Shown here one piece after another: positions 1 through 64,000 of a DNA stretch of 64,000 nucleotides. The notes under the pieces were generated by a model. It was not told where the DNA came from. It saw only the letters and a list, made by a program, of their open reading frames with translations, and made no database searches. Numbering within the stretch: the first letter of the stretch is position 1; each line of letters starts with the position of its first letter. A program made the translations under genes and the position numbers. This DNA is from Betaproteobacteria bacterium (GTDB taxonomy: Bacteria > Pseudomonadota > Gammaproteobacteria > Burkholderiales > SG8-39): assembly GCA_016868105.1 (NCBI GenBank), contig VGIA01000001.1, positions 666-64,665 on the forward strand. The letters run 5' to 3'.

Positions 1-1420
1 TCAAGCGTACGCTGGCCAAGAGTGCGTCGAGCGAAGAGGCCCGCTCGAGCGTCAGCACGGCTTCGGCCACCCGTTCCGCGCGCGAACGGCTCATCACCCG
101 GCTCGCATTGCCGTGGAACTTCGTCACGATTTCATCGGCGGTCAGCGGGCGCGCGTCGGAGCCGCGGTTGTGCGGCTCGCGATGGCGCAGTTCGCGCCCA
201 TCCTTCAGCCGCAGCACCACCTCGCCGGAGTAATAGCGCGGGAACGCCGAATCCGGATCGACCTCGTAGCGGGTCTTCTGCGTGAGCGCGAACGTGCGCG
301 GGTCGGCCAGCGCGTCTTCCTCCAACTCGGCAAGGGTGAAGCAGCCGCGCACCAGCGTGGTGGCGATGGTGTAGTGGACCGAGAACTGCGCCTCGTAAGC
401 GCTCTTCGGCAGGCGCTTGCTCGCCTCGGGCTCGCACACCACCTGGGTTTGCCCCGCGCCGATGCGCGCCGTGATCGATTCGATGTCCTCGAGCGCGAAG
501 GCATGCCGGCGGCGCAGTTCCAGCGCCGCGTCGGCGAAGGCGTGGTTGAAGTGGCAGGCGGGATAGGGCTTCATCGCCACGTTCAGCATCTCCCAGGTCT
601 CGCCAAGCGCCGCGACGCTCATCGCCGGCTCGGCAGGATGCTGCGTGCCCACAAAGGCGTTGAACAATCCGAACCGTCCCTCGTAGGCTCGTGACGGCCC
701 GACGAAGCCGGAACGCGCGAGGGCGCAGGCGGTCGCCGCAGACGAGGCCGCCCAACCCGGGTGCATACGCTTGGTCCAGGCGCCGTCCTCCAGGAACTCG
801 AGGCTGCCGCAAGCCATGGAGAGCACGATGCCCTGTGCGTGCGCGAGTTGCGCCGGGCTCATCCCCGAGAGCCGCCCGGTGGCAAGCGTGGCGCCAAAAG
901 CGCCGACCACACCGGTAGGATGAAATCCTCGCAGGTGGAAACCGTTCTTCGCCGCCTGCCCGATGCGGCTCGAGGCCTCGACCCCGACGAGGTAGGCGGC
1001 AAGCGCCTCGCGGCCGCTCGCGCGTTCACGCTGGCCCACGCCCAGCACCACCGGTACCGCGCTGGCGGAAGCGTGTACGACCGCGCCGGAATGCGTATCG
1101 TCGAAATCCAGGCCGTGGATCAGCGTGCCGTTGGCGAGCATCGCGTCGCGCAACGGCAGGCCGAGCGCCGTGCCGAGCACCGGGTAGGGCCCCTCGCCCG
1201 CCAGTCCTAGGAGCGCGTTGATGGTGCGCTGACCGAATTCGAACCCGGTGGAGGCGAAACCGATGCCGATGCAATCCAGCACGTGCAGCTTGGCGCGCTC
1301 GATCACCTTCGCCGGGATGTCCTCGTAGCGCAAGCCACTGGCGAACTGCGCCAGCGCGCTGGAGAGGGTCGTGCTGGTGGCCGCGGCGGCAAGCGCTTGG
1401 GGATGGGCAGGGGCGTTCAT
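1..1420 (-). CDS. MmgE/PrpD family protein (2-methylcitrate dehydratase-like); 3' end runs off the left edge
   Basis: Absent from the ORF track because no stop lies in the window. My own translation from ATG 1420 (AGGAGA just upstream) stays open to base 2 (473 codons). It reads MNAPAHPQALAAA...IHGLDFDDTHSGAVVHASA...GFHPTGVVGAFGA...MKPYPACHFNHAFADAA..., typical of PrpD/MmgE proteins. Confidence 0.8.
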   Translation of the reverse strand, partial: MNAPAHPQALAAAATSTTLSSALAQFASGLRYEDIPAKVIERAKLHVLDCIGIGFASTGFEFGQRTINALLGLAGEGPYPVLGTALGLPLRDAMLANGTLIHGLDFDDTHSGAVVHASASAVPVVLGVGQRERASGREALAAYLVGVEASSRIGQAAKNGFHLRGFHPTGVVGAFGATLATGRLSGMSPAQLAHAQGIVLSMACGSLEFLEDGAWTKRMHPGWAASSAATACALARSGFVGPSRAYEGRFGLFNAFVGTQHPAEPAMSVAALGETWEMLNVAMKPYPACHFNHAFADAALELRRRHAFALEDIESITARIGAGQTQVVCEPEASKRLPKSAYEAQFSVHYTIATTLVRGCFTLAELEEDALADPRTFALTQKTRYEVDPDSAFPRYYSGEVVLRLKDGRELRHREPHNRGSDARPLTADEIVTKFHGNASRVMSRSRAERVAEAVLTLERASSLDALLASVRL

Positions 1421-1637
1421 GGCGTCTCCTGGCAGGGCGCGAGGGCCCTGTTCATGGCGTTGCAGGGTCGTGTGCCGTGGTGCGCAGGCGCAACTTCGAG
1501 CTGAAGCATCCGGCGTCGCGCGCACATCGCGCCGCGAGGCGGGTGTTGTCGATGAAGCCGAACGGGTCCGCGAGCTTGCCGACGGACAGCACGAAACGCG
1601 TGCTGTCCTGACGCGCCCGTCAAGCCGGCGTTTGCCA

Positions 1638-2129
1638 TCAGCGGCGGAACAGGCCGGTCAGGCTGGTCTTCGCCAGGGTGTTGAAGTTGAGATAAAAGCC
1701 GACGATCGCCGCCGAGGTGTCCGCGGTGACCGGGAGCTTGTCCAGGCTCACGGCGAACAGGGTGAAGAGGTAACGGTGCACCTCACCCTCGGGCGGGCAC
1801 GGACCGCCATAGCCCGGCTTGCCGAAATCCGTGCGCACCTCGAGCGCGCCGGTGGGCAGCTTGCCCGCCGCCGGGTCGCCTGCCCCCAGCGGCAGCGAGG
1901 TCACCGTCGGCGGGATGTTGACCAGCACCCAATGCCAGAATCCGCTGCCCGTCGGGGCGTCCGGATCGAAGCAGGTCAGCGCGAAGCTCTTGGTGCCCGC
2001 GGGCGCGCCGCCCCAGGACAGCTGTGGCGAGCGGTTGCCGCCGTTGCAGCCAAAGCCGTAGGCCTCGGACAGTACGTGATTGGCGCCAAGGTAGTCGCCA
2101 TTGCCGAAGTTCTCGCTGGTCAGTTTCAT
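1638..2129 (-). CDS. YbhB/YbcL family Raf-kinase-inhibitor-like (PEBP) protein
   Basis: This is the C-terminal 163 aa of track ORF 1638..2519: MKLTSENFGNG...RSPQLSWGGAPAGTKSFALTCFDPDAPTGSGFWHWVLVNIP...GYGGPCPPEGEVHRYLFTLFA. ATG 2129 is preceded by GAAAGGAG. The upstream part of the ORF is a stop-free extension. Confidence 0.85.
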   Translation of the reverse strand: MKLTSENFGNGDYLGANHVLSEAYGFGCNGGNRSPQLSWGGAPAGTKSFALTCFDPDAPTGSGFWHWVLVNIPPTVTSLPLGAGDPAAGKLPTGALEVRTDFGKPGYGGPCPPEGEVHRYLFTLFAVSLDKLPVTADTSAAIVGFYLNFNTLAKTSLTGLFRR

Positions 2130-2181
2130 GTCAGAGGCTCCTTTCTGGTGCGGATGATACTGTAGAGTAAGAGCGGTCCGG

Positions 2182-2958
2182 TTGCGACAGCCCTCGGCTT
2201 GGCTACGGACGAGGACAATTCGGAGCAGAGCCTTGATCGATCCCGCTGCCGGAGCGTTGCCTTTCACTCCCGGATTGCCCGCCGCGACCGCGGAGGCGGC
2301 GCTGCTGTCCAGGCGCAGCGTGCGGGCGTTCAAGCCCGACGCCGTGCCGCGCGCGCTGGTCGAGGAAATCCTGGCGCTCGCCAGCCGGGCACCCTCGGGC
2401 ACCAACATCCAGCCCTGGAAGGTGCGCGTGCTGGCCGGCGAGGTGCGCGACCGCATCAGCGCGGCGATGCTGCAAGCGTATGCGCTTGAGGGACCTGAGA
2501 GCTTCAAGCGGCCGTACAACTACTATCCCGTGAAGTGGCGCGATCCCTACCTGTCGCGGCGCCGCAAGCTCGGCTGGGACCTGTACGGCCTGCTCGGCAT
2601 CACCCGCGACGACAAGGCCGGCATGGACGCGCAATACCGGCGCAACTACCGGTTCTTCGATGCGCCGGTTGCCCTGGTGTTTACGCTGGATGCCGACATG
2701 GAGATCGGCAGCTGGCTCGATTACGGCATGTTCCTGCAGGGCATCATGACCGCCGCGCGCGCAAAAGGTCTGGACACCTGTGCCCAGGCGGCGATTGCCA
2801 GCGCACACCGGGTTCTGCGCCGGGAACTGGCGATTTCCGACGCCGAGCAAATCGTCTGCGGCATGTCGCTTGGCTACGCGCGGGACGATGTCGTCAATCG
2901 CCTGGTCACCACCCGCGTACCGGTGTGTGATTTCGCGCAGTTCCTGGGTTTCGAATGA
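2182..2958 (+). CDS. nitroreductase family protein
   Basis: Motifs LLSRRSVRAFKPDAVPRALVEEILALASRAPSGTNIQPWKVRVL...FFDAPVALVFTLD...CGMSLGY. The start is uncertain: TTG 2182 or in-frame TTG 2233. Confidence 0.85.
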   Translation: MRQPSAWLRTRTIRSRALIDPAAGALPFTPGLPAATAEAALLSRRSVRAFKPDAVPRALVEEILALASRAPSGTNIQPWKVRVLAGEVRDRISAAMLQAYALEGPESFKRPYNYYPVKWRDPYLSRRRKLGWDLYGLLGITRDDKAGMDAQYRRNYRFFDAPVALVFTLDADMEIGSWLDYGMFLQGIMTAARAKGLDTCAQAAIASAHRVLRRELAISDAEQIVCGMSLGYARDDVVNRLVTTRVPVCDFAQFLGFE

Positions 2959-3173
2959 CGGCAACCAGGCCAGCCAGTCAAAAGGACACAGCCATGCGAC
3001 GACCCTTCCGGGTCATCGATGCCGATGGCCATATCGACGAGAAGCGCCTCAACTGGGCCGAGCGCATACCCGAGCGCTATCGCCCGGACGCGCCCTGCTG
3101 GGTGAGCTACCCCGATGGACGCAAGCACATGGTGGTCGAAGGCAAGCTCTGGCCCACGCGGCGCGACTTCTAG
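2955..3173 (+). pseudogene. N-terminal stub of an amidohydrolase-family (metal-dependent hydrolase) gene
   Basis: The 72-aa ORF reads ...MRRPFRVIDADGHIDEKRLNWAERIPERYRPDAP...GKLWP. This resembles the first ~60 aa of amidohydrolase-2-type enzymes that normally run 300-400 aa. It stops 30 bp before the convergent guaA stop. Its ATGA overlaps the nitroreductase stop. Confidence 0.45.
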
Positions 3174-3202
3174 GGCGCGCTGGGCATGTGGCCGGTGCCG
3201 CC

Positions 3203-4765
3203 CTACTCCCACTCGATCGTGGCCGGGGGCTTGGAGGAAACGTCGTAGGTGACGCGGTTGATGCCGCGAACCTCGTTGATGATGCGGCTGGAGACCTTCG
3301 CTAGCAGTTCGTGCGGCAGAGGCGCCCAGCCCGCGGTCATGAAGTCCGAGGTCTCGACCGCGCGCAACGCCACCACGTTTTCGTAGGTGCGGCCGTCACC
3401 CATGACACCCACCGACTTTACCGGCAGGAACACGGCGAAGGCCTGAGCCGTCTTGTCGTACCAGCCCGATGCCCGAAGTTCCCGGATGAAGATATCGTCT
3501 GCGCGTTGCAGCAGGGAAACATACTCCTGCTTCACTTCCCCCAGTACCCGCACGCCCAGGCCCGGCCCCGGGAACGGGTGCCGGTACACCATCTCGCGCG
3601 GCAGGCCGAGCACGAGACCCAGCTCGCGCACCTCGTCCTTGAAAAGGTCCCGCAGGGGTTCCAGCAGCTTCAGGTGCAGGGTGTCGGGCAGGCCGCCCAC
3701 GTTATGGTGCGACTTGATGGTGATCGCCTTCTTGGTCTTGGCGTGCGCCGATTCAATCACGTCCGGGTAGATGGTGCCCTGCGCGAGCCACTTGGCGTTG
3801 CCGATCTTCGCCGACTCGCGCTGGAACACGTCCACGAACAGCTTGCCGATGATCTTGCGCTTGTGCTCGGGGTCGGGGACGCCCTTCAGAGCCGCGAACA
3901 TCTCGGCGCCGGCCTCGACATGGATCACCTTGACCTGAATATGCTCGGCGAACGCGGCCATCACCTGCTTCGCCTCGTCCAGGCGCAGCAGGCCGTGGTC
4001 CACGAACACGCAGGTGAGCTGGTTGCCGATGGCCTTGTGGATGAGCGCGGCAGCCACGGAGGAGTCCACGCCGCCCGAGAGACCCAGGATCACCTCCTCC
4101 CGGCCCACCTGGGCGCGGATTTTCGCCACCGCCTCGGCGACGTAGTCCGGCATGTTCCAGTCGCCACGGCAGCCGCTGATGTCGCGCACGAAGCGGCGCA
4201 GGAGTCTCATGCCCTGCGCGGTATGGGTCACCTCGGGGTGGAACTGCACCGCGTAGTAGCGCCGCGCCTCGTCGGCCATGCCGGCGATCGGGCAGGCGTC
4301 GTTGGAGGCCATGAGCGTGAACCCCGGCGGCATCTCGACCACCTTGTCGCCGTGGCTCATCCAGACCTTCAGGATGCCGTGACCCTCGGGGGTGCGGTAG
4401 TCCTCGATACCGTCGAGCAGCTTGGTGTGGCCGCGGGCGCGCACCTCCGCATAGCCGAACTCGCGCACCATGCCCGCCTCCACCCTGCCGCCCAGCTGCT
4501 GTGCCATCGTCTGCATGCCGTAGCAGATGCCCAGCACCGGCACGTCGATCTCGAACACCGCCCGCGGCGCCTTTAGGGTCGAATCCTCGTAGGCGGAGGC
4601 ATGGCTGCCGGAGAGGATGATCCCCTTGGGCGCGTAGTTGCGCACGAACGCCTCGGGCACGTCGCAGGGATGGATCTCGCAGTACACCCCCGCCTCCCGC
4701 ACCCGGCGGGCGATGAGCTGCGTGTACTGCGCCCCGAAATCGAGGATGAGGATCTTGTCGTGCAA
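3203..4765 (-). CDS. guaA: glutamine-hydrolysing GMP synthase
   Basis: [32 protein letters not shown]... through ...[12 protein letters not shown]. There is no ATG at the conserved N-terminus. TTG 4765 gives [11 protein letters not shown] and 520 aa. An alternative TTG at 4777 overlaps the guaB stop. Confidence 0.95.
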
Positions 4766-4769
4766 GGAA

Positions 4770-6791
<2,022 letters not shown>

Positions 6792-6795
<4 letters not shown>

Positions 6796-7217
6796 GCCTT
6801 TTCCGCACGCAGCCGGAAGGCCTTGACCATCGAGTCGGCGAGGTTCTCGAACAGCGGCGACAGGGCCTTCGCCAGCAGCGGGTTGGCGAATTCGTAAGCC
6901 ATGGAGAACTCGATCTTGGCCGCCTCCGCGCCCAGCGGGGTGAAGCGCCAGGCGGCGGTGAAGCGGCGAAACGGACCCTCGAGCAGGCGCAGGTCGATGG
7001 CGCGGCCCGGGTGGTTGGAATTCTCGGTGGTGAAGGACTGGCGCAACCCGGGAAAGCCAAAGGTCAGCGCCGCGACCGTGCGTCCCGGCGAGCGCTCCCT
7101 AACCTCCGCCGCCAGGCAGCGCGGCAGGAACGAAGGGTAGGATTCGATGTCCTCCACCAGCGCATAGACCGTCTCCGCGCTGCGCTGGACGATCGCCGAG
7201 CGCGCAATGCGCTTCAC
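6792..7217 (-). CDS. ratA: SRPBCC family ubiquinone-binding protein (RatA/PasT/YfjG)
   Basis: [38 protein letters not shown]...[19 protein letters not shown]...[10 protein letters not shown] aligns end to end with E. coli RatA as I recall it. GTG 7217 is chosen by that alignment; ATG 7250/7256/7271 are also in frame. It lies divergent to smpB, as in E. coli. Confidence 0.8.
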
Positions 7218-7248
7218 GGCGGCGCTACAATTGCGCCCCCTCCCCGCC

Positions 7249-7692
7249 ATGTCCATCACCGAGAACCGCAAGGCCTTCCACGACTATTTCGTCGAGGAGC
7301 GTTTTGAGGCCGGGATGGTACTCGAAGGCTGGGAGGTAAAGGCGATCCGCGCCGGCCGAGTGCAGGTCAACGACGCCTATGTCATCGTCAAGGACGGCGC
7401 GCTGTGGCTGATCGGCGCCCACATCAGCCCGCTGCTCACCGCCTCGACGCACGTCCAGCCCGATCCCCTGCGCACCCGCAAGCTGCTGCTGCACGCCGAA
7501 GAAGCGCGGCGGCTGATCGGCAAGGTCGAGCAGCGCGGCTACAGCCTGATCCCGCTCGACCTGCATTTCTCCAAGGGGCGGGTGAAGGCCCAGATCGCGC
7601 TTGCTAAGGGCAAGCTCAAGCACGATAAGCGGGCGTCTGAGCGCGAGAGGGAGTGGCAGCGGGAGAAGCAGCGGCTGTTGAGGCCTCGCTGA
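7249..7692 (+). CDS. smpB: SsrA-binding protein SmpB
   Basis: [38 protein letters not shown]...KLLLHAEE...[23 protein letters not shown]...REWQREKQR; 147 aa from the internal ATG of track ORF 7207..7692. Confidence 0.95.
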
Positions 7693-10048
7693 GCGAAAGC
7701 CAGGTCGAGACCACGGTATCGGGATTCAGCGACAGGCTGCCGATACCCTGCTGCATCAGCCAGCGCGCGAAGTCCGGATGGTCCGAGGGGCCCTGGCCGC
7801 AGATGCCGACGTATTTACCCTGCCGGCGGCAGGCGCTGATCGCCATCGACAGCATTGCCTGCACCGCCGCGTCTCGCTCGTCGAAGGACGCGGCCACCAG
7901 CCCGGAGTCGCGGTCCAGACCGAGGGTGAGCTGCGTCAGGTCGTTGGAACCGATGGAAAAGCCGTCGAAGTGCTCGAGGAACGCCTCCGCGAGCACGGCG
8001 TTGGAGGGCAGCTCGCACATCATGATGAGCCTGAGGCCGTTCTCGCCGCGCTTGAGGCCGTTGCTGCCCAGCAGCGCCACCACCTCGCGCGCTTCGCCGA
8101 GCGTGCGCACGAAGGGCACCATGATCTCGACATTGGTGTAGCCCATCTCGCCGCGCACCTTGCGCAGGGCCTCGCACTCCAGCTCGAAGCAGTCCTGGAA
8201 GGCCTTCGCCAGGTAGCGCGAGGCGCCGCGGAACCCGAGCATCGGGTTCTCCTCCTCCGGCTCGTAGCGCGCTCCACCCAGCAGCTTGCGGTACTCGTTG
8301 GACTTGAAGTCCGACAGCCGCACGATCACCGGCTTTGGCCAGAAGGCGGCGGCAATGGTGGCGATGCCTTCCACCAGCTTGTCGCGGAAGAAGCCGCGCG
8401 GGTCCGCGTAGCCGAGCGCGGCACGCGCAACCTCCTCCCTCAGGCCCGTGGGCAGGTCCGCGAACTCTAGGCAGGCCTTGGGATGGACGCCGATCTCGTT
8501 GTTGATGATGAATTCCAGCCGGGCCAGTCCGACCCCGGCATTGGGCAACTGCGCGAAATTGAAGGCGAGCCGGGGATTGCCTACGTTCATGGCGATTTTG
8601 AGCGGGATCTTCGGCAGCTCGCCGCGCGCGCTGGCGGTGACCTCGAAGGGCAGCGCGCCCTCGTAGATGTGGCCGGTATCGCCCTCGGCGCAGGACACGG
8701 TGACCGGCTGGCCGTCGGGCAGGGTCGAGGTGGCATCGCCGCAGCCGACCACCGCGGGGATGCCCAGCTCGCGGGCGATGATGGCCGCATGGCAGGTGCG
8801 GCCGCCGCGATTGGTGACGATGGCCGCTGCCACCTTCATCACCGGCTCCCAATTGGGATCGGTCATGTCGGTGACCAGCACGTCGCCCTTCCTGACCTTG
8901 GACATCTCAGCAGCATTGCCGATGATGCGCACCTTGCCTGCGCCGATGCGCTGGCCGATGGCGCGCCCGCTCGCCAGTATCCGCGAGCTGCCGCGCAGCT
9001 GGAAGCGTTCCTCGGTGCCGATGTCGGCCCGCGCGCGCACCGTCTCGGGCCGCGCCTGCAGCACGTAGAGCTTGCCGTCGCCGCCATCCTTCGCCCACTC
9101 CACGTCCATCGGGCGCCCGTAATGCTGCTCGATGGCGCAGCCCATGCGCGCCAGTTCCAGCACCTCGGCGTCGGTGAGCGAGAAACGGCCGGCGTCGGCC
9201 TGCGCGACCTCGACCATGCGCGTTGAGCGCCCGGCCGAGCGGCCCTCGTCATAGACCATCTTCTGCTGCTTCGAGCCCAGGCCGCGGCGCAGGATGGCGG
9301 GCTTTCCCGCCTGCAGCATCGGCTTGTGAACGTAGAACTCGTCCGGGTTCACCGTGCCCTGGACCACGGACTCGCCCAAGCCCCAGGCGGCGGTGATGAA
9401 CACGACGTCGCGGAAGCCGGACTCGGTATCCAGCGTGAACAGCACCCCGCTGGCGCCCAGGTCGCTGCGCACCATGCGCTGCACGGCCGCCGACAGCGCC
9501 ACCTCGCCGTGGGCAAAACCCAGGTGCGCCCGGTAGGCGATCGCCCGGTCGTTGTACAGCGAGGCATAGACCTGGCGGATGGCGGCCAGAACGTGGTCGA
9601 TGCCGTGGATGTTGAGCAAGGTCTCCTGCTGCCCCGCGAACGAGGCGTTGGGCAGGTCCTCGGCCGTCGCAGAGGAGCGGACTGCAAATGAAGTATCGCT
9701 TGAATAATCTTTTACAAGTACATGATAAATTGATCTTATTTCACTTTCAACATCCGCCGGGAACGGCGTACTCGCGATCCAGTCGCGGATCTCTGCGCCA
9801 CAGGCGGCAAGGGCCGTGATGTCCTCCGGATCCAGCTTCGCGATGCGCTCGGCGATACGTTGCTCCAGCCCCCCGGCCTGAACAAACCGCCTGTAGGCAG
9901 CGGCCGTGGTGGCCAATCCGCCCGGCACCCGGATCCCGGCCTGGGACAAGCCGCCGATCATCTCGCCCAGCGAGGCGTTCTTGCCGCCGACGCTGGGCAG
10001 GTCGGCCATGCGCAGGTCCTTGAGCCATGAAACGTACGGTCGCGTCAT
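7616..10048 (-). CDS. ppsA: phosphoenolpyruvate synthase
   Basis: 810 aa: ...[11 protein letters not shown]...[24 protein letters not shown]...[24 protein letters not shown]...[17 protein letters not shown]. It contains an atypical AT-rich patch (9683..9754). A ~24-aa Ala/Ser/Thr/Pro tail overlaps the smpB 3' end. Confidence 0.97.
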
Positions 10049-10068
10049 GCGGTGCTATTTTATCGGCC

Positions 10069-10893
10069 ATGACGCAGCGCCGCACCGTCTTTTTCGTCTC
10101 CGACGGCACCGGCATCACGGCGCAGATGCTGGGCCACAGCCTGCTGACGCAGTTCGAGGGGGTGCAGTTCAACCAGGTCACCCTGCCGTTCATCGACAGC
10201 GTGGACAAGGCCGCGCAATGCCTGGAGCGCATCGAGCGGGAGTCGCTCGTCGGAACCGGGACGCCGATCGTGTTTTCCACCCTCGTCAACAACGATCTGC
10301 GCGAGGTGGTACGGCGCGCCAACGCAGTGTTCCTGGACTTCTTCGAGACCTTCATCGACCCGCTGGAGGCCGGCCTGGGCATCAAGTCCAGCCACACCAT
10401 CGGCCGCTCGCACAGCGCCACCGACAAGCAGGAGTACAAGCAGCGCATGGAGGCGATCAATTTCTCCATGGCGCACGACGACGGCGCCTCGCACCGGGAA
10501 CTGGCCCAAGCGGACGTCATCCTGGTCGGCGTCTCCCGCAGCGGCAAGACGCCAACCAGCCTCTACTTGGCGCTGCAGTTCGGCGTCAAGGCGGCCAACT
10601 ACCCCCTGATCCCGGAGGATTTCGAGCGCATGCAGCTGCCCGAGGCGCTCAAGGGTTGCCGCCAGAAACTGTTCGGGCTCACCATCACCCCGGAGCGCTT
10701 GCGCGAGATCCGCAACGAGCGCAGGCCCGCCAGCAGCTACGCGGAACTGGCGAACTGCCGCTACGAAGTCGAGCGCGCCGAGGCGTTGATGCGGCGCGAG
10801 GGCATCAGCTGGATCAACTCCACGGCCAAGTCCATCGAGGAGATTGCCACCACCATCCTGCGAGAGCTCAAGCTGGAGCGCCACGTTTTCTGA
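10069..10893 (+). CDS. ppsR: PEP synthase regulatory protein (bifunctional kinase/pyrophosphorylase, DUF299)
   Basis: [29 protein letters not shown]...[34 protein letters not shown]. It is divergent to ppsA, separated by only 20 bp. Confidence 0.93.
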
Positions 10894-11656
10894 GCCGCTC
10901 CGCCTCGTAAAAGAGGATCGCCGCCGCCATGGCGACATTGAGCGACTCGGTGCCGGGCCGCACCGGGATCGTCACCTTGAGGTCTGCGCGCGAGGCGAGC
11001 GCGGCGCTCACACCCGGGCCTTCGGCGCCCAGGATCCAGCCCAGGCGCCCGTAAAGTTCGGCATCGCCGGGCGCCACGCCGCCGCGCGGCACGGCGAGGG
11101 CGACGCGGCCGCCGAACCGCTCTAGGTCCGATGCCAGGTCATCGCTGCGGCGCAGGCCGATCACGAAGTGCGCGCCCATCGCCGCCCGCAGCACCTTCGG
11201 TGACCAGGCGTCGGCGCAACCGGGCCCAAGCACCGCCACCGGCACGCCGAAGGCCGCCGCGCTGCGCAGGATGGCGCCGACGTTGCCCGCATCCTGGATG
11301 CCCTCCAGGAACACGCATGCCGCAGCCGATTCAAGCGCCTCGCCCTCCTGCGGCAGCCGGATTTCCGCGACGATGCCCTGGGGCGACTCGGCCTGCGCGA
11401 TGGCGACGAACAAGCTGTCCGCCAGGATCGTCGCCGTCACGCCGGAGCGCTGCACCAGTTGCGCCAGTTCGGTGCGTCCTGCGCCGCTCTCGCTCAGGAT
11501 CAACGCCTGCGGCCTGATGCCGGCCTCGAGGCAGGCGAGGACCAGGTGCGGCCCCTCGATGAGGGCGCAGCCCTCGCGGCGCCGCTCGCGCGGGTCCGCC
11601 GCCAGCCTGGTCCAGCGCCGCAGCCGTGGATTGTCCTGCGATCGCAGGACGCTCAT
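10868..11656 (-). CDS. TrmH/SpoU family RNA 2'-O-methyltransferase
   Basis: Motifs [57 protein letters not shown] 11656 forms an ATGA overlap with the upstream gene's stop (11653-11655). Confidence 0.85.
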
Positions 11657-12888
11657 CTGGGCTCGAGGGCGCAAGTGCGAAACCCGGCGAAGAGGTCCGA
11701 TCGCTCAGGGACGAAGAAATTCCGGAAGGTGCTGCGCGCGATCCGGGGCGAGGTCGTGAAGCCGCCGCCACGAAGCACCTTGTGATTGCCGAACCAGGGT
11801 TCGGAGTACTCCTTGTACGGGTCGCGCAGGAAGCCGGGGTACGGCAGGAAATCGCTCGAGGTCCACTCCCAGACGTTGCCGATCATCTGCCGCAGACCGA
11901 GCGCGCTGTCGCCTTCGGGATAGGCGTGCACGCCCGCAGTGACCGCGTTGTCGAGATTCGCCATCGAGGGCCGCCAGAGCTCCTCGCCCCACGGGTACGC
12001 GCGCTTGCGGCCGGAAACCGGGTCCCAGGTTGCGGCGAACTCCCACTCGGCCTCGGTGGGCAGGCGGCGGCCGGCGTAACGGCAGAAAGCCTGCGCCTCG
12101 TTCCAGCTAACGTGGATCACCGGCTCGTCGGCCGCCAGCGGCAGCCAGCGCTCAAAGCGGCGCTGCAGCCAAGTCCTCCCATGCTTGCGCCAGTGTGACG
12201 GCGGCGTGCCTCCGGCCTCGACATAGGCAAGATACTCGGCATTGGAAACCACGGTGCGGGCAATCCGGAACGGGGCGACAACGACCGGATGCGCCCACTT
12301 TTCGTTGTCGAACACGAAGCCTGCACCGCGCGCGGCGCCCAGTTCGAAGACCCCGCCCGGAACCGCCACGTCGCCCTGCGCGCACGCGCCACCCACAGGG
12401 TCCCTTTCCGGATGCGGCCGGGAGGCAAGCGACGGCGCCTCGTAGCCCAGCGTGTGGCGGGTGTAGTGGAACGCCTCCGCGTGCATGTCTTCGTGCCGCG
12501 CCGCGAGTCTCGCGAAATATGCGTCCTCCTCGACCCGGAAACCCTGCGCCAGCACGCGCTCCAGAACCTCGTCGCGATAGCGCAGCGTCGCGGCGAAATC
12601 AGGCAGCGGCAGGCTCCAGCGCGAATCGTGCGGCACCGTCGCGGAGTTGTAGAGCGCGTCCGCATTGGGCAGAATCGGCTCATGGCGCGCGACCGCATAC
12701 AGACCCGGCCCGGCCCGCCTCAGGCACCAGTACTCCTGGAACCAGCCCACGTGGCCGATTTCCCAGCGCGGCGGATTGACAATCGGCAGCAGCGGGCCGT
12801 ACTCGCGCGCGCCGCCGAGGTCGTCGGCCATCGCGCGTGTCCGCGCGCGGGCGGCCCGCAGTTCGGCGGCCGGAGTGGAGTCGCTCAT
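11653..12888 (-). CDS. senA: EgtB/SenA-family non-haem-iron sulfoxide/selenoxide synthase (DinB-like + FGE-sulfatase domains); probable selenoneine synthase
   Basis: 411 aa from ATG 12888. DinB-type His ligands: WEIGHVGWFQEYW and ARHEDMHAEAFHY. FGE-sulfatase motifs: HVSWNEAQAFCRYAGRRLPTEAEWEFAA, GNVWEWTSSDF, KVLRGGGF. The SenA rather than EgtB call rests on the divergent SenB-like glycosyltransferase next door. Confidence 0.65.
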   Translation of the reverse strand: MSDSTPAAELRAARARTRAMADDLGGAREYGPLLPIVNPPRWEIGHVGWFQEYWCLRRAGPGLYAVARHEPILPNADALYNSATVPHDSRWSLPLPDFAATLRYRDEVLERVLAQGFRVEEDAYFARLAARHEDMHAEAFHYTRHTLGYEAPSLASRPHPERDPVGGACAQGDVAVPGGVFELGAARGAGFVFDNEKWAHPVVVAPFRIARTVVSNAEYLAYVEAGGTPPSHWRKHGRTWLQRRFERWLPLAADEPVIHVSWNEAQAFCRYAGRRLPTEAEWEFAATWDPVSGRKRAYPWGEELWRPSMANLDNAVTAGVHAYPEGDSALGLRQMIGNVWEWTSSDFLPYPGFLRDPYKEYSEPWFGNHKVLRGGGFTTSPRIARSTFRNFFVPERSDLFAGFRTCALEPR

Positions 12889-12920
12889 GTGCCCTTGCAG
12901 TTTAGCGAACCGGGGCACCC

Positions 12921-13883
12921 ATGAGAATCGCATTGGTCACCCCTGCCGGCGCTGGCTCCCGCGCCGGCAATCGCCACACCGCGCTGCGCTGGGCTGCGAT
13001 GCTGCGCGCGGCCGGGCACCGGGTGTCGGTCGGAACCGCCTGGCAGGCGGGCACCCCGGCCGACCTGATGCTTGCGCTGCATGCGCGCCGCAGCCATGCC
13101 TCGATCAAGGCCTTCGCGCTGGCGCATCCGCAGCGCCCGCTGGTCCTCGCCCTGACCGGAACCGACCTGTACAGGGATATCCGCACCTCGGCCGAGGCCA
13201 GAGCTTCGCTGCGAATGGCACATCGCTTCATCACGTTGCAGCGGCTGGCCGCGCGCGAGCTTCCGCCGGCCCTGCGGCGCAGGGTGCGCGTGGTGGTCCA
13301 GTCCTCCGCGACCTCGCGCCGGCACAGCCCGGTGGCGGGCTCATTCCGCGTCGCGGTGATCGGGCATCTGCGCGAAGAGAAAGACCCGCTGCGCGCGCTG
13401 CTTGCGCTGCAGCGCCTGCCGTCGGAGGCACGCATCGAGATCGTCCAACTCGGCGAGGCGCTGGACGATGCCCTGGCGCATCAGGCGAGGTCCGCCATGC
13501 GGCGCGAGCGGCGCTATCGCTGGCTGGGCAGCGTGCCGCACGACCGCGCACTGCGCTGGCTCGCCTCCAGCCACGTGCTGGCGGTTTCCTCGCGCATGGA
13601 AGGCGGCGCCAACGTCGTGTCCGAGGCAATCCGTATCGGCGTGCCGGTGCTCGCTTCCCGCATTCCCGGAAACGTCGGCCTGCTCGGAGCCGGCTATCCG
13701 GGTTACTTCCCGCCTGGGAACGAGGCGGCGCTGGCGGCCCTGCTGGCGCGGGCGCAGGCCGATGCCGCTTTCTACCGCCGCCTGCGGGCGTGGATGCGAA
13801 AGTTGCGGCCGATGGTAGCGTCGCGCAACGAGGCCGCCGCGTTGCGCGGCGCGCTCAGCTTCGCGCGGCGAGCCGGCGCTTGA
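12921..13883 (+). CDS. senB: GT-B glycosyltransferase resembling selenoneine selenosugar synthase SenB
   Basis: 320 aa: [35 protein letters not shown]...[12 protein letters not shown]...GHLREEKDP...[34 protein letters not shown]. This matches my recollection of the SenB (TIGR04348-type) family. It needs HMM confirmation. Confidence 0.6.
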
Positions 13884-14436
13884 CCGGGCCGAAGGAACGG
13901 CGGTGGATCGCCGCCGGCCCGTGCCGCTGCAGCAAAGCGAGGTGCTCCGCGGTCGGATAGCCCTTGTGCCGGTCCAGGCGGTAGGCAGGAAACAGCAGAT
14001 GCAGACGCTGCATTTCCGCGTCGCGCGCGGTCTTGGCGAGAATGGACGCGGCCGAGATCACCGGGTGCAGCCGGTCGCCACCGATGATGGCGCGCACAGC
14101 GCAGGGCAACGCCGGGCAGCGGTTGCCGTCCACCCAGGCCGCGCCGGGAATCATGCCCAGCGCGTCGACCGCACGGCGCATCGCGAGCATGCTGGCCTGG
14201 AGGATGTTGATACGGTCGATTTCCTCCACCGTGGCCGCGGCAACCGCCCAGGCCAGCGCGCGCTCTCGGATCAGGAGCGCCAGCGCCTCGCGCCGCGGTG
14301 CGCTCAGGCGCTTGGAGTCCGCCAGGCCCTCGATTGGCCGGCCGGCATCGAGCACCACCGCAGCAGCGTAGACCGGGCCCGCGATCGGCCCCCGCCCGGC
14401 TTCGTCGATGCCGCAGATTGCGCGCTCAGGTCCCAT
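13855..14436 (-). CDS. rnhB: ribonuclease HII
   Basis: [29 protein letters not shown]...[11 protein letters not shown]...KGYPTAEHL; 193 aa. ATG 14436 overlaps the lpxB stop. Its 3' end overlaps the senB 3' end by 29 bp (convergent). Confidence 0.93.
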
Positions 14437-15565
14437 CGAGCAGGCGCAGCACTGCCTCCGCGGCCTTCTCGGCGGTGTTCTGCCGCAGCGCGGCGTGGAT
14501 GTCGCGGAACTTCGCCACCTGCGCGCGTTGCGCGGCCTCGTCCTGCAGCAGCGCGAGCAGCGCATCGGCGAGCGCGCCGGGTGTCGCCTTGTCCTGGATG
14601 AACTCGGGCACCAGTCGCTCGCCGGCGAGGATGTTCGGCAGGCCGATGAACGGCAGGTAGAGCATGCGCTTCATCAGCGCCCAGGTGAGCGGCGACTGCC
14701 GGTAGGTGATCACCATCGGTGTCTTGAACAGCGCGGCCTCGAGCGTCGCGGTGCCACTCGCCGCCAGGGCGATGTCGGCCGCGGCCAGCGCTTCGTGCGA
14801 GTGGCCGAACAAAAGCGTCAGCGGCAGGTCGCGCGCCTCGTTCCGGCGCAGCGCCTGCTCTAGCAGCCCGCGGGTCGCGCGCGACACCGTCGGGCAGACG
14901 AAGTGCAGCTCCGGCGACTCCTGCAGCATGCGGCGTGCGGTCTTGATAAAAAGGTCCGCCATGTAGCGTAGTTCTGAGCGCCGGCTGCCCGGCAGCAGGG
15001 CGACGATGCGGCTGCGCGGCGGCAGGCGCAATTCGGCGCGCGCCGCGCCCTTGTCTGGCTCAAGTGGAATGATGTCCGCAAGCGGATGGCCGACATAGGT
15101 CACCGGGACCCCGGCCTTCTCGTAAAGAGCCGGTTCGAAGGGGAACATGGCGAGGATGTGCGATACCGAGCGCGCGATGCGGCGCAGGCGCCAGCCGCGC
15201 CAGGCCCAGATCGAAGGGCTGACGTATTGAATCGCCGGGATGCCGGCCCGCTTCAGCTCGCGCTCCAGGTCGAGGTTGAAATCGGAGGCATCGACACCGA
15301 TGAACAGCCCGGGCCGGTCGGCGAGGCAGCGGGCCGCCAGCTTCTTGCGGATGCTCATGATCCCGCGGTAATGGCGGAGCACCTCGACGTAGCCGCGCAC
15401 GCCCAACTTGTCCATCGGCACTACTGCGTCGAAACCCTGCGCCGCCATCTTCGGACCGCCGATGCCGTAGAACGCCAGTCCCGGGCGGCGCGCTCTGAGC
15501 GCCGCGATCAGGTGCGCCGCCAGCAGGTCCCCGGAAGCCTCCCCGGCGACCATGGCGATGCGCAT
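14426..15565 (-). CDS. lpxB: lipid-A-disaccharide synthase
   Basis: [24 protein letters not shown]...[10 protein letters not shown]...LPGSRRSE...[20 protein letters not shown]; 379 aa from the internal ATG. Confidence 0.95.
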
Positions 15566-15600
15566 CGGCGGCGGCGCCGCTGCCTTCCCGTCTGCGCTCA

Positions 15601-16371
15601 CTAGCGGACGATGCCGCGGCTGGAACCGTCCAGGAACGCGGACAGCAGGCGTACTTCGGGCCACTCCGCGGACTGGGCCTCGAGCTCCCGGCGGGCGTCC
15701 TCGAGCGCCAGGCCGGACCGGTACAGGCTGCGATAGGCGCGCTTGAGGGCGTTGACCGAGGCGTCGCTAAAGCCGCGGCGGCGCAATCCCTCGCTGTTGA
15801 TCCCGAACGGCTTGGCCATGTTGCCGGCCGCCTTGACGTAAGGCGGCAGATCGCGGTCGAGGTAGGTCCCCATGCCGGTGAAGCTGTGCGCGCCGATGTG
15901 GACGAACTGGTGCACCAGCGTGGTGGCGCCGAGGATCGCCCAGTCGCCGACGTGGACGTGCCCCGCCAGTTCGCAGGCGTTGGCGAAGATGGTGTGGCTG
16001 CCGATCTGGCAATCGTGCGCGAAGTGCACGTAGGCCATGATCCAGTTGTCGTCGCCGACGCGTGTCACCTGCGCATCGCCGATGGTGCCGCGATTGATGG
16101 TGACGTATTCGCGGATGGTGTTGCCGTCCCCGATCTCGACCGCGGTGTCCTCGCCGGCGTACTTCTTGTCCTGCGGCGGCCCGCCGATCGAGGCGAACTG
16201 CGAAATGCGGTTGTCGCGTCCGATCCGCACCCGGCCCTCGATGACCACGTGCGGGCCGATGACGCTGCCTGGGCCGACTTCGACCGCGGCGCCGATGATC
16301 GTGTAGGCGCCGACCGAGACGCCGGCGCCCAAGCGCGCGCCGGACCCGATGATCGCAGTCGGATGGATCAT
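15601..16371 (-). CDS. lpxA: acyl-ACP--UDP-N-acetylglucosamine O-acyltransferase
   Basis: MIHPTAIIGSGARLGAGVSVGAYTIIG..., hexapeptide repeats, ...GINSEGLRRRGF; 256 aa. Confidence 0.96.
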   Translation of the reverse strand: MIHPTAIIGSGARLGAGVSVGAYTIIGAAVEVGPGSVIGPHVVIEGRVRIGRDNRISQFASIGGPPQDKKYAGEDTAVEIGDGNTIREYVTINRGTIGDAQVTRVGDDNWIMAYVHFAHDCQIGSHTIFANACELAGHVHVGDWAILGATTLVHQFVHIGAHSFTGMGTYLDRDLPPYVKAAGNMAKPFGINSEGLRRRGFSDASVNALKRAYRSLYRSGLALEDARRELEAQSAEWPEVRLLSAFLDGSSRGIVR

Positions 16372-16373
16372 GC

Positions 16374-16820
16374 TTACGGGGCGGTGCGCGCCGTGCAGAG
16401 GATGTCTGCTTGCGCCACCACTGCCTCGCCGACGCTGGCGCTGCAGCCGAACTTCCAGATGCCGCGCCTGGAGGCCAGGATGGTGACCTCGAGCACCAGC
16501 TGATCGCCGGGCACCACCGGCTTCTTGAAGCGGGCGTTGTCGATGCCCGCGTAGTAATACACGGAGGTTTCGTCCGGCCTGGCATTCAGGGTCTTGAACA
16601 CCAGGACGGCAGCCGCCTGCGCCATCGCCTCCAGGATCAGCACGCCCGGCATGACGGGCCGGTGCGGGAAATGGCCCTGGAAGAAGGGCTCATTCACCGA
16701 CACGTTCTTCAGCGCCACGATGCGCCTGCCCGGCTCGCATTCCAGCACCCGGTCTACCATCAGGAACGGGAAGCGCTGCGGCAAGTGCGCGAGCACCTCC
16801 TGGACGTCCATTTCACCCAT
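16374..16820 (-). CDS. fabZ: 3-hydroxyacyl-ACP dehydratase
   Basis: LPQRFPFLMVDRVLE...KNVSVNEPFFQGHFPHRPVMPGVLILEAMAQ. Start is ATG 16820 (alternative 16811), adjacent to the lpxD stop. Confidence 0.95.
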   Translation of the reverse strand: MGEMDVQEVLAHLPQRFPFLMVDRVLECEPGRRIVALKNVSVNEPFFQGHFPHRPVMPGVLILEAMAQAAAVLVFKTLNARPDETSVYYYAGIDNARFKKPVVPGDQLVLEVTILASRRGIWKFGCSASVGEAVVAQADILCTARTAP

Positions 16821-17799
16821 TGCCGCCCCCCGTGGCCTCGAATTTCTTCTCGAGCTCCCGCACGCGCCGCGCCAGCGCGTCCAGATGACGCACCTGCGCG
16901 GTGTTGCGCAACCAGGCGTCATGGCCGTCGGCCGGATACATGCCGGTGTAGGTCCCCGCCTCGCGGATGGAATGCGAGATCACGGTGTTGGCCGAGACGC
17001 GCACATGATCGCAGATCTCCAGATGCCCCAGGATCCGGGCGCCGGCGCCGATGGAGCAGTGGCGGCCGATGCGCGCGCTGCCCGCCACGCCGGAGCAGCC
17101 GGCCATCGCGGTGTGCGCGCCGATGCGGCAGTTGTGGCCGATCTGGATCTGGTTGTCGAGCTTGACCCCATCCTCTAGGACGGTGTCTTCCAGCGCGCCG
17201 CGGTCGATGCAGCAGTTGGCGCCGATCTCGACGTCGTCGCCGATCAGGACCGAGCCGATCTGGGGAATCTTCACCCAGCGCCCGCCGTCGGCGGCGATGC
17301 CGAATCCGTCGGCGCCGATCACGACTCCGGAGTGGATGATCGCCCGCGCCCCGATGCGGCAGCCGGGATACACCACCACGCCCGGATAAAGGCAGCTGTC
17401 GTCGCCAACCTGGACGCCTTCGCCGATGACGCAGCCGGCGCCGACAGAGACTCGCGCGCCGAGCCGGGCCGAGGCCGCGATGCTGGCGGCCGGGTGCGCG
17501 CCTGCGGGCTGCAGCACCACCGGATTGAACAGCTGCGAGACCCTGGCGAAATAGGCGTAGGGATTGTCGGCAACAATGCGAGGCAGTTCAGTGAGGCTCT
17601 CGGCTTCGGCGCCCAGCACCACGGCCGAGGCGCGCGTTGCGGCCAGCTGACTGCGATACTTCGGGTTGGCGAGAAAGCCGATCTGTCCTTCGCCCGCCGC
17701 CTGCAGCGAGCCGACCTGGCGGATCAGTACGCCCGTGTCGCCGGCGACCCTGCCGCCGAGCTGCGACGCGATTTGGCCGAGCGTGAGCGGGCCCGGCAT
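16813..17799 (-). CDS. lpxD: UDP-3-O-acylglucosamine N-acyltransferase
   Basis: MPGPLTLGQIASQLGGRV...FLANPKYRSQL..., a long hexapeptide region; 328 aa. Confidence 0.95.
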   Translation of the reverse strand: MPGPLTLGQIASQLGGRVAGDTGVLIRQVGSLQAAGEGQIGFLANPKYRSQLAATRASAVVLGAEAESLTELPRIVADNPYAYFARVSQLFNPVVLQPAGAHPAASIAASARLGARVSVGAGCVIGEGVQVGDDSCLYPGVVVYPGCRIGARAIIHSGVVIGADGFGIAADGGRWVKIPQIGSVLIGDDVEIGANCCIDRGALEDTVLEDGVKLDNQIQIGHNCRIGAHTAMAGCSGVAGSARIGRHCSIGAGARILGHLEICDHVRVSANTVISHSIREAGTYTGMYPADGHDAWLRNTAQVRHLDALARRVRELEKKFEATGGGNG

Positions 17800-17800
17800 G

Positions 17801-18319
17801 TCATCGCGCGGGGGGCTTGCCGTCCAGCGCGCGGATCACTTTGTCGGTGATGTCGATGCGGGGGCTGAAATACACCGCGTCCTGCAGGATGAGGTCGAAC
17901 TTTTCCGCCTCGGCGATCTGACGGATGACGCGGTTGGCCGCCTCCACCACGGTCGCCAACTCCTCGTTCTTGCGCTGGTTGGCGTCTTCCTGCAGCTCGC
18001 GGCGCTTGCGCTGGAAGTCCCGGTTGAGCTCGTTGAAGTCGCGCTCCTTGCTGCGGCGCTGGCTCTCGGGCATCGTGAGCCCGTTCTTGTCCAGGTCGTC
18101 CTGCATCCGCTTCAGCTGCTCGCCCATTTTGTTGAGCTCCTGCTCGCGGCGGGCGAACTCGGTTTCCAGCTTCTTCTGCGCGCGCGCGGCCGGCGCCGAG
18201 TCGCGCAGGATCCGTTCAGTACTGACGTAGCCGATCTTGCCTTCGGCAAGCACCGGCAATGCGGGCAGCGCGGTCGCCAGGGCGACGGCTGCGGCGGCGA
18301 TCAAGTTGTGTCTCAGCAT
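17801..18319 (-). CDS. skp: OmpH/Skp periplasmic chaperone
   Basis: Signal peptide MLRHNLIAAAAVALATALPALPVLA, followed by coiled-coil Lys/Glu/Arg-rich sequence. It sits in the conserved position between bamA and lpxD. Confidence 0.9.
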   Translation of the reverse strand: MLRHNLIAAAAVALATALPALPVLAEGKIGYVSTERILRDSAPAARAQKKLETEFARREQELNKMGEQLKRMQDDLDKNGLTMPESQRRSKERDFNELNRDFQRKRRELQEDANQRKNEELATVVEAANRVIRQIAEAEKFDLILQDAVYFSPRIDITDKVIRALDGKPPAR

Positions 18320-18332
18320 GTGGCGTTGACCA

Positions 18333-20618
18333 TCAGAAGGTCGACCCGATGGTCAATTGTAACCGTTCAACGCGATCAAAGCCGGTCTTGTCGTTCAGTG
18401 GCTGCGCGATCGAGATTTTGAGTGGTCCTAACGGCGAATTCCAGGCCAGCGCCACACCCGTCGCGTAGCGCAGGTCGGAAATAGAGAACTTCTCGGTCTT
18501 GCCGTAGGTCTGGCCGGCATCCAGGAACGCCGCCAGGCGCATGGTGCGGTCGAGCCCCGCGCCCGGTACCGGGAACAGGACCTCGGCGCCCCCGGAGAGC
18601 TTGCGGGTGCCCCCGAGCACGTTGCGAGACGCGTCCTGGGGGCCGAGTGAGAGCGGCCTGTAGCCGCGCACGCTGCCCGGACCGCCGGCGTAGAAGTTCT
18701 TGAAGAACGGCACCGGCTTGTTGCCAAGGCCGTTGACGTAGCCGAAATCGCCGCCGAGCGCGAAGGTGAAGCTACGGGTGAGCGGATGGAACCACTGCGC
18801 GGCCAGACTGCCCCGGTAGAACTGCAGGTCTCCGCCGGCGAGTTCCAGGCTCGTCCGGGCGGTGTACCCCCGGGTTGGAATCAGTGCGCTGTCCCGCGTA
18901 TCGCCCGCCCAACCGATTGTCGCCGTGGCGTAGCTGTAGTTGTTGCCGAACTGATTGACAAAGTTGATGTACGAAACCGGGCTGCTTGGATTGGTCTCAA
19001 GTTTAACCTTCTCGGCATTGAGACCGAAATTGATCGAGTCCTTTTCTGACAGCGGGTAGCCCAACTTGATGCCGCTGCCCAGCGTGTTGGTGGTGTAGGA
19101 GCCGATCGCCAGGGACGAGGCGTTCGTCTTGCGGTGGTAGGCATCGAAGCCTTGGCTGATGCCATCAACAGTGAAGTAGGGATCGAGGTACGACAGCGCG
19201 TAGATGGCGTTCACTTTCCCGGAGTTCACCTGCGCGGAGATGAACTTGCCGCTGCCGAAGACGTTGGACTGCGACACCGAGCCCGACACCACGACCCTGT
19301 CCACCGAGGAGAAGCCCGCGCCCAGCATAAACGCTCCGGTCGGCTTCTCCTCGACCGTGAAGGACACGTCCACCTGGTCCGGATTCTGCGCCACCGGAAC
19401 GGTCTCGACGTTGACGTCCTTGAAGTACTCGGTGCGGTCGATGCGCGACTTCGAGAGCTGGATCTTCGAGGCATCGTAGTAGGCGCCTTCCAACTGGCGC
19501 ATCTCGCGGCGCACCACCTCGTCCCGGGTCTGGGTGTTGCCGGCGACGTTGATCCGCCGCACGTAGACTCTGCGGCCGGGGTCGATGACGATGGTGAACG
19601 CCACCGTGCGCTTTTCCTTGTCCACCTGCGGCACGGCACTGGCGTTGGCGAAGGCATGGCCCTCGTTGCCCAGCCGGTCGGCGATCGCCTTGGTGCTCTC
19701 GACCAGGCGCTCGCGCGAGAACACCTCGCCCGCCCTGATCTTCACCAGCTTCTCCAGTTCCGGCTTCGGCACCAGCATCTGCCCCGCCAGCTGCACATCG
19801 GAGACGCTGTACTTCTCGCCCTCGCTGATGTTGATCCTGATGTAGATGTCACGCCGATCGGGCGTGATCGAGACCTGAGTGGAATCGACGTTGAAGTCAA
19901 GGTAACCGCGGTTCTGGTAGTGCGAGCGCAGCGTCTCGATGTCGGCGGTAAGCTTCTGGCGCGAATACCGGTCGTGCTTGGTGTACCAGGTGATCCAGCC
20001 CGGCGTGCGCAGCATGAAAAGCTCCAGCAGAGACCTCTCGCTGAAGGCCTGCGCGCCAACGATGTTGATGGAGCGGATCTTCGCCACCCCGCCCTCGGTG
20101 ACCGTGAAGTTGATGCCGACGCGATTGCGCTCGAGTGGAGTCACCGTGGACTGCACTTGCGCCGCGTAAAGGCCGCGGGACAGGTACTGGCGCTTGATTT
20201 CCTGCTGCGCGGTGTCCAGCAGGGAACGGTCGAAGGTGCGGCCTTCCACGAGGCCCAGCTCGCGCAGCACCTTGCGCAGCACTTCGTTATCGAATTCCTT
20301 GAAGCCGGAGAAATCCAGCTGCGCGATCGAGGGTCGCTCCTCGACCAGGACGACGAGGACGTCGTTCTCCACCTCCAGCCGCACGTCGCGGAAGAAGCCG
20401 GTCGCGAACAGGGCGCGCAGCGCCTGCTGCGCCTTTTCCTCGGTCATCAGCTCGCCAACCTTGACCGGCAGGTAGCTGAACACGGTGCCGGGCTCGGTGC
20501 GCTGCAGGCCCTCGACGCGGATGTCCTTGACGGTGAAAGGAAGGAAAGTCTGCGCCACCGCCGCCTGCGCAAGGGCCAGGAGGATGAGCGCGGCGGCGGC
20601 CAGGAACCGAATGCGCAT
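18333..20618 (-). CDS. bamA: outer membrane protein assembly factor BamA
   Basis: MRIRFLAAAALILLALAQAAVA signal peptide, POTRA repeats (FTVKDIRVEGLQRTEPGTVFSYLP...) and a beta-barrel ending ...LQLTIGSTF; 761 aa from ATG 20618. The track ORF extension to 21023 is spurious. Confidence 0.95.
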   Translation of the reverse strand: MRIRFLAAAALILLALAQAAVAQTFLPFTVKDIRVEGLQRTEPGTVFSYLPVKVGELMTEEKAQQALRALFATGFFRDVRLEVENDVLVVLVEERPSIAQLDFSGFKEFDNEVLRKVLRELGLVEGRTFDRSLLDTAQQEIKRQYLSRGLYAAQVQSTVTPLERNRVGINFTVTEGGVAKIRSINIVGAQAFSERSLLELFMLRTPGWITWYTKHDRYSRQKLTADIETLRSHYQNRGYLDFNVDSTQVSITPDRRDIYIRINISEGEKYSVSDVQLAGQMLVPKPELEKLVKIRAGEVFSRERLVESTKAIADRLGNEGHAFANASAVPQVDKEKRTVAFTIVIDPGRRVYVRRINVAGNTQTRDEVVRREMRQLEGAYYDASKIQLSKSRIDRTEYFKDVNVETVPVAQNPDQVDVSFTVEEKPTGAFMLGAGFSSVDRVVVSGSVSQSNVFGSGKFISAQVNSGKVNAIYALSYLDPYFTVDGISQGFDAYHRKTNASSLAIGSYTTNTLGSGIKLGYPLSEKDSINFGLNAEKVKLETNPSSPVSYINFVNQFGNNYSYATATIGWAGDTRDSALIPTRGYTARTSLELAGGDLQFYRGSLAAQWFHPLTRSFTFALGGDFGYVNGLGNKPVPFFKNFYAGGPGSVRGYRPLSLGPQDASRNVLGGTRKLSGGAEVLFPVPGAGLDRTMRLAAFLDAGQTYGKTEKFSISDLRYATGVALAWNSPLGPLKISIAQPLNDKTGFDRVERLQLTIGSTF

Positions 20619-20629
20619 CTGGGATAAAG

Positions 20630-21994
20630 CTATCCGGAGAACAGTCGATTCAGGTCGTTGTAGAAAGCGAATGCCATGATGACCAGCAGCAGTGCCAGAC
20701 CCGCGCGCTGGCCGAGTTCGATGGCACGCTCGGACACGGGGCTTCCCTTCACAAACTCGAGCGCATAATACATCAGGTGTCCGCCATCCAGCAGTGGAAT
20801 CGGCAGCAGATTGAGCACCCCGAGACTGATGCTGATCAGGGCCAGGAACGTCGCGTAGGACAGCCATCCCATCTGCGCCGACTGCCCGGCATAGTCGGCG
20901 ATGGTGACCGGCCCCGAGAGGTGCTTCCAGGACACTTCGCCGAGCAGCATCCGTCCCAGCATTTTCAGGCTGAATACGGATATGTCCCATGTCTTGGCGA
21001 CTGCCCGCGTCAGGCTTTCCCAAGCGCCGTAGGACACCTGGACCAGGACGCGGCTGGCATGCGACGGCGAAAGCAGCGGGCCGGCGCCGATGCGGCCGAT
21101 ACGCTGCCCGCCCTCGTTCACGGCCTCGGGCAGGACCTCCACCGCGCGCACGACGCCCTCGCGCTCCACCTTGATTTTCAACACCCGGTCGGGCCGCTCG
21201 CGCACCAGGCCGACCAGGTCCTCCCAGGCGGCCACCGGCTTGCCCTCGGCCTCCAGCACCCGGTCGTTGCTGCGCAACCCGGCGCGGTCCGCTGCGCCGC
21301 CCGCCACCACGCGTCCCAGCACCGGCTCGAGCGGCGGCCGGTACAGCCGCAGACCGATCCGTTCCATGGCGTCGCTCTCAAACTCCCTCGAGCGAAAGCC
21401 GCGCAGATCGAGCAGCCGGACCGATATGCTGCCGCTGGTGGCGGCGACCTCCAGGCGCAGCACCTCGCGCTGCAGAGCGCCCCGGATCACGCGCCAGCGC
21501 AGTTCCTGCCAGGTGGCGATCGCCTCCCCGTCGACGCTGCGCACGGTGTCCCCGGCGCGCAATCCGGCTTCGAGCGCCACCGTGCCCGCGGCGGGCTCGG
21601 CCGTCACCGGGCGCGCCTCCGGCATGCCGTGCATGTACAAGCCGGCATAGATCAGGATCGCGAACAGGAAATTGAACACCGGCCCGGCGATGACGATGAG
21701 GAAGCGCCGCCCCAAGCTCTGGCGGTTGAAGGAGCGCCCGGCCTCCTGCGGCGCCACCGCGGCATCGCGTTCGTCGAGCATCTTGACGTAGCCGCCAAAC
21801 GGGATCGCCGCCAGCACCCATTCGGTGGCGTCGCGGCCGAAACGCCGCACCAGCAGCGGGCGGCCGAAGCCGACCGAGAAGCGCAGCACCCGCACGTTGC
21901 AAAGGCGCGCGGCGAGGTAGTGGCCGTACTCGTGCACCACGATCAGCACGCCGAGCGCGACCACGAATGCCGCCAGGGTGTTGAGGACGCTCAC
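20630..21994 (-). CDS. rseP: RIP zinc metalloprotease RseP
   Basis: [30 protein letters not shown] (HExxH), PDZ regions and ...[15 protein letters not shown] 21994 forms a GTGA overlap with the dxr stop; 454 aa. Confidence 0.93.
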
Positions 21995-23202
21995 TGCAGT
22001 CGCCTCACGCGGCCCTCGCCCTGCAGACGCACCACGTGTTCGGCGGCCGACCGGCGCGCGCCGCCGTCGGCTTCGAGCACTGCTTCCAGCGCATCCGCCT
22101 TGCCGGCGCACACGTGCTGCAGCGTCTCGCCGACGACCTCGTGGATCGAGGTGTAGCGCAGGCGGCCGGCGAGGAAGGCCTCCACCGCGGTCTCGTTGGC
22201 CGCATTCAGGATCGCCGGCGCGGTGCCGCCCTCGCGCAACACTTGATAGGCGAGACCCAGGCAGGGAAACCGCCGCGCGTCCGGCTGCTCGAAGCTCAGC
22301 CCGGCCACCACCGCCAGGTCAAGCGCCGCGGCGCCCGAGCCGATCCGCTCCGGGTACGCCAGGGCATGCGCGATCGGCACGCGCATGTCGGGATTGGACA
22401 GCTGCGCGATCATCGAGCCGTCGAGATACTCGACCAGCGAATGCACGATGCTCTGCGGGTGGATCAGCACCTCGATGCGCTCAGGCGGCACGTCGAAAAG
22501 CCAGCGCGCCTCGATCACCTCCAGCCCCTTGTTCATCATGGTCGCGGAATCCACCGAGATCTTGCGCCCCATTACCCAGTTCGGATGCGCGCAAGCCTGC
22601 TCGGGGGTGACTTCGTGCAACCGTTCCAGCGGGGTGGCGCGGAACGGGCCACCGGAGGCCGTGAGCACGATCCGGCGCACGCCGGCCGACCCCGGGTTGG
22701 CCCCGCCGGGCAGGCACTGGAACACGGCGTTGTGCTCGCTGTCGATCGGCAGCAGCCGCGCGCCCGCCTCCGCCACCGCACGCATGAACAACGACCCCGC
22801 CATCACCAGCGCTTCCTTGTTCGCGAGCAGCACCTGCTTGCCGGCGCGCGCCGCAGCGATGGTCGGGGCTAGGCCGGTGGCGCCCACAATCGCCGCCACC
22901 ACCGAGTCGCATTCCGGATCCGACGCCGCCTGCTCCAGCGCGCGCGCGCCGAACAGCAGTTCGGTGCCACCCGCCTCTGCGGCGAAGCGCCGGCGCAGCC
23001 CGCCGTCCTCCGCGAGCCCCGACAGGACCGCGTAACGCGGCCGGTGGCGGGATGCGAGCGCGAGCAGCGGCTCCGCCGAGCGGTGCGCGCTCAGGGCGAA
23101 CAGGCGGAAGCGGTCCGGATGGCGCGCAACCACGTCCAGCGTGCTCGCGCCGATCGATCCGGTAGCACCGAGCAGCGTGAGAGATTTGGCGCCGGATGCC
23201 AT
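21991..23202 (-). CDS. dxr: 1-deoxy-D-xylulose-5-phosphate reductoisomerase
   Basis: [20 protein letters not shown]...LANKEALV...[11 protein letters not shown]...NKGLEVIEA. Start is ATG 23202, or GTG 23214 (GTGA overlap with the cdsA stop). Confidence 0.95.
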
Positions 23203-23210
23203 GCGCACCG

Positions 23211-24005
23211 TCACGCCGCCGGAAGTTGCCGCAGGAGCAGCGCGCCAAGCGGCAGCGCCGCAGTGACGGCGTCGATCCGGTCAAGGATGCCGCCGTGGCC
23301 CGGCAGGATCCTGCCGCTGTCCTTGGCGCCGGCGGCGCGCTTGACCCCGGATTCGAGCAGGTCGCCGAGCACGCTGGCGGCGCACAGGAAGGCCGCGCCG
23401 AGGAGATAAGGCACCCAGATCGCGCCCTGGACCTGCGCCCGCAGGCTTGGAGCTGACATCGCGCAAATGATAGCGTAAGCAAGGCCTGCCGCTGCGGCGC
23501 CGGCGACACCCTCCCAGGTCTTTCCGGAACTGATCGAGGGCGCCAATTTTCGTCGTCCGCACGCCCGTCCGGTGAAGTAAGCCGCGGTATCTGCGGTCCA
23601 GACCAGGCCCAGCAGGACCAGCAGCTGGTCGCGGGGCAGCGCGACCATCGCCAACCCTGCCGGGACCAGCACCACCAGCCCTGCCAGGGCCGACAGCGCC
23701 GGCGCCGGCGCGCCGGGCCCGCGCGCCAGCCATGCGGGGGCGGCGGCGACCCAGAACACCAGCGCGACAAGCAGGACGCCGTCGAGCAGTCCGGGAAGCT
23801 GCAGCAGGGCGTACCACGCCACCAGGCATGCGGCGGCATAGACCGGCGCGACTGTGGCCGGCCAGCCCGTCAGCCGCGCCCATTCGTAGGCCCCGCTCGC
23901 GATCACTACCGACACCACGATCGCGAATTGGGTGCGCTCGAGAAGGAACAGCGCGGCGAGAAAAGCCGCCAGCAGGACGACGGCAGTGGCGGCCCGGACC
24001 AGCAC
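23211..24005 (-). CDS. cdsA: phosphatidate cytidylyltransferase
   Basis: A multi-pass membrane protein with the C-terminal signature [31 protein letters not shown] start at 24005; 264 aa. Confidence 0.92.
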
Positions 24006-24013
24006 GCGCAGCC

Positions 24014-24235
24014 CTAGGCCCGACGCGCGGCGGGCATCGCTTCGCCCGGAGACGCGGTCCGGGCCGCGTCCAGCTGCTCGCTGGTGCGGCCGAAGCGCCG
24101 TTCGCGGCTGAGGCCGGCGATGCGCGGCAGCTGCCGCTGCCGCGCCCAGCGGCCGTTGCCGCCCATGATGATCGCCACATGCCGCGGCACGTCGCGAATC
24201 TCCGGGATCACCAGCGTGGAACTCGGATGCGACAC
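24014..24235 (-). pseudogene. uppS: undecaprenyl-diphosphate synthase remnant (in-frame fusion of N- and C-terminal ends)
   Basis: The 73-codon ORF sits in the exact uppS slot between frr and cds[27 protein letters not shown] matches the UppS N-terminus, except that the MDGNGRW Asp is Gly. It is followed directly by the C-terminal RERRFG motif. About 175-180 central codons are missing. Confidence 0.7.
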
Positions 24236-24239
24236 ACGC

Positions 24240-24797
24240 CTAGACCGCCATCAGCTCGGCTTCCTTCTGCTTCAGCAGGGCGTCGATCTCCGCGATGTGG
24301 CGATCGGTCAACTTCTGCACCTCGTCCTGCGCGCGCCGCTCGTCGTTCTCGGAGACCTCCTTCTCCTTGAGCGCCTCCTTGAGGGCGCTGTTGGCATCGC
24401 GCCGTAGGTTGCGGATCGCGATGCGCGCGGTTTCCGCCTCCTTGTGCACCACCTTGGCGAGTTCCTTGCGCCGCTCCTCGGTCAGCGAGGGCATCGGCAC
24501 CCGGATGGTGTCTCCAGCCGCAGCCGGGTTGAGGCCGAGGTTGGCATCGCGGATCGCCTTCTCGATCACCGAGCACAGCTTCTTCTCGAATGGGCTGACG
24601 CCGATGGTGCGGCCGTCGATCAGCGTCACCTTGGCCACCTGCTGCAGCGGCGTCGGCGTGCCGTAGTAGTCGATGCTGATGTGGTCCAGCAGCCCGGTGT
24701 GGGCGCGCCCGGTGCGGACCTTGGCCAGGTCCGCCTTGAAGGCCTCGAGGCTCTTCTTCATGCGTGCTTCGGTGTTCTTCTTCAGTTCGGCAATCAT
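24240..24797 (-). CDS. frr: ribosome recycling factor
   Basis: [40 protein letters not shown]...[16 protein letters not shown]; 185 aa. Confidence 0.97.
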
Positions 24798-24828
24798 CGC
24801 AGCCTCCCGATCATCCGTTCTCGGTTCC

Positions 24829-25545
24829 CTAGACGTGCACCAGGGTGCCCTCGTCCTCGCCGGCGACGACGCGGCCGAGCGCGCCCTTCTTGAAGATGCT
24901 AAAGACGTTGACCGGCAGGCGCTGGTCGCGGCACAGCGCGAGCGCGGTGGCGTCCATCACCTTCAGGTGGCGCTGGATCGCCTCGTCGAAGCTGACGCGG
25001 TGGTAGCGCGTGGCGCCCGGGTCCTGCTCCGGGTCGGCAGTGTAGACGCCGTCGACCTTGGTGGCCTTGAGCACGATCTGGGCGCCGACTTCGCTCGCGC
25101 GCAGCGCGGCGGCGGTGTCGGTGGTGAAGAAGGGGTTGCCGGTGCCGGCGGCAAAGATCACCAGCTTGCCCTCCTCAAGGTAGCGGATCGCCTTGCCGCG
25201 GATGTAGGGCTCGACCACCTGCTCGATGTTGAGCGCCGACTGCACGCGGCTGGCGACGCCCGCCTGCCGCATGGCGTCCTGCAGCGCCAACGAGTTCATC
25301 ACCGTCGCCAGCATGCCCATGTAGTCCGCGGTGGCGCGGTCCATCCCGGCGGCGCCGGGCGCGACACCGCGGAAAATGTTGCCGCCGCCGATCACCACCC
25401 CGATCTCGACCCCGGTGCGCGACACCTCAGCGATCTCCTGCACGATCTCGCCGATGGTCTGGCGGCTGATGCCGTAGGCGCCCTCGCCCATCAGGGCCTC
25501 GCCGGACAGCTTGAGCAGGATGCGTTTGTAGCGGGGAGTGGCCAC
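24829..25545 (-). CDS. pyrH: UMP kinase
   Basis: [21 protein letters not shown]...GGGNIFRG...[20 protein letters not shown]; 238 aa. Confidence 0.97.
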
Positions 25546-25559
25546 GGATCCGCCCGCGC

Positions 25560-26426
25560 TCAGCGCGCCGTCCCCGCCGCCGCCATCACCTCGGCAGCGA
25601 AGTCGGCCGACTTCTTCTCGATGCCGGCGCCGACCACCAGAAAACGGAATCCGTGCACCTTCGACTTGCGCGCCGCCAGCATCTTCTCCACGGTCTGCTT
25701 GTCGTCCTTGATGAACGGTTGCCCCAGCAATGTCACCTCGCCGAGGTACTTGTTGAGGCCGCCTTCGACCATCTTGGCGACGATTTCGGCCGGCTTGCCG
25801 GAGTCCCTGGCGCGCGCCGCGAGGATGTTGCGCTCGCGGGCGACCAGGTCTGCGGGCACCTCGGCCCTCGTCAGGTAGGCAGGCTTGGCAAACGAGAGGT
25901 GCATCGCCACGTCTTTGCCCGCCTGCTCCGCGCCCTCGTAGTCCACCAGCACGCCGATGCGACCGCCGTGCACGTACTGCGCGAGGCGACCCTGCGCAGC
26001 GAGGCGCTCGAAGCGGCGGATGGAGATGTTCTCGCCGATCTTCTGCACCAGCGCTTGGCGCCGGGGCTCGACCCCCTCGAGTGCGCTGAGCGCTGCGGGA
26101 TCCGCCGGGTTGCGCGCCACCACCAAGGCGGCAAGGTCAGCGGCGAAGGCGAGGAAGTCCGCGTTCCTCGCCACGAAGTCGGTCTCGCAGTTCAGCTCCA
26201 GCAGCGCGCCCAGCCTGCCGTCGGCGGACAGGGAGGTCCCGATCACGCCTTCGGCCGCGATGCGCCCGGCCGCCTTGCTCGCCTTGGCGCCGCTCTTGAT
26301 GCGCAGCAGTTCCTCGGCTTTCTTGAGATCGCTGCCGGCCTCGGCAAGGGCCTTCTTACATTCCATCACGCCCAGCCCGGTGAGTTCCCTCAGCTCACGG
26401 ACCAGGCTTGCACTGATCTCAGCCAT
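25560..26426 (-). CDS. tsf: translation elongation factor Ts
   Basis: [42 protein letters not shown]...; 288 aa. Confidence 0.97.
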
Positions 26427-26455
26427 GCCCCGCCATCCTTTCGCGCTTCTGATTC

Positions 26456-26484
26456 AAAAAAAGAGGCCCCGCGGGCCCCTTTTG
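26456..26484 (-). terminator. hairpin plus U-tract between rpsB and tsf (attenuator/partial terminator)
   Basis: The minus strand reads AAAAGGGGCCCGCGGGGCCTCTTTTTTTGAA: a short GC stem (GGCCC/GGGCC, 3-nt loop) followed by T7. It lies in the 81-bp rpsB-tsf spacer. Confidence 0.45.
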
Positions 26485-26507
26485 CATCGTATGCGGCCCT
26501 GGCCCGC

Positions 26508-27254
26508 TCAGCCCTCGCCGGCCTCGTCGACTTCGATGAACTCGTCGCGCGAGGCGGCGACTACTTCCTCGACCGACTGCGACCGTCCTTCAAGCACCGC
26601 GTCGGCGATGCCGCGCGCGTACAGGCGGATGGCGCGGCTGGAATCGTCGTTGCCGGGGATGATGTAAGAAATGCCGGCCGGGGAGTGGTTGGTGTCCACC
26701 ACCGCGACCACCGGCACGCCCAGCTTGGTGGCTTCCTGGACGGCGCCCTTCTGGTAGCCGACGTCGATGATGAACAGCGCGTCGGGCGGGCCGTTCAGAT
26801 CCTTGATGCCGCCCAGCGAGCGCTGCAGCTTCTCCAGCTCGCGCTGCACGCCGAGGGCTTCCTTCTTCGACATCCGCTCCAGCGTGCCGTCGGCGACCAT
26901 GCCTTCCATCTCCTTCAGGCGCTTGATGGACTGCTTCACGGTCTTGAAGTTGGTCAGCATGCCGCCCAGCCAGCGGTAGTCGACGTACGGGCTGCCGCAG
27001 CGCTGCGCTTCCTCGCGCACGATCTCGCGCGCCTGGCGCTTGGTGCCCACGAACAGCACCGTGCCCTTGTTGGCGGTGAGCTGGCGGACGTACTTGGTCG
27101 CTTCCTGGAAGAGCGCGAGCGTCTTTTCCAGGTTGATGATGTGGATCTTGTTGCGGTGGCCGAAGATGTAAGGCGCCATCTTCGGGTTCCAGTACCGGGT
27201 CTGGTGGCCGAAATGCACGCCGGCCTCCAGCATCTGACGCATCGTCACAGACAT
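26508..27254 (-). CDS. rpsB: 30S ribosomal protein S2
   Basis: [45 protein letters not shown]...; ATG 27254 is preceded by GGAG; 248 aa. Confidence 0.97.
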
Positions 27255-27431
27255 GGTGCAAAGCTCCGTTTTAGGGTTGATCACTGCCGCTCCGGCAAAC
27301 AGCGACCCCGCATCGGTGGCCTTCACGGCGGTCCTGCGCGGGGCACCCTAAGCTGCCAGGCGGGAAAGTTCTCCACGAACCAATCCGCAGATAGGGCGAA
27401 ATTCTAGCATAATCAGAGCCCTTTGCACCCC

Positions 27432-28232
27432 ATGCCAGCCGTCATCAAGAACGCCGAGGAAGTCGAGAAGATGCGCGTTGCCGGGCGCCTTGCGTCCGCA
27501 GTTCTGGACTACATCACGCCCCACGTCCGGCCCGGCGCCAGCACCGGGCAACTGAACGACCTGTGCCATGCCTACATGGTCCGGGTGCAGGGAACCATCC
27601 CGGCGCCGCTCAACTACGCGCCGCCGGGCTACAAGCCCTACCCCAAGTCGATCTGTACCTCCGTGAACCACCAGGTCTGCCATGGCGTGCCCGGCGAGCG
27701 TGTGCTCAAGTCCGGGGACGTGCTGAACATCGACGTCACGGTGATCAAGGACGGTTTCCATGGCGACTCCAGCCGCATGTTCTACGTCGGTGAGCCGGGC
27801 ATCCAGGCGCGCCGCCTGGTCGAGGTGACCTACGCTTGCATGTGGCGCGGCATCCGCAAGGTGCGTCCTGGCGCGCAGCTGGGGGACATCGGCGAGGCGA
27901 TACAGTCCAGTGCCGAGGCCGCGGGCTTCTCGGTGGTGCGGGAATTCTGCGGCCACGGCATCGGGCGCAGGTTCCACGAGGAGCCGCAGGTGCTGCATTA
28001 CGGCCGGGCCGGCACCGGCATGCGCCTGGAACCGGGCATGACCTTCACCATCGAGCCCATGATCAACGCCGGCAAGGCGGCGATCCGGGAACTGGCCGAT
28101 GGCTGGACCATCGTCACCAAGGATCACAGCCTGTCGGCGCAATGGGAGCACACTGTTCTGGTCACCGAAACCGGCTTCGAGGTGCTCACGGTCTCGGCGG
28201 GCACGCCGCCGCCCGCGCCAGCCGACGCCTGA
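27432..28232 (+). CDS. map: type I methionine aminopeptidase
   Basis: MPAVIKNAEEVEKMRVAGRLA...NHQVCHGVP...DVTVIKDGFHGDSS...FCGHGIG...FTIEPM...SAQWEHT. ATG 27432 is preferred over the upstream TTG 27423. Confidence 0.95.
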   Translation: MPAVIKNAEEVEKMRVAGRLASAVLDYITPHVRPGASTGQLNDLCHAYMVRVQGTIPAPLNYAPPGYKPYPKSICTSVNHQVCHGVPGERVLKSGDVLNIDVTVIKDGFHGDSSRMFYVGEPGIQARRLVEVTYACMWRGIRKVRPGAQLGDIGEAIQSSAEAAGFSVVREFCGHGIGRRFHEEPQVLHYGRAGTGMRLEPGMTFTIEPMINAGKAAIRELADGWTIVTKDHSLSAQWEHTVLVTETGFEVLTVSAGTPPPAPADA

Positions 28233-28239
28233 GCCGGAG

Positions 28240-30801
28240 ATGAGCCACCCGGTCCCGCTCGAGGCGCCGCGCGACCGGTTGCGGGATGCGCGCGCAGCGC
28301 TGCGCGAGGCTTACCTCGGCGGCCGTAAGCCTGCCTGGCTGCTGCGCGAGCATGCGCGGCACATCGACCGGACGCTGCAATCCCTTTGGCAGGCGCACTG
28401 CCCCTCGCCTGCCATGGCGCTGGTTGCAACCGGCGGCTACGGCCGCGGCGAGCTGTTTCCCTGCTCGGACGTCGATGTTCTCATCCTGCTCGGTTCCGAG
28501 CCGACAGAGGAGGAGCGCGGTCGCCTGGAGCGCCTGGTCGGCATGTTCTGGGACGTAGGGCTGGAGATCGGCCACAGCGTGCGCACCGTCGAAGACTGCC
28601 TCGAGACCGCGCAGGGCGACATCACCATCGAAACCTCGCTGCTGGAGGCGCGCCTGCTCGCCGGCAGCGCACCGCTGTTCCGCCGGCTGGCGAAAGCGAT
28701 TGCGCGCCTCATCGATCCGGTGGCGTTCCTGAAGGCGAAGAGGCTGGAGCAGGAGCAGCGCCACGCCAAGCACCGCGACACCCCGTTCGCGCTCGAACCG
28801 AACCTGAAGGAGGCCCCGGGCGGCCTGCGCGACCTGCAGGTGATCCGCTGGATCGCACAGGCATGCGGCATCGGCCGCCACTGGCGCGACCTCGCCAGCG
28901 AGGGCCTGCTGCAGAAAGGCGAGGCGCTGCGCCTGGCGCGCCACGAGGCTGCGATCCGGGACCTGCGCATCCGCCTGCATTACCTTGCCGGGCGACGCGA
29001 GGACCGCATCGTGTTCGACTACCAGGACGCGCTCGCTAACCAGTGCGGCTATGCCGCGAAGCCGGCGCGGCGCGCCAGCGAGCAACTGATGCAGGCCTAC
29101 TACCGGCATGCCAAGGCCGTGACCCAGCTCAACACCATCCTGCTGCAGAACCTGCAGGTGCGCTTCGCGCCGGAACCGGTCAGCGCGCCGCGCCTGCTCA
29201 ACGAGCGTTTCCAGGCGCGCGGCACGCTGCTGGAGGCGCGCCGCGAGGACCTGTTCGAGCGTGAGCCGCGCGCGATCCTGGAGAGCTTCCTGCTCATGCA
29301 GCAGCACGGCGACCTGCGTGGCATGAGCGCCGGCACCCTGCGCGCGCTTTGGCGCGCGCGCGGCCGCCTGGATGCGCGCCTGCGCCGCGATCCCGTGGTC
29401 CGGCTGCTGTTCGTGCAGATCCTGCAGCAGGCGCGCGGGATCGTGCACGAGTTCCGCCGCATGAACCAGTACGACGTGCTCGGTGGTTACTTGCCCGAAT
29501 TCGGCCGCATCGTCGGCCAGATGCAGCACGACCTCTACCATGTCTACACCGTGGACCAGCACATCCTGATGGTCCTGCGCAACCTGCGACGCTTCACCAT
29601 GGCGGAGTTCGCGCATGAATTCCCCCTCTGCAGCCAGCTGATGAGCGGCTTCGCGCGGCGCTGGCTGCTGTACGTGGCGGCGCTGTACCACGACATCGCC
29701 AAGGGGCGCGGCGGCGATCACTCCGCGCTGGGGATGGCGGAGGCGCGGCGCTTCTGCCGCCGCCATGGCCTGACCAGGGAGGACACCGAACTGGTCGCCT
29801 TCCTGGTCGAGCATCATCTGACCATGTCATTGGTGGCGCAGAAGCAGGACGTCGACGACCCCGGCGTGGCACGCGCCTTTGCCGCCGCCGTCGGCAGCGA
29901 GCGCCGCCTGATCGCACTTTACCTGCTCTCGGTCGCCGACATCCGCGGCACCAGTCCCAGGGTCTGGAACGGCTGGAAGGCCAAGCTGCTCGAGGACCTT
30001 TTCCGCATGGCGCGCCGCATCCTCGCCGGCGAGGCGCCGGAGCTCGACACCGCGCTGGCCGAGAAGCAGGCGGAGGCTGCGCGGCTGCTGCGCCTCTACG
30101 CCCTGTCGGACGCGGTGAAGGACCGCTTCTGGGCCAGCCTGGACACCACCTACTTCCTGCGCCACGACGCGCAAGAAATTGCCTGGCAGACGCGCAATCT
30201 GCATTTCCGCCTCGACACCCGCACGCCGGTGGTGCGGGCGCGGCTGGCGCCGTTCGGCGAAGGCCTTCAGGTCATGATCTACACCCCGGACCGCGAGGCG
30301 CTGTTCGTGCGCATCTGCGGCTACTTCGAGCACGCCGGGTTCAACATCGTCGAGGCCAAGATCCATACCACGCGCAACGGCTACGCGCTGGACACCTTCC
30401 TGGTCATGGGCAAGGGCCAGGGGGCACACTACCGCGACATGATGGCGCCGATCGAAAGCGAACTCGTGCAGGAGCTGCTGTCCGAGGCGCCGCTGCCGCC
30501 GCCCGGCGGCGGCCGCGTATCGCGCCGCGTGCGCCACTTCCCGATACCGCCCGCGGTGGACATCCGCCCCGACGAGCGCGGCGCCTACCACTCGCTCAGC
30601 ATCATCGCCAGCGACCGGCCGGGATTGCTGTACCGGGTCGCGCTCGGGCTGGCGCGCTACAAGCTCAACCTCTACTCAGCGAAGGTCAATACCCTGGGTG
30701 ACCGCGCCGAGGACGTCTTCCTGGTATCCGGTGCGGCCCTGGGCGACCCCAAGGCGGTGCTGAAGCTCGAGCAGGAACTGCTCACCGAGCTGCAGATCTG
30801 A
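28240..30801 (+). CDS. glnD: [protein-PII] uridylyltransferase/uridylyl-removing enzyme
   Basis: 853 aa from the internal ATG 28240. Nucleotidyltransferase motif GGYGRGELFPCSDVDVLIL, HD domain (LYHDIAKGRGGDHS) and two C-terminal ACT-like regions. Confidence 0.95.
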   Translation: MSHPVPLEAPRDRLRDARAALREAYLGGRKPAWLLREHARHIDRTLQSLWQAHCPSPAMALVATGGYGRGELFPCSDVDVLILLGSEPTEEERGRLERLVGMFWDVGLEIGHSVRTVEDCLETAQGDITIETSLLEARLLAGSAPLFRRLAKAIARLIDPVAFLKAKRLEQEQRHAKHRDTPFALEPNLKEAPGGLRDLQVIRWIAQACGIGRHWRDLASEGLLQKGEALRLARHEAAIRDLRIRLHYLAGRREDRIVFDYQDALANQCGYAAKPARRASEQLMQAYYRHAKAVTQLNTILLQNLQVRFAPEPVSAPRLLNERFQARGTLLEARREDLFEREPRAILESFLLMQQHGDLRGMSAGTLRALWRARGRLDARLRRDPVVRLLFVQILQQARGIVHEFRRMNQYDVLGGYLPEFGRIVGQMQHDLYHVYTVDQHILMVLRNLRRFTMAEFAHEFPLCSQLMSGFARRWLLYVAALYHDIAKGRGGDHSALGMAEARRFCRRHGLTREDTELVAFLVEHHLTMSLVAQKQDVDDPGVARAFAAAVGSERRLIALYLLSVADIRGTSPRVWNGWKAKLLEDLFRMARRILAGEAPELDTALAEKQAEAARLLRLYALSDAVKDRFWASLDTTYFLRHDAQEIAWQTRNLHFRLDTRTPVVRARLAPFGEGLQVMIYTPDREALFVRICGYFEHAGFNIVEAKIHTTRNGYALDTFLVMGKGQGAHYRDMMAPIESELVQELLSEAPLPPPGGGRVSRRVRHFPIPPAVDIRPDERGAYHSLSIIASDRPGLLYRVALGLARYKLNLYSAKVNTLGDRAEDVFLVSGAALGDPKAVLKLEQELLTELQI

Positions 30802-30810
30802 ACCGCCGGC

Positions 30811-31344
30811 CTACTGCTCCGGCGGCAGTTGCGCGTCGGGGAACAGGGCGTCGTTGAAGCCGAATTTCGACAGCTCCCGGATGCGCATCGGATAGAGGAT
30901 GCCGTCGAGGTGGTCGCATTCGTGCTGCACCACACGGGCATGAAAACCGGAAACGCTGCGCTCGAGGCGCCTGCCCTGGTCGTCCCATCCGGCGTAGCGC
31001 AGGCGCGACCACCGCGGCACCCAGCCGCGCATGCCGGGCACCGAAAGGCAGCCCTCCCAGTCCTCCTCGAGGTCCTGCGTCAGCGGCTGCAGCTGCGGAT
31101 TGATCAGCACCGTGTCGGGCACTTCCTCGGCATCCGGGTAGCGCGCATTGGCCTTGACGCCGAAGATCACCACCCGCAGGCCGACTCCGATCTGCGGCGC
31201 GGCCAGCCCGGCGCCGTTCAGCTGCGCCATGGTGTCGCGCATGTCCTGCAGCAGCGCGGCCAGTTCCGGGGTGCCAAAGCGCTCGACTTCGGATGCGCGT
31301 CGCAGCAGGCGCTCATCGCCCATGCGGAGCACTTCACGGATCAT
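30811..31344 (-). CDS. def: peptide deformylase
   Basis: [11 protein letters not shown]..., EGCLSVPG..., HECDHLDG; 177 aa. Its start forms an ATGA overlap with the mtnP stop. Confidence 0.92.
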
Positions 31345-32090
31345 GACCGGAACGAAGGGCTCGCCAGCGCCTCGATGATGCGCCGCACCCGTCCCATCGC
31401 GTCCTCCAGCACCGCCTCGATGGCCTCCAGCACAATGGCATGCTCGCTGTCGCCGCGGCCCGCGGCGTGGTTCGCCACCACGTTGATCGCCGCGTACGCC
31501 AGCCCGGCCTCGCGCGCGAGCGCAGCCTCCGGCATGCCGGTCATGCCGACAAGATCGGCGCCGTCGCGCTCCAGCCGGTTGATCTCCGCTGCCGTTTCCA
31601 GCCGCGGGCCCTGCGTGGCGGCGTAGACGCCGCCATCGGCGAGGACCTCGCCGCAGGCCTGCGCCGCGGCCAGGATCCGGGCGCGCAGCGGCTGGCTGTA
31701 CGGCTCGGTGAAGTCGACGTGAGTGACCTGCCCGTCCAGCCCCTCGAAGAAGGTCGAGCTGCGGCCGCAGGTGTAGTCGATGATCTGGTCGGGCACCACC
31801 AGCGCGCCAGGTCCGAAACCGCGCCGGATGCCGCCGACGGAGGCCACCGAGATCACCTCGGTAGCGCCCTGGTCCTTCAAGGCCCAGATGTTGGCGCGGT
31901 AATTGATCTTGTGCGGCGCGATGGTGTGGCCGTAACCGTGGCGCGCGATGAACATCAGGTCACGGCCACGGACCCGGCCCATGGTGAGCGCCGTGGACGG
32001 CTCGCCGTAGGGCGTGCGCACGACCCTGCGCCCGGTGGGCTCCAGGCTGGCGAGCTTGGACAGCCCGCTGCCGCCGATGATGGCCAGCAT
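31341..32090 (-). CDS. mtnP: S-methyl-5'-thioadenosine/thioinosine phosphorylase
   Basis: [13 protein letters not shown]...[26 protein letters not shown]...[20 protein letters not shown]; 249 aa from the internal ATG 32090 of track ORF 31341..32690. Confidence 0.9.
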
Positions 32091-32649
32091 CAGGTTCCCT
32101 TCATGGCGCGGATCTCCGGCAGGTTGCGCCAGAAGCCCTTGGCGTCCATGCCGCAGCCGAACACGAAACGGTCCGGAATGGCAAGGCCGACGAAATCGGC
32201 GCTGATGGGCCGGGGCCGTGCGAGCGTCTTCTGCACCAGCACCGCGCACTGGAAGCTCTCCGCGCCCAGCGCCAGCAGGCGTTCGCGGATCGCGCGCATG
32301 GTCTGTCCGGCGTCGAGAATGTCGTCCAGGACGAGGACCGCCCTGCCCCGAACCGATTGCGGGGGCTCGACCCTCCAGTCGATGCCGCCGCCGTGCGTCA
32401 CCGCGCCGTAGCGCGTGGCGTGGATGTAGTCGAAGTCGAGCGGAAACCGCAACCGCGGCAGCAACTGGCCGGCGAACACCACCGCGCCGCCCATGACCGC
32501 GAGTACCAGCGGATAGGCGCCCGCGAGGCGGGCCGTGATCTGCTGCGCCAGTGTGCCCATCGCCTGCTCGATCTCGGCCGCGCCGCACACAGGATCCGAG
32601 TCCCCGAGGAAGGCCCAGGCCGCCGCGGCGTCGGGTTTCATGCCTGCGC

Positions 32650-32653
<4 letters not shown>
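32090..32653 (-). CDS. hpt: hypoxanthine-guanine phosphoribosyltransferase-like protein
   Basis: PRPP-binding loop [15 protein letters not shown] plus ...[17 protein letters not shown]; 187 aa. ATG 32653 forms an ATGA overlap with the galU stop. Confidence 0.85.
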
Positions 32654-36474
<3,821 letters not shown>

Positions 36475-36513
36475 CGCGGCTCCGTCATGGTGCGCCTGTC
36501 GCCATCCCGGCCA

Positions 36514-39500
36514 TCAGGCGGCGAGCTCCTCCCGGATGCGCAGCGCCTCGGCGATGTCGACTTCCACCACGCGAGAGACGCCCGATTCCGGCATCGTGAC
36601 GCCGATCAGCTGATTGGCCATCTCCATCGTGATCTTGTTGTGGCTGATGAACAGGAACTGGGTCTGTGCCGACATGCGGTTGACGAGCTCGCAGAACCGG
36701 TCGGTGTTGCTGTCATCCAGCGGGGCGTCCACTTCGTCCAGCAGGCAGAACGGCGCCGGCTTGAGCTGGAACATGGAGAACACCAGCGCGATCGCAACCA
36801 ACGCCTTCTCACCGCCGGAGAGCAGATGGATGGTGCTGTTACGCTTGCCCGGGGGCTGCGCCATCACCTGCACGCCGGCATCGAGGATCTCCTCGCCGGT
36901 CATGATGAGGCGCGCCTCGCCGCCGCCAAACAGCGCCGGGAACATGGCACCAAAATGCCGGTTGACGCTGTCAAAAGTCTCGCGCAGAAGCTCGCGGGTC
37001 TCGCGGTCGATGCGCCGGATCGCGTCTTCCAGGGTCCCGGCGGCCTCCTCGAGGTCCGCCGACTGCGCATCCAGGAACTGCTTGCGGTCGCGGCTGGTGC
37101 TCAGTTCCTCCAGCGCGGCGAGGTTCACCGCGCCCAGCTCGTTGATCGCCTGCGTGGCGCGCGTGATCTCCACCTGCAGCGCCGAGGGTCGCGGTGAGCC
37201 CGGCGCCTGCGCGGCAAGGCGCTCCTCGTCCGCGTTGGCCTCCAGCAGCTGGGCCTGGAACTGCTCCAGGCTGAGGCGCGCCGCCTGTTCCTTCAGGCGC
37301 AACTCGCCGCTGCGCTCGCGCAGCGGCGCGATGCCCGACTCGATGCGCAAGCGCTCTTCCTCGAGCGCGCGCAAGACCCCGGCCGCCGCCTCGACCGCAT
37401 CGCGGGCGCCGGCGAGCGTGCCCTCGCAAGCGATGCGCGCCTCCACCGCCGCGTCCAGCATCTCCCGCACCGCGGGGATGGGGTCCACGGCGAGTTCCGC
37501 GGTGAGCTTGGCGACTTCCGCGTCCGCGCGCGCGATCTGCTGGTCGATCAGTTTCACCGAAGCGTCGATCTCGGCCACCTTGGAGACGCTCTCGCGCTCG
37601 GCGAACACCGCGTCCTGGACCTCGCGCTCGGCTCGCTGGGCCCCCAGGCGCTGATCGGCGAGCGCGGACTCGGCGGCGACGTAGGCCTCGCGCAACTGGT
37701 CCAGCCGGCCGCGCGCTTGGTGCATCGCCTCGTCCAGGCGCTGCAGGGCGGCGTGCGATGCTGCCAGCCGCTCGCCGTCGCGTGCGGTATCCCGGACGAT
37801 CTCCTCCATCTCCTTGCCAACCTGCGCGGTGCGCTCGCGATGCCGATCAAGCGCCTGGGTGAGCGTGAGCGCCTCGATCTGGGCCGCATGCAGCTCGCGT
37901 TCGCGATCCGCGATGCCGTCGCGAGCGCGCCCGAGCGCAGCCATGCGCTCGGCGAGGATGGACTCCAGCCGAACCGCCTCGGCACGCGCCGCATTGGCGG
38001 CCGAAGCCAACGACGCGCTGCGGCCTTCGAGTGCCTCGATCTCCGCCTGGCGCGCGAGGATTCCGGCGTCCGCCGGATCGGGCGCGTGGAAGCTGGTGGT
38101 GTGGCGGGTGTACTGGTGTCCTTCGCGGCTGACGTAGAACACGCCCTCGGGAAGCGCCGCCAGCTTCGCCGCCCCCGGCCTGCTCTCGGTCACCAGGGCG
38201 CCGCCCAGCCACTCGCGGATCGCGCCGGCCAGCGCCGCTTCGGCGGCATGGACCTTGGAGGCGAGCGCGCCAGCGGCAGGCGCAGCCTGGGCGAGCGCCG
38301 TGCCGCGTGCGAACACGCTCGCCTTCACCGGCGGCAGGTCGCCGTCCATCTCGGCCAGCGCGGCGGCATCGCCGATCTCAAGCGCGTGCAGGCGCTCCCG
38401 CAGCACCGATTCGACGGCGGTTTCCCAGCCCTGGTCGATCCTAACCTTCTGCCAGAAGCGCGGCAACGCGGACAGGCCGCGCCGTACCAGCCACTCCTGC
38501 AGCGGCGCGTTCTCGTCGGCGGCCGCCTGTACCTGCTTCAGGGTCTGGAGCTGGGCGGCGGCGGCGCTGTGTACGCGGACCGCCTCTTCCAGCGCGCGGG
38601 CGGCGGCTGCCCTAGCGGCCTCGGCGCCCGCGGTCTCCTCCTGCACCCGATCCAGCGCGGCCTGCGCCTCGGCCAGGGAGCGCTGTATAGCGCCGCTACG
38701 CGTCTGCACCGCGGCCATCGCGGCGGCATCGGGTTGCGACAGCGAGCGCAGTTCCGATTCCAGCCGCTCGCGTCTCTGAGCCAGAGACTGCAGGTTCTTC
38801 TCCAGGTGCGCTACCGCCAGCTGCTCGAGTTGCTGGGCGCTGTCGGTCTGCACCACCGCGGCGCGCGCCTGGGCGAGCTTCTCCTGCGCATCGCGGTAGG
38901 TCTGTTCCGACCCGGGCAGCAGCGCCAGTTCCGCCTCCTTGCGGGTCTGGGCCCGGGCCACGCCTTCCTTGGCGCGCCCGGCACGGGCGATCCACAGGTG
39001 CATCGCCTGCGTGAGTTGGGCGCGCTGATCGAGCCAGGATGCGAGCTGCACCCGGCGCTCGGTGTGCTGGCTCTCCAGGCGCTGGCGCGTCTCCTCGAGG
39101 TGGCGCAGTTCGGATTCGTGTTTCGCCACCTCCGCGTTCGCGGCGTAAACGCCGGCCTGCGCCGCATTGAGGCTGTCGCCCGCGGCATAATGCGATGCCC
39201 GCGCGGTCTCGACCCTGCTTTCGACCTCGCGCAGCCTGGCGGTCTCGGCTTCCAGCGCGACCTCGGCGCGGGAAATCTCCTGCAGCTGCCGGTCACGCTC
39301 GGCAGTGGCGTCCTTGCGCCGCAGGAACCAGAGCAACTGCTGCTTGAGCTGCACCTCGGCCTGAAGCGCCTTGTACTGCGAGGCGATCTTCGCCTGGCCT
39401 TCGAGCTTCTCGATTTGGGCGCCGAGCTCGCCGCGGATGTCGGTGACGCGCGCCAGGTTCTCGCGCGTGTCGAGCAGCCGCCGCTCGGTCTCCTTGCGCC

Positions 39501-40026
39501 GCTCCTTGTATCGGGAGACGCCCGCGGCCTCCTCCAGGAACACGCGCAGATCCTCCGGCTTGGCCTCGATGACGCGCGAGATCATGCCCTGCTCGATGAT
39601 GGCATAGGCGCGCGGCCCGAGGCCGGTGCCGAGAAACATGTCGGTGATGTCGCGGCGCCGGACGTGAGTGCCGTTGATGTGGTACGCAGACTCGCCGTCG
39701 CGCTGCAGCACCCGCTTGACCGAGATTTCGGCGTACTGCGACCACTGCCCCGCTGCGCGCCCGAGGGAATTGTCGAAGATCAGCTCGACGCTGGCCCGCG
39801 CCATCGGCTTGCGGTTGCCCGAGCCGTTGAAAATCACGTCCTGCATCGAGTCGCCACGGAGGGCGGAGGCGCGAGTCTCCCCCAGCACCCAACGCACGGC
39901 GTCGATGACGTTCGACTTACCGCAGCCGTTCGGCCCCACGATGCCGACCAGCTTTCCGGGGACGTGGATGCTGGTGGGATCGACGAAGGACTTGAAGCCG
40001 GAGAGCTTGATCTGGGTGAGGCGCAC
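36514..40026 (-). CDS. smc: chromosome segregation protein SMC
   Basis: VRLTQIKLSGFKSFVDPTSIHVPGKLVGIVGPNGCGKSNVIDAVRWVLGE (Walker A), long coiled coils and a C-terminal LSGGEKALVAIALVFSMF...LLDEVDAPLDD. GTG 40026; 1170 aa. Confidence 0.95.
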   Translation of the reverse strand: MRLTQIKLSGFKSFVDPTSIHVPGKLVGIVGPNGCGKSNVIDAVRWVLGETRASALRGDSMQDVIFNGSGNRKPMARASVELIFDNSLGRAAGQWSQYAEISVKRVLQRDGESAYHINGTHVRRRDITDMFLGTGLGPRAYAIIEQGMISRVIEAKPEDLRVFLEEAAGVSRYKERRKETERRLLDTRENLARVTDIRGELGAQIEKLEGQAKIASQYKALQAEVQLKQQLLWFLRRKDATAERDRQLQEISRAEVALEAETARLREVESRVETARASHYAAGDSLNAAQAGVYAANAEVAKHESELRHLEETRQRLESQHTERRVQLASWLDQRAQLTQAMHLWIARAGRAKEGVARAQTRKEAELALLPGSEQTYRDAQEKLAQARAAVVQTDSAQQLEQLAVAHLEKNLQSLAQRRERLESELRSLSQPDAAAMAAVQTRSGAIQRSLAEAQAALDRVQEETAGAEAARAAAARALEEAVRVHSAAAAQLQTLKQVQAAADENAPLQEWLVRRGLSALPRFWQKVRIDQGWETAVESVLRERLHALEIGDAAALAEMDGDLPPVKASVFARGTALAQAAPAAGALASKVHAAEAALAGAIREWLGGALVTESRPGAAKLAALPEGVFYVSREGHQYTRHTTSFHAPDPADAGILARQAEIEALEGRSASLASAANAARAEAVRLESILAERMAALGRARDGIADRERELHAAQIEALTLTQALDRHRERTAQVGKEMEEIVRDTARDGERLAASHAALQRLDEAMHQARGRLDQLREAYVAAESALADQRLGAQRAEREVQDAVFAERESVSKVAEIDASVKLIDQQIARADAEVAKLTAELAVDPIPAVREMLDAAVEARIACEGTLAGARDAVEAAAGVLRALEEERLRIESGIAPLRERSGELRLKEQAARLSLEQFQAQLLEANADEERLAAQAPGSPRPSALQVEITRATQAINELGAVNLAALEELSTSRDRKQFLDAQSADLEEAAGTLEDAIRRIDRETRELLRETFDSVNRHFGAMFPALFGGGEARLIMTGEEILDAGVQVMAQPPGKRNSTIHLLSGGEKALVAIALVFSMFQLKPAPFCLLDEVDAPLDDSNTDRFCELVNRMSAQTQFLFISHNKITMEMANQLIGVTMPESGVSRVVEVDIAEALRIREELAA

Positions 40027-40096
40027 GCAGTGTTTTCGCTTCCCAAGATGATACCATCTGCGCGCGCACATCCTCCCGATTTTCAGGGTACAACCG

Positions 40097-40471
40097 ATGC
40101 CTTCCAGGCCCAGCAGGCGGCTGCAGACCTTCGCCAATCCGTCTCCCGAGCGCGACTACCGGATCGACATGGAGATTCCGGAGTTCACCTGCCTGTGCCC
40201 GATGAGCGGGCAGCCGGATTTTGCCGTGCTGTCACTCCAATACGTCCCGGACCGTCTGTGCGTCGAGTTGAAATCCCTCAAGCTCTATATCTGGTCGTAT
40301 CGCGACCAGGGCGCCTTCCATGAAGCCGTCACCAATCGCATCCTTGCGGACCTGGTGGCGGCGACACGGCCGCGCTTCATGCGGCTGGGGGCGCGCTTCA
40401 ACCTCCGCGGCGGCATCGTTACCACCATCACCGTGGAGCACCGCAAACGCGGCTGGAAGTCCCGGACTTGA
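40097..40471 (+). CDS. queF: NADPH-dependent 7-cyano-7-deazaguanine (preQ0) reductase, unimodular type
   Basis: [23 protein letters not shown] (catalytic Cys) and the QueF motif [20 protein letters not shown]; 124 aa. Confidence 0.92.
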
Positions 40472-40785
40472 ATCCGAGCCTGAATCCGCGGCACGGCACG
40501 CTCCGGCCTTACCCGTTCGACAAGCCGCGCAGCCTGCTGACCGGTGGACATGTCCATCGGCCAGCCGCGGCACCCGACGCCCAAACTGCAGAAGGACCCC
40601 ACGCCGCGTTCGCCCGCGAACTGCTGCGTGAATATAATGTGCGGGCATTACCCGGCAGCTACCTCGCGCGCGAGGCGTACGGGACCAATCCCGGCAGCGG
40701 CCATGTGTGCATCGCCCCCGTCGCCGGCCTCGAGGACTGCCTCGAGGGACTGCGGCGCATCAACCAATACACTTCAAGGCTTTGA
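40468..40785 (+). pseudogene. dapC: succinyldiaminopimelate transaminase remnant (frameshift plus large internal deletion)
   Basis: Frame 1 begins [24 protein letters not shown] (DapC N-terminus). The next conserved block, [10 protein letters not shown], lies in another frame (track ORF 40544). Frame 1 then ends [31 protein letters not shown]...DCLEGLRRI (DapC C-terminus). That is about 105 codons where about 400 are expected, directly upstream of dapD. Confidence 0.65.
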
Positions 40786-40789
40786 GACC

Positions 40790-41611
<822 letters not shown>

Positions 41612-41895
41612 ACCAGGTCATCTCTGAATTAGTCCCCTGCTTAGTTGTCCGAGGCAAAGCACCCTCATCGAACAAGAACAGGGCACGGGAATGAAGAACA
41701 ACCAAATGATGCTTGCTGCAACGGGGTTCCAGGGGTTTGCGAAGACAACGCGACGGGAACGGTTCCTGGCCGATAGGGGCCGGGTGATGCCTTGGCGGGA
41801 GCAGCCACCGCGGGGCAGATCTCCTCGGAACCGACGTCGCTTCCCGGCGGCGGCAACAAGGCCAGGCATTCTTCAGCGACTTCAAGATCGACATG
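41612..41895 (+). mobile_element. IS5-family insertion sequence remnant (one terminus plus first ~35 codons of the transposase)
   Basis: A lower-GC stretch begins right after the dapD stop. GGTCATCTCTGAATTAGTCCCCTG...AGAACAGGGCACGGGAATG resembles the transposase-proximal end of E. coli IS5 as I recall it (GGAAGGTGCGAACAAGTCCCTGA...AGAACAGGGTTCATCATG). ORF 41691 reads MMLAATGFQGFAKTTRRERFLADRGRVMPW, compared with IS5 [28 protein letters not shown]. Homology is lost after about 41800. No second terminus is present. Confidence 0.55.
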
Positions 41896-41923
41896 AACGC
41901 CTGAGCATGGCGTTGCCTGGCAC

Positions 41924-43051
41924 CTGAACAGCGCGCTGCAACTGGCGCGGGACCTGATCTCGCGGCGCTCGGTCACCCCGGAGGACGGCGGCTGCCAGGC
42001 GCTGCTCGCGCAGCGGCTCGCGGCCGCAGGATTCGCGGCCGAGACCCTGAGCTGCGGCGAGGTCTCCAATCTCTGGCTGCGCCGGGGCAAGGCCGCGCCC
42101 CTGCTGTGCTTCGCCGGGCACACCGACGTCGTGCCCTGCGGGCCCCTGGCCGACTGGCTCAGCGACCCGTTCGCGCCCGTGATCAGGGACGGCCGGCTGT
42201 ACGGCCGGGGCGCCGCCGATATGAAGTCCTCGATCGCCTGCTTCACGGTTGCCGTGGAGGCCTTTGTCGAGGAGCGCCCGCACCACGCCGGCTCGATCGC
42301 GTTCCTGCTCACATCGGACGAGGAAGGTCCGTCCGTGGACGGAACGGTGCGCGTGGTCGAACTGCTGCAGAAACGCGGCGAGCGGCTCGACTACTGCATC
42401 GTCGGCGAGCCCTCCTCCGTGAAGACCGCCGGGGACATGGTGCGCGTGGGACGCCGCGGATCGCTGCATGCAGTCCTTACCGTCCGCGGCGTGCAGGGCC
42501 ACGTGGCCTACCCGGAACAGGTCAGGAACCCGATCCACCTCGTGGCACCCGCGCTGGCGGAGCTGGCGGCGACCAGCTGGGACCAGGGCAACGAATTCTT
42601 CCCGCCCACCAGCTTCCAGGTCTCCAACTTCAATGCCGGCACCGGCGCTGACAACGTGGTTCCCGGCAGCGCCAGCCTGCTGTGCAATTTCCGCTATTCC
42701 ACCGCCAGCACCGAGCAGTCGCTGCGCGAGCGCTTCGAGGCCGTGCTGAACAAGCACGGCCTGCAGTACGAGGTGGCGTGGAAACTGAGCGGCAAGCCTT
42801 TCCTGAGCAGGCAGGGCAGGCTGACGGAGGCGGTGCTGCGGTCCGTCCGGGCGCATGCCGGAGTCGAGCCCCAGCTGTCCACTGGCGGCGGCACCTCGGA
42901 CGGACGCTTCATCATCGACATCTGCCCGGAAATCGTCGAACTCGGGCCAGTGAACGCCAGCATCCACAAGCTGAACGAGAACATCGAACTGGGCGCGTTC
43001 GAGGTCCTGAGCCGCATCTACCTCGGCATCCTGCGCCAGCTGCTGCCGTGA
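41924..43051 (+). CDS. dapE: succinyl-diaminopimelate desuccinylase (no canonical start codon at the conserved N-terminus)
   Basis: My translation of this frame from 41897 gives ...[38 protein letters not shown]...[12 protein letters not shown]...[10 protein letters not shown]..., a full-length DapE. The track ORF starts only at GTG 42131, about 70 codons too late. CTG 41924 would give the usual 375 aa. An in-frame stop lies at 41894-41896. Confidence 0.8.
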
Positions 43052-43887
43052 AGACGGCGGCGCTGCTGCGCGAGATCTCGCGGCGCTTCGCCAAGGCGAA
43101 GCTCCGCTACGGCCACGGCACGCACAATGCGCGCGAAGAGGCGGCCTGGCTGATCTCCTCCCAGCTGGGCTACCTGCTGGAGGAGGAGATTGCGCCCAGG
43201 ACCCGGAAGCGCATCGAGGCGCTCGCCGCGCGCCGCGTCCGCGAGCGGATTCCCCTCGCCTATGTCCTCAAGCAAGCCTGGCTGGGCGAGCACGCGTTCT
43301 ACGTCGACCGGCGCGCCATCGTGCCACGCTCGTTCATCGCCGAGATGCTGCGCGAGCGCTTCTCGCCGTGGCTGCGGCGCCGGCCGCGGCGTGCGCTGGA
43401 CCTGTGCACCGGCTCGGGCTGCCTCGCCATCTTGCTCGCCAACGCGTTCCCGGCGGCAAAGGTGGACGCGGCGGATCTTGCCGCCGGCGCGCTGGCGGTG
43501 GCGAGGAAGAACGTGGCGCGCTACAAGTTGGAAAAGCGCGTCCACCTCACGAGGTCCGACCTGTTCGGCGCGCTGCAGGGACGCAGGTACGACCTGATCG
43601 TGAGCAATCCGCCCTACGTCACCTCGCGCGCCATGGAAAAGCTGCCGCCGGAGTACCGGCACGAACCGGCGCTCGCGCTGGCGGCCGGCAGCGACGGGCT
43701 GCGGACCGTGCGGCGGATCCTCGCCGAGGCGGGGCGGCATCTGAACCGGCACGGCCTGCTGGTGTGCGAGATCGGCGGCAACCGCAGGGTTCTGGAACGC
43801 GCCTACCCGCAGCTGGAGTTTGCCTGGCCGCAGACCAGCGATCCGGGAACGGTATTCATCCTCGAGCGGGAGCAGTTGCCGGGGTGA
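43048..43887 (+). CDS. prmB: 50S ribosomal protein L3 N5-glutamine methyltransferase
   Basis: [16 protein letters not shown]...[30 protein letters not shown]...[12 protein letters not shown]...[11 protein letters not shown] 43048 forms a GTGA overlap with the dapE stop. Confidence 0.9.
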
Positions 43888-43895
43888 AGGAGACG

Positions 43896-43969
43896 GGGTG
43901 GCCGATGGGACTCGAACCCACAACAACTGGAATCACAATCCAGGACTCTACCGTTGAGCTACGGCCACC
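43896..43969 (-). tRNA. tRNA-His (anticodon GTG)
   Basis: The minus strand reads GGTGGCCGTAGCTCAACGGTAGAGTCCTGGATTGTGATTCCAGTTGTTGTGGGTTCGAGTCCCATCGGCCACCC. It forms a cloverleaf with an encoded G-1 paired to C73. CCA is not encoded. Confidence 0.93.
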
Positions 43970-44006
43970 ATTGCACTGCTCAGGACATCATCTTAGCGCC
44001 CGCTGC

Positions 44007-44083
44007 TGGCCTGCCCGGCGGGACTCGAACCCACAACCCCCAGCTTAGAAGGCTGGTGCTCTATCCGGTTGAGCTACGGGCAG
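44007..44083 (-). tRNA. tRNA-Arg (anticodon TCT)
   Basis: The minus strand reads CTGCCCGTAGCTCAACCGGATAGAGCACCAGCCTTCTAAGCTGGGGGTTGTGGGTTCGAGTCCCGCCGGGCAGGCCA. The acceptor stem is a perfect 7 bp and CCA is encoded. Confidence 0.93.
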
Positions 44084-44108
44084 ATCCGTTCGCCGTCCGG
44101 GTGCGACC

Positions 44109-44185
44109 TGGTCGGGGTGGAGAGATTTGAACTCCCGACATCCTGCTCCCAAAGCAGGCGCGCTACCAGGCTGCGCTACACCCCG
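44109..44185 (-). tRNA. tRNA-Pro (anticodon TGG)
   Basis: The minus strand reads CGGGGTGTAGCGCAGCCTGGTAGCGCGCCTGCTTTGGGAGCAGGATGTCGGGAGTTCAAATCTCTCCACCCCGACCA. CCA is encoded. Confidence 0.93.
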
Positions 44186-44275
44186 GAAATTGGGGCGCAA
44201 TGATACTCCTTTTTCGGCTTGCCGCAGGGGGGGTTTTCTGCTACAAAGCCTGCTTGTTTTTTGCCCGGATCCGAA

Positions 44276-44701
44276 ATGCCGCCAGAGCTCAGCAAAAAAG
44301 CCTTCGCCTCCTATGCCCCGAAGAAGGGCGAGGAATACATGAACGCGAAGCAGCGCGGGCATTTCCGCAAGATCCTGGAAAGCCTCAAGGCCGAGTTGTC
44401 CGAGGAGATCGACCGCACGGTGCACACCATGCAGGACGAGGCCACCGTGTTCGCCGACCCGAACGACCGCGCCAGCCAGGAGTCCGACATGGCCCTGGAG
44501 CTGCGCAACCGCGACCGCGAACGCAAGCTGATCAAGAAGATCGACGAGACCATCGCCCGCATCGACGCCAACGAGTACGGCTGGTGCGACAGCTGCGGCG
44601 TGGAGATCGGGCTCAAGCGACTGGAAGCACGGCCGACGGCGACCAAGTGCATAGACTGCAAAACGCTTGACGAGATGCGCGAGCGGCAGGTCGCCAAGTA
44701 G
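44276..44701 (+). CDS. dksA: RNA polymerase-binding transcription factor DksA
   Basis: ...EEYMNAKQRGHFRKILESLKAEL...DPNDRASQESDMALELRNRDRERKLIKKI...YGWCDSCGVEIGLKRLEARPTATKCIDC (C4 zinc finger); 141 aa from ATG 44276. Confidence 0.93.
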   Translation: MPPELSKKAFASYAPKKGEEYMNAKQRGHFRKILESLKAELSEEIDRTVHTMQDEATVFADPNDRASQESDMALELRNRDRERKLIKKIDETIARIDANEYGWCDSCGVEIGLKRLEARPTATKCIDCKTLDEMRERQVAK

Positions 44702-44718
44702 CCATCTGCCCCGAGACA

Positions 44719-44739
44719 AAGGCGCCTTGCGGCGCCCTT
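44719..44739. terminator. GC hairpin between convergent dksA and pnp
   Basis: AAGGCGCC-TTGC-GGCGCCCTT. On the minus strand it is followed by TTTGTCTC. The U-tract is weak, so this is only a candidate bidirectional terminator. Confidence 0.3.
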
Positions 44740-44764
44740 CTCCCGCTGCAATGCCCCGGCCACA

Positions 44765-46873
44765 CTAGCCCTGCTTGGCCGCCTCCGCCTGCGAGCCGAT
44801 CGCCTTCATCGACAGGCGCACGCGGCCCTTGTCGTCGGCCTCCAGCACCTTGACCTTCACGATCTGGCCTTCCTTGAGGTGGTCGGACACGGCGTTGACG
44901 CGCTCGGTGCTGATCTGCGAGATGTGCAGCAGGCCGTCGCGGCCCGGCAGCAGCTGGACGATGGCGCCGAAATCGAGCAGGCGCAGCACCGGGCCTTCGT
45001 AGATCTTGCCGACCTCGACATCGGCGGTGATGTCCTGAATCCGCTTCCTCGCCGCCTCGCCGCCCTCGGAGGAGACGCAGGCGATGGCGATCGTACCGTC
45101 GTCTTCGATCTCGATGGTGGTGCCGGTCTCCTCCTGAATGCCACGGATGACGACCCCGCCCTTGCCGATGACGTCACGGATCTTTTCCGGGTTGATCTTG
45201 ATCTTGATGATGCGCGGCGCGAAGCTGGACAGCTCGGCGCGCGACCCTTCCATCGCGTTCTTCATCTGCCGCAGGATGTGCAGCCGCGCCTCGCGCGCCT
45301 GGTCGAGCGCCACTTTCATGATGCCCTTGTTGATGGATTCGATCTTCAGGTCCATCTGCAACGCGGTGAGGCCGTTCTCGGTGCCCGCGACCTTGAAGTC
45401 CATGTCGCCGAGGTGGTCCTCGTCGCCGAGGATGTCGGTCAGCACCGCGAAGCGGTTGCCTTCCTTGATCAGGCCCATGGCGATGCCGGCGACGTGGTCC
45501 TTGATCGGCACGCCCGCGTCCATCAGCGCCAGGCTGCCGCCGCAAACCGATGCCATCGACGAGGAGCCGTTGGACTCGGTGATCTCGGACACCACGCGCA
45601 GCGAATAGCCGAACTCCGTCTGACTGGGCAGCAGGCCCACCAGCGCGCGCTTGGCGAGACGCCCATGGCCGATCTCGCGCCGCTTGGTGAATCCATAGCG
45701 CCCGGTCTCGCCGGTGGCGTAGGGGGGCATGTTGTAGTGCATCATGAAGCGCTCGCGGTACTCGCCCGCCAGCGCGTCGATGATCTGCTCGTCGCGCCCG
45801 GTGCCCAGGGTCACGGTGACCAAGGCCTGCGTCTCGCCGCGCGTGAACAGCGCCGAGCCGTGGGTGCGTGGCAACACCCCGGTGCGAATGCTGATCGGGC
45901 GCACGGTGCGCGTGTCGCGGCCGTCGATGCGCGGCTCGCCATCCAAGATCTGGCTGCGCACGATGCTCGATTCCAGGTTGAAGCAGATGTCCTTCACCGC
46001 CTGGGCAGTCGGGCCGCCTTCCTTGCCGGCGCCGAGCGCCTCGAACACCTTCTTCCGGATGCCGTCGATCGCCTCCGAGCGCGCCTTCTTCTGCTTCAGG
46101 CGGAAGGCCTCGCGCAGCTCGACCTCGGCCATGTCCTTGATGCGCGCGATCAGCGCCTCGTCCTTGGCCGGCGCCTGCCAGACCCAGGCCGGCTTGGCGG
46201 CTTCCTCGGCTAATGAGTCGATGGCCTGGATCGCGGCCTGCATCTGCTGGTGGCCGAAGACCACCGCGCCGAGCATCACATCCTCGGGCAGTTCCAGCGC
46301 CTCGGACTCCACCATCATCACGCCAGCCTCGGTGCCCGCGACCACCAGGTTGAGCTTAGATTCCTTGATCTGGGCGGCGGTCGGGTTGAGCACGTACTGG
46401 CCGTCTAGGTAGCCGACGCGCGCGGCGCCGATCGGGCCGTTGAACGGCACGCCGGACAGGGTCAGGGCCGCCGAGACCGCGATCATCGCCGGGATGTCGG
46501 CGTCCACCTCCGGGTTGAGCGACAGCACCTGCGCCACCACCTGGACTTCGTTGTAGAAGCCATCCGGGAACAGCGGCCGGATCGGGCGGTCGATGAGGCG
46601 CGAGGTCAGCGTCTCCTTCTCGGTCGGCCGGCCTTCGCGCTTGAAGAAGCCGCCCGGGATCTTGCCCGCGGCATAGGCCTTCTCGGCGTAGTCGACCGTA
46701 AGGGGGAAGAAATCCTGTCCCGGCTTGGCATTCTTGGCGGCGGTGACCGCCGCGAGCACCACGGTGTCCTCCATGGTGATCAGGACGGCGCCATGCGCCT
46801 GGCGGGCGATTTCGCCGGTCTCCAGCGTGACCTGGTGCTGGCCGTAGGTGAATGTTTTCTTGATCGGGCTCAA
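44765..46873 (-). CDS. pnp: polyribonucleotide nucleotidyltransferase (PNPase)
   Basis: [31 protein letters not shown]..., two RNase PH domains, then KH and S1 (...[35 protein letters not shown]). TTG 46873 is preceded by AAAGGAA; 702 aa. Confidence 0.96.
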
Positions 46874-46905
46874 GGGCGTTCCTTTGTGTGCGGGCGGAAA
46901 CGACA

Positions 46906-46929
46906 AGCGCTCATCGGCCGATGAGCGCT
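46906..46929 (-). promoter_or_regulatory. perfect 24-nt palindrome in the rpsO-pnp spacer (rpsO terminator / pnp leader processing hairpin)
   Basis: AGCGCTCATCGG|CCGATGAGCGCT gives a 10-bp stem (AGCGCTCATC/GATGAGCGCT) closed by the central GGCC as a 4-nt loop, since a loopless 12-bp stem cannot form. On the minus strand it is followed by TTGTCGTTTCC and lies 33 nt upstream of the pnp start. Confidence 0.5.
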
Positions 46930-46958
46930 CTCGCTAAGGCATTCTGGAAATGGAGGGT

Positions 46959-47228
46959 TTACTTGCGCAGGCCAAGGCGCTCGATCACCGAGCGGTACTT
47001 GTCCGCGTCCTTGCGCTTCAGGTAGTCCAGCAGCTTGCGACGCTGGCTGACGAGCTTGAGCAGGCCGCGGCGCGAATGGAAATCCTTCACGTGGGTCTTG
47101 AAATGCTCGGCGAGGCCGTTGATGCGCTCGGTCAGGAGGGCAATCTGGACTTCGGGCGATCCGGTGTCATTCCCGGCGCGCTGGTACTGCTTGACCACTT
47201 GCGCCTTCTGCGCAACCTGCAAACTCAT
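46959..47228 (-). CDS. rpsO: 30S ribosomal protein S15
   Basis: [74 protein letters not shown]; 89 aa from the internal ATG 47228. Confidence 0.97.
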
Positions 47229-47262
47229 CTTCGTTTCTCTGGGCTCGTTTGGTGAGGCGCGC

Positions 47263-47292
47263 ATTTTAGCCGAGAACGCCCCGGATTAACAA
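47263..47292 (-). promoter_or_regulatory. candidate rpsO promoter
   Basis: The minus strand reads TTGTTA-N18-TAAAAT in the AT-richer truB-rpsO spacer, about 35 nt upstream of the rpsO ATG. Confidence 0.35.
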
Positions 47293-47307
47293 GTTTTTCT
47301 TGCTTTT

Positions 47308-48216
47308 TCAGCCGGTTGCGCCCTGCCGGGCGCGCTGCGACAACAGCCTGAGCGGGCGCAGCCTTCGGTCCAGGCCGACTTCGCCGACGCCTAGCAGCGC
47401 GCCGTCGTGCCCCAGCACTCTGCAGGCCTGGGCCGGTTCCATGGCTGCCGGCACGGCCTGCCCCTGGGTGAAGCGCAGCGCCTCCTCCGCGCCCAAGCTG
47501 GCCACGGGCAGCATCGCCAGCATGCTGTCCGCGGGCCGCAAACAGGCCTGCCGGTCCGCCTCGTCCATGGCCCGGAACCGCTCCAGGCTCACCGCCTCGG
47601 CGATCGTGAAGGCCCCCGACCCCGACCTGCGCAGCGCCTCCAGGTGGGCGCCCGTGCCAAGGACTGCGCCCAGGTCTGCCGCGAGCTGCCGGATGTACGT
47701 TCCCTTGCTGCAGCGCACGCACAGGCGCAGCAGGTCCTCGTTTCGCTCCAGCAGCGCAAGCTGGTGGATCGTCACCTGGCGCGCTTCGCGTTCAACCGAC
47801 TTGCCGGCGCGGGCAAGTTCGTACAAGGGCCTGCCCTCGCGCTTGAGCGCCGAGTACATCGGCGGCACTTGCGTGATCTCGCCCCGGAAGCGCGCCAGTG
47901 CTGCGGCAACCTGCGCATCGTCGAGTGCAACCACCCGCCGCTCCAGCACTTCGCCCTCGGCGTCCCCGGTGGCGGTCCGCACGCCGAGCCGCACCGAAGC
48001 GAGGTAGCTCTTGTCGGAATCCAGGCCGAAGCGGGCGAATCTCGTCGCTTCGCCGAAGAGCAGTGGCAGCAGGCCCGAGGCGAGCGGATCCAGGGTGCCG
48101 GCATGGCCGGCCTTCGCCGCCGCCAGCAGCCGCCTGGCCTCCTGCAGGGCAGCGTTGGAGGAGATCCCCACGGGCTTGTCCAGCAGGAGGATGCCGTCGA
48201 CCACGCAGCACTTCAT
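47308..48216 (-). CDS. truB: tRNA pseudouridine(55) synthase
   Basis: DGILLLDKPVGISSNAALQEARRLL...KAGHAGTLDPLASGLLPLLFGEATR...PPMYSALK; 302 aa. Confidence 0.95.
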   Translation of the reverse strand: MKCCVVDGILLLDKPVGISSNAALQEARRLLAAAKAGHAGTLDPLASGLLPLLFGEATRFARFGLDSDKSYLASVRLGVRTATGDAEGEVLERRVVALDDAQVAAALARFRGEITQVPPMYSALKREGRPLYELARAGKSVEREARQVTIHQLALLERNEDLLRLCVRCSKGTYIRQLAADLGAVLGTGAHLEALRRSGSGAFTIAEAVSLERFRAMDEADRQACLRPADSMLAMLPVASLGAEEALRFTQGQAVPAAMEPAQACRVLGHDGALLGVGEVGLDRRLRPLRLLSQRARQGATG

Positions 48217-48223
48217 GCAGCTG

Positions 48224-48577
48224 TCAGCCCTTGCGTGGGACGACGCTGTCGATCAGGCGCGAGAGGCGGTCGCCCCGCGCCACCGACTCGTCATAGGCGA
48301 AGCGCAAGGTCGGGGCGGAATAGATCTTGAGGCGCTGCGCCAGCTGCGATCGCAGCAAGCCAGAGGCGCGCGCAAGGGCCTCGCTGGCGCCGGCGGCTCG
48401 CGTCTCCTCGAGGCAGGTGAAATGGACCACGGCACGGCTGCAATCGGGTGACATGTCGACCGCGGTGAGCGTCACCATGCCCAGGCGCGGATCGCGCAAC
48501 TCCCGGGCGAGGATCACCGAGAGCTCGCGCTGCACCTGGTCGGCGACCTTGCGCGCCCTGCCCGAGCGCCACGCCAT
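48224..48577 (-). CDS. rbfA: ribosome-binding factor A
   Basis: RARKVADQVQRELSVILARELRDPRLGMVTLTAVDMSPDCSRAVVHFT...; 117 aa. Confidence 0.95.
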   Translation of the reverse strand: MAWRSGRARKVADQVQRELSVILARELRDPRLGMVTLTAVDMSPDCSRAVVHFTCLEETRAAGASEALARASGLLRSQLAQRLKIYSAPTLRFAYDESVARGDRLSRLIDSVVPRKG

Positions 48578-48584
48578 GGCGGTC

Positions 48585-51185
48585 CTAGAGGGACCGCGCG
48601 ACTTCGAGGACTTCGAACACCTCGAGCTGGTCGCCGGCCTTCAAGTCCTGGTGGTTCTTCAGCGACAGGCCGCACTCGAAGCCTGACTTGACCTCGCGCA
48701 CGTCGTCCTTGAAGCGCTTGAGGGCGTCGATGTCGCCGGTATGGATCACCACGCTGTCGCGCAGCACCCGCACCTGGGCGCCGCGCTTGACCAGGCCGTC
48801 GGTGACGTAGCAGCCGGCCACGGTTCCCACCTTGGAGATGCGGAACACCTGGCGCACCTCGAGCGTGCCGAGGACGCTTTCCCTGCGCTCCGGGGCCAGC
48901 ATTCCGGTCAGGGCGGCCTTCACTTCCTCGACCGCTTCGTAGATCACGTTGTAGTAGCGCACGTCGACGCCGGAGGACTCGATGAGCTTCCTCGCGGTGG
49001 CGTCGGCCCGGGTGTTGAAGCCGACGATCACGGCGCGCGAGGCCATCGCCAGGTTGACGTCGGATTCGGTGATACCGCCGACGCCGGCGTGGACCACGCT
49101 CACCTGCACCTCCTCGGTCGACAGGCGCGTCAGCGCGTGCGCCAGCGCCTCCTGCGAACCCTGCACGTCGGCCTTGATCAGCAGCGCGAGGGACTTCTTG
49201 CCCTCCTCGCCCATGGTCGCCATCATGTTCTCGAGCTTGGTGGCTTGCTGCTTGGCGAGCTTGACGTCGCGGTACTTGCCGGCGCGGAATATCGCCACCT
49301 CGCGCGCCTTGCGCTCGTCAGCCAGCGCCACCACCTCCTCGCCCGCGCGCGGCACCTCCGACAGGCCCTGCACCTCGACCGGGATCGACGGCCCGGCACT
49401 CTGCACCGGCCTGCCGTTCTCATCCAGCATGGCGCGCACCCGGCCGTAGACCGCGCCAGCGACGATGACATCGCCGCGCTTGAGCGTGCCGGACTGCACC
49501 AGCAGCGTCGCCACCGGGCCGCGGCCCTTGTCCAGTCGCGCCTCGATGACCGCGCCCTTCGCCGGCGCGTCGACCTGCGCCTTGAGCTCCTTCACCTCCG
49601 CCTGCAGCAGGATCTGTTCAAGCAGCTCGTCCACGCCCTGGCCCGTCTTGGCGGACACCGGCACCACCGGCGACTCGCCGCCGAGATCCTCCGGCACCAC
49701 GCCATTGGCCAGCAGGTCCTGGCGCACCTTCTCGGGGTTGGCCTCGTGCTTGTCGATCTTATTGATCGCCACCACCAGCGGCACCCCGGCCGCCTTGGCG
49801 TGCGCAATGGCCTCGATGGTCTGCGGCATGGCGCCGTCGTCCGCCGCGACCACCAGCACCACGATGTCGGTGACCTTGGCGCCGCGCGCCCGCATCGCCG
49901 TGAAGGCCTCGTGGCCGGGGGTATCGAGGAAGGTGATAACGCCGCGCGGGGTCTCAACGTGGTAGGCGCCGATGTGCTGCGTGATGCCGCCCGCCTCCCC
50001 CGAGGCGACCTTGGTGCGGCGGATGTAATCGAGCAGCGAGGTCTTGCCATGGTCGACGTGGCCCATGACGGTCACCACCGGCGGACGCGGCAGGAGCGCC
50101 GCGGCGCTCTGCTCGCTGGTGTGCACCAGGTCGGCTTCCGGATCATCCAGTCTCGCCGCCTTGGCGGTGTGGCCCATCTCCTGCACCACGATCATCGCGG
50201 TTTCCTGGTCCAGGGCCTGGTTGATGCTGACCATGGAGCCCAGTTGCATCAGGACCTTGATCACCTCGGCGGCCTTCACCGCCATGCGGTGCGCGAGCTC
50301 GCCCACAGTGATGGTCTCCGGCACCGCGATCTCGCGCACCACCGGCTCCGAGGGCTGCGCCAACGCCGGCTCCCCGGAGACCTGCACCGAACCGCCGCGG
50401 CCGTGGCGCGAGCCGCCGCGACCGTGCCAGCCGGCGACGCCGCCGCCCATGTCGCCACGGGTCTTCATCGCCCGGCGTCGCACGCCGTCGTCCCGCAGCA
50501 CGGTGGTCTTGACCTTCTTCGCCTTCCTGTCGGCCGGCTTCGCCTCGCCCGTCTTGGGCGCGTGCAGCGTGCCCTCCTTTGCCGGCGCAGGCCCAGGCGC
50601 CGGCACCTGAGCCGCCGGCGCCTGGGCCTGCGCCGCCCGCTGCGCCTCGCGCTGCAGGGTTTCGCGCTTCTCGCGTTCCTGCTTCTCGCGCAGCTCGGCG
50701 GCCTGGATGTCCGATAGCGCCTGGTGGCGCTTCTGTTCCTGCTCGCGCAGGGCCAGTTCGCGCGGGTCGAGCGTGGGCGCACGGGGCGCCGCGGCTGCGG
50801 GCGCCGGCGCGGGTTCCGGTGCAGGTTCCGGCGCGGCAGCGAGCGGCGATGGCGGTGGTTCCGCGGCGGCCTTGGCCAGCTCGTTCGGGTCGCGCTTGAC
50901 GAACACGCGCTTCTTGCGCACCTCGACCTGGATGGTGCGCGCCTTGCCGGAGGCGTCCGATTTCTTGATCTCGCTGGTCTGCTTGCGCGTCAGCGTGATC
51001 TTGTTCTTGGCCTCCGCGGAGCCGTGCGCCTTGCGCAGGTACTCCAGCAGCCGCGACTTGTCCTGCTCGGTGAGCGAATCCTCGGGCACGCGCTTTTGCA
51101 CGCCGGCGGCGCGGAGCTGCTCGAGCAGCAACGAAGGCGGGACTTTCAGTTCGCTGGCGAACTGCGCGACGCTGGTCTGGACCAC
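48585..51185 (-). CDS. infB: translation initiation factor IF-2
   Basis: [26 protein letters not shown]..., a charged/Ala-Pro-rich linker and the G domain [16 protein letters not shown]...DTPGHEAF...NKIDK. GTG start at 51185; 866 aa. Confidence 0.97.
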
Positions 51186-51186
51186 G

Positions 51187-52701
51187 TTACGCGGCCTCCT
51201 TGGTTTGCGGCGCCAGCGGAGCCTCGGCGGCGAACCAGTGCGCGCGCGCCGCCATGATCAGCTTCTTGGCGCGCTCCTCGTCCAGGCCGGTCAGCTCGGC
51301 GAGCTCGTCCACCGCGAGGTCGGCGAGGTCGTCGCGGGCCTTGATCCCGCCCTTGGCGAGCTTGGCCGCGAGCTGCGAGTCCATGCCCTCCAGCCTGAGC
51401 AGTTCCGGATCCACGCCATCGAGACTTTCCTCGCTTGCGATCGCCTGCACCAGCAGCGCGTTGCGGGCCCGGCTGCGCAGCTCGTTCACGATGTTCTGGT
51501 CAAAGGCGTCGATTTCCATCATTTCGTTGATCGGCACGTAGGCGACTTCCTCCAGCGTGGCGAAACCCTCTTCGATCAGGATCGCCGCCACCTCCTCGTC
51601 CACGTCCAGCTTCTCCATGAACAGGTTCTTGAGCCGCGCGCCCTCCTCCTGCTGCTTCTTGGAGGATTCCTCCTCGGTCATCAGGTTGATGGTCCAGCCG
51701 GTGAGTTCAGAGGCGAGGTGCACGTTCTGCCCGCCGCGGCCGATGGCGATGGCGAGGTTCTCCTGGTCCACCACCACGTCCATGGCGTGCTTTTCCTCGT
51801 CCACCAGGATCGAGCTCACTTCGGCGGGCGCCAGCGCGCCGATCACGAACTGCGCAGGGTCGGCCGACCAGAGCACGATGTCGACGCGCTCGCCGGCAAG
51901 TTCCTGCGTCACCGCCTGCACGCGCGAACCGCGCATGCCGACGCAAGTACCGATCGGGTCGATGCGGCGGTCGCTGGTGAACACCGCGATCTTGGCGCGG
52001 ATGCCGGGGTCGCGGGCGGCGGACTTGATCTCCAGCAGCCTTTCCTCGATCTCCGGCACCTCCAGCTCGAACAGCTTCATGATGAACTGCGGCGCGGTGC
52101 GCGAAAGGATCAGCTGGGGTCCGCGCACGCCGCGCTCGATCTTCATCACCCAGGCCCGCACCCGGTCGCCGACGCGCAGGTTCTCCTTCGGGATCATCTG
52201 CTCGCGAGGCAGCAGCGCCTCGAGGCGCCCGGACTCGACGATGGCGCTGCCACGCTCCATGCGCTTGACCGTCCCGGTGACCAGCTCGTCGCCGCGCGAC
52301 AGGAAGTCGTTCAGGATCTGCTCGCGCTCGGCATCCCGGATCCGCTGCAGGATCACCTGCTTGGCGGTCTGCGCGCCGATGCGGCCGAACGGCACGTTCT
52401 GGATCGGCTCCTCGATGACATCATCGAGCTTGGCGTCGGGCTTGCGATCCTGCGCCTCCTCGACCGACAGCATCTGGGCGTTGATCCAGTCCGGCGCGTC
52501 GTCGGGCAGTACCCGCCAGCGGCGGAACGCCTGGTAGTCGCCGGTGTCGCGGTCGATCGCGACGCGCACGTCGACGTCCTCGGCGAAGCGCTTCTTGGTC
52601 GCGGAGGCGAGCGCGAGCTCCAGCGCCCCGAACACGACGTCGCGGTTCACGTTCTTCTCGCGCGCCAGCGCGTCCACCAGCTGCAAAATTTCCCGGCTCA
52701 T
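51187..52701 (-). CDS. nusA: transcription termination/antitermination factor NusA
   Basis: [37 protein letters not shown]..., S1 and KH domains, and C-terminal acidic repeats; 504 aa. Confidence 0.97.
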
Positions 52702-53172
52702 TTACCGCCTCTTGTGCAGGTTGCGTTGCGGCAGGTCCGGCGCCAGCCGGGCCCGCTGTATTGCATCCAGTTCCAGCGCCATCTGGCGGCCGTCGACCTC
52801 CAGCACGGCCAGCCCGTCTTTCGCGCCCCGCAGGATCCCGGAGAAGCGCTTGCGCCCATCGGCATCCGGCACCCTCAGCCGCACATCCGCCTTGTGCCCC
52901 GCGAAACGCGCGAAGTCCTGCGCCTTGCGCAGCGGGCGATCCAGCCCGGGGGAGGACACCTCCAGCCTGTCGTATTCCACGCCCTCGACCGCAAACAGGT
53001 GCATCAGGTGGCGGCTGACGCTCGCGCAGTCCTCGACGTTGATTCCACCCCCGCCTTGCGGCCGGTCGATGAATATCCGCAGCAACTGCCCGTGGTTGGA
53101 CAGCTGCATCTCGACCAGCTCGAAACCCAGCCCCGCCAGGGTCGGCTCTACGATGTCCGCCAAAGCCGCCAT
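52702..53172 (-). CDS. rimP: ribosome maturation factor RimP
   Basis: IVEPTLAGLGFELVEMQLS...LLRIFIDRP...YDRLEVSSPGLDRPL; 156 aa, immediately upstream of nusA. Confidence 0.93.
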   Translation of the reverse strand: MAALADIVEPTLAGLGFELVEMQLSNHGQLLRIFIDRPQGGGGINVEDCASVSRHLMHLFAVEGVEYDRLEVSSPGLDRPLRKAQDFARFAGHKADVRLRVPDADGRKRFSGILRGAKDGLAVLEVDGRQMALELDAIQRARLAPDLPQRNLHKRR

Positions 53173-53207
53173 CCGCGCCTGCCTTTAGCCTGCTCTGCCC
53201 GCTGCTG

Positions 53208-53233
53208 AAACAAAAAATGGGCCGAAGCCCATT
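53208..53233 (-). terminator. rho-independent terminator downstream of rluB
   Basis: The minus strand reads AATGGGC-TTCG-GCCCATT followed by TTTTTGTTTCAG: a 7-bp stem, a tetraloop and a U-tract. It lies 56 nt after the rluB stop. Confidence 0.6.
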
Positions 53234-53288
53234 ACCTTGAAACATTTGAAGTTTAACAGGTTTTCGCTAGCCGGACAATGCGCCAGGG

Positions 53289-54107
53289 CTAGCGCCGCGC
53301 AACCTTCAGGAACGAGGCCACCAGGGCGGGGCTGGCCTCGACCCAGCGCCCGGGGGTCAGGTCCGAGGGCAGCGCCGCAGGGCCGAAGCGCCGGCGGACC
53401 AGCCGGCTCACCGGGTGGCCGAGGGACTCGAACATGCGCCGCACCTCGCGGCTGCGGCCTTCGCGGATCACCACCTGGTACCAGCGATTGAGGCCCCCGT
53501 CGGTGGCGCGCGGCAGCGGGGCGATCCGGGCAAAGCGCGCCGGACCGTCCGCCAGCGTCACGCCCTCGCACAAGCGCTTCTGCTCCTGGAGGGTCAACTC
53601 GCCCTTCACGCGCGCATGGTATTCGCGATCCACGCCGTGCCTGGGGTGCATGAACCGGTTGGCCAGCTCGCCGGAGTCGGTGAACAGCAGCAGGCCGGCG
53701 CTGTTCAGGTCGAGGCGCCCGATGGACACCCAGCGCCCGTGGGCGAGCGGCGGCAGGCGCGCGAATACCGTGGCCCTGCCCTCAGGATCGGAGCGGGTCA
53801 CCAGTTCGCCGACCGGCTTGTGATAGAGCAGCAGGCGCGGCGCGACCGCGGGCACCGCGGCGGCGACCGGCTTTCCGTCGACCGCGATCACTGCGCCGGG
53901 CAGCGCGCGGTCGCCCAGTTTCGCGACCTTGCCATCCACGCTGACCCGCCCGTCGCTGATCCAGACTTCGATCGCACGGCGCGAGCCCAGGCCCGCGGCG
54001 GCCAGCAGCTTCTGCAGCCGCTCCCCCCCGGGTCTAATCGGCGGCAGGTTGGGCAGGAGCGGACTGGGTCGTGACCGGCGCGGGGGCCGGGGTCGGGTCC
54101 AGCTCAA
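53289..54107 (-). CDS. rluB: pseudouridine synthase, RluB/RsuA family (S4 domain + catalytic domain)
   Basis: [38 protein letters not shown]...[22 protein letters not shown]...REYHARV. The only canonical upstream start is TTG 54107, which overlaps scpB by 74 nt. The true start is uncertain. Confidence 0.85.
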
Positions 54108-54630
54108 GGGTGCGCGCGACCTCCTCGAGCGGCGGCAGCTCCTGCAGCGACACCAGGCCGAGGTCGTTGAGGAAGGACTGCGTCGTGGCGTAGAGCGCCG
54201 GGCGCCCCGGCGTGTCGCGGTGGCCGACGACGTCGATCCAGCCGCGGCTCTCCAGCGTCTGCATGATCTGGGCCGAAACCGCGACGCCGCGGATGTCCTC
54301 GATGTCGCCGCGGGAAACCGGCTGGCGGTAGGCGATGATCGCCAGCGTTTCCATCACCGCGCGCGAGTAGCGCGGCGGCTTCTCGGGATTGAGCCGTTCC
54401 AGAAACGACTGGAACTCGGGCCGGGTCTGGAATCGCCAGCCGCCGGCCAGGTTCACCAGCTCGACCGCGCGACCGGACCATTGCTCGCGCAGTTCGCCCA
54501 GCAGGCGGCGCAGGGTGTCCGGGCCGATCTGGTCCTCGAACAGGCGCTTCAGCTCCGCGAGGGACACCGGTTCCTGCGAGGCGAGCAGCGCGGCCTCGAT
54601 GACGCGTTTGGCTTCAGCCGGGCTGAGCAT
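54034..54630 (-). CDS. scpB: SMC-Scp complex subunit ScpB
   Basis: [18 protein letters not shown]...[11 protein letters not shown]...[31 protein letters not shown]...GRPALYATT; 198 aa. Confidence 0.9.
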
Positions 54631-55438
54631 GGGCGATTCTGGCGTAGATCGGGGCGAAACTGCCCGACTGGGTGATTTCGATCAGGGTCTCGCGCGCCAG
54701 CTCCAGCAGCGCGAGCAGCGTGACCACGAGCACGGCGACGCCGCGGGCGGGGTCGAACATCTCGCCGAACTCGAGCACGCGGTGCTCCTTCAGCTGGCGC
54801 AGGATGCGGCTCATGTGCTCGCGCACCGACAGCTGCTCGCGCGACACCTTGTGGTGGGCGCTCAGCCGCGCGCGGTGCAGCAGCGAGCGCCAGGCCTCGG
54901 CAAGATCGCGGGGGTGCACCTCGGGCAGCTTCGCGGCCGTGGTGCGCTCGACGTACACCGCCACCGCGAGCAGGTCGCGGCCCAGTTGCGGCAGCTCGTC
55001 CAGCTTCTGCGCGGCCAGCTTCATGCGCTCGTACTCCAGCAGGCGGCGCACCAGCTCGGCGCGCGGGTCCTGCTCCTCGGCCGCGACCACCGCCGGCTGC
55101 GGCAGCAGCATGCGCGACTTGATCTCGATCAGCATCGCCGCCATGACCAGGTATTCGGCCGCAAGCTCGAGGTTCTTGGCCCGCATCAGGTCGACGTACT
55201 CCAGGTACTGGCGCGTCAGCGGCGCCATCGGGATGTCGAGGATGTTCAGGTTCTGCTTGCGAATCAGGTACAGCAGCAGGTCGAGCGGCCCCTGGAAAGC
55301 CTGCAGCATGATCTCGAGCGCATCCGGCGGAATGTAGAGGTCGGTCGGCATCTCGGCGAGCGGCTCACCGTAGATGCGCACCACGTTGGTGGCGAGGACC
55401 GCCGGCTGCGCAGGGCCGGCCGCGACGGGGTCAGTCAT
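54614..55438 (-). CDS. scpA: segregation and condensation protein A (ScpA)
   Basis: [35 protein letters not shown]...[22 protein letters not shown] 55438 overlaps the trpS stop; 274 aa. Confidence 0.9.
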
Positions 55439-56633
55439 AGCCCAGCCCCATCGCCTCGCGCACCTCGCGCATGGTCTCGGTGGCGAGCTGGCGCGCCTTG
55501 TCGCAACCATCGGCAAGCAGGTTCTTCACCAGCGTCGGGTCATCGAGGTAGGGCTGGGCGCGCTCGCGCATCGGCGCCAGTTCCGCCAGCATGGCCTCGA
55601 TCAGCGGCTGCTTGCACTCCAGGCAGCCGATGCCGGCCGTGGTGCAGCCCTTCAGCACCCACTGCCGACGCTCCTCGTCAGAATACACTTGGTGCAGCGC
55701 CCACACCGGACACTTCATCGGGTTGCCGGGATCGGCGCGCTTCACGCGCGCCGGATCCGTGGGCATGGTGCGGATCTTCTTCGTCACCGCTTCCGGTGCC
55801 TCGCGCAGACCGATGGCGTTACTGTAGGACTTGGACATCTTCTGCCCGTCAAGGCCGGGCATCTTCGAGGCCTCGGTCAACACCGCCTCGGGCTCGACCA
55901 GGATGCGTCGGCCGCTGCCCTCCAGCCAGCCGTAGAGGCGCTCCCGGTCGCCACGCGGCTGGCTCTGCTGCTCCTCGAGCAGGGCCCGCGCCCGGTTGAG
56001 CGCGTCGGCGTCTCCGCTCTCGAGGAATCTGGTGCGCAACTCGTTGAACAGGCGCGCCTTCTTCGAGCCCAGCTTCTTCACCGCGGCCTTCGCCTTGTCC
56101 TCGAACCCCGCCTCCCGGCCATAGAGGTGGTTGAAACGGCGCGCGACCTCTCGGCTGAACTCGACGTGCGGCACCTGATCCTCGCCCACCGGGACGTACT
56201 GGGCGCGGTAGATGAGAATGTCGGCCGCCTGCAGCAGCGGGTAGCCCAGGAAGCCGTAGGTGGTGAGGTCCTTGTCGGCCAGCTTTTGCTGCTGGTCCTT
56301 GTAGGTCGGCACGCGCTCCAGCCAGCCAAGCGGCGCCATCATGGACAGCAGCAGGTGCAGCTCGGCGTGCTCGGGGACCAGCGACTGCACGAACAGCGTC
56401 GCCTGGTTGGGATCGACGCCGGCGGCGAGCCAGTCCACCACCATGTCGTGCGCGCTGCGGGTGATGTCGCCCGGGCGCTCGTAATCCGTGGTCAGCGCGT
56501 GCCAGTCGGCGACGAAATACAGGCATGAATACTCGGCCTGGAGCTTGACCCAGTTCTTGAGCACGCCATGGTAGTGGCCCAGGTGCAGCGCGCCCGTGGG
56601 GCGCATTCCGGAGAGGACTCGGGTTTCGAACAT
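55431..56633 (-). CDS. trpS: tryptophan--tRNA ligase (long, ~400-aa form)
   Basis: RVLSGMRPTGALHLGHYHGVLKNW (HIGH-type motif)...DGQKMSKSYSN (KMSKS); 400 aa. Confidence 0.96.
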   Translation of the reverse strand: MFETRVLSGMRPTGALHLGHYHGVLKNWVKLQAEYSCLYFVADWHALTTDYERPGDITRSAHDMVVDWLAAGVDPNQATLFVQSLVPEHAELHLLLSMMAPLGWLERVPTYKDQQQKLADKDLTTYGFLGYPLLQAADILIYRAQYVPVGEDQVPHVEFSREVARRFNHLYGREAGFEDKAKAAVKKLGSKKARLFNELRTRFLESGDADALNRARALLEEQQSQPRGDRERLYGWLEGSGRRILVEPEAVLTEASKMPGLDGQKMSKSYSNAIGLREAPEAVTKKIRTMPTDPARVKRADPGNPMKCPVWALHQVYSDEERRQWVLKGCTTAGIGCLECKQPLIEAMLAELAPMRERAQPYLDDPTLVKNLLADGCDKARQLATETMREVREAMGLGYD

Positions 56634-56634
56634 C

Positions 56635-57318
56635 TCAGCTGCTCGCTATGGCTCGAAGCAGCTCGAACGCAAGCTGGTTGAGCGGCTGGAACAGGCCGGC
56701 GATGAAGCGGCCGTTGTTGACCGTGGAGTCGTAGATGCCGAATACCGCGAACGCCATGAAGAAGTAGGAACCGAGCGCCTCCGTGCGGCCGAACACCGTC
56801 GCCATCGGCGCCGGCAGGATCCCGACCAGGATGCGACCGCCGTCCAGCGGCAGAATCGGCAGCAGGTTGAACGCCATGATCACCAGGTTGACGACGACGC
56901 CGGCCATCGCCAGCCGCAGCAGGAATTCGGCCGCCGGCCCGGCGGGCAGTTCGACCCCGGCACGCAGCACGGCGGCCCAGACCAGCAGCATGGCCAGGTT
57001 TGCGACCGGCCCCGCGGCAGCCACCAGCGCCATATGCAGCCTGGGTTTCCTCAACGCCGAGTAGTTGACCGGAACCGGCTTGGCCCAGCCGAACGCGAAC
57101 TTGCCCCCCGTCGCGAGCAGCAGCAGCGCCGGAACGATCATGGTGCCCATCAGCTCGACGTGGCGCACCGGATCGAGGCTGATTCGCCCCTGTGCAAAGG
57201 CGGTCATGTCGCCGAAGTGGCGCGCGACGTAGCCGTGCGCCGCCTCGTGCAGCGTGATCGCGAACAGGACCGGGAGCGCGTAGATGGCGACGGTTTGAGC
57301 AAGTTGGCTGACGTCCAT
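56635..57318 (-). CDS. site-2 protease (peptidase M50) family membrane protein
   Basis: AITLHEAAHGYVA (HExxH)...NLLPILPLDGGRIL, with multiple hydrophobic segments; 227 aa. Confidence 0.85.
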   Translation of the reverse strand: MDVSQLAQTVAIYALPVLFAITLHEAAHGYVARHFGDMTAFAQGRISLDPVRHVELMGTMIVPALLLLATGGKFAFGWAKPVPVNYSALRKPRLHMALVAAAGPVANLAMLLVWAAVLRAGVELPAGPAAEFLLRLAMAGVVVNLVIMAFNLLPILPLDGGRILVGILPAPMATVFGRTEALGSYFFMAFAVFGIYDSTVNNGRFIAGLFQPLNQLAFELLRAIASS

Positions 57319-57433
57319 CTAGGCGGCGAATTTTATCAGACGCTCGGCCCCCTTACCTTGCCGGACCACCACCGGCCTGGCGCAGCAGGGGCTTCTGCGG
57401 ATGGGTCGGATGGCTTGGGAAGTACTGCGCCAT

Positions 57434-58306
57434 TCAGGGCCCGCTACAGAAATCCTCGATCAGCCGCGCCACCTGCTCGGGCTGGTCGTGATGCAGCATG
57501 TGCCCGGCGCCGGCGACGGTGTGGAACCTCAGCCTGGCGAAGGCGGCGCGGCGCTCGGCCAGTTCCTCCGGCGAGAGCCTCATGCGCATGCGCGTCTCCG
57601 ACTCGGCAGCTTCGACCCAGAGCACCGGCGCAGAGACACGCGACCAGCAGGCGCGCGCCTCCTCCAGCCGGGACAGCGTGGCGTTGAGCAGCTTGTGCGC
57701 CGGATCGCTGCGCAGGACCACGCCCCCGCCTTCGACCTCGCGCCCCCAGTGCCGCGCCAGGAATTGCGCCCGCTCGCGCGTCAGGCGGCGGTTATTGCCC
57801 TGCAGCCGGTCCGCGAGCTCATCGTAGCTCGCATAGGGCCGCCAGCCGGGCGCCGCCCGGAGTTCCTCCAGCCAGCGCTCATAGCGCTTGGGCGCCTGCT
57901 CGGGCCGCGTCGCCGGCATGCCGAAGCCCTCCAGGTTCACGAACCGCGCGACCCGCCCCGGGCGGATGCCCGCATAGAGGCCGCCGACGTTGCCGCCGAG
58001 GCTGTGGCCGACGAGGTTCACCGGCGCCGCGGGCTGGATCCGGTCCAGGATCGCGTCCAGGTCGCCGATGTAGTCCGGGAACCAGTAGCAGTCGGCCCCG
58101 CTCCACTGGCTCAGGCCGTAGCCGCGCCAGTCCGGGGCGTACACGTCCCAGTCCGGTTGCAGCGCGTCCACCAGGAACTGGAACGAAGCCGAGACGTCCA
58201 TCCAGCCGTGCAGCAGGAACAGGCGGCGCGACGGCTCGCCCTGCCAGTGGCGCAGGTGATAGCGCAGGCCGCGGATGTCGAGAAAGGTCGATTCGCTGTG
58301 CCGCAT
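57434..58306 (-). CDS. alpha/beta hydrolase fold protein
   Basis: LFLLHGWMD...LVGHSLGGNVG (nucleophile elbow GxSxG)...GAGHMLHHDQPE; 290 aa. Confidence 0.85.
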   Translation of the reverse strand: MRHSESTFLDIRGLRYHLRHWQGEPSRRLFLLHGWMDVSASFQFLVDALQPDWDVYAPDWRGYGLSQWSGADCYWFPDYIGDLDAILDRIQPAAPVNLVGHSLGGNVGGLYAGIRPGRVARFVNLEGFGMPATRPEQAPKRYERWLEELRAAPGWRPYASYDELADRLQGNNRRLTRERAQFLARHWGREVEGGGVVLRSDPAHKLLNATLSRLEEARACWSRVSAPVLWVEAAESETRMRMRLSPEELAERRAAFARLRFHTVAGAGHMLHHDQPEQVARLIEDFCSGP

Positions 58307-58332
58307 GGCGGGCGCTATGATACCGGCCAGCC

Positions 58333-58878
58333 ATGCCCATCTACTCGCTCGGGGAACGCCGCGTCGAATTCCGCGGCGACCATCACTACATCGCCCCCGA
58401 TGCCACCCTCGCCGGCTCCATCGTGCTGGAGGACGAGGTCAGCGTCTGGTTCGGGGTCATGATCCGGGCCGACAACGACCACATCCACATCGGCGCGCAA
58501 ACCAACATCCAGGACGGCTCGGTGCTGCACGTCGACCCGGGCTTCCCGATGAGGCTCGGTCGCGGCGTCACCATCGGCCACAAGGTGATGCTGCACGGCT
58601 GCAGCGTCGGCGACGGCGCGCTGGTGGGCATCAACAGCGTGGTGATGAACGGCGCCAGAATCGGCGCCGGCAGCCTGATCGGCGCCAACTCCCTCATCGC
58701 CGAGGGCAAGGAAATCCCGCCCGGGGTGCTGGTGATGGGCTCGCCGGGCAAGGTGGTGCGCGAGTTGAGCGCACAGGAGAAGGAGCGCCTGCCGCTGATC
58801 GCGGCAGGCTATGTGGCGCGCTCGCGCCAGTTCCGGGCGGAACTGAGGCAGCAGCTGCTGCCGCCCTCGGCGCGCTGA
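58333..58878 (+). CDS. gamma carbonic anhydrase family (YrdA/PaaY-like hexapeptide) protein
   Basis: WFGVMIRADNDHIHIGAQTNIQDGSVLHVDPGFPMRLGRGVTIGHKVMLHGCSVGDGALVG; 181 aa. Confidence 0.88.
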   Translation: MPIYSLGERRVEFRGDHHYIAPDATLAGSIVLEDEVSVWFGVMIRADNDHIHIGAQTNIQDGSVLHVDPGFPMRLGRGVTIGHKVMLHGCSVGDGALVGINSVVMNGARIGAGSLIGANSLIAEGKEIPPGVLVMGSPGKVVRELSAQEKERLPLIAAGYVARSRQFRAELRQQLLPPSAR

Positions 58879-58879
58879 G

Positions 58880-59641
58880 CTATTTGGGCGCCATCCGGAT
58901 GGCGCCATCCAGGCGGATGGTCTCGCCGTTCAGCATCTCGTTCTCGACGATCTGGCGCGCCAGCTGCGCGTACTCGGGCGCGCGCCCGAGACGCGGCGGG
59001 AACGGGACCATTCTGCCCAGGGACTCGCGCACTTCCTGCGGCATGCCCATCAGCATCGGGGTCTCGAAGATGCCCGGGGCGATGGTGCAGACGCGGATGC
59101 CGTTACGCGACAGGTCGCGCGCGATCGGCAGGGTCATGCCGACGATGCCGCCCTTGGAGGCCGAGTACGCTGCCTGCCCGATCTGGCCGTCATAGGCCGC
59201 GACCGAGGCGGTGTTGATGATCACGCCGCGCTCCCCGGCGGCGTTCGGGCCGGCGTTGGCCATGGCGAAGGCCGCCAGCCGGATCATGTTGAAGCTGCCG
59301 ATCAGGTTGATGCCGATCAGCCTGCTGAAGTGCGCCAGGCTGTGCGGGCCGTCCTTGCCGATGGTGCGCTCGGCGCTGCCGATGCCGGCGCAGTTGACCA
59401 GCACGTGCAGGCCGCCGAAGGCCTGCGCCGCCGCGTCCACCGCGGCCTTGGCATCGGCTTCGGAGGTGACGTCGCATTTCACGAAGCGCCCGCCCAGTTC
59501 CTTCGCCAGCTTCTCGCCCGCCTCGAGCTGCAGGTCGGCGATCAGCACCTTAGCACCGCTCTCGGCCGCCATGCGCGCCGTCGCCGCGCCCAGGCCCGAG
59601 GCGCCGCCGGTGATGAGGAACACGCTGTTCTTGATCTGCAT
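58880..59641 (-). CDS. short-chain dehydrogenase, 3-hydroxyacyl-CoA dehydrogenase type II-like
   Basis: [15 protein letters not shown] (TGxxxGxG)...[23 protein letters not shown] (YxxxK)...APGIFETPM; 253 aa. Confidence 0.88.
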
Positions 59642-59693
59642 CGCAACTCCCGCTCGAGAGGAACGCGGATGCTAAAGCGTTCCGGGGGGCATA

Positions 59694-59722
59694 TCAACAT
59701 GCGGTCGCGCCCTCCGTATAAT
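59694..59722 (+). promoter_or_regulatory. candidate sigma70 promoter for the large oxidoreductase gene
   Basis: TCAACA-N17-TATAAT (perfect -10 at 59717..59722). It overlaps the first ATG of the track ORF (59721), which argues for the downstream ATG 59748 as the start. Confidence 0.4.
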
Positions 59723-59747
59723 GGTTGGAACCCCAAACAAAACCGCC

Positions 59748-62700
59748 ATGAGCCTTTCTTTCGACACCGCACCGGAGGACCTGTACACGCGCGAAGGCCT
59801 CGCTCGCCTTGATGCACGCTTCCTGGGTTTTGTTGGCGAGTCGGATGCCACGCTGCGCGGCCGGCTGGAGGCGGCCCGGAACGATCCGGCCGCGCTGGCC
59901 GCGAAAGCGCAATCCGAGTTGATCATCGCGCTTGCCCCGCACCTGGAGGATTTCCTCGCCCGGCTGTTCGGCATCCTTCCCGAGGCGCAAGCGCTGGCCG
60001 CGCGCCACCATGAGCTCGCCCCGCTTTATTCGGTCAAGCGGCTATTCGTGCAGCGGCGCGCGCTGCACAAGGTGAAGCCGGAAGACCTCTCGCCAGAGGG
60101 CTTTGCCTTCACCACCGAGCTGGATTTCGCCAACCGCGTCACCGCGTGGCTGGCGGAGGAGGCGGCGAACGCCGCACAGCTGGAAGGCGCGGCGCGCTAC
60201 GCGGCCTGGGCGGTGTCGACGCCCGAGGGCAAGGCGAAGCACCGCACCGGGGTCCTGTTCAAGACCCCGGCCAAGCTGGATTTCATGCGCCTGGTGCCGG
60301 TCCACACCGACGGCACTGGCGGCTACGCGCGGCACAGCCTGGCGCACCTGCGCCAGCGCGACGGCTTCGCGCTCACCGATCCGGGCACCGACCTCGCCGG
60401 CGCGCTGGACCAGGCCAATTACTGCATCTGGTGCCACGAGCAGGGAAAGGATTCCTGCTCGAAAGGACTGAAGGACAAGGCACCTTCGAGGGAATTCAGA
60501 AAGACCGTGTTCAGGGTCACCCTCGCCGGCTGCCCGCTGGAGGAGAAGATCTCCGAGTTCCACCTGGTGAAGAGCCGCGGCCAGCCGCTGGCAGCGCTGG
60601 CCATCATCTGCGTCGACAACCCGATGGTGGCGGCCACCGGCCACCGCATCTGCAACGACTGCATGAAAGCCTGTATCTACCAGAAGCAGGCGCCGGTGGA
60701 CATCCCGCAGGCCGAGACCCGCACGCTGAAGGACGTGCTGGAGCTGCCCTGGGGTTTCGAGATCTACTCGCTGCTCACGCGCTGGAACCCGCTCAACCTG
60801 CACCGCCCCCTGCCCCGGCCTGACAGCGGCCGCAAGGTCCTGGTGGTGGGCCTGGGTCCGGCCGGCTTCACGCTGGCCCACCACCTGATGAACGACGGCC
60901 ACAGCGTGGTCGCCATCGACGGCCTCAAGATCGAGCCCCTGCCCGCGGCGCTGGTGCAGGGCGCCGGGCTGCTGCGCGATGCCGCGGGCCTGCAGGAGCC
61001 GCTGCAGGACCGCGTCATGGCGGGGTTCGGCGGCGTGGCCGAGTATGGCATCACCGTGCGCTGGGACAAGAACTTCCTCAAGCTGATCCGGTTGCTGCTG
61101 GAGCGGCGGCGGGAATTCTCGATGTTCGGCGGCGTGCGCTTCGGCGGCACGCTGACCCTTGAGGACGCCTGGGACCTGGGCTTCGACCATGTGGCGCTGT
61201 GCATCGGTGCGGGCAAGCCCACGATGCTCGACATCCCCAACGGCCTTGCCCGCGGCGTGCGCGCCGCGTCCGATTTTCTCATGGCGCTGCAGCTGACCGG
61301 CGCGGCCAAGGCCGATGCCATCGCCAACATGCAGCTGCGCCTGCCGGTGGTCGTGGTGGGCGGCGGACTGACCGCCATCGACACCGCGACCGAGTCCCTC
61401 GCCTACTACACCTTGCAGGTGGGGAAATTCCTCGACCGCTATGAGGCGCTCGCCGCGCAGTCGGGCGAGGACAAGGTGCGCGAGCACTGGGACGACCAGG
61501 AGCGCGAGATCGCCGAGGAATACCTCGCCCATGCGCGCGCCCTGCGCCAGGCGCCACCGCAGGACCGCATCCGCCTGCTGCAGAAATGGGGCGGGGTCAC
61601 CATCGCCTACCGCCGGCGACTGGTCGACAGCCCCTCCTACACCCTGAACCACGAGGAAGTGGAGAAGGCGCTGGAGGAAGGCATCTGGTTCGCCGAGGGA
61701 TTGACGCCGGTCGCGGTGGACGTGGACAACTACGGCGCGGTGCGCGGCATGCGGCTCCAGTCGGCCGACGGCAAGCAACACTGGCTGCCCGCCCACACCG
61801 TCTTTGTCGCCGCCGGGACACAGCCCAATACCGTGCTCGCCCGCGAAGACGCCGGCCACTTCCGCCTCGAGGGCAAGTATTTCGCCGCCTGCGACGAGGA
61901 AGGCCGGCCGGTGAAGCCACAGCCCTCGGCCTCGAAGCCGGAGACGGCGAACGTGCTGCTGGCGCGCGCGGCCGACGGGCGCTTCGTCAGCTACTTCGGC
62001 GACGTGCACCCGTCGTACTTTGGCAACGTCGTCAAGGCCATGGGCTCGGCCAAGCAGGGCTACCCCGTGGTGTCGGGCGTGCTGGGCAGGCGCGCGCCGG
62101 CCTCCGGGCAATCGCGCCAGGCTTTTGTCGATGGCCTGAAGGACAAGCTGCTCGCACGCGTCGAGCGCGTGGAGCGTCTCACCCCCAGCATCGTTGAAGT
62201 CGTGGTGCGCGCGCCGCTGGCGGCGCAGAAGTTCCGGCCGGGCCAGTTCTATCGCCTGCAGAACTTCGAGACCCTGGCGCCGGTGGCCAGGGGCACCCGC
62301 CTGCAGATGGAAAGCCTGGCCCTCACCGGCGCCTGGGTGGATCGCGACCGGGGCCTGGTGTCGACGATCGTGCTGGAGATGGGCGGCTCCTCCGACCTGT
62401 GCGCCCTGCTCAGGCCGGGCGAGCCGGTGATCCTGATGGGCCCGACCGGCTCGCCGACCGAGATTGCGGGCGGCGAGACGGTGGTCCTGTGCGGCGGCGG
62501 CCTGGGCAATGCGGTGCTGTTCTCCATCGGGCAGGCGTTCCGCGCCGCCGGCTCGAGGGTGCTGTATTTCGCCGGCTACAAGAAGGTGATCGACCGCTAC
62601 AAGGTCGCGCAGATCGAGAACGCCGCCGACGTCGTGGTCTGGTGCTGCGACGAGCAGCCGGGCTTCCAGCCGCGCCGGCCGCAGGATCGCGCCTTCGTCG

Positions 62701-63128
62701 GCAACATCGTGCAGGCAATGGAGTGGTACGCCAGCGGCCGGCTCGGCGAGCAGGCGCTCGCCATGCGCGAGGCGGACCGCCTCATCACCATCGGCTCGGA
62801 CCGGATGATGGCGGCGGTAGCACGGGCCCGCCACGACGTGCTCAAGGCGCACCTGAAGGCGGGGCACTTCGCTATCGGCTCCATCAACTCCCCGATGCAA
62901 TGCATGATGAAGGAAATCTGCGCGCAGTGCCTGCAGCCGCACCGCGACCCGGCCACCGGCCAGACCAGCTACGTGTTCTCGTGCTTCAACCAGGACCAGG
63001 ACCTGGACCGGGTGGACTTCAAGGCCCTCAACGAGCGCCTGAAGCAGAACTCGCTCGCCGAGAAGCTGAGCGCCGGCTGGCTGAAGCATTGCCTCCCGGC
63101 GCTGGGCAAGGCGAGGGGCCCGGTGTAG
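59748..63128 (+). CDS. large fused iron-sulfur flavoprotein: unassigned N-terminal domain + GltD/NfnB/SudA-like module + PyrK/NfnA/SudB-like module
   Basis: Cys clusters YCIWCHEQGKDSC...GCPLEEKISE...GHRICNDCMKACIY follow the GltD small-subunit pattern. Rossmann motifs: KVLVVGLGPAGFTLAH and LPVVVVGGGLTAID. The C-terminal third has RPGQFYRL, VVLCGGGLGNAVL and the 2Fe-2S-type motif CMMKEICAQC...SC, as in PyrK. 1126 aa from ATG 59748. Confidence 0.85.
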   Translation: MSLSFDTAPEDLYTREGLARLDARFLGFVGESDATLRGRLEAARNDPAALAAKAQSELIIALAPHLEDFLARLFGILPEAQALAARHHELAPLYSVKRLFVQRRALHKVKPEDLSPEGFAFTTELDFANRVTAWLAEEAANAAQLEGAARYAAWAVSTPEGKAKHRTGVLFKTPAKLDFMRLVPVHTDGTGGYARHSLAHLRQRDGFALTDPGTDLAGALDQANYCIWCHEQGKDSCSKGLKDKAPSREFRKTVFRVTLAGCPLEEKISEFHLVKSRGQPLAALAIICVDNPMVAATGHRICNDCMKACIYQKQAPVDIPQAETRTLKDVLELPWGFEIYSLLTRWNPLNLHRPLPRPDSGRKVLVVGLGPAGFTLAHHLMNDGHSVVAIDGLKIEPLPAALVQGAGLLRDAAGLQEPLQDRVMAGFGGVAEYGITVRWDKNFLKLIRLLLERRREFSMFGGVRFGGTLTLEDAWDLGFDHVALCIGAGKPTMLDIPNGLARGVRAASDFLMALQLTGAAKADAIANMQLRLPVVVVGGGLTAIDTATESLAYYTLQVGKFLDRYEALAAQSGEDKVREHWDDQEREIAEEYLAHARALRQAPPQDRIRLLQKWGGVTIAYRRRLVDSPSYTLNHEEVEKALEEGIWFAEGLTPVAVDVDNYGAVRGMRLQSADGKQHWLPAHTVFVAAGTQPNTVLAREDAGHFRLEGKYFAACDEEGRPVKPQPSASKPETANVLLARAADGRFVSYFGDVHPSYFGNVVKAMGSAKQGYPVVSGVLGRRAPASGQSRQAFVDGLKDKLLARVERVERLTPSIVEVVVRAPLAAQKFRPGQFYRLQNFETLAPVARGTRLQMESLALTGAWVDRDRGLVSTIVLEMGGSSDLCALLRPGEPVILMGPTGSPTEIAGGETVVLCGGGLGNAVLFSIGQAFRAAGSRVLYFAGYKKVIDRYKVAQIENAADVVVWCCDEQPGFQPRRPQDRAFVGNIVQAMEWYASGRLGEQALAMREADRLITIGSDRMMAAVARARHDVLKAHLKAGHFAIGSINSPMQCMMKEICAQCLQPHRDPATGQTSYVFSCFNQDQDLDRVDFKALNERLKQNSLAEKLSAGWLKHCLPALGKARGPV

Positions 63129-63154
63129 CCGATCCGGTTACATCGCGGCGGTAC

Positions 63155-63182
63155 TTGACAAGCTATACAAAGATTATATAAT
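63155..63182 (+). promoter_or_regulatory. near-consensus sigma70 promoter
   Basis: TTGACA-N16-TATAAT (both hexamers perfect) in a short AT-rich island. The -10 ends 9 nt before ATG 63191. Confidence 0.55.
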
Positions 63183-63191
63183 GTTTGTATA
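63164..63191. promoter_or_regulatory. inverted repeat spanning the -10 element (candidate operator)
   Basis: TATACAAA-N12-TTTGTATA: perfect 8-bp arms at 63164-63171 and 63184-63191, bracketing the TATAAT box. Confidence 0.35.
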
Positions 63192-63394
63192 TGTCCAAGG
63201 TCAAGTCCAGAATCAGCACCTTCTCCGCCACGCCGCGGGACCTGGACATGCTCGACGTGGTGGCCCGCTACCACGGCACCAACAAGAGCGCAACCATCGT
63301 CAGCCTGGTGCGCCGGGAGTTCTGGCGCGCCTTCCCGGGCGGGACCGACAAGATCCGGCCCGATCGCGGCGCCAAGGTGGAGGACGGCAAATGA
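63191..63394 (+). CDS. small hypothetical protein, ribbon-helix-helix-like
   Basis: 67 aa: MSKVKSRISTFSATPRDLDMLDVVARYHGTNKSATIVSLVRREFWRAF... Third codon positions are almost all G/C, i.e. genuine coding bias. No SD precedes the ATG. Its stop overlaps the next gene's ATG (ATGA). The fold assignment comes from the sequence pattern only. Confidence 0.5.
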   Translation: MSKVKSRISTFSATPRDLDMLDVVARYHGTNKSATIVSLVRREFWRAFPGGTDKIRPDRGAKVEDGK

Positions 63395-64000
63395 GATCCC
63401 TGCTGCTGCTCGCCCTGCTCACCGCATCGAGCGCGTTCGCCCAGCCGATCCGCATCGGCGAGCTGAACAGCTACAAGGTGTTCCCCGCGTTCCTGGAGCC
63501 CTACAAGAAGGGCATGGAGCTCGCGGTGGAGGAGATCAACGCCGCCGGCGGCGTCCTGGGCCGCAGGCTCGAACTGGTGACGCGCGACGACGGCGGCACC
63601 CCGGGCGACGCGGTGCGCGTCGCCGAGGAGTTGATCACGCGCGAGAAGGCGCACCTGCTCATGGGCACCTTCGCCTCCCACGTCGGCCTCGCGGTCGCGA
63701 ACCTCGCCAACCAGCGCAAGGTGCTGTTCGTCGCCTCCGAACCCCTCACCGACAAAATAGTGTGGGAGAACGGCAACCGCTACACCTTCCGCCTGCGCCC
63801 TTCCACCTACATGCAGACCGCGATGCTGATCCCGGAAGCGGCGAAGCTGAAGAAGAAGCGCTGGGCCATCGTCTATCCGAACTACGAGTACGGCCAATCG
63901 GCGACGGCCTCCTTCAAGCGGCTGCTGAAGCAGGCGCAGCCGGAGGTCGAGTTCGTTGCCGAACAGGCGCCGCCGCTGGGCAAGATCGACGCCGGCGCCG
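63391..64000 (+). CDS. ABC transporter substrate-binding protein, LivK/branched-chain amino acid (PBP1) family; 3' end beyond the window
   Basis: Absent from the track because there is no stop in the window. My translation: MRSLLLLALLTASSAFAQPIRIGELNSYKVFPAFLEPYKKGMELAVEEINAAGGVLGRRLELVTRDDGGTPGDAVRVAEELI...LMGTFASHVGLAV... GGAGG lies 7 nt upstream. Confidence 0.88.
   Translation, partial: MRSLLLLALLTASSAFAQPIRIGELNSYKVFPAFLEPYKKGMELAVEEINAAGGVLGRRLELVTRDDGGTPGDAVRVAEELITREKAHLLMGTFASHVGLAVANLANQRKVLFVASEPLTDKIVWENGNRYTFRLRPSTYMQTAMLIPEAAKLKKKRWAIVYPNYEYGQSATASFKRLLKQAQPEVEFVAEQAPPLGKIDAGA

Follow-up and report, generated by a model that had tools for sequence, protein, structure and literature searches.

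A senA–senB pair without senC in a core operon of uncultured Burkholderiales: a likely selenoneine module

The closest described counterpart of the locus reported here is the senABC cluster of Variovorax paradoxus (Kayrouz and Seyedsayamdost 2022; SenA structure 8k5i, SenB structures 8jjq and 8fbx), and the SenB and SenA steps of selenoneine formation have been established for the V. paradoxus enzymes. The key features of SenB are the catalytic lysine K158, the sugar-selectivity triad N20/T23/E231, the selenophosphate-pocket residues T83 and T85, and an EGGAHV motif (PMC10891094). SenA is defined by the replacement of Arg87 and Asp416, which bind the thiol in EgtB, by His and by Phe or Tyr, respectively (10.1101/2022.04.13.486033). 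In the ovs system (OvsA, OvsM and SenB/SenC; Kayrouz et al. 2024; 8u42), OvsA, a selenoxide synthase of a sister subfamily, has the same selenosugar as its donor and is found mostly in aquatic Gammaproteobacteria; OvsM is an N-pi-methyltransferase.

Analysis of the window, by which we mean the whole 64-kb stretch of DNA studied here, revealed the same two enzyme families encoded by a divergent gene pair. The senA gene, for a selenoneine synthase of 411 residues beginning MSDST, lies on the minus strand at 11653–12888, and senB, for a selenosugar synthase (a GT-B Se-glycosyltransferase of 320 residues), on the plus strand at 12921–13883. The longest open reading frame for senA extends from 11653 to 12933 (426 residues) and at that length overlaps the start of senB; the N-termini of relatives favour the start at 12888, and with this start the two start codons are separated by a spacer of 32 nt (12889–12920). 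The positions of both reading frames, this divergent gap and the protein motifs quoted from each translation in an earlier note on this DNA were all recovered, as were the flanking genes that it named. These are rnhB, encoding RNase HII (13855–14565, minus strand; NCBIfam NF000596, 262.8 bits against a cutoff of 251), and a gene for a SpoU/TrmH-family RNA 2'-O-methyltransferase (10868–11656, minus strand), in which Pfam identifies a SpoU_methylase domain and an MRM3-like substrate-binding domain. The NF000596 match begins only at residue 50 of the rnhB reading frame, and the true start of rnhB is probably near 14430. The 3' ends of rnhB and senB converge with an overlap of 29 nt (13855–13883), which is also present in two relatives (L001 and L002). 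On the other side, the ATG of the methyltransferase gene (11656–11654) overlaps the TGA of senA (11655–11653) as ATGA, just as had been noted, and the sequence suggests that these two genes are probably co-transcribed.

Comparison with V. paradoxus shows that the divergent orientation of senA and senB, the catalytic and substrate-binding residues, and the lack of egtD from the cluster are shared. The window SenA is about 36–43% identical to V. paradoxus-type SenAs and differs in retaining a segment of some 49 residues, as found in EgtB and OvsA, that the V. paradoxus protein does not have. Loci of the V. paradoxus type have senC after senB, whereas the locus in the window is without senC; moreover, the V. 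paradoxus cluster occupies an accessory region, whereas the window pair sits within a core lpxB-rnhB-SpoU-ppsR operon, among housekeeping genes. We conclude that the locus is a further member of the known selenoneine system and not a new system, and we consider it likely that its two genes constitute a functional selenoneine module supplied by selD and egtD elsewhere in the genome. The known chemistry of selenoneine formation is unchanged by this locus. From family membership and conserved residues, SenB would combine selenophosphate with a UDP-sugar (UDP-GlcNAc or UDP-Glc) to give a 1-seleno-sugar, which SenA, as an iron- and O2-dependent, non-haem-iron selenoxide synthase, would join to C2 of hercynine, and the resulting selenoxide would then eliminate spontaneously to selenoneine. 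Selenophosphate would most likely be provided by a general selD elsewhere, for example in an mnmH-selD pair of the kind common in related bacteria, and hercynine most likely by an egtD elsewhere in the genome.

The assignment of the glycosyltransferase to the SenB family, proposed in the earlier note, is upheld by the TIGR04348 equivalog model (cutoff 300), which the protein matches with 398.1 bits over profile positions 1–307 of 310. Pfam identifies a Glycos_transf_1 domain, and the SenB structures 8k5u, 8jjq and 8fbx are matched with 213–221 bits. The equivalents of N20, T23, H58, T83, T85, D86, R155, K158, E231 and E239 are all conserved. The EGGAHV motif reads EGGANV and V157 is replaced by Glu; both replacements are likewise the most frequent state in the senC-linked SenBs used for comparison. 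At the catalytic and selenophosphate-pocket positions, relatives with a linked senC and those without one have identical residues.

The absence of senC beside the pair, to which the earlier note had drawn attention, holds for the entire 64-kb window. A tblastn search with the SenC of a related locus as query found no SelD homologue in the window (best E-value 6), and NCBIfam scans of its gene-like open reading frames returned housekeeping families only, with neither SelD nor EgtD among them. No selD homologue thus lies within about 5 kb of senB, the distance by which three-gene sen clusters are recognised, and the 10 kb on either side of the pair likewise showed neither selD nor egtD in any relative of the clade. 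The view that senC is usually clustered with senA and senB is right in that such clusters are common, but they are not the rule, since only 827 of 2,353 TIGR04348 genes have both an egtB homologue and selD within 5 kb (10.1101/2022.04.13.486033). Similarly, the lack of an adjacent egtD is real but unremarkable, absence being the norm for sen clusters: the ergothioneine pathway normally supplies the hercynine, and few of the clusters include egtD (10.1101/2022.04.13.486033).

The nearest senC-bearing relatives are four betaproteobacterial clusters (L008, from GCA_973789235.1; L013, from Nitrosovibrio sp. Nv4; L016 and L017), whose SenAs belong to the same long-loop subgroup as that of the window, with 45–59% identity. 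As in the window, senA and senB diverge across a short spacer, in the order senB(-)|senA(+)-senC(+); senC immediately follows senA, in the place taken in the window by the SpoU methyltransferase gene, and the genomic context of these clusters is accessory whereas that of the window is core. The same cassette therefore exists with senC. The divergent arrangement is usual in sen clusters, and the suggestion that it might signal a variant pathway is not sustained, there being no sequence evidence for a variant. The SenC of this cassette is 71–75% identical to mnmH-linked SelDs of related metagenome-assembled genomes (MAGs), and both score as plain SelD (522 and 534 bits, NF002098), which makes a general SelD a plausible donor for SenB. 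Many related Burkholderiales MAGs encode a SelD of this type, in many cases beside mnmH.

A genome scan with a chimeric query (the window SenA joined to the L008 SenC) gave at least 80 loci, mostly SelD; no assembly occurred twice among the matches listed, which carries no information on whether senAB and selD co-occur. The contig prefixes of the clade MAGs (CAZMDA, JBFWYE, JBBINV, SXRK, SXMV, JAUXMZ, DASRIK and CAWUUY) were not found among the orphan-selD contigs in the matches listed, and a metagenome DNA-pattern scan for high-GC selD gave no contig name from clade-carrying samples among the matches listed. The lack of senC from the window and from all clade loci, with no selD placed in a clade genome by the matches listed, could be taken to mean that the pair resides in a genome without a selenophosphate synthetase, SenB using another selenium or sulphur donor towards a non-canonical product; the age of the senC-less arrangement and the purifying selection on it would fit with this. 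We nevertheless regard it as unlikely, because the selenophosphate-pocket residues and the lysine that cleaves the Se–P bond (the K158 equivalent) are the same as in senC-linked SenBs and because SelD genes of the appropriate type are so frequent in related MAGs. In addition, thioglucose is, from published work, a very poor substrate of SenA, with a sulfoxide that fails to undergo elimination to ergothioneine, and for the ovs system it is documented that genes of a selenometabolite pathway can lie apart on the chromosome (Kayrouz et al. 2024). Similarly improbable is a lineage with no dedicated, perhaps not any, selenophosphate synthetase, in which senA and senB would be hard-wired into a core lipid-A/RNase HII/RNA-methyltransferase operon for constitutive production of selenoneine or a related selenometabolite as a housekeeping antioxidant. 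Were these genomes truly to hold no selD, SenB must use an undescribed selenium donor. The locus also offers a natural setting in which to ask whether SenB can be fed by a general SelD.

The order rnhB–senB(-)|senA(+)–SpoU-methyltransferase–ppsR was found in eight distinct loci with SenAs 63–84% identical to that of the window, that is, in every such relative examined. A single MAG with a SenA of 54% identity (L082) has the same arrangement from rnhB to ppsR, and the order senB-senA-SpoU extends to two loci with SenAs of 50–52% identity (L085 and L089). The layout is common to a whole lineage of uncultured Burkholderiales from soil and freshwater, which accordingly joins the predicted selenoneine makers. 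MAGs carrying the arrangement include GCA_964564865.1, GCA_050186705.1, GCA_037443705.1, GCA_005792595.1 and GCA_005778665.1. In four related genomes that lack senAB (L216–L219), the methyltransferase gene overlaps the rnhB stop codon directly, from which it follows that the pair is an insertion into a core operon, which some related lineages have at exactly this site and others lack, and that the methyltransferase gene is a resident housekeeping gene outside the pathway. A role for the methyltransferase as a pathway component was considered and rejected on the same grounds. A sen module can evidently consist of two genes lodged stably within a core operon, and genome mining that demands selD beside senB will overlook such loci.

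Both genes are under purifying selection, as are their neighbours. Relative to L001 and L002, dN/dS is 0.15–0.16 for senA and 0.19–0.21 for senB, compared with 0.13–0.16 for rnhB, lpxB and lpxA and 0.33–0.35 for the SpoU gene, and the divergence of SenA and SenB follows that of the flanking genes. These values bear on the idea that the pair is a decaying, non-functional remnant of a senBAC cluster that has lost senC, an idea prompted by the absence of senC at the very position where the nearest relatives have it and by some related lineages in which this site has lost the pair or never carried it. We give it very little credence, since both reading frames are full length with all catalytic residues intact, dN/dS is comparable to that of essential neighbours, and lineages with SenA identities as low as about 50–54% still have the pair.

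The minus-strand protein has the DinB-type and FGE-sulfatase architecture described in the earlier note (DinB_2 and FGE-sulfatase in Pfam). The search models for both families and for EgtB, whose use had been proposed there, agree with its naming of the pair: besides the SenB match given above, SenA scores 452.9 bits with the curated model NF041186 (cutoff 420; profile positions 9–382 of 382), a margin of only 33 bits, while the EgtB model TIGR03440 gives 290.8 bits, below its cutoff of 360. Close relatives already carry the name SenA at NCBI. Structural matches in the PDB are to OvsA, SenA and EgtB, and the alignments with solved homologues extend over the full length. The His of EIGHVG and both His of RHEDMH occupy the columns of the EgtB iron ligands H51, H134 and H138, and the Tyr of DPYKEY is aligned with the catalytic Y377. 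The R87 column holds His (VPHDSRW) and the D416 column Phe (FRNFFVP), and Tyr, Asn and Phe stand in the window SenA and all clade members at the columns of M401, Q430 and A431 of OvsA. Every residue by which the discoverers defined the subfamily is therefore present: three iron His, the catalytic Tyr, the His and Phe pair, and the Y/N/F motif.

OvsA entries nevertheless head the PDB list (8ux5, 277 bits; 8u41, 268 bits), slightly above the V. paradoxus SenA at 261 bits, and the neighbouring methyltransferase gene is translationally coupled to senA, so that the pair might be read as an ovoselenol-type OvsA acting on C5 of histidine with the methyltransferase as OvsM. The higher OvsA scores arise because the segment of some 49 residues (288–336) missing from V. 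paradoxus SenA is kept in the window protein, and 8ux5 is itself the OvsA-YNF mutant, which was designed to resemble SenA. The histidine-binding motif of wild-type OvsA is M/Q/A, whereas the window protein has Y/N/F; in the tree, OvsA falls outside the SenA group; and the methyltransferase is of the SpoU RNA-methylating class with an RNA-binding domain, not of the OvsM type, and occupies the same site in relatives without senAB. The OvsA identity, rejected on the Y/N/F test, is scarcely credible. To our knowledge, no member of the long-loop SenA subgroup has been characterised biochemically.

That the gene encodes a canonical EgtB for ergothioneine and that the glycosyltransferase is unrelated to it is just as hard to credit, for although the domain architecture is EgtB-like, some older database names of relatives read 'ergothioneine biosynthesis protein EgtB', and type I EgtB (Mycobacterium thermoresistibile, 4x8b) has the fold, iron triad, catalytic Tyr, and hercynine-binding Asn and aromatic residue in common with the window SenA, the protein falls short of the EgtB model, His and Phe stand where EgtB binds the thiol with Arg87 and Asp416, the partner clears the SenB equivalog model and none of egtA, egtC, egtD or egtE is near the pair.

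Finally, a sigma-70 consensus promoter scan of the spacer gave no site at threshold. A -10-like hexamer, TAAACT, is present on the senA strand at 12904–12899 and may represent the senA promoter, with a predicted transcription start that would leave a short leader or none. Of the eight clade loci compared, seven have GCTAGACT, GCTAAACT or GCTACACT at 6–10 nt upstream of the senA ATG; in the exception (L006), the -10-like motif is 30 nt upstream of the called senA start. The senC-bearing locus of Nitrosovibrio sp. Nv4 also has a -10-like motif, GCTAGACT.

Both open reading frames lie where the earlier note had placed them. The minus-strand frame spans 11653–12933 and gives 411 residues from an MSDST start at 12888, a choice backed by alignment of the N-termini of relatives; the plus-strand frame (12921–13883) encodes 320 residues, and 32 nt separate the two start codons. 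Pfam finds DinB_2 and FGE-sulfatase domains in the former and Glycos_transf_1 in the latter. The flanking genes, as previously described, encode RNase HII (rnhB) and a SpoU/TrmH-family RNA methyltransferase (NCBIfam, Pfam); the methyltransferase ATG shares the sequence ATGA with the senA stop, again as claimed, and the 3′ ends of rnhB and senB overlap by 29 nt. We conclude that the pair is a bona fide senA–senB module of the known selenoneine pathway, without a linked senC, and that a lineage of uncultured Burkholderiales has it fixed in a core operon.

The HMM comparisons proposed with the original assignments bear these out, including SenB membership. Against NCBIfam models, the minus-strand protein scores 452.9 bits with the SenA equivalog NF041186 (cutoff 420) but 290.8 bits with EgtB TIGR03440, under the cutoff of 360, and the plus-strand protein scores 398.1 bits with SenB TIGR04348 (cutoff 300). 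The closest public SenA homologue, 97% identical, is on a short metagenome contig. Where relatives' records carry names, these read 'MAG: selenoneine synthase SenA [Burkholderiales / Proteobacteria bacterium]'; the protein is therefore already recognised by NCBI's pipeline.

PDB matches to the window SenA are the OvsA-YNF mutant (8ux5, 277 bits), wild-type OvsA, the ovoselenol selenoxide synthase (8u41, 268 bits), Variovorax paradoxus SenA (8k5i, 261 bits) and EgtB (4x8b, 214 bits). OvsA is slightly ahead of V. paradoxus SenA because the window protein keeps residues 288–336, a segment that the latter lacks; the YNF mutant was itself made to act like SenA (Kayrouz et al. 2024). According to their discoverers, the subfamilies are told apart by a composite active-site motif (10.1101/2022.04.13.486033; Kayrouz et al. 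2024). Residue mapping by alignment reveals the three iron-binding histidines and the catalytic tyrosine. The thiol-binding R87 and D416 of EgtB are replaced by His and Phe, which rules out EgtB, and M401, Q430 and A431 of OvsA by Y, N and F, which rules out OvsA. From these motif residues, the minus-strand protein is predicted to be a hercynine-type SenA. SenB keeps all 10 residues found important by mutagenesis in the V. paradoxus enzyme (N20, T23, H58, T83, T85, D86, R155, K158, E231 and E239; PMC10891094). Its two departures, V157 to Glu and EGGAHV to EGGANV, are the most frequent state also among the senC-linked SenBs compared.

Gene content was defined by NCBIfam scans of gene-like frames, with the rest of the lpx-to-rpsB genes assigned by synteny with Pfam-annotated relatives. 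The NCBIfam matches in the window are housekeeping only, including guaA, guaB, smpB, ppsA, lpxD, bamA, rseP, dxr, cdsA, map, glnD, def, an MTA/MTI phosphorylase gene, hpt, galU, ligA, smc, queF, dapD, dapE, prmB, dksA, pnp, truB, infB, nusA, rluB, scpAB and trpS. The absence of a neighbouring egtD, noted earlier, is upheld, with no EgtD family match among the scanned frames, and that of senC extends across the 64-kb window, where tblastn with the SenC of a related locus gave a best E-value of 6.

Seven homologues with SenA 63–84% identical to that of the window yielded, near-duplicates discounted, eight distinct loci (L001, L002, L003, L004/L005, L006/L007, L092, L093 and L094/L095). All eight share the order dxr-rseP-bamA-skp-lpxD-fabZ-lpxA-lpxB-rnhB-senB(−)|senA(+)-SpoU-ppsR(−)-ppsA-smpB...guaB-guaA, and no gene of the AIR-synthase type (SelD) occurs within 10 kb in any of them. 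Among the genome-scan matches listed, L082 (SenA 54% identical) has the full arrangement, and L085 and L089 (50–52%) have senB-senA-SpoU. L008/L009 (59%) read senB(−)|senA(+)-senC(+), with senC at the exact place of the window's methyltransferase gene, as do L013 (Nitrosovibrio), L016 and L017; V. paradoxus-type loci read senA(−)|senB(+)-senC(+). Clusters of sen genes thus generally have senA and senB in divergent orientation. Further senAB-only loci occur in other contexts (L010/L011, L081, L090), and senC-linked and senC-less loci are intermixed within the long-loop SenA group in a neighbour-joining tree without bootstrap support. In L092 (GCA_037443705.1), a small frame and a PIN-domain toxin gene (8345–9021) lie between rnhB and senB; this junction therefore tolerates further insertions. 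Another split, a divergent senC(−)|senB(+) pair, is found on metagenome contigs L113, L123, L155 and L180, with no senA seen within several kilobases in L113.

For two homologues of the window's methyltransferase, 60–64% identical to it, the gene order is the same but lacks senAB (L216/L217 and L218/L219), and the rnhB stop directly overlaps the methyltransferase start (ATGA/GTGA). The methyltransferase gene thus belongs to the resident housekeeping set and is normally coupled to rnhB; its coupling in sen-less lineages rules out a pathway role like that of OvsM, the ovoselenol methyltransferase. A neighbour-joining tree built from the concatenated flanking proteins (1,197 positions, without support values) places the two sen-less lineages among sen-bearing ones, with L218 nearest the window group; this indicates that the pair is polymorphic for presence or absence at a single exact site. 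The divergence of SenA and SenB follows that of the flanks. The site history is compatible with an old insertion that some lineages later lost, or with recombination swapping sen+ and sen− alleles via the conserved flanks. Selection maintains both genes: dN/dS (NG86, window versus L001/L002) is 0.15–0.16 for senA and 0.19–0.21 for senB, values that rule out remnants, and 0.15–0.16 for rnhB, 0.13–0.16 for lpxB and 0.33–0.35 for the SpoU gene.

Hercynine is usually taken from the ergothioneine pathway, egtD being co-localised in a small subset of clusters only, and just 827 of 2,353 TIGR04348 genes have both partners (an egtB homologue and selD) within 5 kb (10.1101/2022.04.13.486033); genes of the ovoselenol pathway can be chromosomally separated (Kayrouz et al. 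2024). Among the matches listed, the SelDs most like the SenC of L008 (71–75% identity) come from MAGs of Burkholderiales and Rhodocyclaceae, where their genes form divergent pairs with mnmH, which encodes the tRNA 2-selenouridine synthase. Since these SelDs and L008 SenC both score as ordinary SelD (NF002098, 534 and 522 bits), SenB could plausibly be served by a general selD. A sulfur-only route is disfavoured because SenA accepts thioglucose very poorly as a substrate, and the sulfoxide derived from it fails to eliminate to ergothioneine.

The divergent spacer, only 14–51 nt long (L001–L006, L092, L093, L013), contains a conserved GCTAGACT-like motif (TAAACT in the window, minus strand 12899–12904). 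In seven of the eight clade loci compared, and in L013, it precedes the senA ATG by 6–10 nt; in L006 the distance to the called start is 30 nt. It may be a −10 element from which a senA–SpoU transcript would begin with no leader or a very short one, and its −35 region would then fall across the senB start codon; the proposal is tentative, because a consensus promoter scan did not reach threshold.

Elsewhere in the window, 31341–33540 (−) carries three ordinary genes, for S-methyl-5′-thioinosine/thioadenosine phosphorylase, hpt and galU, the last a housekeeping gene whose product yields UDP-glucose, one SenB-usable sugar donor. At the dapE 5′ end (41903–42131), the profile match from the first canonical start in frame (42131) opens at position 72, and DapE homology reaches further upstream. 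There the same frame encodes a typical DapE N-terminus but has no ATG, GTG or TTG, and the ATG at 41907 is shifted by one base from that frame and meets a stop after six codons. This suggests a 1-nt indel or an assembly error, or else that translation begins at a non-canonical codon. ARAGORN and Rfam agree on a tRNA-His/Arg/Pro cluster at 43895–44185. ARAGORN also places a 98-nt 'tRNA-Ala' within cdsA (23626–23723), which lacks Rfam support and is probably spurious.

Follow-up and report, generated by a model that had tools for sequence, protein, structure and literature searches.

In-frame loss of the catalytic core of uppS in an abundant SG8-39 (Burkholderiales) population of Lake Tanganyika

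Undecaprenyl-diphosphate synthase (UppS) is a cis-prenyltransferase (PF01255/TIGR00055; structures 1JP3 and 5CQB) whose activity is indispensable for the synthesis of the carrier of peptidoglycan and O-antigen. The enzyme is a target of antibiotics and is regarded as universally essential. In the E. coli structure, the central core of the protein provides the hydrophobic tunnel, the isopentenyl-diphosphate site and the dimer interface. Some bacteria encode more than one member of the family. In M. tuberculosis, the cis-prenyltransferases Rv1086 and Rv2361c (PDB entries 2VG1 and 2VG2) have distinct chain-length roles and are not redundant. They show that a genome can encode several members of the family, a situation that would make the loss of one copy tolerable; however, two paralogues are present there, whereas in the lineage described here a second copy is presumed. 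The locus described here contains a stub of uppS. Its 41 N-terminal residues and its RERRFG motif with the following tail align with UppS, and it shares the frr-uppS-cdsA slot. Unlike members of the UppS family, it lacks 192 of 265 codons, has D26 replaced by Gly and H43 by Leu (E. coli numbering), and scores far under the family cut-offs.

The stretch of DNA that was analyzed, called the window below, has a length of 64 kb (64,000 nt). It belongs to the metagenome-assembled genome (MAG) VGIA00000000, Betaproteobacteriales bacterium K_DeepCast_65m_m2_129, from Lake Tanganyika (PMC8245535). This MAG was placed in the GTDB family SG8-39 and, by its 16S, in Nitrosomonadaceae MND1; it has a completeness of 98.46%, a contamination of 1.66% and a GC content of 69%, and it comprises 190 contigs with a total of 2.51 Mb (PMC8245535). 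The CdsA protein of the window is NCBI entry MBM3351657.1, which is encoded on a 68,749-bp contig. Reads mapped to the MAG accounted for 2.3–3.1% at depths from 50 m to 120 m and for 0.35–0.74% in deeper water (PMC8245535). The high fraction at 50–120 m indicates that the lineage with the stub is viable and thriving and is among the more abundant organisms of the lake.

In the window, frr (stop codon TAG at 24242–24240) and cdsA (start codon GTG at 24005) are separated by 234 bp, as stated in the original prediction, and this interval contains a single ORF, the uppS remnant (Table 1). The strand, start, stop, length and amino acid sequence that had been proposed for it are all correct. The remnant starts with the native GTG, 4 nt past the stop codon of frr, and ends with the native TAG, 8 nt ahead of the GTG of cdsA. 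The same spacings are found on a contig with an intact uppS, L091 (frr 1018–1575, uppS 1580–2377, cdsA from 2386 onward). The stub occupies the conserved betaproteobacterial uppS slot between frr and cdsA, and a Pfam search found frr, cdsA, dxr and pyrH all to be complete.

Table 1. Coordinates of the uppS remnant, of its parts and of the two neighbouring genes in the window.
Feature	Position	Strand	Description
uppS remnant ORF	24014..24235	-	73 codons, GTG 24235 to TAG 24014
Codons 1-41 (UppS residues 1-41)	24113..24235	-	first beta-strand and IIM(D)GNGRW diphosphate-binding motif
Codon 25, GGC (Gly)	24161..24163	-	replaces catalytic Asp (GAC), E. coli D26; alignment to relatives
Codon 42, CTC (Leu)	24110..24112	-	CAC (His) in all intact relatives, E. 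coli H43; directly 5' of the junction
Codon 43, AGC (Ser), hybrid junction codon	24107..24109	-	A from K43 (AAG), GC from G235 (GGC)
Codons 44-73 and stop (UppS residues 236-265)	24014..24106	-	RERRFG motif and variable C-terminal tail
frr (ribosome recycling factor)	24240..24797	-	intact upstream neighbour; PF01765, E 6.9e-65
cdsA	23211..24005	-	intact downstream neighbour; dxr, rseP and bamA come next on this strand; PF01148, E 5.8e-49

That the frame is open is uninformative as such, because about 20% of random 73-codon frames with this composition would contain no stop; what carries information is the homology of both ends and not the ORF itself. The gene calls on the corresponding JGI and ENA contigs (L001–L010) begin at start codons within the stub and yield proteins of 65 aa or 58 aa that are not assigned to a family, and the exact 73-aa sequence was absent from the protein collection searched, NCBI entries included. 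Automated annotation and marker-based metabolic reconstruction of MAGs should thus be treated with caution, as the loss of uppS goes unflagged and the stub is called a hypothetical protein of 58–65 aa. Scans of the region 23500–24900 revealed no Rfam family and no promoter-like site. Three terminator-like matches were found in this region, all of them inside the coding regions of frr and cdsA, and these are most likely due to chance. Elsewhere in the window, an ORF of 265 aa is present downstream of glnD (30829–31626, plus strand); its GC3 of 0.80 is coding-like, and it has no Pfam match at E <= 1e-5.

Tests against the family models gave no full-length, above-cut-off match of the stub to PF01255 or TIGR00055. 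PF01255 matched residues 23–43 only, that is, profile positions 1–21 of 219, with 17.3 bits versus a cut-off of 27, and the NCBIfam model TIGR00055 matched over profile positions 1–27 of 228 only, with 32.8 bits versus a cut-off of 109.55. An intact relative, P0064, is matched by TIGR00055 over positions 1–228 with 272.6 bits. The catalytic Asp of the IIMDGNGRW motif is absent from the stub of the window (Gly), in agreement with the original prediction; the relatives have GAC at this codon. Also absent are the conserved His that follows the first helix turn (Leu in the stub) and the central core, approximately residues 44–236 of the E. coli protein, which was lost with 576 bp that correspond to codons 43–235 of the 265-aa relative. 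The stub was aligned with 5cqb and 1jp3, structures of E. coli UppS, to obtain the E. coli residue numbers. The C-terminal R-x-G motif is retained, and residues 44–49 of the remnant, RERRFG, are the same as residues 236–241 of P0064. It had been proposed that the first 41 or so residues are a UppS N-terminus, directly followed by RERRFG; indeed, both termini are homologous to those of intact P0064, encoded on L091. Judging from the loss of the core, the product of the stub would be expected to have no enzymatic activity.

To place the remnant among its relatives, one genome per GTDB species was scanned with the Frr protein of the window, which resulted in 80 loci with Frr identities of 66–96%, nearly all from MAGs of Burkholderiales/Betaproteobacteria. 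A UppS match follows frr in all 80 of the 80 species representatives, and the distance between frr and cdsA ranges from 784 bp to 1153 bp wherever the locus includes cdsA. When the UppS of L011, the closest GTDB relative, was used as the query, two proteins of 265 aa were found, P0064 and P0065, the first 41 and the last 30 residues of which are almost identical to the stub. Their genes are located between frr and cdsA on the contigs L091 and L092, which have nucleotide identities of 95.3–96.6% to the window on both sides. Compared with L091, codons 1–41 of the remnant differ at 5 of 123 nt and in two amino acids, and the C-terminal part differs at 10 of 87 nt. Contigs of this intact type are L091, L092, L173–L179 and L180 (NCBI VGHW01000568.1); all have lengths of at most 5 kb and the gene order pyrH-frr-uppS-cdsA-dxr-rseP.

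The intact uppS genes of this sister lineage (P0064, P0065 and P0174; contigs L091, L092 and L173–L180) share the operon and the spacings with the window, with nucleotide identities of 95–96% in the flanks and at both ends of the gene. Unlike the stub, they have the full length of 265 aa, the high TIGR00055 score given above for P0064, and they are under purifying selection. For the comparison of L091 with L188, a contig of a third lineage with an intact uppS, the pN/pS of uppS was 0.16, indicating purifying selection in the intact lineages. In these comparisons, the sister-lineage gene was used as the ancestral template of the deletion. The uppS of L188 (ENA assembly ERZ27247963) has an in-frame deletion of 39 bp in the C-terminal tail (positions 1090–1130) and encodes 252 aa instead of 265 aa; the GC-rich tail of uppS seems to be prone to indels. 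The same ENA assembly contains a deletion-type contig, L007, in addition to the intact L188.

The comparison with the intact genes defined the lesion to the nucleotide. In BLAST alignments with L091 and L092, the left homology arm extends to position 24103 of the window and the right arm begins at position 24108. Versus L091, a single segment is missing, nt 1707–2282, that is, 576 bp or 192 codons, and the loss is in frame. The missing segment begins at position 2 of codon K43 (AAG) and ends at position 1 of codon G235 (GGC), and the comparison with L091, L092 and L188 positions the junction between 24109 and 24108. The original prediction had proposed an in-frame junction at about 24104–24115 and the loss of 175–180 codons. 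The frame was right and the place can now be given exactly, but the extent had been underestimated, as the stub lacks 192 codons when compared with the closest intact gene and 187 when compared with L011. The only further difference near the junction is the change of CAC to CTC (His42 to Leu, 24112–24110). At both breakpoints, L188 as a third intact relative agrees with the other two, and the junction is therefore blunt; microhomology was looked for against L091, L092 and L188, and none was found. The alignment to the closest relatives that had been recommended for defining the endpoints thus resulted in one 576-bp deletion without microhomology. A near-repeat, CGCGGC, was considered as a junction microhomology and rejected, because it would predict a different product.

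The Frr protein of the window is found with the same sequence on 17 contigs. Ten contigs with an Frr identical to that of the window (L001–L010) have nucleotide identities of 99.0–99.8% to the window, and in all of the eight with a located cdsA, 234 bp separate this gene from frr. One of the ten, L006, stops just inside cdsA, yet it has the identical junction, and L009 alone ends ahead of the junction. The deletion, with the endpoints given above, is fixed in this lineage, and the features that define the UppS family are lost. Homology to a functional gene is found at a syntenic site in close relatives, and indispensable parts of the gene are missing. In kind, the locus is a case of ordinary gene decay, a gene remnant (pseudogene) that was generated by deletion. 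A decaying relic was one of the two alternatives that had been offered for this locus, and it fits the data, with both termini kept, the catalytic core lost in frame, and the catalytic Asp replaced.

The most plausible history begins with one in-frame deletion of 576 bp in the progenitor of a single SG8-39 (Burkholderiales) population of Lake Tanganyika, which would have removed the whole catalytic core. The remnant would then have drifted, with the catalytic Asp changed to Gly in one branch and to Glu in another, and with His42 changed to Leu. Ribosomes should still be able to proceed from frr via the stub to cdsA at the original spacings of 4 nt and 8 nt. As the native start codon, frame and stop codon are retained, the deletion is probably non-polar for the essential genes cdsA, dxr, rseP and bamA. 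This may explain why an in-frame allele became fixed where a frameshifting allele might not have been. In these respects, the locus is similar to engineered in-frame (non-polar) deletions in operons, in which start, frame, stop and native intercistronic spacings are likewise kept; unlike those, the deletion in the window is natural, and its presumed non-polarity follows from the arrangement of the genes. Undecaprenyl diphosphate would be produced by another cis-prenyltransferase, encoded outside of the 64-kb window. Taken as a whole, the explanation that uppS is a dead remnant and that its function is provided by a different cis-prenyltransferase is, in our view, likely to be correct.

A second cis-prenyltransferase is thus probably encoded elsewhere in the genome. 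A tblastn search of the 64-kb window with E. coli UppS retrieved the stub and no other cis-prenyltransferase. The small size of the genome (2.5 Mb) makes a spare uppS less expected. A metagenome scan with P0064 returned, among the matches listed, UppS proteins with at most 70% identity only, and none of these was from Lake Tanganyika; the matches listed were mostly retrieved via generic motifs (IMDGNGRW, FAFSSENW), and the scan is uninformative with respect to a relocated copy. The protein MBM3356064.1 was considered as a second UppS of the window's MAG and rejected, because it belongs to another MAG, VGHW01. A literature search for documented cases of natural uppS loss retrieved nothing usable.

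Alternatively, the lineage might have no cis-prenyltransferase at all and might obtain its polyprenyl carrier via a non-homologous or unrecognized enzyme or by scavenging. This would be compatible with a dead canonical gene in a thriving population that has a small, 98.5% complete genome and with the lack of a replacement within 64 kb. However, the search covered the window, about 3% of the genome, and second paralogues of the family are well documented, for example those of M. tuberculosis (2vg1, 2vg2). We know of no wall-bearing bacterium that lacks a cis-prenyltransferase, and we regard this alternative as unlikely. If the family were indeed absent, an abundant, free-living, wall-bearing betaproteobacterium would use an unrecognized route to polyprenyl phosphate. 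The canonical uppS has been lost cleanly, and the loss is fixed in a dominant natural population, whereas a sister with 4–5% divergence has kept the gene; the pair therefore represents a sharply defined natural experiment. Its outcome would be either a replacement cis-prenyltransferase with a traceable origin and timing or, much less likely, an unknown route to the lipid carrier.

The possibility that the stub peptide is under selection as a 73-aa micro-protein with a new role was assessed by analyzing its evolution after the deletion. The ORF is open in nine of the nine deletion-type contigs that span the whole stub, with the native start and stop codons kept, as would be expected for a functional peptide; however, a frame of this length would be open by chance in about one fifth of cases, as calculated above. 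The pN/pS values of the remnant versus the sister lineage are also below 1, with 0.24 for the N-terminal part and 0.45 for the C-terminal tail, compared with 0.27 for cdsA, all based on small site counts; the remnant does not clearly exceed cdsA in this measure. Most of this divergence probably predates the deletion, which would be fairly recent. Within the deletion clade the pattern was different. Between L007 and the window, 7 of the 222 positions of the remnant differ, versus 24 differences in 2743 positions outside of it (Fisher p = 0.007, odds ratio 3.7), and frr has no differences. Four of the codon changes in the remnant are non-synonymous and two are synonymous; the former are Ile to Val, Arg to Gln, and two radical exchanges, Val to Glu and, at the codon that once encoded Asp, Gly versus Glu. 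These changes are suggestive of relaxed constraint in the remnant, a signal that is confined to the young deletion clade and to few sites. Moreover, AlphaFold2 modelled the stub with low confidence (pLDDT 58.6, pTM 0.22), although a single-sequence run such as this is weak evidence, and a database search for a comparable mini-UppS outside of the window's lineage found none. A selected micro-protein is thus distinctly improbable, and we retain the interpretation of the stub as a dead remnant.

The codon of the catalytic Asp is GAC in L009, L091, L092 and L188, GGC in the window and in eight JGI contigs, and GAG (Glu) in L007. As L009 and the intact relatives share GAC, the codon must have been hit twice independently. 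The probability that two independent changes affect the same codon of a 73-codon stub by chance is about 8%, and the double hit is most likely the result of drift. The contig L009 (Logan SRR16108668), which has kept GAC, is the only contig with the exact PyrH of the window. It ends at position 24146 of the window, 37 nt before the base at the junction is reached, and its uppS fragment would be compatible with an intact as well as with a deleted allele.

A merodiploid genome was also considered, in which the intact sister-type contigs (L091, L092 and L173–L179) would represent a second copy of pyrH-frr-uppS-cdsA-dxr-rseP, 95–96% identical to the first, in the same genome. The two types occur together in at least five samples, and the shortness of all intact-type contigs would also be compatible with this explanation. 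However, the intact-type contigs were binned to separate MAGs, for example VGHW01, and all genes on them are intact, under purifying selection, and uniformly 4–5% diverged. VGHW is the MAG K_Offshore_40m_m2_212, the longest contig of which has 11.9 kb (PMC8245535). In the published tree, K_Offshore_40m_m2_212 and K_DeepCast_35m_m2_259 together form the sister clade of the window's MAG (PMC8245535). The ratio of reads mapped to K_DeepCast_35m_m2_259 and to the window's MAG is 0.41–0.61 at depths of at least 50 m and 1.0–1.84 at depths of at most 40 m (PMC8245535). Such a depth dependence fits two populations with different depth preferences and argues against the presence of both copies in one genome. 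The low contamination of the window's MAG also speaks against merodiploidy. Therefore, we consider it very unlikely that the intact gene resides in the same genome as the stub, and the preferred explanation remains that a different cis-prenyltransferase has taken over.

The second alternative that had been offered in the original prediction, a collapsed assembly, was not borne out. The 24 Lake Tanganyika metagenomes had been assembled separately with metaSPAdes (Tran et al., ISME J 2021, PMC8245535). The contigs L001–L006, L008 and L010 represent eight of these 24 samples, and all of them have the identical junction. The same junction is present in L007, which stems from the ENA assembly ERZ27247963 with k141 (MEGAHIT-style) contig names. 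Thus, although the window is part of a bin from a short-read metagenome and most junction-bearing contigs stem from one project and one pipeline, an assembly or binning artefact, in which the assembler skipped 576 bp of a full uppS in the real genome, is hardly credible, because the junction was recovered in eight separate assemblies and in the MEGAHIT-style one, the contigs that bear it differ by strain-level SNPs, it lacks any repeat or microhomology at which a de Bruijn graph could have collapsed, and L007 has the same deletion together with additional substitutions.

The contigs also allowed a view of the structure of the populations. At the uppS locus, the deletion lineage is represented by contigs of 20–69 kb, whereas the contigs of the sister lineage never exceed 5 kb, even though the sister receives, at depth, about half the number of reads that map to the deletion lineage. 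The contrast suggests that a deletion population of low diversity, possibly recently swept, exists beside a microdiverse sister population. The SNPs among the 99.0–99.8% identical strains are clustered, with tracts at positions 24970–25257 of the window (pyrH), 19800–20283 (bamA, in L001) and 21691–21849 (rseP, in L003 and L004). In the pyrH tract, three to nine differences set the window and L009 apart from the JGI deletion-type contigs and L007, with nine differences in L001, L002, L004, L005, L008 and L010. These SNP tracts look like imports from diverged relatives via homologous recombination.
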